20,691 bases of DNA from Candidatus Eiseniibacteriota bacterium. Its GTDB lineage: Bacteria; ARS69. A program made the translations under genes and the position numbers. The stretch covers positions 1 through 20,691 of the forward strand of contig JBQTGV010000081.1 of the NCBI GenBank assembly GCA_052390515.1, read 5' to 3'. The notes below the pieces were generated by a model that did no database searches, was not told where the DNA came from, and was given only the letters and a program-made list of their open reading frames with translations. Shown here in pieces: positions 1 to 20,691 of this stretch; within the stretch, counting starts at the first letter, position 1; every line of letters starts with the position of its first letter.

Positions 1-2316
1 GGGGGGGGGCGCGCCCCCGGCCAGCCACGCGTTGTGGATCGAGAGCGCGTCGCCCGGCGTGACCGAACCGTCGCAGTCCGCGTCTGCGTTCTCCACTTCG
101 CAGCTCCCGTTCCCGTCGCACTGCGGATCGGCCGGCAGGGTGCCGCCGTTCAGGAAGATCTGCAACGCGCACAGCGCATCCTGCGGGGTGAGCGCTCCGT
201 CGGTGTTCACGTCCCCGGTTCCACTCGGACACTGCGTCAGCGTGAACGTCCCGCAACACGCGTTCAGCAGAGCGATGTCGTCGGTGAGGCCGGACAGGAT
301 GAGGTCCGTTTCCGTGCCGATGGCGCACGTGTCGCACAGGACGCGGAAGTGCAGCCTGGCGATGGACCCGGCGGACGAGGCCGGCACGCCGGTCACGCCG
401 AAGCCGCCGCAGGTCACGAGACCCGTCTGGTTCTCCTGTGCGCTCACCAGGAACCCCGGCGCGATCGCCCCCGCCTCCGCCGAATCGGCGAACTCGATGA
501 GCGTGCCGTCGTACGAGAGCTGGAAGCCGAACGACGTGATGGGTGCCGGGTTCGCCGCGATGTGCATGTCGACGACGAAGTCGAAGCCGATGCTGCCCTG
601 CGCATCGGCCGGGCGAATGGAAGGCGCCGCGCACGGCGCCGTGCAGTCGACGCGTCCCTGGCCGGTGAGCGGCACGACGAGGCTCGATTCGTCCGGGTCG
701 TCGCTCGTGATGGTGAGGCCGGCCTGGAACGCGCCGACGCTGTCGGGCAGGAACGCCAGCGGGACCGAGGCGCTCTCCGCCGGCGCGAGCACGAACGACG
801 AGAGGCCGGCGGAGAAGTACGGCGTCGAGGAGACGATGGACGAGACCGAGAGCGTGTCCTGCCCCACGTTCCTGACGTCGAGCGTTCGCCCTCCTTGTCC
901 TCCGACCGGAATGGCGCCGAAATCGAAGCTCGCCGCCGAGAGCGAGATGTCCGGCGCGCCAGTGAGCACGAGATGCACGGGCACGTCGACGACGGGGTTC
1001 AGCGGATCGTTGCTCCCGACGCGGACGTTCAGATCGAAGGCGCCTGCGGCGAGGCCGGCCGGATCGAACACGAGATCGACGAGCTGCGCGCCGCCCGCGG
1101 CCACCGTTCCGGTGCGGATCGGGGCGGTGAGCCAGGCGGCACCGGCGAGCCAGTCCACGGCCTGCTGCCCGAGGAGGAGGTTCTCCGCCCCGAGGAGAGC
1201 GGCGGTCGCCAGCGCCGGATCCTCCAGCACCTCGTCGGCGAAGACCAGCACACGGCCGATGCCCACCTCCTCGGCGGCCGCCACGCTCTTCCCGGTGGCG
1301 TCGTTCACCAGGGGCTGCGCCGGCTGCGGTACGGAGAGCGTGCGTGCGTTCACACCGATGTAGACGCTGCCGACTCCCTGGGTCACGGCGTGCGGGAGAA
1401 CCGCGCTCGTCGTCGTGCCGGAAGTGGCCAGGACCGACGAGGTGCGGATGCTCGAGCCGATCGCGGAGAGAAGCGCATCGTAGTGCCCGAGCGACGCGAG
1501 GTTGTCGCCGAGCAGGATGATCCCGCCGCCGTTCGACACCCACGTGGCGAGCACGCCGCGCTCCGCCGCCGTCCAGCCCGAGCCGACGTCGACCGACCAG
1601 TAGAGCCGGTAGCTGCCGAGCAACGTCGCGGTGATCGCCCCGGGCGATCCGGCGACCTCCGTGACCGTGGCGCCGCGCGCCTCCATGGAGTCGACCATCG
1701 CCGTCCAGGTGGTCGTGTTGATCTGCCCGTGCGACCGGTCCCACAGCACGTTCACGCCGTCGAGGCCGGCACGAAGCGGTCTTCGCCCCGCCACCGGGAC
1801 GACGGACACGGACCAGGAGAGGCTCGACGCCCCGGTGTTGGCGATGGAGAGCTGCCGCGTCTTCGTCTGCCCGGGACTCAGGGCCTCGCTCAGCGAATCG
1901 GGAGTGACCTGGATCACGGGCGGCGGGACGACGATCCCGCGCAGCGCGACCGCCACTTCCGGCTCGTCGGGGTCGTCGGTCGGGATGGTGAGCGTCGTCA
2001 AGGTGGTGCCGACGGACGCGGAGCGAAAGGAGACGTCGAGGTTCACGGTCGCGCCGGCGCCGAGCGTGAAGCCGGGCGGAATGCTCGGCACGCGGGATCC
2101 CGCGTCGAACGCCGGGTCGCCCACCGTGATCTCGCCGAAGGTGAGGGCTGCCGCGCCGAGGTTCTTCACCGAGAGCGTCCCCTGCGCCAGCGAGTCCGCC
2201 AGTACCGGCCCGAGCGTCAGCGAGAGCGGCGTCACGGAGATGTCGCCGCCGCCCCCCGCCGCAGCCGCCACGCCGGCGAGCACCGCCGACGCCGCGACCG
2301 CCCGCAGCGGAATCAC
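1..2316 (-). CDS. Secreted multidomain protein, 3' truncated (>772 aa): choice-of-anchor D/ASH Ig-like domains, inserted DUF4350/GATase-like domain, cohesin-like domain, dockerin-like domain
   Basis: Not in the ORF track because it has no stop in the window; translated by hand. GTG at 2316 overlaps the upstream TGA (GTGA) and the frame is open to base 1. Signal-like N-terminus MIPLRAVAASAVLAGVAAAA. Ig-repeat ends TLTIPTDDPDEPEVAVALRG, VGSNDPLNPVVDVPV and LTITSDDPDESSLVVPLTG. VLWDRSHGQ...WVSNGGGIILLGD. Cohesin-like ITSFGFQLSYDGTLIEF...ARLHFRV. Paired Ca-loops GDVNTDGALTPQDAL and ADADCDGSVTPGDAL. The + ORF 34..2322 is its codon-aligned antisense shadow. Confidence 0.88.
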   Translation of the reverse strand, partial: MIPLRAVAASAVLAGVAAAAGGGGDISVTPLSLTLGPVLADSLAQGTLSVKNLGAAALTFGEITVGDPAFDAGSRVPSIPPGFTLGAGATVNLDVSFRSASVGTTLTTLTIPTDDPDEPEVAVALRGIVVPPPVIQVTPDSLSEALSPGQTKTRQLSIANTGASSLSWSVSVVPVAGRRPLRAGLDGVNVLWDRSHGQINTTTWTAMVDSMEARGATVTEVAGSPGAITATLLGSYRLYWSVDVGSGWTAAERGVLATWVSNGGGIILLGDNLASLGHYDALLSAIGSSIRTSSVLATSGTTTSAVLPHAVTQGVGSVYIGVNARTLSVPQPAQPLVNDATGKSVAAAEEVGIGRVLVFADEVLEDPALATAALLGAENLLLGQQAVDWLAGAAWLTAPIRTGTVAAGGAQLVDLVFDPAGLAAGAFDLNVRVGSNDPLNPVVDVPVHLVLTGAPDISLSAASFDFGAIPVGGQGGRTLDVRNVGQDTLSVSSIVSSTPYFSAGLSSFVLAPAESASVPLAFLPDSVGAFQAGLTITSDDPDESSLVVPLTGQGRVDCTAPCAAPSIRPADAQGSIGFDFVVDMHIAANPAPITSFGFQLSYDGTLIEFADSAEAGAIAPGFLVSAQENQTGLVTCGGFGVTGVPASSAGSIARLHFRVLCDTCAIGTETDLILSGLTDDIALLNACCGTFTLTQCPSGTGDVNTDGALTPQDALCALQIFLNGGTLPADPQCDGNGSCEVENADADCDGSVTPGDALSIHNAWLAGGAPPP

Positions 2317-3416
2317 CGGTAGCGCGCCTTGACGGCGCCCCACGAGAGAGCTGTGACCGGCGTGTCGGGCTGCACCGTGCCGGTGACGGCGAACGGCCCC
2401 GCCCCCTGCGAGTAGCCCGACGCGACGAGATACACGCGCCGCGTCTGCGGGAGCAGGTTCGCCCACCGCACGGTGGAGCCGTCCGGGAGCGCATTGTCCC
2501 CCGCGACGCAGGAGCCCTGCGCGTCGGCGCAGTCGGTCACCAGGAACAGCGTGTCGTCCCAGCTCCCGACCGTGGTCATCGTGGCGACGATCTCGTGCAG
2601 GGTGGGAACGTCGAACACCCAGACGACGTCCTTCCCGGAGTGGCTGAACCCGGTGCAGCTTCCGGGCGTGGCGAGCGGGTAGTCCGGCGCGGCCAGCGAG
2701 TTGTCGCCGGAGAGGGCGAAGGCCCCCGCAGCCCCGATCACGTACTGCGGGTCGCCCGCGGCGCCGGCGCAGTCGTCGTTGATCGGCGCGGCGGGCGGGA
2801 TCAGGTAGCCGACGCGGACGTCATCCAGCGCGAGATCCGCGCCGCCCTTGCCTTTGTAGCGGAAGCGCAGCCAGAGGTTGCCGCCGACCCAGGAGCCGAT
2901 GTCGAGCACCGTCGCGCGCCAAGCCCAGCCGGTCTCCGCCAGATCCGACATCTTCCACAGCACGACCCACGTCGCGTTGTCGGCAGAGGCCTGCACGGAG
3001 AAGTCGGCGTTCGCCGCCCAGAACGGGTTCCCGTACCACCAGAGCTCCAGGCGCAGGCCGGGGCCGGGGGCGCCGGACAGATCGATGGCGGAGGTGGCGA
3101 GCAACTCGTCCTGGGTTCGCGTGCTCTGCCAGCGGATCAGGGCAGCGCCCGCCCCGGTGCGCACGTAGGCCGGATCGAACGTCTGGTGCCAGCGGTTCGG
3201 TCCGGTGACCGCGGGGTTGCCGGTGTTGGTCCAGCCCGCGGGAGGGAAGGCGGCCTCGAAGGCCTCGTCGATGAACTGGCCGCCGACCAGGGACTCGGCT
3301 CGGGGGGGCTCGGGCGCGGAAACGGGCGGGGTACGCTCCGTCGCGGAGGCAGCCGCCGGAAGGACCACCGCCGCCAGCAGACCCGGGAACCCCGGGAGCC
3401 GACCACCACAGCTCAT
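2313..3416 (-). CDS. Secreted protein with cleaved-adhesin/choice-of-anchor J (MAM-like) domain, PPC-like domain and C-terminal SWGAVKARYR motif
   Basis: ORF 2313..3467; ATG 3416 preferred because GGAGG lies upstream and a signal peptide follows (LLAAVVLPAAASA). EAFEAAFPPAGW...QDELLATSAIDLS...LRFRY...LALDDVRV fits a cleaved-adhesin-like jelly roll. PINDDC...GKDVVW...WDDTLFL...YLVASGY is PPC-like. Confidence 0.75.
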   Translation of the reverse strand: MSCGGRLPGFPGLLAAVVLPAAASATERTPPVSAPEPPRAESLVGGQFIDEAFEAAFPPAGWTNTGNPAVTGPNRWHQTFDPAYVRTGAGAALIRWQSTRTQDELLATSAIDLSGAPGPGLRLELWWYGNPFWAANADFSVQASADNATWVVLWKMSDLAETGWAWRATVLDIGSWVGGNLWLRFRYKGKGGADLALDDVRVGYLIPPAAPINDDCAGAAGDPQYVIGAAGAFALSGDNSLAAPDYPLATPGSCTGFSHSGKDVVWVFDVPTLHEIVATMTTVGSWDDTLFLVTDCADAQGSCVAGDNALPDGSTVRWANLLPQTRRVYLVASGYSQGAGPFAVTGTVQPDTPVTALSWGAVKARYR

Positions 3417-3462
3417 CCCCACCCACCTCCGGCCGAATCGCGCGCCTCGCCGGAACGCCGGC

Positions 3463-3468
3463 AGCATA
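3463..3468 (-). promoter_or_regulatory. Putative -10 element (TATGCT) for the 3416 gene
   Basis: TANNNT hexamer in the short intergenic gap; it contains the ORF-track ATG 3467. No convincing -35. Confidence 0.35.
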
Positions 3469-3541
3469 TCGAGGGGTCCCGGGGGGGAACAGCGAAAACC
3501 GCGGCGGACTCAGGGTGCGGCGGGTGCGCTTCCGCGCGGCC

Positions 3542-5611
3542 TCAGCGGCGGACGACCACCTGTTGCGAGAGGCGTCCGTCCGGTGCGGCGAGGCGCACCC
3601 AATAGACCCCGGACGCGACCGGCGCGCCCGCCCCGTCCCTGCCGTCCCACCAGAGGGCGCGGGACCCCGCGGTCTGCGTCCCGCTCCACAGGGAGCGGAT
3701 CTCCCGCCCCGCGACGTCGTGGACCGAGACGCGCACCTCGCCGGGGCGCGAGAGGAAGTAGCGGATCTGCGTGAGATCCCGGACCGGATTGGGCGCCGGC
3801 GGATGCAGGGCGAAGGCCTGCGCGGCAGCCGCCTCCGGGCCCCAGTCGGCGGAGGTCGGCGCCAGGAATTGCTCGTCGAGGATCCAGTCGTCCGGGTCCA
3901 CCTCGAGCCCGGTCGGCTGCGCGCTCACGACGAAGGAGAACTCGTGCTCGGCGGAGTCCACGCGCTCGGAGAAGTCGAAGTCTCCGGAACCGGTCTGCAC
4001 GCGGAGGTCCACGGGCATGTCGAAGAGGCTCGCCGTGGTCTGCACCTGGCGGATGATCACGTCGACCTGCCACTGCCCGCCGCCCAGGTCCTCGGCCGAC
4101 CACCCGTACTCGTAGTGCGGGTGTCCCTCGCCGTACAGCCAGGGGTCGAAGAACCAGCTCATGTCCTCGCCGACCGTGGAGCTGACCGAAGTCACGAAGT
4201 CGGCGCTCTCCGCGTTGCCGTACTCGTGCGCCTGCAGGAAGTCACGGAGCGCCTGCCAGAACAGCGGGTCGTCGTCCAGCACGCCGCGCAGCATGTGCAG
4301 GACGCAGCCGCCCTTCTCGTAGTTGATGACCCCCCACTTCTCCGTCGGATCCACGACGCCGTCGACGATCCCGGAGTTGATCACCGGGTTCATCAGGCGA
4401 CTCGTCACGTGCGAGTGGTAGGCGCCCATCCCGCTCTGGTGCTCGAAGAACACCGCCTCGCTGTACGTGGCAAATCCCTCGGAGAGCCAGATGTGATGCC
4501 AGTCGGCGTACGTCACGCAGTCCCCGAACCACTGGTGGCCCATCTCGTGCGCCAGGATGTCGTCGTGCGAGTTCGTGCTGTCCACCAGGCTGATGGCGTG
4601 GCTCACGCAGGTCTGGTGCTCCATGTCCCCGATCGTCGTGGTCATGAAGGCGAACTTGTCGAACGGGTAGGGTCCGTAGCGGGACTCGAACGCCTGCATC
4701 ATCAAGTCCACGTACTGGAAGCTGACCTCGGAGGCGGCCTTGAATCCCGGGCTGTGGTACACGGTGATCCGCGGATCCGTGACGATCGTGTTCGACAGCG
4801 TCCGGTATGGCGCGACCGCGACGGCGATGAGGTACGTGCTGATGGGGAAGTCGTGCGACCAGTGCCAGGTGTGCCTCGTGGCGGTCGAGTCCACGCCGGT
4901 CAGCAGCCCGTTGGCGACCGCTACCTGCGAGAGCGGCGTCTCGATGTTCAGGTCCACCGTCGCCTTGTCGCAGGGCCAGTCGTAGCAAGGGAACCAGGAG
5001 AAGCCCATCGAAGGAGGATCCGCGGTGAGGCCCACCCCCATGGAGAACGCCACCTTGGGAATGAGCGACCACCAGAACCCGCCGAAACCGCCGCCGCCTT
5101 CGTTCGCCGGAAGTCCGGAGTAGGCGACGTCCACCACGACCGTGTCGCCGGTGTTCGCCGGTGCGGCCAGGGTCACGCCGAGGACGTCGCCCGCGTGCGT
5201 GAACCCCGTCGTTCCGTTCGGCGTCACCGTCACGGACGACACGGCCAGCTGCGTCGTCAGGTTCAGGTCGATCTGACCGAGGCCGTCGATCGTGGACGCG
5301 AGCGTGATCACGGTGTTGCCGTCGAGGATGGAGACGGCCGGGTCGAGGTTGTCGAAGTTCAGCTCGTAGTGCAGCACATCGAAGTCGTGCGGGCATCCGT
5401 CGACGGTTCGAGCGGCTGCGTGAGCCGGCTCGGTCCGGGAGCGCCAGCTCATCAGGGGATCCCGCGGGTCGGCGAGCGCATCGCCGGCCACCAGGCGGTG
5501 CCGCGCGGTGTGGCCGCCCCAGGTCCCCCCGGGAGCCGCCGCTCCCTCACCGGGGAACGAGGCCAGCAGCGCGGGGGCCGCCAGCAGGGCGAAGCACGAG
5601 GCGAGGCGCAT
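3542..5611 (-). CDS. Secreted M1 family zinc aminopeptidase with C-terminal FlgD-Ig (T9SS-CTD-like) domain
   Basis: HEMGH-x18-E zinc motif (AHEMGHQWFGD...WLSEGFATY), GXMEN-like GDMEH, YEKGGCVLHMLR. C-terminus PAPNPVRD...WDGRDGAGAPVASGVYWVRL. ATG 5611 gives signal peptide MRLASCFALLAAPALLA; the longer ORF-track start overlaps the ZIP gene. Confidence 0.93.
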   Translation of the reverse strand: MRLASCFALLAAPALLASFPGEGAAAPGGTWGGHTARHRLVAGDALADPRDPLMSWRSRTEPAHAAARTVDGCPHDFDVLHYELNFDNLDPAVSILDGNTVITLASTIDGLGQIDLNLTTQLAVSSVTVTPNGTTGFTHAGDVLGVTLAAPANTGDTVVVDVAYSGLPANEGGGGFGGFWWSLIPKVAFSMGVGLTADPPSMGFSWFPCYDWPCDKATVDLNIETPLSQVAVANGLLTGVDSTATRHTWHWSHDFPISTYLIAVAVAPYRTLSNTIVTDPRITVYHSPGFKAASEVSFQYVDLMMQAFESRYGPYPFDKFAFMTTTIGDMEHQTCVSHAISLVDSTNSHDDILAHEMGHQWFGDCVTYADWHHIWLSEGFATYSEAVFFEHQSGMGAYHSHVTSRLMNPVINSGIVDGVVDPTEKWGVINYEKGGCVLHMLRGVLDDDPLFWQALRDFLQAHEYGNAESADFVTSVSSTVGEDMSWFFDPWLYGEGHPHYEYGWSAEDLGGGQWQVDVIIRQVQTTASLFDMPVDLRVQTGSGDFDFSERVDSAEHEFSFVVSAQPTGLEVDPDDWILDEQFLAPTSADWGPEAAAAQAFALHPPAPNPVRDLTQIRYFLSRPGEVRVSVHDVAGREIRSLWSGTQTAGSRALWWDGRDGAGAPVASGVYWVRLAAPDGRLSQQVVVRR

Positions 5612-5626
5612 GGACGCAGGATACCA
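5612..5626 (-). promoter_or_regulatory. Extended -10 promoter (TGgTATCCT), leaderless configuration
   Basis: TATCCT (5623-5618) is preceded by TG-n and followed by 6 nt and then ATG 5611; no SD. Confidence 0.55.
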
Positions 5627-5694
5627 CGCCCGGGCTGTCGGGGAGGTCGGCCGAACCTCCGACTCCCAGGTGCCGGGCGGTGGGCGTGGGGCGC

Positions 5695-6411
5695 TCAGTG
5701 CCCCAGGGTCATGATGGCGATGCCGGCGAACAGCGCCGCCAGGTTCCGGTAGCGCCCCTCCGGGGCGGAGTGGATCTGCGGCAGGAGATCCGCCGTGGCG
5801 ATGGCCAGGAAAGTGCCCGCGGAGAAGGCGATGGCGTAGTGCACCCCGGTTCCGGTCAGCCCGGAGAGTGCGCTGTACGAGAGGAGCGCACCGACCGGCG
5901 GCGCCAGCGAGAACAGGACGCTCATGAGGGCGATGCGTCGCTTGGGGTACTGGCAGTGCAGCAGGATCCCGGTCAGGGACAGGGACGAGGGCAGCTTGTG
6001 CAGCACGATGGCCAGCGTCACCGCCGTGGCCACTTCCGGCATGGTGAGCCCGGCGCCGAGCGCCAGCCCGTCGATCAGCGCGTGCAGGGTGATCCCCGCG
6101 AAGGCCGCCATGCCCATGTGGTGGAAGTTGCAGTGCTCCTCCTCGCAGGGGTGCAGCATGATGAACCGTTCCAGCACGTAGATGAGCAGGAAGCCGATGA
6201 GCACGGGCGTGCCCACCGACGCGCCGATGCCCTCGATGGCCTCCGGGATCATGTGGAAGAACGAAGCGCCCAGCAGCACGCCGGTCCCGAACGCCAGCAG
6301 CACGCGGATGGAGCGGCGGTCCCACTCCCTCGCCAGGGGTAGCAGTCCGCCGCCGAGAGACAGCAGCATGACCGACCCCAGCGCAACGACCAGTCGAAGA
6401 GGCTCGCTCAT
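5695..6411 (-). CDS. ZIP (ZupT-like) family metal transporter
   Basis: About 8 TM helices; AFGTGVLLGASFFHMIPEA, His/Cys loop HPCEEEHCNFHH, TM4 HALIDGLALG, TM5 HKLP, FSAGTFLAIATADLLP. ATGA overlap with the hflK stop. Confidence 0.93.
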   Translation of the reverse strand: MSEPLRLVVALGSVMLLSLGGGLLPLAREWDRRSIRVLLAFGTGVLLGASFFHMIPEAIEGIGASVGTPVLIGFLLIYVLERFIMLHPCEEEHCNFHHMGMAAFAGITLHALIDGLALGAGLTMPEVATAVTLAIVLHKLPSSLSLTGILLHCQYPKRRIALMSVLFSLAPPVGALLSYSALSGLTGTGVHYAIAFSAGTFLAIATADLLPQIHSAPEGRYRNLAALFAGIAIMTLGH

Positions 6412-7331
6412 TCCGGTGCCTGGCTCCCGAGGTCGAGGATCTTGAGATCGAACCGCGGCGCCTTGCCGCCGTCGATGACGTATCGCTTGGTCCGCGGCAG
6501 CACCGTCTCCAGCGTCTCCAGGTACAGGCGCCGCCTGGTCGCGCTCGGAGCCTTGCGGTACTCCGCCAGCACCGAGAGGAACCGCGCGGCTTCACCGGTC
6601 GCGGCGGCGATGCGCGTGTCCCGATCGCCCTGTCCGCGCTCGGCGATCCACCTCGCCTCGCCGCGGGCCCGCGGGATCACCGAGTTGGCGTACCCGTTGG
6701 CTTCGTTGATGACCCGCTCGCGGTCGGCCACGGCGTTGGACACGTCGCGGAACACGTCGATCACCTGGCTCGGCGGATCCACCGAGAGCAGACTGACCGA
6801 GGCGACGGCGATCCCCAGCCCGAGCTCGTCGGCCCGCTCCTGCGTGCGCCGGCGCACTTCCTGGGAGAGGAGCGCGCGGCCGCTGGTGAAAGCGTCGTCC
6901 ACGCTCATCGCCCCGAGCACGTCGGTCAGCGCCGCCTCGGCGATCGTCGCCATGAGGAATTGCGCGCCCTCCATGCGGTACAGGTACCTGGCGAGGTCGA
7001 CCACGGTGTACTGGATCATCACCTTCACCGAAACGATGTTCGTGTCGCCGGTGAGCCAGAGCGAGAGCTCCTCCGGGGAGGGGATCCCGCGGAGGTAGTC
7101 CCGCGTCACCATGCCGACTCCCATCTTGTACACGGTCGTGGTCTGGAACTTCGCGTGGCTCTCGAAGGGGTATGGCATCCGCCAGTGCAGCCCCGACGGG
7201 ACGGCATGCTCGGTCACGCGGCCGAAGCGCTTCACGACGGCCAGCTCCTCGGGCTCCACCTTGTAGAAGCCGGAGAGAAGCCACAAGGCGACGACCGCCA
7301 GCGGAGCGAAACGGAGCCAGCGCTGGATCAC
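6408..7331 (-). CDS. hflK: HflK-like SPFH/band-7 membrane protein
   Basis: Single N-terminal TM; VVKRFG...SGLHWRMPYPFE, LTGDTNIV, VDPPSQVIDVFRDV, EANGYANSVIPRARGEA, YRKAPSATRRRLYLETLE are HflK hallmarks. GTGA overlap with the hflC stop. Confidence 0.92.
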   Translation of the reverse strand: MIQRWLRFAPLAVVALWLLSGFYKVEPEELAVVKRFGRVTEHAVPSGLHWRMPYPFESHAKFQTTTVYKMGVGMVTRDYLRGIPSPEELSLWLTGDTNIVSVKVMIQYTVVDLARYLYRMEGAQFLMATIAEAALTDVLGAMSVDDAFTSGRALLSQEVRRRTQERADELGLGIAVASVSLLSVDPPSQVIDVFRDVSNAVADRERVINEANGYANSVIPRARGEARWIAERGQGDRDTRIAAATGEAARFLSVLAEYRKAPSATRRRLYLETLETVLPRTKRYVIDGGKAPRFDLKILDLGSQAPE

Positions 7332-8221
7332 TTGTCCCCCCGCGAACCACCCGCACCGTCCATCAGCGGGCGCATGAGCTCCGAGTCCGAGGGCAGGACG
7401 AACGTCGTCTGATCGTCGAGGAACTTGCGGTACGCCTCGAGCGTGCGGGTGAACTCGTAGAACTCCGGGTCCTTGGCGATGGCCGCACCGAAGATGCGCG
7501 TCGCCTCGGCCTCACCCTCGCCGCGCAGGATCTCCGCCTGCTGGTACGCCTCGGCGAGGATCTGACTCTCCTCGCGGTCGGCCTGTGCGCGGATCTTGCG
7601 CGCCTCCTCCTCGCCCTCGGAGCGGTACCCCCGCGCGATGCGCTCACGTTCCGCGCGCATGCGTTCGAACACGCTGCGGCGGTTCTGGTCCGGGAAGGAG
7701 AGCCGCCGCACGTCGAAGTCGAGGACCTCGATGCCGAAGCGCGAGCGGGCCACTTCCCGCAGCTGCTGCTCGATGGCCTGCACCATGGTCGAGAGCGTCC
7801 GCTTCTCCGCCTCCGTGTTGATGAGCTGGTCGAAGGGAACGACCGCCAGGGAAGCGCCCAGCTCGGAGGCGAGCACGTCGGTGAGCTGGCTCCGGGCGGC
7901 GGCCTCCGACGGGACGGCTCGGAAGTACTGCAGCGGATCGGCCACGCGCCACACGGCGAAGTAGCTCACCACGACGTTCTTCTTGTCGTTGGTGAGGAAC
8001 TCGCCTTGCTGGGGCTCGAGCACCTGCAGGCGGGCGTCGAAGCGCCGCACCTGGTGGACGATCGGGATCCGGAAACGGAGCCCCGGTTCGGTGACGACCT
8101 GCACGGGATTGCCGAAGCGGGTCACCACCGCGGTTTCGGTCACGTCCACGGTGAAGAACGACCCCCAAAGCAGCGCCGCCGCGACGGCGAGCGCCGCGAG
8201 GACCATCCTTGCGTTCGTCAC
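7328..8221 (-). CDS. hflC: HflC-like SPFH/band-7 membrane protein
   Basis: N-terminal TM; AVVTRFGNPV, FDARLQ, FLTNDKKNVVV, VFERMRAERERIARGYRSEGEEEA, KDPEFYEFTRTLEAY are HflC hallmarks. Confidence 0.95.
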   Translation of the reverse strand: MTNARMVLAALAVAAALLWGSFFTVDVTETAVVTRFGNPVQVVTEPGLRFRIPIVHQVRRFDARLQVLEPQQGEFLTNDKKNVVVSYFAVWRVADPLQYFRAVPSEAAARSQLTDVLASELGASLAVVPFDQLINTEAEKRTLSTMVQAIEQQLREVARSRFGIEVLDFDVRRLSFPDQNRRSVFERMRAERERIARGYRSEGEEEARKIRAQADREESQILAEAYQQAEILRGEGEAEATRIFGAAIAKDPEFYEFTRTLEAYRKFLDDQTTFVLPSDSELMRPLMDGAGGSRGDK

Positions 8222-8225
8222 TGCG

Positions 8226-10394
8226 TCACTCTCCTTCCCCCTCGTCGGGCGCGGCTTCCCGCACCTCGCTGCCGCGGATCACGTCGCCGATCGCTTCGGG
8301 GTCCCCCGCGCCGGTGGAGATCCACAGGTCGACGCCGGCGGAGCCGCCCCAACCCGGTCGCACGATCTTGCGGCTCCCGGCGAGCACCTCCTCGACGGTC
8401 TCGAGGTACAGCCGCGTCCTGGCTCCGGTCCTGCGCGCGCGGTACGCATCGGATCGGAGGGCCAGGCTCGTGGACTCGCCCTGCGCGCGGAACACCTCTG
8501 CGGTGGCGAAGCTCTTCGCCGCCTCCACCTGCGCGACGGCGTCTCCCCTCGCCAGATTCACGGTCTCCACCAGGTACCTCCTGGCCACGTCGATGGCCGT
8601 GCGCTTGTCCTCTTGCGAGCTGGCCACGTCGCGGAACGCGGCGTGCACTTCCGGCGGCGCGTGCAGGTCGAGCACCCCGAAGCGCAGCACTTCCACGCCG
8701 AGCGGGAGCGCGTCGACCCTTCGCCGAAGGCCCTCTCCCACGCGCTGCTCGACCGTCCGCCGCAGATCGCCGTAGACGTGATCGATGCTGAGCGCCGCCA
8801 CCACGTCCACGATCTCGGCGATCGTCTCCGAACGCAGCACCGCCTCGGGATCCACGAACCCCCAGCGCCAGCGGGCCGCGTCGAGGATCCGATACTGCAC
8901 CACGGACTTCGCGTCGACGAGGTTCTCGTCTCCCGTGAGGAAGAGTGACTCCTCTTCCAGCAGCCGCGGAGCGTCGGGCGTCACCGGAGCAGCCAGCGTG
9001 TCCGGGCCGGCGCCCGAGGAGCGGAAGCCCAGCTCGAGCCGCCGGACGCCGTCCACGTGCACGAGCTCGGCGACCTCCAGCGGCACCGGCAGCTTGAGGT
9101 GCAGCCCCTCCCCCCGCGGCTCTCCTCGCGGCGCCCCGAAGCGCTGCACGAGCCCGCGGTGACCCGGAGGCACGATCAGCAGGCAGGTCGACGCCGCCCA
9201 CAGAACGAGGGCGACGACGGCCGCGCCGGCCAGGGTGGCGCGGCTCGGGCGAAAGCCGGTCAGCGAAGAGAGCGCGCGACCGACGGCGCGGAACTCGACC
9301 GGAGCCGGCGCTCTCAAAAACGAGAAGACCAGGAGCAGGGCGAAGGCGACCGACGCCGGCACCGAGATCCACAGCGGCAGGTGCGACACGCCGCCGGCCA
9401 CCGCGCGCGGATCGATGGCGAACGTGCGGTACGCGACGTCGAGCAGCACGCCGAGCACGACGCTGGTCACGCCGATCGTCACGAGGTAGATGATGGTCAC
9501 CCGGCGGCCCAGGAAACGTGAGAGGATGGCCAGCGATCCGATGTTCGTGGCCGGGCCGGCGAGCAGGAACACCAGCGCCGCGCCCGGGGACAGCCCCTTC
9601 ACGATGAGCGCCGCGGCGATGGGAGTCGAAGCGGACGCGCAAATGTACAAGGGGATCCCGATGGCCAGCATCACCACGTAGGGCAGCGGTCCAGCCCCGA
9701 GGTAGCGCGTCACGATGTCCGCGGGCAGCAGGAGCGTGATCAGCGCGGAGATGACCAGGCCGGCGAACATCCAGTGCGACGTCTCGTCGAACATCTCGAC
9801 GAACGCCTCCCGGAATCCGGCGCGGAGCTTCGCGGCCATGGACGATTCCCCGCCCGCCTTCCGCTCGGCGGCGGCGAGCGCGTCGTGGGTGTGGCCGTGG
9901 GTGTCGGGGGGACAGTCGTCGCAGGCGGGCGGCTCGGCGGCGGTCGGCTGTGCGGCCTCCGGCTTCACCTTCTCCTCCGGGCCGCCGAACAATTCCGTCG
10001 CGAAGCCCGCGGCGATGCCGGAGACCAGCGCGGCGATGGGGCGATAGATCGCCATCAACGGCCCCATGAGGCCCCAGGTCAGGGCGATGGCCTCCTCGCC
10101 CGTCTCCGGGGTGGAAACCAGGAAGGAGACCGTGGCCCCGCGGCTCGCCCCCCGCCGCCGCAGAGCCATGGCGGTCGGCAGGACCGAGCAGGAGCACAGT
10201 GGGAGCGGCAGGCCCAGCAGGGAGCCGGTGAAGATGGAGCGGAAGCGGCCGCGACCGAGCAGCCGCTGGATGAACGCGACGGGCACGAGCGTCTGGATCG
10301 CTGCGGCGACGACGAAGCCGAGCAGGATATAGGGGGAGGCCTCGAGAAAGACGAGGACGAGCTCGCGCAGGAATCGCCCGAGGAAGTCGATCAC
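8226..10394 (-). CDS. SO_0444/ArsP (PF03773-type) metal permease fused to a C-terminal HflK-type SPFH domain
   Basis: N-terminal about 360 aa: LPLCSCSVLP, FLVSTPETG, GIPLYICASASTPIAAAL, GAALVFLLAGPATN, central CDDC..HGHTH loop. After an extra TM, from about 9190: VQRFG..GLHLKLP, FLTGDENLV, HAPPEVHAAFRDVASS, RTRLYLETVEEVL. One continuous frame of 722 aa. Confidence 0.9.
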   Translation of the reverse strand: MIDFLGRFLRELVLVFLEASPYILLGFVVAAAIQTLVPVAFIQRLLGRGRFRSIFTGSLLGLPLPLCSCSVLPTAMALRRRGASRGATVSFLVSTPETGEEAIALTWGLMGPLMAIYRPIAALVSGIAAGFATELFGGPEEKVKPEAAQPTAAEPPACDDCPPDTHGHTHDALAAAERKAGGESSMAAKLRAGFREAFVEMFDETSHWMFAGLVISALITLLLPADIVTRYLGAGPLPYVVMLAIGIPLYICASASTPIAAALIVKGLSPGAALVFLLAGPATNIGSLAILSRFLGRRVTIIYLVTIGVTSVVLGVLLDVAYRTFAIDPRAVAGGVSHLPLWISVPASVAFALLLVFSFLRAPAPVEFRAVGRALSSLTGFRPSRATLAGAAVVALVLWAASTCLLIVPPGHRGLVQRFGAPRGEPRGEGLHLKLPVPLEVAELVHVDGVRRLELGFRSSGAGPDTLAAPVTPDAPRLLEEESLFLTGDENLVDAKSVVQYRILDAARWRWGFVDPEAVLRSETIAEIVDVVAALSIDHVYGDLRRTVEQRVGEGLRRRVDALPLGVEVLRFGVLDLHAPPEVHAAFRDVASSQEDKRTAIDVARRYLVETVNLARGDAVAQVEAAKSFATAEVFRAQGESTSLALRSDAYRARRTGARTRLYLETVEEVLAGSRKIVRPGWGGSAGVDLWISTGAGDPEAIGDVIRGSEVREAAPDEGEGE

Positions 10395-10429
10395 GCGCCT
10401 ACGTTAGGGCGATTCGGCAAAGCGAGCAA
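10395..10429 (-). promoter_or_regulatory. Sigma70-type promoter of the permease-hflK/hflC/hflK/ZIP operon, leaderless configuration
   Basis: -35 TTGCTC (10429-10424), 17 nt spacer, -10 TAACGT (10406-10401), 6 nt, then GTG 10394. Confidence 0.55.
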
Positions 10430-10463
10430 GGGAACGGGTCTGGCCGCAGCCGCGCCCTGCGCC

Positions 10464-10469
10464 TAGAAT
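10464..10469 (+). promoter_or_regulatory. Putative -10 element (TAGAAT) for the divergent TM-TPR gene
   Basis: Near-consensus hexamer in a GC-rich gap, 28 nt before GTG 10498, which has a GGAGG SD. The -35 is weak. Confidence 0.45.
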
Positions 10470-10497
10470 CCGGGTCGTTTCGCCGCCCGGAGGACTC

Positions 10498-12201
10498 GTG
10501 TCCGCCCACCCTTCCGCCCCCACCCCCCGTGAATCCGCCGCGCTCTTCGCCGCCGCCCTGCTGCTGCGCGCGGCCGCGTTCCGGCCGGGCCTCCCGCCGG
10601 CGCCTCCGGAGGCCGTCCTTCTCGGCCCGGAGCCGGGGCCCGTTCTGCTCGCGGCACGCGTGGGATCCCTGGTGCTCGGCGCGCTGGCGGTCGTGCTCAC
10701 CGCCTCCACCGCCGCCGCCCTCGGCGGGCGTCTCGCCGGCCTGGCGGCCGGGGCGCTCCTCGCCGCCGCACCCTTCGCGCTGAGCCACTCCGGCTGGGTC
10801 GGAGCTCCGGGAGCGCTGCTCCTCGCGGCCGCCGGATGCCTCCTGCACCTCGTCCGTTACCGGCTCGATCGACGCGCGCGGGACCTCGCGGCCGCGGCCG
10901 CCTGGTCGCTCGTCGGCATCGCCGGCCTTGCCTCGGCGCCGCTCACCAACGTGGCGCGCGAGGGCGTCGTGTCCCCGATCGTCGAAGCGATCGTCGAGTC
11001 CGGCCGCGCCGGCGGCTGGGCGGCGCTCGTGCTCGCCGCGGCCGGCGTCTGGCTCGCGGTGCGCGAGGCCGCTTCCCCTGCGCGAATGGTCGCGGTCGCC
11101 ACCGTGGCGATGCTCGTGATCGCGTTGCTCCGCGAGGGGCCGGATCCGCTCTCCATCGGCATCGCCCTTCCCGGGCTCACCGTGCTGGCCGGCATCGCAC
11201 TCGCCCGTGTTCCGATGGCGAAGAGGTCGCTCGTGTTCGCCGTCGCTGGGATCGTGACGCTGGTCGGCTCGGCGCTGGCCATCACCGCGAGCCGCGCGCC
11301 GGGACCGGCCGAGGCGGCTGCGGAGTGGGTACGGCGCAACGTCCCCAACGGCGCCGCCATCCTCGTCGGAGAGCCGGACCTCGAGCTTCCCGCGTTCGAC
11401 CTGGCTTCCGGCGCGAAGGGCTTCCAGCGGCTTCCGCTTCCGCCGCCGGGGACGAGCGGCGAGGAGGCGGACGCGTTCCTCGATCCGGAGATCGCCCGCC
11501 GGTTCGGCTGGCTCGTGCTCCGAGACCCGCCGGCTTCCGCGCGCGCGCCGCAGCGTGCGTTCCACGAGTTCTTCGACGCGGAGTGGGAGACCGCGGCGCG
11601 TTTCGGCGAGCGCGCGCACCCGGCGTCGCCGGTCACCGTGCTGCGCCGGCCGGAACCGTGGAAACCCGACTCGGCACGCGCCGCCGCATTCGCCTCGCGC
11701 TCCGCGCGGCTCTCGGCGCTGCGGGACACGAGCAGCGCGTTCGCCTCGTGGGCGCTGGCCGCGGGTGAAGCCTTCCGCGCCGCCGGGGACATCGAGTCGG
11801 CGGCCGACATGCTGGAGCTCGCCCGCGGTCAGGAGAGCGGCAACGCCGAGGTGTGGTTCGAGATCGGGCTCACCCGCCTGCTGGAGCAGCGCTTCGAGGA
11901 GGCGATGTCCGCGTTGCACCGGGCGATCCGCATCGATCCCGGTCACGGCCCCGCGCACTACAACCTCGGCTCGTTGCTGGAACGCGAGGGCGACCTGAGT
12001 GGGGCCGAGACCGAGTACCGCGCGGCGATTCCGCGACTCGCCGATCCGACGCCCGCTCACACGCGCCTCGGCGTGGTCCTCACCCTGAGGGGCAGTCTCG
12101 AGGAGGCGCGCGTCGAGCTGGAGGCGGTGCGGCGCCTCGCTCCCGGAAGCGATGCGGAGGCCGTGCTCCTGGAGGCGATCACGCTGGCCGAGCGGCGGTA
12201 G
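10498..12201 (+). CDS. Multi-pass membrane protein with C-terminal TPR repeats (possibly degenerate GT-C/ArnT-like)
   Basis: GGAGG before GTG; several hydrophobic Ala/Leu helices in the first 270 aa; AAAEWVRRNVPNGAAILV is typical of the soluble domain after GT-C membrane domains; TPRs AEVWFEIG, AIRIDPGHGPAHYNLG, AHTRLGVVL. Confidence 0.7.
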   Translation: MSAHPSAPTPRESAALFAAALLLRAAAFRPGLPPAPPEAVLLGPEPGPVLLAARVGSLVLGALAVVLTASTAAALGGRLAGLAAGALLAAAPFALSHSGWVGAPGALLLAAAGCLLHLVRYRLDRRARDLAAAAAWSLVGIAGLASAPLTNVAREGVVSPIVEAIVESGRAGGWAALVLAAAGVWLAVREAASPARMVAVATVAMLVIALLREGPDPLSIGIALPGLTVLAGIALARVPMAKRSLVFAVAGIVTLVGSALAITASRAPGPAEAAAEWVRRNVPNGAAILVGEPDLELPAFDLASGAKGFQRLPLPPPGTSGEEADAFLDPEIARRFGWLVLRDPPASARAPQRAFHEFFDAEWETAARFGERAHPASPVTVLRRPEPWKPDSARAAAFASRSARLSALRDTSSAFASWALAAGEAFRAAGDIESAADMLELARGQESGNAEVWFEIGLTRLLEQRFEEAMSALHRAIRIDPGHGPAHYNLGSLLEREGDLSGAETEYRAAIPRLADPTPAHTRLGVVLTLRGSLEEARVELEAVRRLAPGSDAEAVLLEAITLAERR

Positions 12202-12242
12202 TCGGTCGCTTCGCGTGCGGGGGATCCGTGCGAGGGCCGATC

Positions 12243-12271
12243 TTGACCGAGGACCGCACCGGGCCTATCGT
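12243..12271 (+). promoter_or_regulatory. Sigma70-type promoter upstream of sod
   Basis: TTGACC (12243-12248), 17 nt, TATCGT (12266-12271); SD GGAGGT at 12332-12337. Confidence 0.65.
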
Positions 12272-12345
12272 GAGCCTGCTTCTCGCTTCGCGGCCCGTTC
12301 CGCGGTCGCGCGCGACTCCCGATTCCACCGCGGAGGTCGGTTACC

Positions 12346-12960
12346 ATGGCGCACGCACTCCCACCGCTTCCTTACGACTACAAGGCGCTCGAGCCGCACA
12401 TCGACGAGCAGACCATGCGGCTGCACCACGACATGCACCACAAGGCCTACGTCGACGGCCTGAACGCCGCCGAGGAGAAGCTCGCCGGCATGCGGCAGAG
12501 CGGGGACTTCGCCCAGGTGCAGGCCGTCGAGCGCGCGCTCGCGTTCCACGGCTCCGGACACATCAATCACTGCGTGTTCTGGGAGAACATGTCGCCGAAG
12601 GGCGGCGGGGCGCCGGGCGGGGACCTGGCGGCGCGCATCAACAAGGACTTCGGCGGCATCGACCCGTTCAAGAAGCACTTCTCCGCGGCGGCCGCGTCCG
12701 TGGAGGGCAACGGCTGGGGGATTCTCGCGTGGCACCCGATGGCCGGACACCTCTTCGTGCTCGCCTCGATGAACCACCAGAACCAGGGAATCCACGGCGC
12801 GATCCCGCTGCTCCTGCTCGACGTGTGGGAGCACGCCTACTACCTCAAGTACCAGAACAAGCGTGCCGCGTACATCGAGGCGTGGTGGAACGTCGTGAAC
12901 TGGGCGAACGTGGCGGAGCGCTACGACCGTGCGCGTTCGCTCGAGGCCAAGACGGTCTGA
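12346..12960 (+). CDS. sod: Fe/Mn superoxide dismutase
   Basis: LPPLPYDYKALEPHI, HHDMHHKAYV, GHINH..FW, DVWEHAYYLKYQN signature. Confidence 0.98.
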   Translation: MAHALPPLPYDYKALEPHIDEQTMRLHHDMHHKAYVDGLNAAEEKLAGMRQSGDFAQVQAVERALAFHGSGHINHCVFWENMSPKGGGAPGGDLAARINKDFGGIDPFKKHFSAAAASVEGNGWGILAWHPMAGHLFVLASMNHQNQGIHGAIPLLLLDVWEHAYYLKYQNKRAAYIEAWWNVVNWANVAERYDRARSLEAKTV

Positions 12961-12961
12961 T

Positions 12962-12998
12962 CCGAGCGAGGCAGGACGCCGAGCGAGGTTGAGCGAGG
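12962..12998 (+). repeat. Three direct GAGCGAGG repeats in the sod-yqgE intergenic region
   Basis: Exact copies at 12964-12971, 12981-12988 and 12991-12998; the first two extend to CCGAGCGAGG. Confidence 0.5.
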
Positions 12999-13032
12999 TG
13001 GAACTTCGCGCTTCTTCCGAGCCACGACGCTG

Positions 13033-13620
13033 GTGCGTGCGGATTCGTCTGTGAAGCCTGTCGATCGAGTGACCGCGGGGACGTTCCTGGTCGCAGGACC
13101 GATGCTGCGCGATCCCAACTTCGTCCGCACGGTCGTCCTGATGTGTGAGCACGGCGAGGAAGGCTCGTGGGGATTGGTGCTCAACCGGCGCACGCCGCTG
13201 ACCTTCGGCGAGCTGCTGGACGACCTGCCCTTCCCCGCGTCGGGAGGCGGGCCCGTGTACTGGGGCGGACCCTGCGAGACGTCGCGGATGCAGGTGCTGC
13301 ACCGGCTGCGCCGGGAGCTCCCGCGTCCGATCGAGGTGATCACCGGCGTGCGGCTCGGACTGGACCCGGAGACGTTCCGGCGCGTCGTGGCGGAGACCCG
13401 CCTGCCCGGTGAGGCCCTGCATGCGTACGTGGGGTACGCCGGCTGGGGACAGGGGCAGCTGGCCGCGGAGATCGAGTCCGGCTCCTGGATCCTGTGCACG
13501 GGGGACTCGCGCATCGTGTTCGAGACCGAGCCGGATCGGGCGTGGGACCGCGTGCTCGAGTCGCTCGGGCCGGGGTACGCACGCCTCACCCGCGTGCCCA
13601 TCGATCCGCGTCTGAACTGA
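13033..13620 (+). CDS. yqgE: YqgE/AlgH family protein (DUF179)
   Basis: FLVAGPMLRDPNFVRTVVLMCEHGEEGSWGLVLNR, VYWGGP, GYAGWGQGQLAAEI..GSW. The start may be GTG 13051. Confidence 0.93.
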   Translation: MRADSSVKPVDRVTAGTFLVAGPMLRDPNFVRTVVLMCEHGEEGSWGLVLNRRTPLTFGELLDDLPFPASGGGPVYWGGPCETSRMQVLHRLRRELPRPIEVITGVRLGLDPETFRRVVAETRLPGEALHAYVGYAGWGQGQLAAEIESGSWILCTGDSRIVFETEPDRAWDRVLESLGPGYARLTRVPIDPRLN

Positions 13621-13630
13621 GCGAAGCCCC

Positions 13631-14962
13631 ATGGCCGTCGTCGGTATCCGCCGGGAGGACAAGAGCGTCTGGGAGCGGCGGACGCCGATCATCCCCGAGG
13701 ACGTACGCCGGCTCGTCGCCGGGGGCATCACCATCCACGTCGAGCGCTCGCCGACGCGTTGCTTCTCCGACGCGGAGTTCGCGGCCGCCGGCGCGCGGCT
13801 CGCCGACGATCTCTCCGGCGCCGACATCGTGCTCGGCGTGAAGGAGATCCCGCTGGACCGCCTGGCGCCGGGCAAGACGTACGCGTTCTTCTCCCACACC
13901 ATCAAAGGGCAGCCCTACAACATGCCCATGCTGCGGCGCATGCTGGATCTCGGCGCCACGTTGCTCGACTACGAGCTCGTCACCGACGACCGGGGCCTGC
14001 GTACCGTGGCGTTCGGACGACACGCGGGGCTGGCCGGCGCGGTCGACACGCTGTGGGCGCTCGGCCGGCGCTTCGCCGCGCGCGGCATCGACACTCCGTT
14101 CGCGCGGCTTCGCCCTGCGGTCGAGTACGGCGAGATGGCCAGGGCCGCGGCCGACATCGGCAAGGCCGGTGCTCGCATCGTCGGGGAAGGGCTCCCCCAG
14201 GAGATCTCTCCGCTGGCCCTCGGCGTCACCGGCAGCGGCGGCAAGGTGTACGGCGGAGCCATGGAAGTGCTCGCGCACCTGCCGCACCGCGACGTTCGCC
14301 CCGCCGACCTCGCCGCCGAGATGGCGCGTCACACCGGACGCGCGCGGGAGGTCCTCGTGGTGGGCTACGGACCGGAGGATCTCGTCGAGCCGGCACGGCC
14401 GGGTGCGTCGTACTCCTGGGAGCACTACCTCGCTCATCCCGAGGAGTACCGCGCGCGCTTCGGAGCGCACCTCGCGCACCTGACCGCCGTGATCCACGGC
14501 ATCTTCTGGAAAGAAGGGTATCCGCGCTTCATCCTGCGCGAGGATCTCGCTGCGCTCTCCGCGCGGCCGGGCTCGCGGCTGCAGCTCATCACCGACGTCA
14601 CCTGCGACCTCGGCGGCTCGGACGAGGCGCTCGTGCGCCTCACCGATCCCGGAAATCCCGCATACGTCTTCGATCCGCGCACCGGCGAAGCGAGGGACGG
14701 CCTCGAGGGCGAAGGCGTCGCGGTCATCGCCATCGACATCCTGCCCGCGGAGCTTCCGGTCGACGCCTCCCGCCACTTCAGCGGATGCCTGACGCCGCTC
14801 CTGCCGGCGCTCGCGCGTGGCGCTCCCGATCCGGGGGACGGCTCGGTGCCCGGCGAGATCCGCCGCGCGATCATCGCGCACCGCGGGCGGCTCGTTTCGC
14901 CGTGGAACGAGCGGCTCGCCGCGCCGCTCGAGCGACACGGTGCCGGCGGAGCCCGTCGATGA
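13631..14962 (+). CDS. Lysine-ketoglutarate reductase / saccharopine dehydrogenase (AlaDh/PNT fold; AASS LKR-domain-like)
   Basis: VGIRREDKSVWERRTPIIP, GVKEIP, FFSHTIKGQPYNMPML, LLDYELVTDDRG..VAFGRHAGLAG, DVTCDLGGS, IDILPAELPVDASRHFS parallel the LKR domain of AASS. Confidence 0.88.
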   Translation: MAVVGIRREDKSVWERRTPIIPEDVRRLVAGGITIHVERSPTRCFSDAEFAAAGARLADDLSGADIVLGVKEIPLDRLAPGKTYAFFSHTIKGQPYNMPMLRRMLDLGATLLDYELVTDDRGLRTVAFGRHAGLAGAVDTLWALGRRFAARGIDTPFARLRPAVEYGEMARAAADIGKAGARIVGEGLPQEISPLALGVTGSGGKVYGGAMEVLAHLPHRDVRPADLAAEMARHTGRAREVLVVGYGPEDLVEPARPGASYSWEHYLAHPEEYRARFGAHLAHLTAVIHGIFWKEGYPRFILREDLAALSARPGSRLQLITDVTCDLGGSDEALVRLTDPGNPAYVFDPRTGEARDGLEGEGVAVIAIDILPAELPVDASRHFSGCLTPLLPALARGAPDPGDGSVPGEIRRAIIAHRGRLVSPWNERLAAPLERHGAGGARR

Positions 14963-16275
14963 GGAGCGTGGCGGTCTTCGGGTCCGGGATGGTCTCGCGG
15001 CCGGCCGTTCGCACCCTGCTGGACACGGGCCACCGAGTCTGCGTGGCCACGGACCAACCCGACGCGGCGAGGAAGCTCCTCGACGGCCACCCGCACGGCT
15101 CGGTGCGCGAGGCCGACGCGGCGCGCCCGCAGGACGTCCGCGCCATCGTGCGCGACGCGGACCTGGCGGTCAGCCTCCTCCCCGTGGCGTTCCACGTGCG
15201 CGTCGCGGAGGCGTGCGTCGCCGAGCGGCGCCCGCTGGTCACGACGTCGTACGTGTCGGCGGAGATGCGCGCGCTGGATGCGGACGCGCGCCGCGCCGGC
15301 GTGCTGCTGCTGAACGAGGTGGGCGCCGATCCCGGCATCGACCACATGCAGGCCATGCGCCTGATGGACCGGGTGCGGGATGACGGCGGGCGCATCACCG
15401 GGTTCCGTTCGCTGTGCGGTGGGATTCCCGCTCCCGACGCCGACGACAATCCCCTCCACTACAAAGTGTCGTGGAGCCCGCGCGGCGTCGTTCTCGCGGG
15501 GATGCGGCCCGCCCGGTACATCGAGAACGGCGGCGTCCGCGAGAGCCAGCCGATCGAGGTGTTCGGCCACCCCGCGCCGATCGAGATCGACGGGATCGGC
15601 CGGCTCGAGTCGTATCCCAACGGCGACTCGACGCGCTTCACCGGCGAGTACGGGCTCGAGGGCGTCGACACGCTGGTGCGGGGCACGCTGCGCTGGCCGG
15701 GGTGGTGCGCCTTCTGGTCGTGTCTGCTGCGGCTGGGCTGGGTCACCGATGCGCCGGATCCGGGGCTCGCCGGATCCACGCACGCGCACGTGATGCTCCG
15801 CGCGGCCGGCGGACGTCCGGGCGAGACGCCCCGCGCTGTCGCGGCCCGGGTGCTCGGGCTCGGCGAGAGCGACGAATTGCTGCGATACCTCGACTGGCTC
15901 GGTCTCTTCTCCGAGCTGCCCGTCCCGCGCTCCGCCGCATCGCGCGCGGACGTGCTCGTCGCACGGATGCAGGAGCGCCTGCAGTACGCGCCGGGCGAGC
16001 GCGACCTGCTCGTGATGCACCACCAGGTGGACTGGACCGACCGCGAGGGTCGGCCGCGAAGGCTCTTCGCCTCGACGACCGAGTACGGTGTGCCGGGCGC
16101 AGACTCGGCCATGTCGCGCACGGTCGGGCTTCCCGCGGCGTTCGCTGCGCGCCGCATTCTAGACGGCACGATCCGCAAGACCGGCGTGCACATCCCGACG
16201 TCCCGCGACGTCTACGAGCCCGTGCTCGCGGATCTCGCCGGGGCGGGGATCGAGGAGACGGTGCGGACGGCCTGA
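14959..16275 (+). CDS. Saccharopine dehydrogenase/reductase (Lys9/AASS SDH-domain-like)
   Basis: ATG 14959 overlaps the LKR stop (ATGA); Rossmann VAVFGSGMVSRP, VSLLP, TTSYVS, NEVGADPGIDHM, SLCGGIP, YKVSWSPRGV, RGTLRWPG, SAMSRTVGLP. Confidence 0.93.
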   Translation: MRSVAVFGSGMVSRPAVRTLLDTGHRVCVATDQPDAARKLLDGHPHGSVREADAARPQDVRAIVRDADLAVSLLPVAFHVRVAEACVAERRPLVTTSYVSAEMRALDADARRAGVLLLNEVGADPGIDHMQAMRLMDRVRDDGGRITGFRSLCGGIPAPDADDNPLHYKVSWSPRGVVLAGMRPARYIENGGVRESQPIEVFGHPAPIEIDGIGRLESYPNGDSTRFTGEYGLEGVDTLVRGTLRWPGWCAFWSCLLRLGWVTDAPDPGLAGSTHAHVMLRAAGGRPGETPRAVAARVLGLGESDELLRYLDWLGLFSELPVPRSAASRADVLVARMQERLQYAPGERDLLVMHHQVDWTDREGRPRRLFASTTEYGVPGADSAMSRTVGLPAAFAARRILDGTIRKTGVHIPTSRDVYEPVLADLAGAGIEETVRTA

Positions 16276-16301
16276 GCGCGGCGGTACCCCGGCCGATGCA
16301 T

Positions 16302-16319
16302 CCGCGGTATCATCGCGGC
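16302..16319 (+). promoter_or_regulatory. -10 element TATCAT, leaderless configuration, flanked by a short inverted repeat
   Basis: TATCAT at 16308-16313, 6 nt, then ATG 16320; CCGCG (16302-16306) and CGCGG (16314-16318) flank it. Confidence 0.5.
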
Positions 16320-16496
16320 ATGAGCGAAGCCGGATGGAAGGACCCCGTCATCGAGGTCTACAAGAAGGACGTCGACCGGACGCTCCTGCGCAAGAACTTG
16401 CGCCTCACGCCGGAGCAGCGGATCCTTGCGGCGATGGAGCTGCAGCGGCTCCTCGACGAGCTTCGGCGCGCGCACGGAGCACGCCCCGAGCGATGA
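16320..16496 (+). CDS. Small helical protein (58 aa), putative antitoxin
   Basis: Tail of ORF 15414..16496: MSEAGWKDPVIEVYKKDVDRTLLRKNLRLTPEQRILAAMELQRLLDELRRAHGARPER. It has its own -10 and its stop overlaps the NTase start (ATGA). Confidence 0.75.
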   Translation: MSEAGWKDPVIEVYKKDVDRTLLRKNLRLTPEQRILAAMELQRLLDELRRAHGARPER

Positions 16497-16972
16497 CGGA
16501 CTTTCGGGCACTGCTGACCCGGCTCGTCGATGCTGGAGTCGAGTTCATCGTCGTCGGCGGACTCGCGGGCATCGCGCATGGCGCGGCGCGGTCTACTCAG
16601 GACGTCCACGTAGTTTACTCGCGGACCGAGGCGAATCTGGAGCGGCTGGTTCGGGCGCTCCTGCCGGTGCGTCCTTACCTGCGCGGCGCTCCCCCCGGGC
16701 TCCCTTTCTCCTGGGACGCGAGAACCCTGCGTGCCGGATTGAACTTCACGTTGGAGACCGAAACGGGAGACATCGACCTGCTCGGCGAGCTCACCGGCGG
16801 CGGAACGTACGAGAATCTCTTGTCCAGCTCGATCGAGATCCTGGTGTTCGGGCATTCCGTCCGCTGCCTTTCGCTCCGCAAGCTGATCGAGGTCAAGCGC
16901 GCGGCGGGACGCCCGAAGGATCTCGAGGCCATCGCAGAACTCGAGGCGCTGGCCGAGGAAAGCGGCGCCTGA
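16493..16972 (+). CDS. Pol-beta superfamily nucleotidyltransferase (AbiEii/DUF6036-like), putative toxin
   Basis: VEFIVVGGLAGIAHGAARSTQDVH (GG-x-A...R-x-T-x-D-x-D motif with the last D replaced by H), GDIDLL, LIEVKRAAGRPKDLE. Confidence 0.85.
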   Translation: MTDFRALLTRLVDAGVEFIVVGGLAGIAHGAARSTQDVHVVYSRTEANLERLVRALLPVRPYLRGAPPGLPFSWDARTLRAGLNFTLETETGDIDLLGELTGGGTYENLLSSSIEILVFGHSVRCLSLRKLIEVKRAAGRPKDLEAIAELEALAEESGA

Positions 16973-16976
16973 ACCG

Positions 16977-18035
16977 ATGGCTACTCCCGAGAGAGTCCTC
17001 GAAACCCTCCAGGATCTGCGTCTGGACCCAGCGCCGAAGAGCATCGTCGCGCTGGGGATGATCGTCGAACCGACGGTCCGCGAGGGGCGCGTGCGCCTCA
17101 CGCTGGAAATGCCGTCACCGGCGCATCCGCGGACGGACGCGCTGGCCGCCGCGGTGCGGCAACGGGTCGCCGCGCTCGACGGCGTCGCCTCCGTCGACGT
17201 GGAGACGACCTGGCGCGTGCGCGAGGGCGACTTCAAGAAGCCGGCCATCCCCGGCGTCAAGAACGTGATCGCGGTGGCCAGCGGCAAGGGCGGCGTCGGC
17301 AAGAGCACCGTCGCCGCGAACCTGGCCGCGGGGCTGCACGCGCTCGGCGCTTCGGCCGGGCTCCTGGACCTCGACATCTACGGCCCGAGCGTCCCGGTTG
17401 TCCTCGGGGACGACAGCGAACCGCGCGTCGCCGGCGGCGAACGCCTGCTCGCCTCGGAAGCGCACGGCCTTCGCTTCCTGTCCATGGGCCAGCTGGCCCG
17501 CGGGGACAGCCCGGTCGTGTGGCGCGGGCCGATGCTGCACAAGATGGTGATGCAGTTCGCAGACGCCGACTGGGGCACGCTCGACTACCTGATCCTCGAT
17601 CTCCCGCCCGGCACGGGAGACGTGCAGCTCACCGTGACGCAGCAACTGCCCGTTTCCGGTGCGCTGATCGTGACGACGCCGCAGGAGATCGCTTTGATCG
17701 ACGCGCGCAAGGGGCTGCGCATGTTCCGCGAGGTGCACGTGGCGGTCCTCGGCCTCGTCGAGAACATGTCGAGCTACCGCTGCCGCAAGTGCGGGAAGGA
17801 GCATGCGCTGTTCGGCACCGGCGGCGGCGCGAAGCTCGCCGCGGAGGAGGGCGTGCCGCTGCTTGCGCGGCTGCCGCTCGATCCGGAGATCAGCGCGAGC
17901 ACGGGCGCCGGCGTACCCATCGCGTTCGGGAAGGGCGTTCTCGCCGACGCGTGGCGCCGTCTCGCCGCGGAGACCGCCGCCGCCGCGGCCACGCTCTCCC
18001 TCGCCAAGAGCCCGTTCAAGGTGCTCGCGTCGTGA
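16977..18035 (+). CDS. mrp: Mrp/NBP35/ApbC Fe-S cluster carrier ATPase with N-terminal DUF59 (FeS_assembly_P) domain
   Basis: [48 protein letters not shown]-terminal [13 protein letters not shown]...[11 protein letters not shown]. Confidence 0.95.
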
Positions 18036-19216
18036 CGACCGCCTGGGTGCCGCTCACCGGGGTCCGCGAGATCGTCGCGGTACACAGCGCGAAGGGTGGC
18101 GTCGGCAAGTCGACCGTGGCGGTGAACCTGGCGGTGGCGTGCGCGCGGATGGATATGCGGGTGGCGCTGCTGGACGCCGACATTCACGGCCCATCCGTCG
18201 CGCACATGATGGGCTCGTCCGAGCGGCCGCGCACCGCACCGTCCGGCGACCGCGTCTTCCCCATCGAGCGGCACGGCGTGAAGTACCTCTCCCTCGCCAA
18301 CGTCGCCGAGCCCGACGCGCCGGTGATCTGGCGCGGGCCGATGGTGGCGGGTGCGCTTCGCCAGCTCCTCGAGATCGTCGACTGGGGCGAAACCGATATG
18401 CTGCTGGTCGACATGCCGCCCGGTACCGGAGACGCGGTGCTCGGCATCGGCCAGGCGGTGACGCTCAGCGGCGTGGTCGTGGTGACGACTCCCGAGGCGC
18501 TCTCCGTCTCCGACACGCGTCGCGGCGTGCACGCCTTCGAGCGGCTCGAGGTCCCCGTGCTCGGTCTCGTCGAGAACATGGCCTCGTTCGTCTGCGATGC
18601 GTGCGGGGACGAGGTGGCGCTCTTCGGCGAAGGCGGCGGACGGCGCGCCGCGGAGGCGCTGGGCATTCCGTTCCTCGGGCGCGTGCCGATCGATCCCCTG
18701 GTCGTGCCGGCGGGAGACTCGGGCGTGCCGATCTTGGCGAAGGACGCTGGGCAGCCGGCCGCGCGCGCCTTCGACGCGGTGGCCAAGGCGATGCTGGCGC
18801 GGATGGCGCTGAGCGGACAGAGCTCGTCCTTCGACATCGAGTGGAAGCGCATGAAGGCGAAGGAGCGGCGGCGCGATCCGCCGGGCAAGGTCAAGCCGTC
18901 CGGCGAGCCGGGGCGGCCCGACGCACTGTGGCAGGCGGCGGACGACGTGCTCGGCATCCGCTGGGGCGACGGCCGGACCACGTTCCACGGAGCGTACGCG
19001 CTGCGCGTCGCCTGCCCGTGCGCCGGATGTGTCGAGGAGTGGTCCGGGAAGCGGCAGCCTTCCCTGGATACCGTGCCGCGGGGCGTTCGCCCCGTCACCA
19101 TCCGCTCGGTGGGCCGCTACGCCATCCTGCCGGTCTGGAGCGACGGCCACCGGACCGGGATGTTCTCGTTCCGCGCGCTGCGGGAGGGCGCCGGAGCGGT
19201 CGACGCGCCGGCGTGA
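18032..19216 (+). CDS. mrp: Second Mrp/NBP35 ATPase with C-terminal DUF971 (GBBH-like N) domain
   Basis: GTG 18032 overlaps the upstream stop (GTGA); [41 protein letters not shown]-terminal LGIRWGDG...[10 protein letters not shown]...[21 protein letters not shown]. Confidence 0.92.
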
Positions 19217-19253
19217 GTCGGCGGACGGCACCGGAGCGGTCCGGCCGCCCGCG

Positions 19254-19262
19254 TGATAGGAT
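19254..19262 (+). promoter_or_regulatory. Extended -10 promoter (TGaTAGGAT) upstream of yggX
   Basis: TG-n-TAGGAT in the 68 nt gap; GGAGG SD before ATG 19285. Confidence 0.45.
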
Positions 19263-19284
19263 CCCGCGCGTCCCGGAGGGTGGA

Positions 19285-19557
19285 ATGGCTCGCATGGTGA
19301 AGTGCGTGATCCTGGGCAAGGAAGCGGAGGGACTGGACTACCCCCCCGTCCCGGGCGAGCTCGGGCGAAAGATCTACGAGGGCGTGTCCAAGGAGGCGTG
19401 GGCGCAGTGGACCGGACTGCAGACCATGCTCATCAACGAGTACCGGCTGAACCTGGCCGACGAGCGCGCGCAGAAGCTCCTCATGGAAAAGCTCGAGGAG
19501 TTCCTCTACGGGCAGGGAATCGAGCCGCCGCCGGACTACGTGCCGCCCTCGACCTGA
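19285..19557 (+). CDS. yggX: Fe(II)-trafficking / oxidative damage protection protein YggX
   Basis: Tail of ORF 17803..19557: [53 protein letters not shown]...EEFL; conserved Cys7 present; SD GGAGG. Confidence 0.95.
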
Positions 19558-19579
19558 ACCCCGTCGCTGGAGAAGCACG

Positions 19580-20242
19580 TTGCCGTCATCGAGCCTCGGC
19601 GACGTCGTCGAGAGGATCTTCGCCTGCCGGCGTTCCCTTCCCGCCGACCGAAGCGTGTTGGTCGCCGTCACCGGGATCGACGGCTGCGGCAAGGGCTGGG
19701 TGACCTCGCGCCTCCTCGAGGCTCTGGCGGCCATCGGGATCCGCGCGGTGGGGATCTCCGTGGACGGTTGGCTTCACCTTCCCGACCGCCGCTTCCACGA
19801 CACGCAGCCGGCGCAGCACTTCTACCTTCATGCCGTCCGTTTCGACGAGATGTTCGAACGACTGATCCTCCCGCTCCGCGATCGACGCTCCGTGACCGTG
19901 GAAGCGGACTTCACGGAGGAGACGGCCACGCGCTACCGCCGGCACGTGTACGACGTTCAGGACGCGGATGTCGTCCTGCTCGAGGGCATCTACCTGCTGA
20001 AGCGCGAGCACCGCGGGCACTTCGACCTGTCCGTCTGGGTCGAGTGCAGCTTCGAGACAGCGCTGGAACGGGCGATCGCTCGGGCGCAGGAGGGGCTCTC
20101 GCGTGAGGAGACCGTCCGGGAGTACGAGAGGATCTACTTCCCCGCTCAGGAGCTCCACTTCCGGAAGGATCGCCCGAGAGAAGCGGCGACCGTCGTACTG
20201 GTCAATGATCCGCGCCTGCAACCGGATGCGCGCGCCGGCTAA
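19580..20242 (+). CDS. Uridine kinase-like P-loop kinase
   Basis: LVAVTGIDGCGKG Walker A, ISVDGW, VVLLEGIYLL, FDLSVWVECSFETALERA..R, YFPAQ. Start codon (TTG) uncertain. Confidence 0.85.
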   Translation: MPSSSLGDVVERIFACRRSLPADRSVLVAVTGIDGCGKGWVTSRLLEALAAIGIRAVGISVDGWLHLPDRRFHDTQPAQHFYLHAVRFDEMFERLILPLRDRRSVTVEADFTEETATRYRRHVYDVQDADVVLLEGIYLLKREHRGHFDLSVWVECSFETALERAIARAQEGLSREETVREYERIYFPAQELHFRKDRPREAATVVLVNDPRLQPDARAG

Positions 20243-20691
20243 CCGTCCGCCTGCCCGTCCGGCAGCAGCACGAACGCGGTGGCGTTCATCTCGTAGGTCT
20301 TGCCCGCGATATCCTCGGCGACGAGACCCTTGCTCTCGGCCGCCAGGTGCGCCGCGTCCGCCGGAGCGATCTCCTTCTCGTAGAACGATCCCTGCACGAG
20401 CACGCGCCGGCCGGCCGCATCCTTCGGGAAAGCGTACTGCCCCCCGCAGCCCGAGGACCAGCGCACCCAGATCGGCTCGGCCTCCCCGTCCGTGATCGTC
20501 ATCCAGCAGCCCTTGGACTGGCACACCGCCGCGGCCGTGGCTTCCACGACGATCGTCTTCTCGAAGTACTTCGCCGGTTCGGCCAGCACCGCAGCGAGCT
20601 TCGCCGACGCGCCGGCGCTGGTGCTGCCCGAAGGCGCGGCGAGGACGGGACAGGAGATCACCGCCGGCGAGGCGGTGAAGCTCGCCGCGGT
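20239..20691 (-). CDS. DUF4920 domain-containing protein, 5' truncated by the window edge
   Basis: VEATAAAVCQSKGCWM, FPKDAAGRRVLVQG and AAHLAAE match DUF4920 as I recall it. The frame stays open upstream of 20661 to the edge (TAASFTASPAV). Confidence 0.8.
   Translation of the reverse strand, partial: TAASFTASPAVISCPVLAAPSGSTSAGASAKLAAVLAEPAKYFEKTIVVEATAAAVCQSKGCWMTITDGEAEPIWVRWSSGCGGQYAFPKDAAGRRVLVQGSFYEKEIAPADAAHLAAESKGLVAEDIAGKTYEMNATAFVLLPDGQADG

Follow-up and report, generated by a model that had tools for sequence, protein, structure and literature searches.

The window, by which we mean the whole 20,691-nt stretch of DNA analysed, carries on its minus strand four tightly joined open reading frames that fill positions 5695-10394 exactly, together with a promoter-like element upstream of the first:

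8226..10394, minus strand: gene A, fusion of an SO_0444-family permease and an HflK-like SPFH protein (722 aa; open reading frame with Pfam and NCBIfam matches)
9312..10394, minus strand: permease domain of gene A (residues 1-361; NF033936), built from two repeats that each contain a broken helix or hairpin
9183..9311, minus strand: Arg-rich linker, amphipathic helix (residues 366-379) and single membrane anchor helix (residues 385-402) of gene A, from the secondary structure of the model
8229..9182, minus strand: HflK-like part of gene A (residues 405-722), with SPFH domain 405-578, long helix 581-653, helix 656-670 and C-terminal strands 676-692
7328..8221, minus strand: gene B, HflC-like (297 aa; single N-terminal membrane helix)
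6408..7331, minus strand: gene C, free HflK-like (307 aa; single N-terminal membrane helix)
5695..6411, minus strand: gene D, short ZIP-family transporter (238 aa; PF02535)
10401..10429, minus strand: promoter-like element, TTGCTC (10429-10424), 17-nt spacer, TAACGT (10406-10401)

Genes A and B are separated by 4 nt (TGA-CGCA-GTG), B and C overlap by a shared GTGA, and C and D by a shared ATGA; these junctions, like the domain content, agree with the initial annotation of four tightly coupled genes. All four genes may be served by one promoter. A consensus sigma-70 scan upstream of gene A returned no sites; the element TTGC(T/C)(C/T)-17 nt-TAACGT is kept in 7/7 aligned loci (the window, L018-L022 and L029). 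Only 6 nt lie between its end and the GTG start codon of gene A, which would leave the mRNA with hardly any leader. A search for a metal-responsive regulator or operator of the module found none.

The permease half of gene A (ArsP_1, PF03773, residues 15-318, 174 bits) exceeds the cut-off of the SO_0444 family model (NF033936, 370.6 bits versus 300) and is the only SO_0444/ArsP_1-type permease in the genome. Cys67-Ser68-Cys69 and Cys252 are invariant columns in the permease alignment, and the accessible part of 10.1101/2022.07.06.499078 describes the CSC motif as a hallmark of the SO_0444 family. The predicted structure of this domain (pLDDT 86.2, pTM 0.82) has an ArsB/INDY-like elevator fold. 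Its best match is ArsB (10tp_A; 284 aligned residues, rmsd 5.2), with a Z of 12.5 that falls narrowly below the tool's cautionary threshold for helical bundles. The next 12 matches are also transporters of the elevator type (Z 8.0-10.0), and unrelated entries reach Z 5.7 at most. This fold match disagrees with the 4+4 TOG assignment of the ArsP family given in Table 2 of PMC7176098, in the portion of that source available. According to the accessible text of PMC3219624, which includes complementation of the mutant, cells need SO_0444 to grow when stressed with ZnSO4 or CuCl2; we infer substrate and direction for gene A, and the likeliest substrates of its permease are soft metals, for instance Zn or Cu. 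His/Cys loops had been pointed out in both transporters, and both quoted motifs are present. HPCEEEHCNFHH occurs in gene D, whose loop HPCEEE-x-C-x-FH has a motif core that is invariant in 8/8 close relatives, whereas ACDDCPPDTHGHTHD sits in the central loop of gene A (residues 137-185), which is acidic, bears His and Cys, and is variable, averaging 2.3 His and 0.8 Cys over 60 fused homologues, with some clades having none. The lack of conservation of this gene A loop counts against the reading that we propose below.

The permease is connected through the anchor region to the SPFH domain (Band_7, residues 407-605); the linker carries on average 3.4 Lys plus Arg across the 60 homologues, and S358, R361 and P365 in this region are invariant. 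The fused SPFH half scores below the hflK cut-off (TIGR01933, 139.9 versus 159.4 bits). A profile search aligns gene A to E. coli HflK as far as the C-terminal strands (7vhp_E, E 7.4e-55; positions 482-685 to chain residues 143-346), HflK chains are the top Foldseek matches (7vhq_E, 7.7e-14, and 9cz2), and the model contains every element of a cage subunit, namely the SPFH domain, a 73-residue helix, a second helix and C-terminal strands.

Fusion, HflC-like gene and HflK-like gene follow one another on the same strand in all 20 related loci with room for three genes, and an HflC-like gene follows the fusion in 22/22 loci with room for it. Such trios span about seven phyla (by their labels they include Gemmatimonadota-labelled MAGs, Rokuibacteriota, Planctomycetota, Latescibacterota, Eisenbacteria, Myxococcota and an Acetobacteraceae MAG), and this recurrence of order and strand is more than chance would give. 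Since the flanking genes differ outside the window's lineage, it is the trio that is kept, not its neighbourhood. The order first described is therefore conserved far beyond this lineage for A-B-C: the core is three genes, not four, and the window carries a single representative of this module, which is old and has a broad, scattered distribution. Outside the window's lineage, another metal-transporter gene lies within about 4 kb of the trio in only 3 of 13 loci (a ZIP in L031, ABC-3 in L037 and L082).

The same design recurs with other transporters. An EamA-HflK fusion precedes HflC-like and HflK-like genes in L120 and L122 (L119 ends after the HflC-like gene); this version lies beside sulfatase genes, and no metal genes were found among its neighbours. 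On the Aquibium oceanicum plasmid NZ_CP018172.1, a fusion with a CDF metal-efflux domain, CDF(8-198)-Band_7(243-414), is followed by HflC-like and HflK-like genes and, downstream, by a PpiC-type isomerase, a P1B-ATPase with HMA domains, PCu(A)C and SCO; this CDF trio thus lies upstream of copper chaperones. The CDF-HflK architecture is found in 120/120 clusters among the matches listed. HflK/C-type trios are thus found beside metal transporters elsewhere too, as in the Aquibium locus with its P1B-ATPase and in the Pseudomonas aeruginosa PA2439 locus with hmtA (see below). The EamA version, however, shows that the design is not confined to metals. Our literature search found no description of a transporter-fused HflK-HflC-HflK module. 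Because the design recurs with different transporters, it provides a natural way to study how such rings affect the proteins held in them.

Charge counts over the 60 homologues assign the Arg-rich linker before the anchor helix to the cytoplasm, genes B and C have short Arg-bearing N-termini ahead of their single helix, and the CDF membrane domain ends in the cytoplasm. Together, these features place the SPFH parts of A, B and C on the periplasmic side, as in E. coli HflK/C, a topology that we infer from sequence. With moderate confidence, we propose that the module encodes a dedicated HflK/C-type ring with a tethered transporter. Judging from homology and gene order, the three SPFH proteins would form, at the periplasmic surface of the inner membrane, an alternating ring or cage of the HflK/C type, in which HflC-like subunits would alternate with HflK-type positions common to the free HflK-like protein and the fused protein. 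The rim of each ring would then have transporters covalently tethered to it in a fixed number. In the window, the cargo would be the SO_0444/ArsP_1-type elevator permease with its Cys-Ser-Cys hairpin tip. By keeping the permease in a delimited membrane patch, the ring could control its activity, oligomeric state or turnover, possibly by gating the access of FtsH.

Genes B and C exceed the curated cut-offs of the housekeeping families (hflC TIGR01932, 208 versus 134.4 bits; hflK TIGR01933, 210.1 versus 159.4 bits), a property they would also have if the module were mainly a regulator of FtsH, that is, a variant HflK/C caging FtsH, with the transporter acting as a sensor or bait that couples proteolysis, or its own degradation, to metal status. 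The alignment of the fused SPFH half to E. coli HflK over most of the periplasmic part is in keeping with such a role, as is the zinc-protease nature of FtsH (stated in the accessible text of PMC13086221), and the genome's one ftsH, on contig C119, could be shared. The genome, however, retains a separate canonical hflK-hflC pair on contig C45 (277 and 266 bits, followed by mnmA), which confirms that the module genes are paralogues of housekeeping genes, and six other genomes likewise keep a separate, better-scoring pair. The presence of a separate pair does not extend to all module-bearing genomes: in 4 of 11 (G003, G018, G019, G021), only module genes match over the hflK cut-off. In these genomes the module may itself be the HflK/C of the organism, and a role with FtsH may hold, although these four are MAGs, so that a missing canonical hflK is weak evidence.

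The trees separate the module from the housekeeping proteins more clearly on the HflC side. Gene B is 42-43% identical to the HflC-like proteins of CDF-type and EamA-type modules versus 35% to its own genome's HflC, and the module HflC-like proteins, gene B included, form one group of 28 sequences (those of the SO_0444, EamA and CDF modules together with three additional copies from Rokuibacteriota; 99 SH-aLRT, with 92 and 94 in two other trees) that leaves seven canonical HflC, including that of E. coli, outside. Gene C is 39% identical to its own genome's HflK versus 34-37% to its module counterparts. In mixture-model trees, the fused HflK parts (29 sequences, support 84) and the free HflK-like proteins (24 sequences, support 92) are sister groups (support 94) with seven canonical HflK outside, and the 21 free HflK-like proteins of SO_0444 modules form one clade in three trees (support 98, 96 and 94); FastTree breaks up the fused group and places housekeeping HflK beside the free HflK-like clade. 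Sub-clades are congruent across the three module proteins. The SPFH phylogeny proposed at the outset thus yields a distinct HflC-like group, whereas the HflK-side relations appear weaker and depend on the method. The separate grouping of the HflC-like proteins argues against a module that mainly regulates FtsH. So does the gene neighbourhood: as initially noted, ftsH is absent among the window ORFs scanned, and none adjoins the module in the scanned flanks either (an AAA protein lies 2.8 kb away in L025). A sensor role would, moreover, leave the fusion of three unrelated transporter families unexplained, and we consider this reading possible but rather unlikely.

Gene D is a ZIP-family protein (Zip PF02535, 119.4 bits). 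It falls short of the ZupT equivalog model (65.8 bits versus a cut-off of 252), and the genome has another ZIP gene at a different site. From a functional viewpoint, it is odd that one operon should encode both a permease of the efflux type and a ZIP of the uptake type. The initial annotation had seen three SPFH domains bracketed by two metal transporters and had proposed an HflKC cage that corrals the metal transporters in a periplasmic metal-handling compartment. In such a model, a closed cage would surround permease and ZIP, buffering or channelling metal between exporter and importer. The arrangement is present in the window, and such a compartment would accord with the C-D overlap, with retention of the ZIP in 7/7 close relatives with room, with the invariant Cys/His/Glu loop of the ZIP, and with the human stomatin cages around aquaporin-1 and urea transporter-B described in the available part of PMC12407830 (9zd2 is among our fold matches). 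Yet the ZIP follows the trio in 7 of 20 loci, all within the window's single family-level lineage and with the whole neighbourhood syntenic, so that the bracketing is lineage-specific and the ZIP linkage amounts to one evolutionary event. In the remaining 13 loci, no ZIP follows the trio, and the fourth gene elsewhere varies, being a xanthine/uracil permease (L097), a sulfatase (L122) or none. We therefore regard a joint exporter-importer compartment as improbable. For the ring with a tethered transporter, the ZIP would be an add-on of one lineage that fits the metal theme and need not belong to the complex.

The heterogeneity of the cargo families could also mean that there is no specific coupling, the trio being a general membrane-stress or microdomain scaffold whose fusion and operon partners are accidental. 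Consistent with this, P. aeruginosa lacking PaFlo5-6-7 shows only subtle defects (biofilm about 20% lower, attenuated virulence in wax-moth larvae), as far as the accessible text of PMC13086221 reports. An accidental association is, however, very doubtful, given that fusions of the same layout (transporter, linker, anchor helix, SPFH) have persisted in hundreds of sequence clusters, that in every locus seen they are accompanied by the same HflC-like and HflK-like partners, and that linker and anchor are conserved down to the invariant S358, R361 and P365. The fusion is found in 12/12 genomes of the window's small phylum. That an error in sequencing, assembly or gene calling might have merged two genes into gene A has a negligible probability, even in a fragmented assembly of 223 contigs: the same open frame occurs in 23 independent genome loci (of 80 among those listed), PF03773 and PF01145 occur together in 120/120 homologue clusters, from several sources, among the matches listed, and the AlphaFold2 model of the full protein (pLDDT 79.1) is continuous and confident over the junction (block pLDDT 78-90 for residues 361-450).

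Among known systems, the E. coli HflK/HflC cage around FtsH (7vhp, 7wi3, 9cz2) shares with the module two kinds of SPFH protein that are built alike, from one N-terminal membrane helix, an SPFH domain in the periplasm (for the module, as predicted above), a long helix and a C-terminal cap. It consists of two proteins where the module has three, and one HflK-type subunit of the module carries a 9-helix transporter where E. coli HflK has a short cytoplasmic tail. In the trees, the proteins of the module lie outside the canonical HflK and HflC groups; they co-exist with the canonical pair in the window genome, and no linkage to hflX or hfq was seen. Compared by description only, the P. aeruginosa locus PA2439-PA2434 resembles the module in that SPFH genes lead (HflK-family, HflC, HflK/C-family), the arrangement is operon-like and a metal transporter lies downstream: it comprises three HflK/C-family genes and the P-type ATPase HmtA (accessible parts of PMC4542158, PMC11761036 and 10.1101/2021.05.28.446167). 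Its transporter, in contrast, is a separate gene of another family. Zn depletion induces this PA2439-led locus 5.6- to 14.4-fold (Table 2 in the available part of PMC4542158), and Zur binds the PA2439 promoter in a gel-shift assay (same portion of 10.1101/2021.05.28.446167). PA2437-2439 probably correspond to PaFlo5-7 of strain PA14, whose patchy distribution suggests horizontal transfer, according to the accessible text of PMC13086221.

Gene A belongs with the SO_0444/ArsP family (PF03773, TCDB 2.A.119) by passing the NF033936 cut-off and keeping Cys-Ser-Cys, whereas the characterised members stand alone; S. oneidensis SO_0444 adjoins a ZntR-like regulator (available text of PMC3219624), and none was seen at the module. 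SPFH-NfeD operons (QmcA-YbbJ, 8z5g; stomatin-STOPP) are small and likewise encode an SPFH protein alongside a membrane partner dedicated to it, and QmcA is among the sequence and fold matches of the module's SPFH half, but their partner is a small, unfused scaffold or protease, whereas that of the module is a transporter and no NfeD gene is present. Human stomatin cages come close to the proposed assembly in forming an SPFH ring that surrounds and modulates a membrane transport protein (PMC12407830 and PMC13724742, in the parts accessible; fold match 9zd2). There, the client is held non-covalently inside a homo-oligomeric cytoplasmic cage; in the module, it is fused to one subunit type of what would be a hetero-oligomer, probably on the periplasmic side.

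Four ORFs on the minus strand, genes A to D, fill positions 5695-10394 of the window (G+C about 70%) exactly.

Genes of the minus-strand cluster
8226-10394, minus strand: gene A, permease-HflK fusion, 722 aa
7328-8221, minus strand: gene B, HflC-like, 297 aa
6408-7331, minus strand: gene C, free HflK-like, 307 aa
5695-6411, minus strand: gene D, ZIP, 238 aa

Genes A and B are separated by a 4-nt gap, B and C share a GTGA overlap, and C and D share an ATGA overlap. Gene A joins an ArsP_1 domain (residues 15-318) to a Band_7 domain (residues 407-605; both Pfam); over residues 14-356 it scores 370.6 bits against the SO_0444 Cu/Zn efflux model NF033936, passing the curated cut-off of 300, and its SPFH half reaches 139.9 bits against the hflK model TIGR01933, below the cut-off of 159.4. 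Gene C exceeds that equivalog cut-off with 210.1 bits (FtsH protease activity modulator), gene B exceeds that of hflC (TIGR01932; 208 bits, cut-off 134.4), and gene D the Pfam gathering score of Zip (PF02535; 119.4 bits, cut-off 35.1). Assignment of gene D as a ZupT equivalog (NF003243) was rejected at 65.8 bits against a cut-off of 252; judging from these scores, gene D is a ZIP-family member and no ZupT equivalog. The initial annotation therefore described the locus correctly, since its gene layout (ORFs, junctions and domain assignments) is borne out and both of the Cys/His motifs that it quoted are found.

An AlphaFold2 model of gene A, built on a 60-sequence alignment (pLDDT 79.1), is continuous throughout, with permease helices up to residue 361 followed by the elements of a cage subunit.

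Elements of the gene A AlphaFold2 model after the permease helices
Residues 366-379: amphipathic helix
Residues 385-402: anchor helix
Residues 405-578: SPFH domain
Residues 581-653: 73-residue helix
Residues 656-670: second helix
Residues 676-692: C-terminal strands

In the model, gene A thus has the layout of an SPFH cage subunit, namely an SPFH domain, a long helix and a C-terminal cap segment. Its SPFH half matches E. coli HflK with an E value of 7.4e-55, and Foldseek relates this half to HflK, HflC, stomatin, prohibitin, erlin, QmcA, flotillin and vault. Both PF03773 and PF01145 occur in all 120 homologue clusters listed for gene A, and an artefactual origin of the fusion was rejected on these fused clusters, on the recurrence of the locus and on the continuous model.

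A genome scan returned 80 loci, 23 with the fused form and 57 with an unfused permease alone. An HflC-like gene follows the fusion on the same strand at each of the 22 fused loci with room for it, and an HflK-like gene comes next, again on the same strand, at all 20 with room for both; contig ends interrupt loci L026, L056 and L061. By record titles, the fused loci belong to Gemmatimonadota-labelled and unclassified MAGs, Rokuibacteriota, Planctomycetota, Latescibacterota, Eisenbacteria, Myxococcota and an Acetobacteraceae MAG. Within the window's own phylum, represented in the genome collection by 12 genomes of one family, the fusion is present in 12 of 12 (one interrupted at a contig end). 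The gene-neighbourhood survey called for in the initial annotation thus recovers the order of transporter-fused HflK, HflC-like and free HflK-like gene (hereafter the module, or trio) at every fused locus with room for it.

The flanks were surveyed with 133 ORFs from the 23 loci (134 candidates, one of which was the fusion itself and was dropped). Saccharopine dehydrogenase, Fe/Mn superoxide dismutase, a TPR membrane protein, the module, ZIP and an M1 peptidase form a neighbourhood shared within the window's lineage only, and outside it the flanks of the trio vary. A ZIP gene follows the trio at 7 of the 20 loci, all of the window's lineage. Elsewhere, another metal-transporter gene lies within about 4 kb at 3 of 13 loci (a divergent ZIP at L031; ABC-3 permeases at L037 and L082), and none was found within that distance at the remaining 10. 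What is conserved is therefore a unit of three genes, all SPFH-bearing, to which ZIP is a lineage-specific fourth. Of the four-gene operon initially described, the trio recurs widely in this order, and the inclusion of ZIP holds for this lineage alone. Other genes take the fourth position with a 4-nt overlap with the end of the trio, as ZIP does in the window: a xanthine/uracil-type permease at L097 (6796-8148) and a sulfatase at L122 (8937-10379). Separately, an extra HflC-like gene and an acetamidase/formamidase-family gene lie just 5' of the module in Rokuibacteriota and Acetobacteraceae loci (L023, 4892-6917; L024, 470-2527; L056, 473-2568), and an extra HflC-like gene at L026 was seen by tblastn alone. 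Also in the window's shared neighbourhood, the M1-family peptidase gene directly after ZIP (3542-5611, minus strand), whose product has a FlgD_ig domain at its C-terminus, is syntenic in the close relatives L019, L020, L021, L028 and L029; on the plus strand, the Fe/Mn superoxide dismutase gene (12346-12960) and an AlgH-like DUF179 gene (13033-13620) lie between the TPR gene and saccharopine dehydrogenase genes.

Does the module stand beside a housekeeping pair or replace it? In the window's genome, contig C45 carries hflK (277 bits) adjoining hflC (266 bits), followed by mnmA, so that the check for a separate housekeeping hflKC is positive and the module is a paralogue set. The same genome holds one ftsH (contig C119), two ZIP genes and, as its only PF03773 member found, gene A. 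Across 11 module-bearing genomes, a separate hflK above the cut-off with an adjoining hflC is found in seven (G000, G001, G002, G004, G005, G017 and G020); in the other four (G003, G018, G019 and G021) the module genes alone passed. These four misses are weak evidence because the genomes are drafts. Nevertheless, the module may have a role with FtsH.

Phylogeny separates the module genes from the canonical ones most clearly on the HflC side. A quick tree under a mixture model, built on 95 SPFH sequences that include the HflK and HflC proteins from E. coli and Tistrella plus five housekeeping pairs, places the module HflC-like proteins in one 28-row group (99 SH-aLRT) that holds none of the 7 canonical HflC. 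This group comprises 21 proteins of SO_0444 modules, 3 of EamA modules, 1 of the CDF module and 3 extra Rokuibacteriota copies, and gene B lies within it, not with canonical HflC. In line with this placement, gene B is 42-43% identical to the HflC-like partners in CDF and EamA modules versus 35% to the HflC of its own genome. We regard the separation of the module HflC-like group from canonical HflC as well supported. Within this group, the extra HflC-like copies cluster as a clade of their own.

On the HflK side, the same tree yields a 53-row group (support 94) that contains genes A and C and none of the 7 canonical HflK, and divides into 24 rows of free HflK-like proteins (support 92) and 29 rows of fused HflK parts (support 84). 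An earlier 77-row tree is concordant, with matching sub-clades for A, B and C. FastTree, however, does not return the fused group as a single clade and places housekeeping HflK next to the free HflK-like clade of gene C; the HflK-side separation is therefore less sure. Identities of gene C do not discriminate here (39% to its own HflK versus 34-37% to module counterparts). That the fused and free HflK lines had one origin, the transporter domain being swapped later, is likely but not secure.

Permeases of the SO_0444 type are one of several N-terminal partners of HflK-like domains. Longer relatives of gene C carry the HflK-like domain behind CDF (Cation_efflux), EamA (two proteins) or unassigned multi-helix N-termini. 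To the last belong HflK-like proteins (P0126-P0131; about 560-610 aa) with five or six N-terminal hydrophobic helices and no Pfam match there, one of them named 'protease modulator HflK' in an Opitutaceae MAG; these N-termini may be a further cargo type. An EamA fusion followed by HflC-like and HflK-like genes occurs at L120 and L122, and the other EamA loci are interrupted, L119 after the HflC-like gene and L118 and L121 earlier. EamA modules adjoin sulfatase genes and have no metal genes beside them.

The CDF version came to light through the best plasmid match of gene B, on the Aquibium oceanicum conjugative plasmid NZ_CP018172.1. There, a 515-aa 'HflK' consists of Cation_efflux (residues 8-198) and Band_7 (residues 243-414), and is followed on its 3' side by an HflC-like gene (42.5% identity to gene B) and an HflK-like gene; next come genes for a PpiC-type isomerase, an HMA-domain P1B-type ATPase, PCu(A)C and a SCO protein, and 5' of the trio there are a two-component system and an insertion element. 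This CDF-HflK architecture is present in all 120 clusters listed, the named ones being called solely 'FtsH protease activity modulator HflK'. A full-length CDF-HflK fusion occurs in one of 72,556 plasmid records, and an SO_0444-HflK fusion in none of them. The CDF half of protein P0148 was matched in 0 of 301 sampled genomes of the class of G017, 143 of which matched at residues ~208-513 alone (the sample includes the unpublished G261, used for this count only), and a search for metagenome relatives of the CDF-HflK protein P0123 found none. Distribution of the CDF-HflK fusion is sporadic. A metal transporter would be the cargo in the window and in the CDF version, and the EamA version extends the principle beyond metals.

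Within the permease domain of gene A, Cys67-Ser68-Cys69 is invariant across 60 fused homologues and also across 28 fused and unfused ones. A CSC motif is described as the hallmark of the SO_0444 family, at times as Sec-Ser-Cys (10.1101/2022.07.06.499078). Alignment A5 omits L074 and L052, which have a stop in their references; selenocysteine at the L074 stop was rejected in a TGA=U check, as the codon, which precedes the start, is not a TGA. Modelled alone (9312-10394; pLDDT 86.2, pTM 0.82), the permease finds ArsB as its top fold match, with a Z of 12.5, below the threshold under which the tool urges caution on helical proteins (284 residues, rmsd 5.2). Matches 2-13 (Pho90, YdaH, INDY, TRAP-QM, VcINDY, NaS1, DiT1 and CNT; Z 8.0-10.0) are all elevator-type, and unrelated chains reach a Z of at most 5.7. 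The elevator class tested comprised ArsB, DASS/INDY, AbgT, TRAP-QM and CNT, with inverted repeats and hairpin tips meeting at the substrate site as the criterion.

Published work assigns the ArsP family (PF03773) to the TOG superfamily with 4+4 helices (PMC7176098, Table 2). We prefer inverted repeats with hairpins to this simple parallel-repeat topology, given the elevator fold matches and the Arg-rich loops on either side of segment 51-80. Inverted repeats with helical hairpins would fit the helices broken around the invariant Cys67-Ser68-Cys69 and around Cys252 in the model, and the fold class of the ArsP family may merit another look. Across the 60 homologues, loop 37-50 carries on average 3.3 Lys and Arg and no Asp or Glu, linker 362-384 carries 3.4 Lys and Arg, and the central loop 3.6 Lys and Arg with 9.7 Asp and Glu. 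From these charge counts together with the fold, and departing from the 4+4 scheme (PMC7176098), we favour a topology of gene A in which the N-terminus is outside, the acidic His/Cys central loop and the linker are cytoplasmic, and the SPFH part is periplasmic. Genes B and C each encode a short Arg-bearing N-terminus and then one helix, and would have the same orientation as the SPFH part of A, like E. coli HflK/C.

The single promoter stated in the initial annotation is an inference. A scan for consensus sigma-70 promoters in 5400-10700 returns no site; however, 7 of 7 aligned close relatives carry a TTGC(T/C)(C/T)-17 nt-TAACGT element 5' of gene A, and the copy in the window stops 6 nt short of the GTG start. 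Two terminator-like sites in the same interval both fall within the ZIP gene, at chance level. An 83-nt spacer separates gene D from the M1-family peptidase gene, and a hairpin in it folds no better than shuffled sequence (z -0.58), and thus gives no evidence of a terminator. In the divergent intergenic region, a GGATTCTA box at 10461-10470 (TAGAAT on the plus strand) is conserved between the window and L018, L020, L022 and L029, and probably serves as the -10 element for the divergent TPR membrane-protein gene (10498-12201).

Experimental links to metals come from an SO_0444 family member and from a P. aeruginosa locus. In S. oneidensis, growth under stress by ZnSO4 or CuCl2 requires SO_0444, the mutant was complemented, and the gene adjoins a ZntR-like regulator (PMC3219624); Cu/Zn tolerance through efflux is known, by fitness and complementation, for this member only. 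In P. aeruginosa, the HflK/C-family genes PA2439, PA2438 and PA2437 sit with the P-type ATPase gene hmtA, and a znuA mutant shows all of them raised 5.6- to 14.4-fold (PMC4542158, Table 2), while zinc depletion raises the PA2438 and PA2439 proteins (PMC11761036). A 2026 study of PA14 describes three SPFH genes in one operon (PaFlo5-7) with patchy distribution and mutant phenotypes that are only subtle (PMC13086221); a term search of the portion covered found no metal assay. We infer that PaFlo5-7 are PA2437-2439. Among 401 sampled Pseudomonadota genomes, of which 54 matched the Aquibium HflC-like query at E <=1e-55, the 25 best loci include no trio and are all plain hflK-hflC pairs; the P. aeruginosa trio was not reached by this sample. 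In the window, two consecutive Mrp/NUBPL-type P-loop NTPase genes (16977-19557, plus strand) carry FeS_assembly_P in one and DUF971/GBBH-like_N in the other, followed by an Fe(2+)-trafficking domain resembling YggX (Iron_traffic, at residues 495-582 of ORF 17803-19557, whose start is provisional); Mrp/ApbC genes adjoin hflK-hflC on Tistrella and Azospirillum plasmids and lie about 2.5 kb 5' of the module in L082.

Taken together, the evidence supports a dedicated HflK/C-type assembly with a covalently tethered transporter. Its ring could act on the cargo by fixing the elevator scaffold, defining a lipid patch, walling off the periplasmic exit or gating FtsH access. The presence of both fused and free HflK-type genes at all 20 complete loci suggests, speculatively, that the HflK positions within a single ring are shared between the two, so that the bulky cargo would be diluted. 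Going further, the trio could be an ancient SPFH nanocompartment platform, descended from one ancestral module, with an exchangeable N-terminal transporter (SO_0444, CDF, EamA or another multi-helix type), whose FtsH-independent ring fixes the elevator scaffold and walls off the periplasmic exit, so that metal versions, including a Zur-controlled P. aeruginosa trio, would gain a private periplasmic space for Zn/Cu hand-over; in this full form we hold the proposal to be unlikely. The pairing of an efflux-type permease with an uptake-type ZIP in one operon is odd in functional terms.

Our literature search, outside which most subscription journals and supplements lay, found no published account of a transporter-HflK fusion or of the trio design, nor was one found in the portions of PMC7176098, PMC2636767 and PMC13086221 covered. 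The design is common: the SO_0444 and CDF versions each account for at least 120 sequence clusters. As current labels read only 'HflK' or 'SO_0444 family transporter', half of the protein stays hidden in many annotations. Roles and clients of bacterial SPFH rings beyond HflK/C-FtsH are largely open. Here the client is welded to the ring, and its identity is therefore known; the effect of the ring would be measurable by comparing fused, truncated and partner-less transporters, with metal tolerance or metal content as the readout. The module likewise gives a testable explanation for the zinc-regulated trio of HflK/C-family genes located before hmtA in P. aeruginosa, which is likened to the module by its published description. 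SPFH rings with clients are already known, for example HflK/C with FtsH and stomatin with aquaporin-1. Canonical HflK and HflC alternate in a hetero-oligomeric cage that binds FtsH and modulates it. A comparable assembly is proposed for the module, and its interest is that the gene itself fixes the client.

Follow-up and report, generated by a model that had tools for sequence, protein, structure and literature searches.

An SO_0444/ArsP-family permease fused in frame to an HflK-like SPFH protein and encoded together with HflC and a second HflK

The stretch of DNA analysed here (20,691 nucleotides of contig JBQTGV010000081.1 from Candidatus Eiseniibacteriota, referred to as the window) contains a gene in which a permease of the SO_0444/ArsP family and an HflK-like SPFH protein share one reading frame. 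This fusion is widely conserved across several phyla and is not an artefact. It is the first gene of a module also encoding HflC and a free HflK, and this module is an old, dedicated three-subunit paralogous system rather than a normal hflKC pair plus a transporter. We regard it as fairly probable that the metal permease with its nine transmembrane (TM) helices is held by the fused HflK in a mixed HflK/C-type assembly with HflC and the free HflK, where the co-assembly is deduced from gene content and predicted topology.

How SPFH cages (HflK/C, stomatin, prohibitin, flotillin, erlin) act on the membrane proteins inside them is still debated despite many recent structures, and their clients are hard to define. 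In the module described here a single client, a small metal permease, has become fixed to one cage subunit in the course of evolution, and two further subunits have been kept with it across several phyla. As a compact, expressible three-gene system it could show where a client is positioned relative to the ring, how a ring of mixed paralogues is composed and whether a scaffold alters transport.

The fusion gene, its operon and the HflK paralogues

As the initial annotation had claimed, the fusion gene is one uninterrupted frame of 722 aa on the minus strand, starting with GTG and having no internal stop codon in the ORF list (Table 1). Pfam detects ArsP_1 (PF03773) at residues 15-318 (3.8e-51, 174.4 bits, cut-off 32.3) and Band_7 (PF01145) at residues 407-605 (1.1e-17). 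The NCBIfam equivalog NF033936 (SO_0444 Cu/Zn efflux) matches residues 14-356 with 370.6 bits (cut-off 300) and covers profile positions 3-348 of 351. The hflK profile TIGR01933 matches residues 407-678 with 139.9 bits, which is under the equivalog cut-off of 159.4. With its 722 aa and its HflK-like half the protein falls outside the stand-alone size range of the SO_0444 family (about 340-420 aa).

In the AF2 model of the whole protein (pLDDT 81.9) TM9 (341-361) is followed by a linker helix (366-379), a TM helix (385-402) and the strands and helices of the SPFH part. A 73-residue helix (581-653), a shorter helix (655-670) and two terminal strands form the C-terminal part. The linker helix is amphipathic (muH 0.51, mean hydrophobicity 0.07), and the TM helix aligns with the N-terminal TM of the free HflK. 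Around the junction, S358 and P365 are invariant and R361, E367 and G380 nearly invariant in 112 fused proteins. The anatomy proposed from the first look at the sequence is thereby recovered: a permease running from 10394 to about 9310 (including TM9 it ends at residue 361, nt 9312), an amphipathic linker, a further TM and a complete SPFH plus coiled-coil HflK region, in which RLYLETVEEVL occupies residues 661-671. The fusion, its anatomy and the presence of a free hflK in the same operon are real.

Table 1. Features of the fusion gene and its operon (positions in the window; aa, residues of the encoded protein)
Feature	Position	Strand	Basis or remark
Sigma-70-like promoter, TTGCTC-N17-TAACGT	10401..10429	minus	Hexamer pair conserved upstream of the fusion gene in the family
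Fusion gene, SO_0444/ArsP-family permease and HflK-like SPFH protein in frame	8226..10394	minus	ORF list, profile matches, AF2 model
Permease domain, aa 1-361: 8-helix core of two repeats plus TM9	9312..10394	minus	NF033936, 370.6 bits; domain model
LPLPLCSC motif, aa 62-69, located where the first helical hairpin breaks	10188..10211	minus	C67 and C69 invariant
Central loop, aa 137-204, acidic, His/Cys-rich (CDDC..HGHTH); predicted cytoplasmic	9783..9986	minus	
PLYICASAS motif, aa 248-256, located where the second hairpin breaks	9627..9653	minus	C252 invariant
Junction, aa 362-384: Pro-rich turn, amphipathic helix 366-379, basic stretch; predicted cytoplasmic	9243..9311	minus	
TM helix of the HflK part, aa 385-402, predicted to run from cytoplasm to periplasm	9189..9242	minus	AF2 model; alignment
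Predicted periplasmic HflK-like body, aa 403-722 plus stop codon: SPFH, long coiled-coil helices, C-terminal strands	8226..9188	minus	Band_7
Module HflC, 297 aa, GTG start 4 nt past the fusion stop	7328..8221	minus	TIGR01932, 208 bits
Module free HflK, 307 aa, start overlapping the hflC stop by 4 nt	6408..7331	minus	TIGR01933, 210.1 bits, above cut-off
ZIP-family metal transporter, 238 aa, start overlapping the hflK stop by 4 nt (ATGA)	5695..6411	minus	PF02535, 2.5e-34
Secreted M1 zinc metallopeptidase with FlgD_ig-type C-terminal domain	3542..5611	minus	Peptidase_M1, 1.7e-29; FlgD_ig; signal-like start at 5611

In the window only a few bases separate the -10 hexamer of the promoter from the GTG start of the fusion gene, so that the mRNA would be nearly leaderless. 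Eight relatives have the same two hexamers, but in them a leader of about 50-60 nt with AAGGAG follows. The upstream regions of the window gene and of these eight relatives showed no palindromic operator. Ahead of hflC, GAAGGAG lies within the last codons of the fusion gene. The gene of the ZIP transporter is found 3' of the module in seven of eight family loci. The M1 peptidase gene, 83 nt downstream of it and present in all six family loci reaching that far, may be the last gene of the transcription unit.

The order fusion, HflC, free HflK was found in all eight family loci and in all five distant genome loci (unclassified bacterium, Burkholderiales, Zixibacteria, Alphaproteobacteria, Phycisphaerae). 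In metagenomes HflC follows the fusion in 71 of 71 assessable loci and the free HflK is present in 48 of 49; the 49th also has a free HflK, behind a split HflC match. None of 75 loci of unfused SO_0444 permeases has an SPFH neighbour. Ten loci with a second HflK-like match contain HflK-like and HflC-like matches only, adjacent to each other in nine of them; the tenth, cut by the contig end, shows the HflK match alone.

The free hflK had been described as retained in the operon. The gene is indeed present on the same strand (6408-7331), but the word is misleading: the free HflK shares 30% identity with the fused domain and groups with housekeeping HflK, and a separate housekeeping hflK-hflC pair is located elsewhere in the genome, on contig 45. 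In the tree the K and C sides split with a support of 100/100, the fused domains being on the K side. Free-module and housekeeping HflK form one clade with all 14 fused domains outside (70/99), and housekeeping HflC are separate (100/98). The fused domains come together as one group in 24% of bootstrap trees only. Judged by these sequence comparisons the free HflK is an old paralogue, nearer to housekeeping HflK than to the fused domain.

Searched with phmmer against the chains of solved structures, the fused SPFH part matches E. coli HflK only (3.1e-24). The top Foldseek matches are HflK chains as well (7vhq_E, 9cz2, 9paw, 7wi3; 26% identity). The fused domain has TM, SPFH, coiled coil and C-terminal strands in HflK order and is nearer to HflK than to HflC, and all 14 fused domains in the tree are outside the orthologous group of housekeeping HflK. 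Scoring below the cut-off and lying outside the HflK clade, the fused part may have changed its partners or its type of oligomer.

Permease fold, topology and direction of transport

The cysteines C67, C69 and C252 do not vary among the 112 fused proteins, nor do they in a set of 40 fused and unfused permeases. The central loop is disordered in the model (pLDDT below 50 at residues 147-167) and carries on average 12.3 D+E, 7.2 K+R and 2.5 His in the 112 proteins. Compared by VIA-align with solved folds, the model of the permease domain (pLDDT 86.5, pTM 0.83) matches ArsB best (Z 12.8), followed by Pho90, INDY, TRAP-QM, YdaH, VcINDY and CNT (Z 12.4-7.6). In total 13 elevator-type chains match model residues 1-328 (227-277 aligned, 7-13% identity), and the next unrelated rows have Z 5.3. 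This comparison sets a model against structures, in a Z range in which chance matches between helical bundles can occur, and suggests an elevator-type fold for the ArsP/SO_0444 family. In the models the helix breaks coincide with the conserved motifs, and the loop charges fit the hairpins. With the elevator-type ion transporters (ArsB, DASS/INDY, TRAP-QM, AbgT/YdaH, CNT) the permease would share two hairpins and two broken helices bearing conserved motifs, although it is much smaller, is only 7-13% identical and is matched through a model. In the available text of a published sequence analysis, ArsP is placed in the TOG superfamily with a 4+4 topology (PMC7176098).

The unfused relatives end 339-424 aa after the start, past TM9, in K/R-rich tails, several of which are also rich in Cys and His. 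A C-terminal HMA domain was found in three of the five unfused relatives whose full ORF was scanned. Compared with these SO_0444 (NF033936) and ArsP (PF03773, TC 2.A.119) proteins, the fused permease passes the family cut-off, has the same 8+1 helices and shares the invariant PLPLCSC and C252, whereas their basic (Cys/His-rich or HMA) tail is replaced by the linker and HflK. In the permease tree 33 of 34 sampled fused permeases belong to one clade (support 93, FastTree local SH-like). The exceptions are one fused permease placed apart (L018) and one unfused permease nested within the fused clade (L076).

Counts of K+R per loop in the 112 proteins show that loops 1-2, 2-3 and 7-8 and the linker (4.3 K+R on average) are basic, a character that is absent from the N-terminus and from loops 5-6, 6-7 and 8-9. 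Together with the HMA domains of the relatives and the predicted fold, these charges fit a permease with its N-terminus outside and its C-terminus and linker in the cytoplasm, where HflK starts. The two ends joined by the fusion, the permease C-terminus and the HflK N-terminus, are thus both predicted to be cytoplasmic, which is compatible with a tethering of the permease to HflK. Re-entrant hairpins as in the elevator-type fold would account for the basic character of both loops flanking the CxC hairpin. A simple alternating topology with 10 TM, as it follows from a 4+4 TOG-type model, was rejected, as it puts the strongly basic loop 2-3 outside; with the hairpin model taken from the fold match this conflict is gone.

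By the name of its family the permease would be an efflux system. Alternatively it might be, and we consider this a serious if tentative option, that the module helps to acquire or allocate metal when zinc is short, the permease importing metal or handing it over together with the ZIP transporter while the scaffold organises an uptake patch. ZIP proteins are usually seen as importers. The ZIP gene is translationally coupled to the module in the window and follows it in most family loci (see above); it also adjoins the module in one distant genome (L010) and in 5 of 80 metagenome loci, and it adjoins 3 of 75 unfused permeases. The downstream gene for a secreted zinc M1 peptidase and the fold relatives, which comprise importers and exporters alike, point in the same direction. 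Against uptake, L010 is the only one of the five distant genome loci with a zinc-type neighbour, a Zur-like palindrome was not seen upstream, and the Cu/Zn efflux equivalog cut-off is passed (370.6 versus 300 bits). The cytoplasmic HMA or Cys-rich tails of the unfused relatives also speak against it, as exporters often carry such tails. A further point against uptake is that in Shewanella loihica a related gene beside ZntR is highlighted in a zinc-stress fitness figure, whose legend calls it another heavy metal efflux gene (10.1101/072470). In P. aeruginosa the operon PA2437-PA2439, which encodes three SPFH proteins and lies next to the importer HmtA, is reported to increase 9- to 14-fold when zinc is depleted and to be part of the Zur regulon (PMC4542158, PMC11761036, PMC9431628). 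This would favour uptake if the trio, which resembles the module by description, were orthologous to it.

The co-transcription of an "efflux" permease with a ZIP transporter is left unaccounted for by the explanation we prefer.

Proposed tethering to an SPFH assembly

In the mechanism proposed here, the cytoplasmic C-terminus of the cysteine-lined permease would be joined by the short amphipathic linker to the TM helix with which a divergent HflK paralogue begins, and the SPFH, coiled-coil and cap regions of the fusion would lie in the periplasm. The fused subunit, the translationally coupled HflC and the second, free HflK would form a ring or cage of the HflK/C type. A distance of about 23 residues would keep the permease at the membrane foot of this assembly. 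The scaffold might confine the transporter, cluster it or gate it, and might do the same to the co-transcribed ZIP. The initial annotation had concluded from Rosetta-stone logic that the transporter is physically tethered to the HflK/C ring. This logic is strengthened by the fact that fusion, HflC and free HflK strictly accompany one another across phyla and by the compatible predicted topology with both termini in the cytoplasm. In the further proposal of the initial annotation, the free HflK would fill the remaining positions of the ring and so might limit how many permeases a cage contains. Taken together, we infer with good support that the permease is tethered to a mixed SPFH assembly. 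That all three SPFH proteins co-assemble, that fused and free HflK are used side by side, that transport is affected and that it runs in the direction of efflux are likewise proposals. A complex prediction for the fused HflK part (aa 362-722) with HflC and the free HflK gave scores of 0.11 and 0.02 (mark 0.32), which is not evidence either way.

HflK/C cages are known to hold FtsH hexamers and to modulate the proteolysis of membrane proteins. The scaffold might therefore act mainly as an FtsH adaptor, placing the permease in an FtsH-HflK/C-type complex in which it would be either quickly degraded or protected, as the cell requires. Among solved structures, E. coli HflK from FtsH-HflK/C complexes comes closest to the SPFH part, and the free HflK and HflC of the module exceed the equivalog cut-offs for HflK and HflC. 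We nevertheless consider this function unlikely, since the genome keeps a separate housekeeping hflKC and since in 80 loci there is no recurrent ftsH-like neighbour and no M41 peptidase among the scanned cluster representatives. The neighbour clusters of these loci comprise FmdA_AmdA-like, TPR, Lon (4 loci) and other proteins.

A further and quite unlikely extension of the tethering model is that the three SPFH proteins form a periplasmic cage with covalently attached permeases, through which metal would enter or leave a closed chamber and a membrane patch of its own, perhaps in common with ZIP. The ratio of fused to free HflK would then set the number of pumps per cage. Such a metal-handling nano-compartment, if real, could buffer or sequester metal or hand it to exported zinc enzymes.

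It is very unlikely that the fused HflK works alone, by homo-oligomerisation or as an anchor, with the downstream hflC and hflK forming a complex of their own and having no more than the operon in common with it. In favour of this reading, no other HflK lineage is as divergent as the fused domain, and other SPFH proteins, e.g. stomatin, form homo-oligomeric cages according to the titles of PDB entries. HflK-type proteins, however, are known as obligate partners of HflC; in addition, the three genes were never apart in the samples examined and are translationally coupled by a 4-nt gap or a 4-nt overlap.

The mixed assembly with its tethered permease resembles several known systems in part. As in the E. 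coli HflK/HflC-FtsH complexes (7VHP, 7VHQ, 7WI3, 9CZ2, 9PAW), the C-terminal 340 residues of the fusion are built like HflK and hflC follows. However, the N-terminus of HflK is replaced by the 9-TM permease, and there are two HflK paralogues per HflC (two HflC in many relatives) in the gene order K'-C-K. SPFH-NfeD pairs such as E. coli QmcA-YbbJ (8Z5G) also consist of a bacterial SPFH protein and a dedicated membrane partner encoded alongside, but there the partner is NfeD, unfused and combined with a single SPFH type, whereas in the module it is a transporter and fused. Stomatin cages with cargo (9ZD2, aquaporin-1; available text of PMC13724742) have in common that a patch of membrane is bounded by an SPFH oligomer, with which channels and transporters associate. 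The stomatin association is non-covalent, on the cytosolic face and in a eukaryotic membrane, in contrast to the fusion, where client and cage subunit form one polypeptide and a periplasmic cage is predicted.

PA2437-PA2439 of P. aeruginosa (PaFlo5-7), noted as one operon of three SPFH proteins (PMC13086221), likewise comprises three genes of the HflK/HflC family in one operon next to a metal transporter, the P-type ATPase HmtA. A permease fusion is not mentioned in the available part of that publication, and the likeness to the module is one of description, not of sequence. Pseudomonas names were absent from the best 120 matches listed for either query, the window protein or its Burkholderiales homologue, and from the clusters inspected.

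Conservation and authenticity of the frame

Both PF03773 and PF01145 are present in all of the best 120 database matches of the window protein (40-93% identity) and likewise in all of the best 120 matches of the Burkholderiales homologue, so the architecture occurs independently of the window. All 11 other genomes of the family have the fusion, nine as a single full frame, one in two pieces and one cut by a contig end. Among the metagenome loci with enough upstream DNA, 50 of 54 have an in-frame fusion without stop; the remaining four have a stop (L169), frame changes (L179, L194) or a different N-terminus (L146). The class to which the Burkholderiales homologue belongs was sampled with 400 genomes, and the long fused frame was found in the seed genome only; this tally counts four unpublished genomes (G084, G186, G341, G353) as negatives and leaves one further genome unscored. 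None of 88 matching plasmid records covers 80% of the fusion protein.

At the level of assembled reads, contigs of run X1, probably the source sample, tile positions 8000-10500 without differences, leaving 8688-8702, 9233-9260 and 9837-9884 uncovered. Contig 17 of the independent run X3 covers 8866-9266 with 20 substitutions and no gap. The junction at 9190-9320, which had been singled out for read mapping, has no listed insertion or deletion in the contigs of these public runs. No single public contig across the whole junction was found, and the main proof of the fusion is therefore its conserved homologues. That a lost stop, a frameshift or a chimeric assembly created the long frame is next to impossible: the split coverage of the junction and the few relatives with stops, frame changes or another N-terminus would allow it, but hundreds of independent assemblies of various origin have the architecture, some residues of the junction are invariant and no indel is listed there.

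In the full-text literature we found no paper that pairs SPFH or HflK with ArsP, DUF318, PF03773 or SO_0444 and none that describes the fusion, which appears to be a natural, unstudied case of a client protein tethered to its own cage. Public records name the same protein either "SO_0444 family Cu/Zn efflux transporter" or "HflK". Recognition of the fusion corrects the annotation of proteins filed under the name of only one half.

The fusion gene and its operon

The initial annotation had described a single frame in which an SO_0444/ArsP permease runs into HflK, with a free hflK in the same operon (i.e. one that is not joined to a permease), and this description, including its coordinates and both domains, proved correct (Table). 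Two Pfam domains are recognised in the fusion protein, ArsP_1 (aa 15-318, 3.8e-51) and Band_7 (aa 407-605, 1.1e-17). The NCBIfam equivalog for SO_0444 Cu/Zn efflux transporters, NF033936, matches aa 14-356 with 370.6 bits against a cut-off of 300. The HflK model TIGR01933 covers aa 407-678, where its score of 139.9 bits falls short of the 159.4 required. The hflC start lies 4 nt past the fusion stop and the motif GAAGGAG is located within the last codons of the fusion gene. The start of hflK overlaps the hflC stop by 4 nt, as does the start of the ZIP gene the hflK stop.

Table. Features of the fusion operon and its surroundings in the window
Feature	Position	Strand	Remarks
Fusion ORF	8226..10394	-	722 aa, GTG start, unbroken by stop
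hflC	7328-8221	-	TIGR01932, 208 bits
Free hflK	6408-7331	-	TIGR01933, 210.1 bits
ZIP transporter	5695-6411	-	downstream of free hflK
Secreted M1 zinc aminopeptidase, FlgD_ig-type C-terminal domain	3542-5611		83 nt past ZIP
Promoter TTGCTC-N17-TAACGT, conserved	10401-10429		upstream of fusion gene
Metal-related genes of the divergent flank	12346-12960, 16977-18035, about 19290-19557		

The M1 peptidase gene keeps its position beyond ZIP in the window's family and was present in all 6 family loci reaching that far. An inverted repeat is contained in the gap between the two genes. A leader of about 50-60 nt found in relatives is missing in the window, so that the GTG start follows almost directly after the -10 element. 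A conserved GGATTCTAG upstream of the fusion promoter (window 10463-10471) reads TAGAAT on the opposite strand and may be the -10 element of a divergent TPR gene. The divergent flank also holds an Fe/Mn superoxide dismutase, an Mrp/NUBPL-type Fe-S P-loop NTPase and a YggX-type Fe(2+)-trafficking domain; metal-related genes thus flank the operon on both sides.

Occurrence of the fusion and conservation of the three-gene module

An ArsP + Band_7 architecture search, proposed in the initial annotation, yielded independent occurrences: among candidate proteins of about 400-1270 aa from NCBI, JGI, ENA and Logan assemblies, both domains were present in 120 of the 120 best matches of the window protein, at identities down to 40%. 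The same holds for the 120 best matches of a Burkholderiales homologue. Public contigs agree with the window at the junction without indels, no single contig spanning the whole of it. The fusion was detected in all 11 other genomes of the window's family (nine with the complete frame, G005 with it split over two pieces, G009 cut by the contig end). When metagenomes were scanned with the fused-type HflK domain as seed, 80 loci were retained; 54 of them had at least 1150 bp of upstream sequence, and 50 of the 54 carry in-frame, stop-free fusions. The exceptions are metagenome loci L169 (one stop), L179 and L194 (frame change) and L146, where an aminotransferase fragment replaces the permease. 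The latter (L146:2119-4110), a 663-aa ORF combining a class-III aminotransferase fragment with a fused-type HflK domain, looks like a rearrangement that took away the permease. Nearly all carriers are uncultured. In a 400-genome sample of the class of the Burkholderiales homologue, with four unpublished genomes counted as negatives and one genome lacking a score, no long fused frame was found outside the seed genome.

The fusion gene is followed by hflC and then free hflK in 5/5 fused loci of distant genomes (an unclassified bacterium, Burkholderiales, Zixibacteria, Alphaproteobacteria and Phycisphaerae) and in 8/8 family loci fetched. Among metagenome loci that could be assessed, HflC is encoded downstream in 71 of 71 and free HflK in 48 of 49; in the 49th free HflK is present too, after a split HflC match. 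SPFH genes were absent from the neighbourhood of all 75 unfused SO_0444 loci. Common in relatives is a larger cassette of five genes, comprising an extra HflC, an FmdA_AmdA-like protein (acetamidase/formamidase family), the fusion, HflC and HflK (metagenome loci L149, L151-L153, L162, L167-L172 and others, as well as L010 and L012 from other genomes). All 22 loci that extend far enough upstream contain the extra HflC, and 45 loci have the FmdA-like cluster upstream. The window's family lacks both genes and instead possesses ZIP in 7 of 8 loci.

In the Alphaproteobacteria MAG locus L012 (6001-9216), permease, HflK part and HflC form a single 1071-aa frame, the HflK end running into the HflC start without an intervening stop (...GAGSEVMARHPR...). 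Loss of a stop combined with internal initiation, or a mistake in the assembly, is the probable cause, since a genuine fusion of all three parts would be hard to reconcile with their topology. The module of the unclassified bacterium is directly followed by DUF2063 and MbnB/TglH/ChrH-family genes (L009:6631-8866, minus strand). This gene pair is linked to copper-related peptide modification.

Structure, topology and proposed function

An AlphaFold2 model of the fusion, built on 112 fused homologues (pLDDT 81.9, pTM 0.64), exhibits a permease core of two halves with eight helices. Helix breaks coincide with the conserved motifs LPLPLCSC (62-69), TPET (95-98), PLYICASAS (248-256) and GPATN (280-284), and the acidic, His/Cys-rich central loop (137-168) is disordered. 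The core is followed by a ninth TM (341-361), a 14-residue amphipathic linker helix (366-379, muH 0.51) and the HflK TM (385-402). The HflK body consists of the SPFH domain, a 73-residue helix (581-653), a further helix (655-670) and two C-terminal strands. C67, C69 and C252 are invariant in the 112 fused proteins, as are S358 and P365 at the junction, with R361, E367 and G380 nearly so. The SPFH half is HflK-like, not HflC-like: its sole phmmer match among all solved chains was E. coli HflK (3.1e-24), and the top Foldseek matches were HflK chains from FtsH-HflK/C structures.

HflK requires a cytoplasmic N-terminus, and four lines of evidence indicate that the permease provides one. The K+R count over the 112 fused proteins is 4.1 in loop 1-2, about 3 in loop 2-3 including the helix end, about 2.6 in loop 7-8 and 4.3 in the linker, plus basic helix ends; it is 0.75 at the N-terminus and about 1 each in loops 5-6, 6-7 and 8-9. 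Unfused relatives possess K/R-rich tails after TM9, several also rich in Cys/His (CGCG, HGHDHGHEH, CCSSKK), and 3 of 5 relatives scanned (L060, L068 and L073, from Bacteroidota and Calditrichota MAGs) carry a C-terminal HMA domain, a cytoplasmic metal-binding module. The N-termini of HflC and free HflK are short, the TM being preceded by a basic residue and followed by acidic ones. A model of the permease domain (window 9312-10394; pLDDT 86.5, pTM 0.83) resembles elevator-type proteins of the ion-transporter superfamily (ArsB, DASS, TRAP-QM, AbgT and CNT families), with Z scores of 12.8 for ArsB, 12.4 for Pho90 and 10.4 to 7.6 for INDY, TRAP-QM, YdaH, VcINDY, DiT1, CNT and NaS1, before falling to 5.3. 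In such a fold the motif-bearing helix pairs would be re-entrant hairpins, which would explain why both loops flanking the CxC hairpin are basic, and the central metal-binding loop would lie in the cytoplasm. We infer from these four lines an N-out fusion with nine crossings and two hairpins, in which the linker would be cytoplasmic and the SPFH part periplasmic. For ArsP, a 4+4 TOG-type topology was put forward from sequence (PMC7176098); our arrangement differs from it, and the predicted fold is unlike it.

The best-supported reading is a permease covalently anchored, by a stretch of about 23 residues, to one of the subunits in an assembly of the HflK/C type, whose partners would be the co-translated HflC and free HflK. 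The data above show the fusion and how well it is conserved, the constant gene trio and a topology that fits such anchoring. Beyond these, the assembly might use fused and free HflK side by side, affect transport and involve FtsH. That free HflK might limit the number of permeases per cage, as proposed in the initial annotation, is plausible on steric grounds.

Transport may be directed outward, as suggested by the family name (SO_0444 Cu/Zn efflux) and by the zinc-stress phenotype reported for a related Shewanella gene (10.1101/072470). Alternatively, it might be that the permease serves metal acquisition or allocation. The coupled ZIP gene points to this, as may, by analogy, P. aeruginosa PA2437-PA2439, three HflK/HflC-family genes reported to adjoin the importer HmtA (PMC4542158, PMC11761036, PMC9431628, PMC13086221) and to be induced on zinc depletion (PMC4542158, PMC11761036, PMC9431628). 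PA2437 or one of its neighbours might be related to the fusion module. A 2026 survey of P. aeruginosa SPFH proteins (PMC13086221) describes an operon of three SPFH genes, with no permease mentioned in the accessible part of its text. In public records the fused protein goes under one or the other of two names, 'SO_0444 family Cu/Zn efflux transporter' and 'HflK', and a full-text literature search found no publication describing a permease-HflK fusion. Apparently new in this system is that the client would be attached covalently to its SPFH scaffold, which comes with two paralogues of HflK.

Paralogy and origin

The genome contains eight Band_7 matches, among them an hflK-hflC pair that lies apart, on contig 45. 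The fused HflK part is 30% identical to the operon's free HflK, aligned from the TM to the C-terminus. A maximum-likelihood tree of 64 SPFH sequences, in which the rows of L111 form long branches, separates the K side from the C side (100/100). Free-module HflK (13/14 sequences, 98/88) and housekeeping HflK (9/10, 98/95) form a joint clade (70/99) excluding all 14 fused domains; free HflK is thus no remnant of the fused form. Only 24% of the bootstrap trees recover the fused domains as one group. Module HflC and housekeeping HflC (100/98) are separate, and the extra HflC of the larger cassette groups with the housekeeping form (94/91). The module represents an ancient system of three subunits.

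A FastTree built from the permease domain places 33 of the 34 fused sequences in one clade (support 93), with unfused L076 nested inside and the Phycisphaerae fusion L018 apart. One main origin of the fusion is likely from this tree, and a second is possible. The L076 locus (5800-7400, Thermoanaerobaculia MAG) holds an open frame with ArsP_1 at aa 69-342 and an ABC_tran ATPase domain from aa 460, which may be another fusion partner of the permease.
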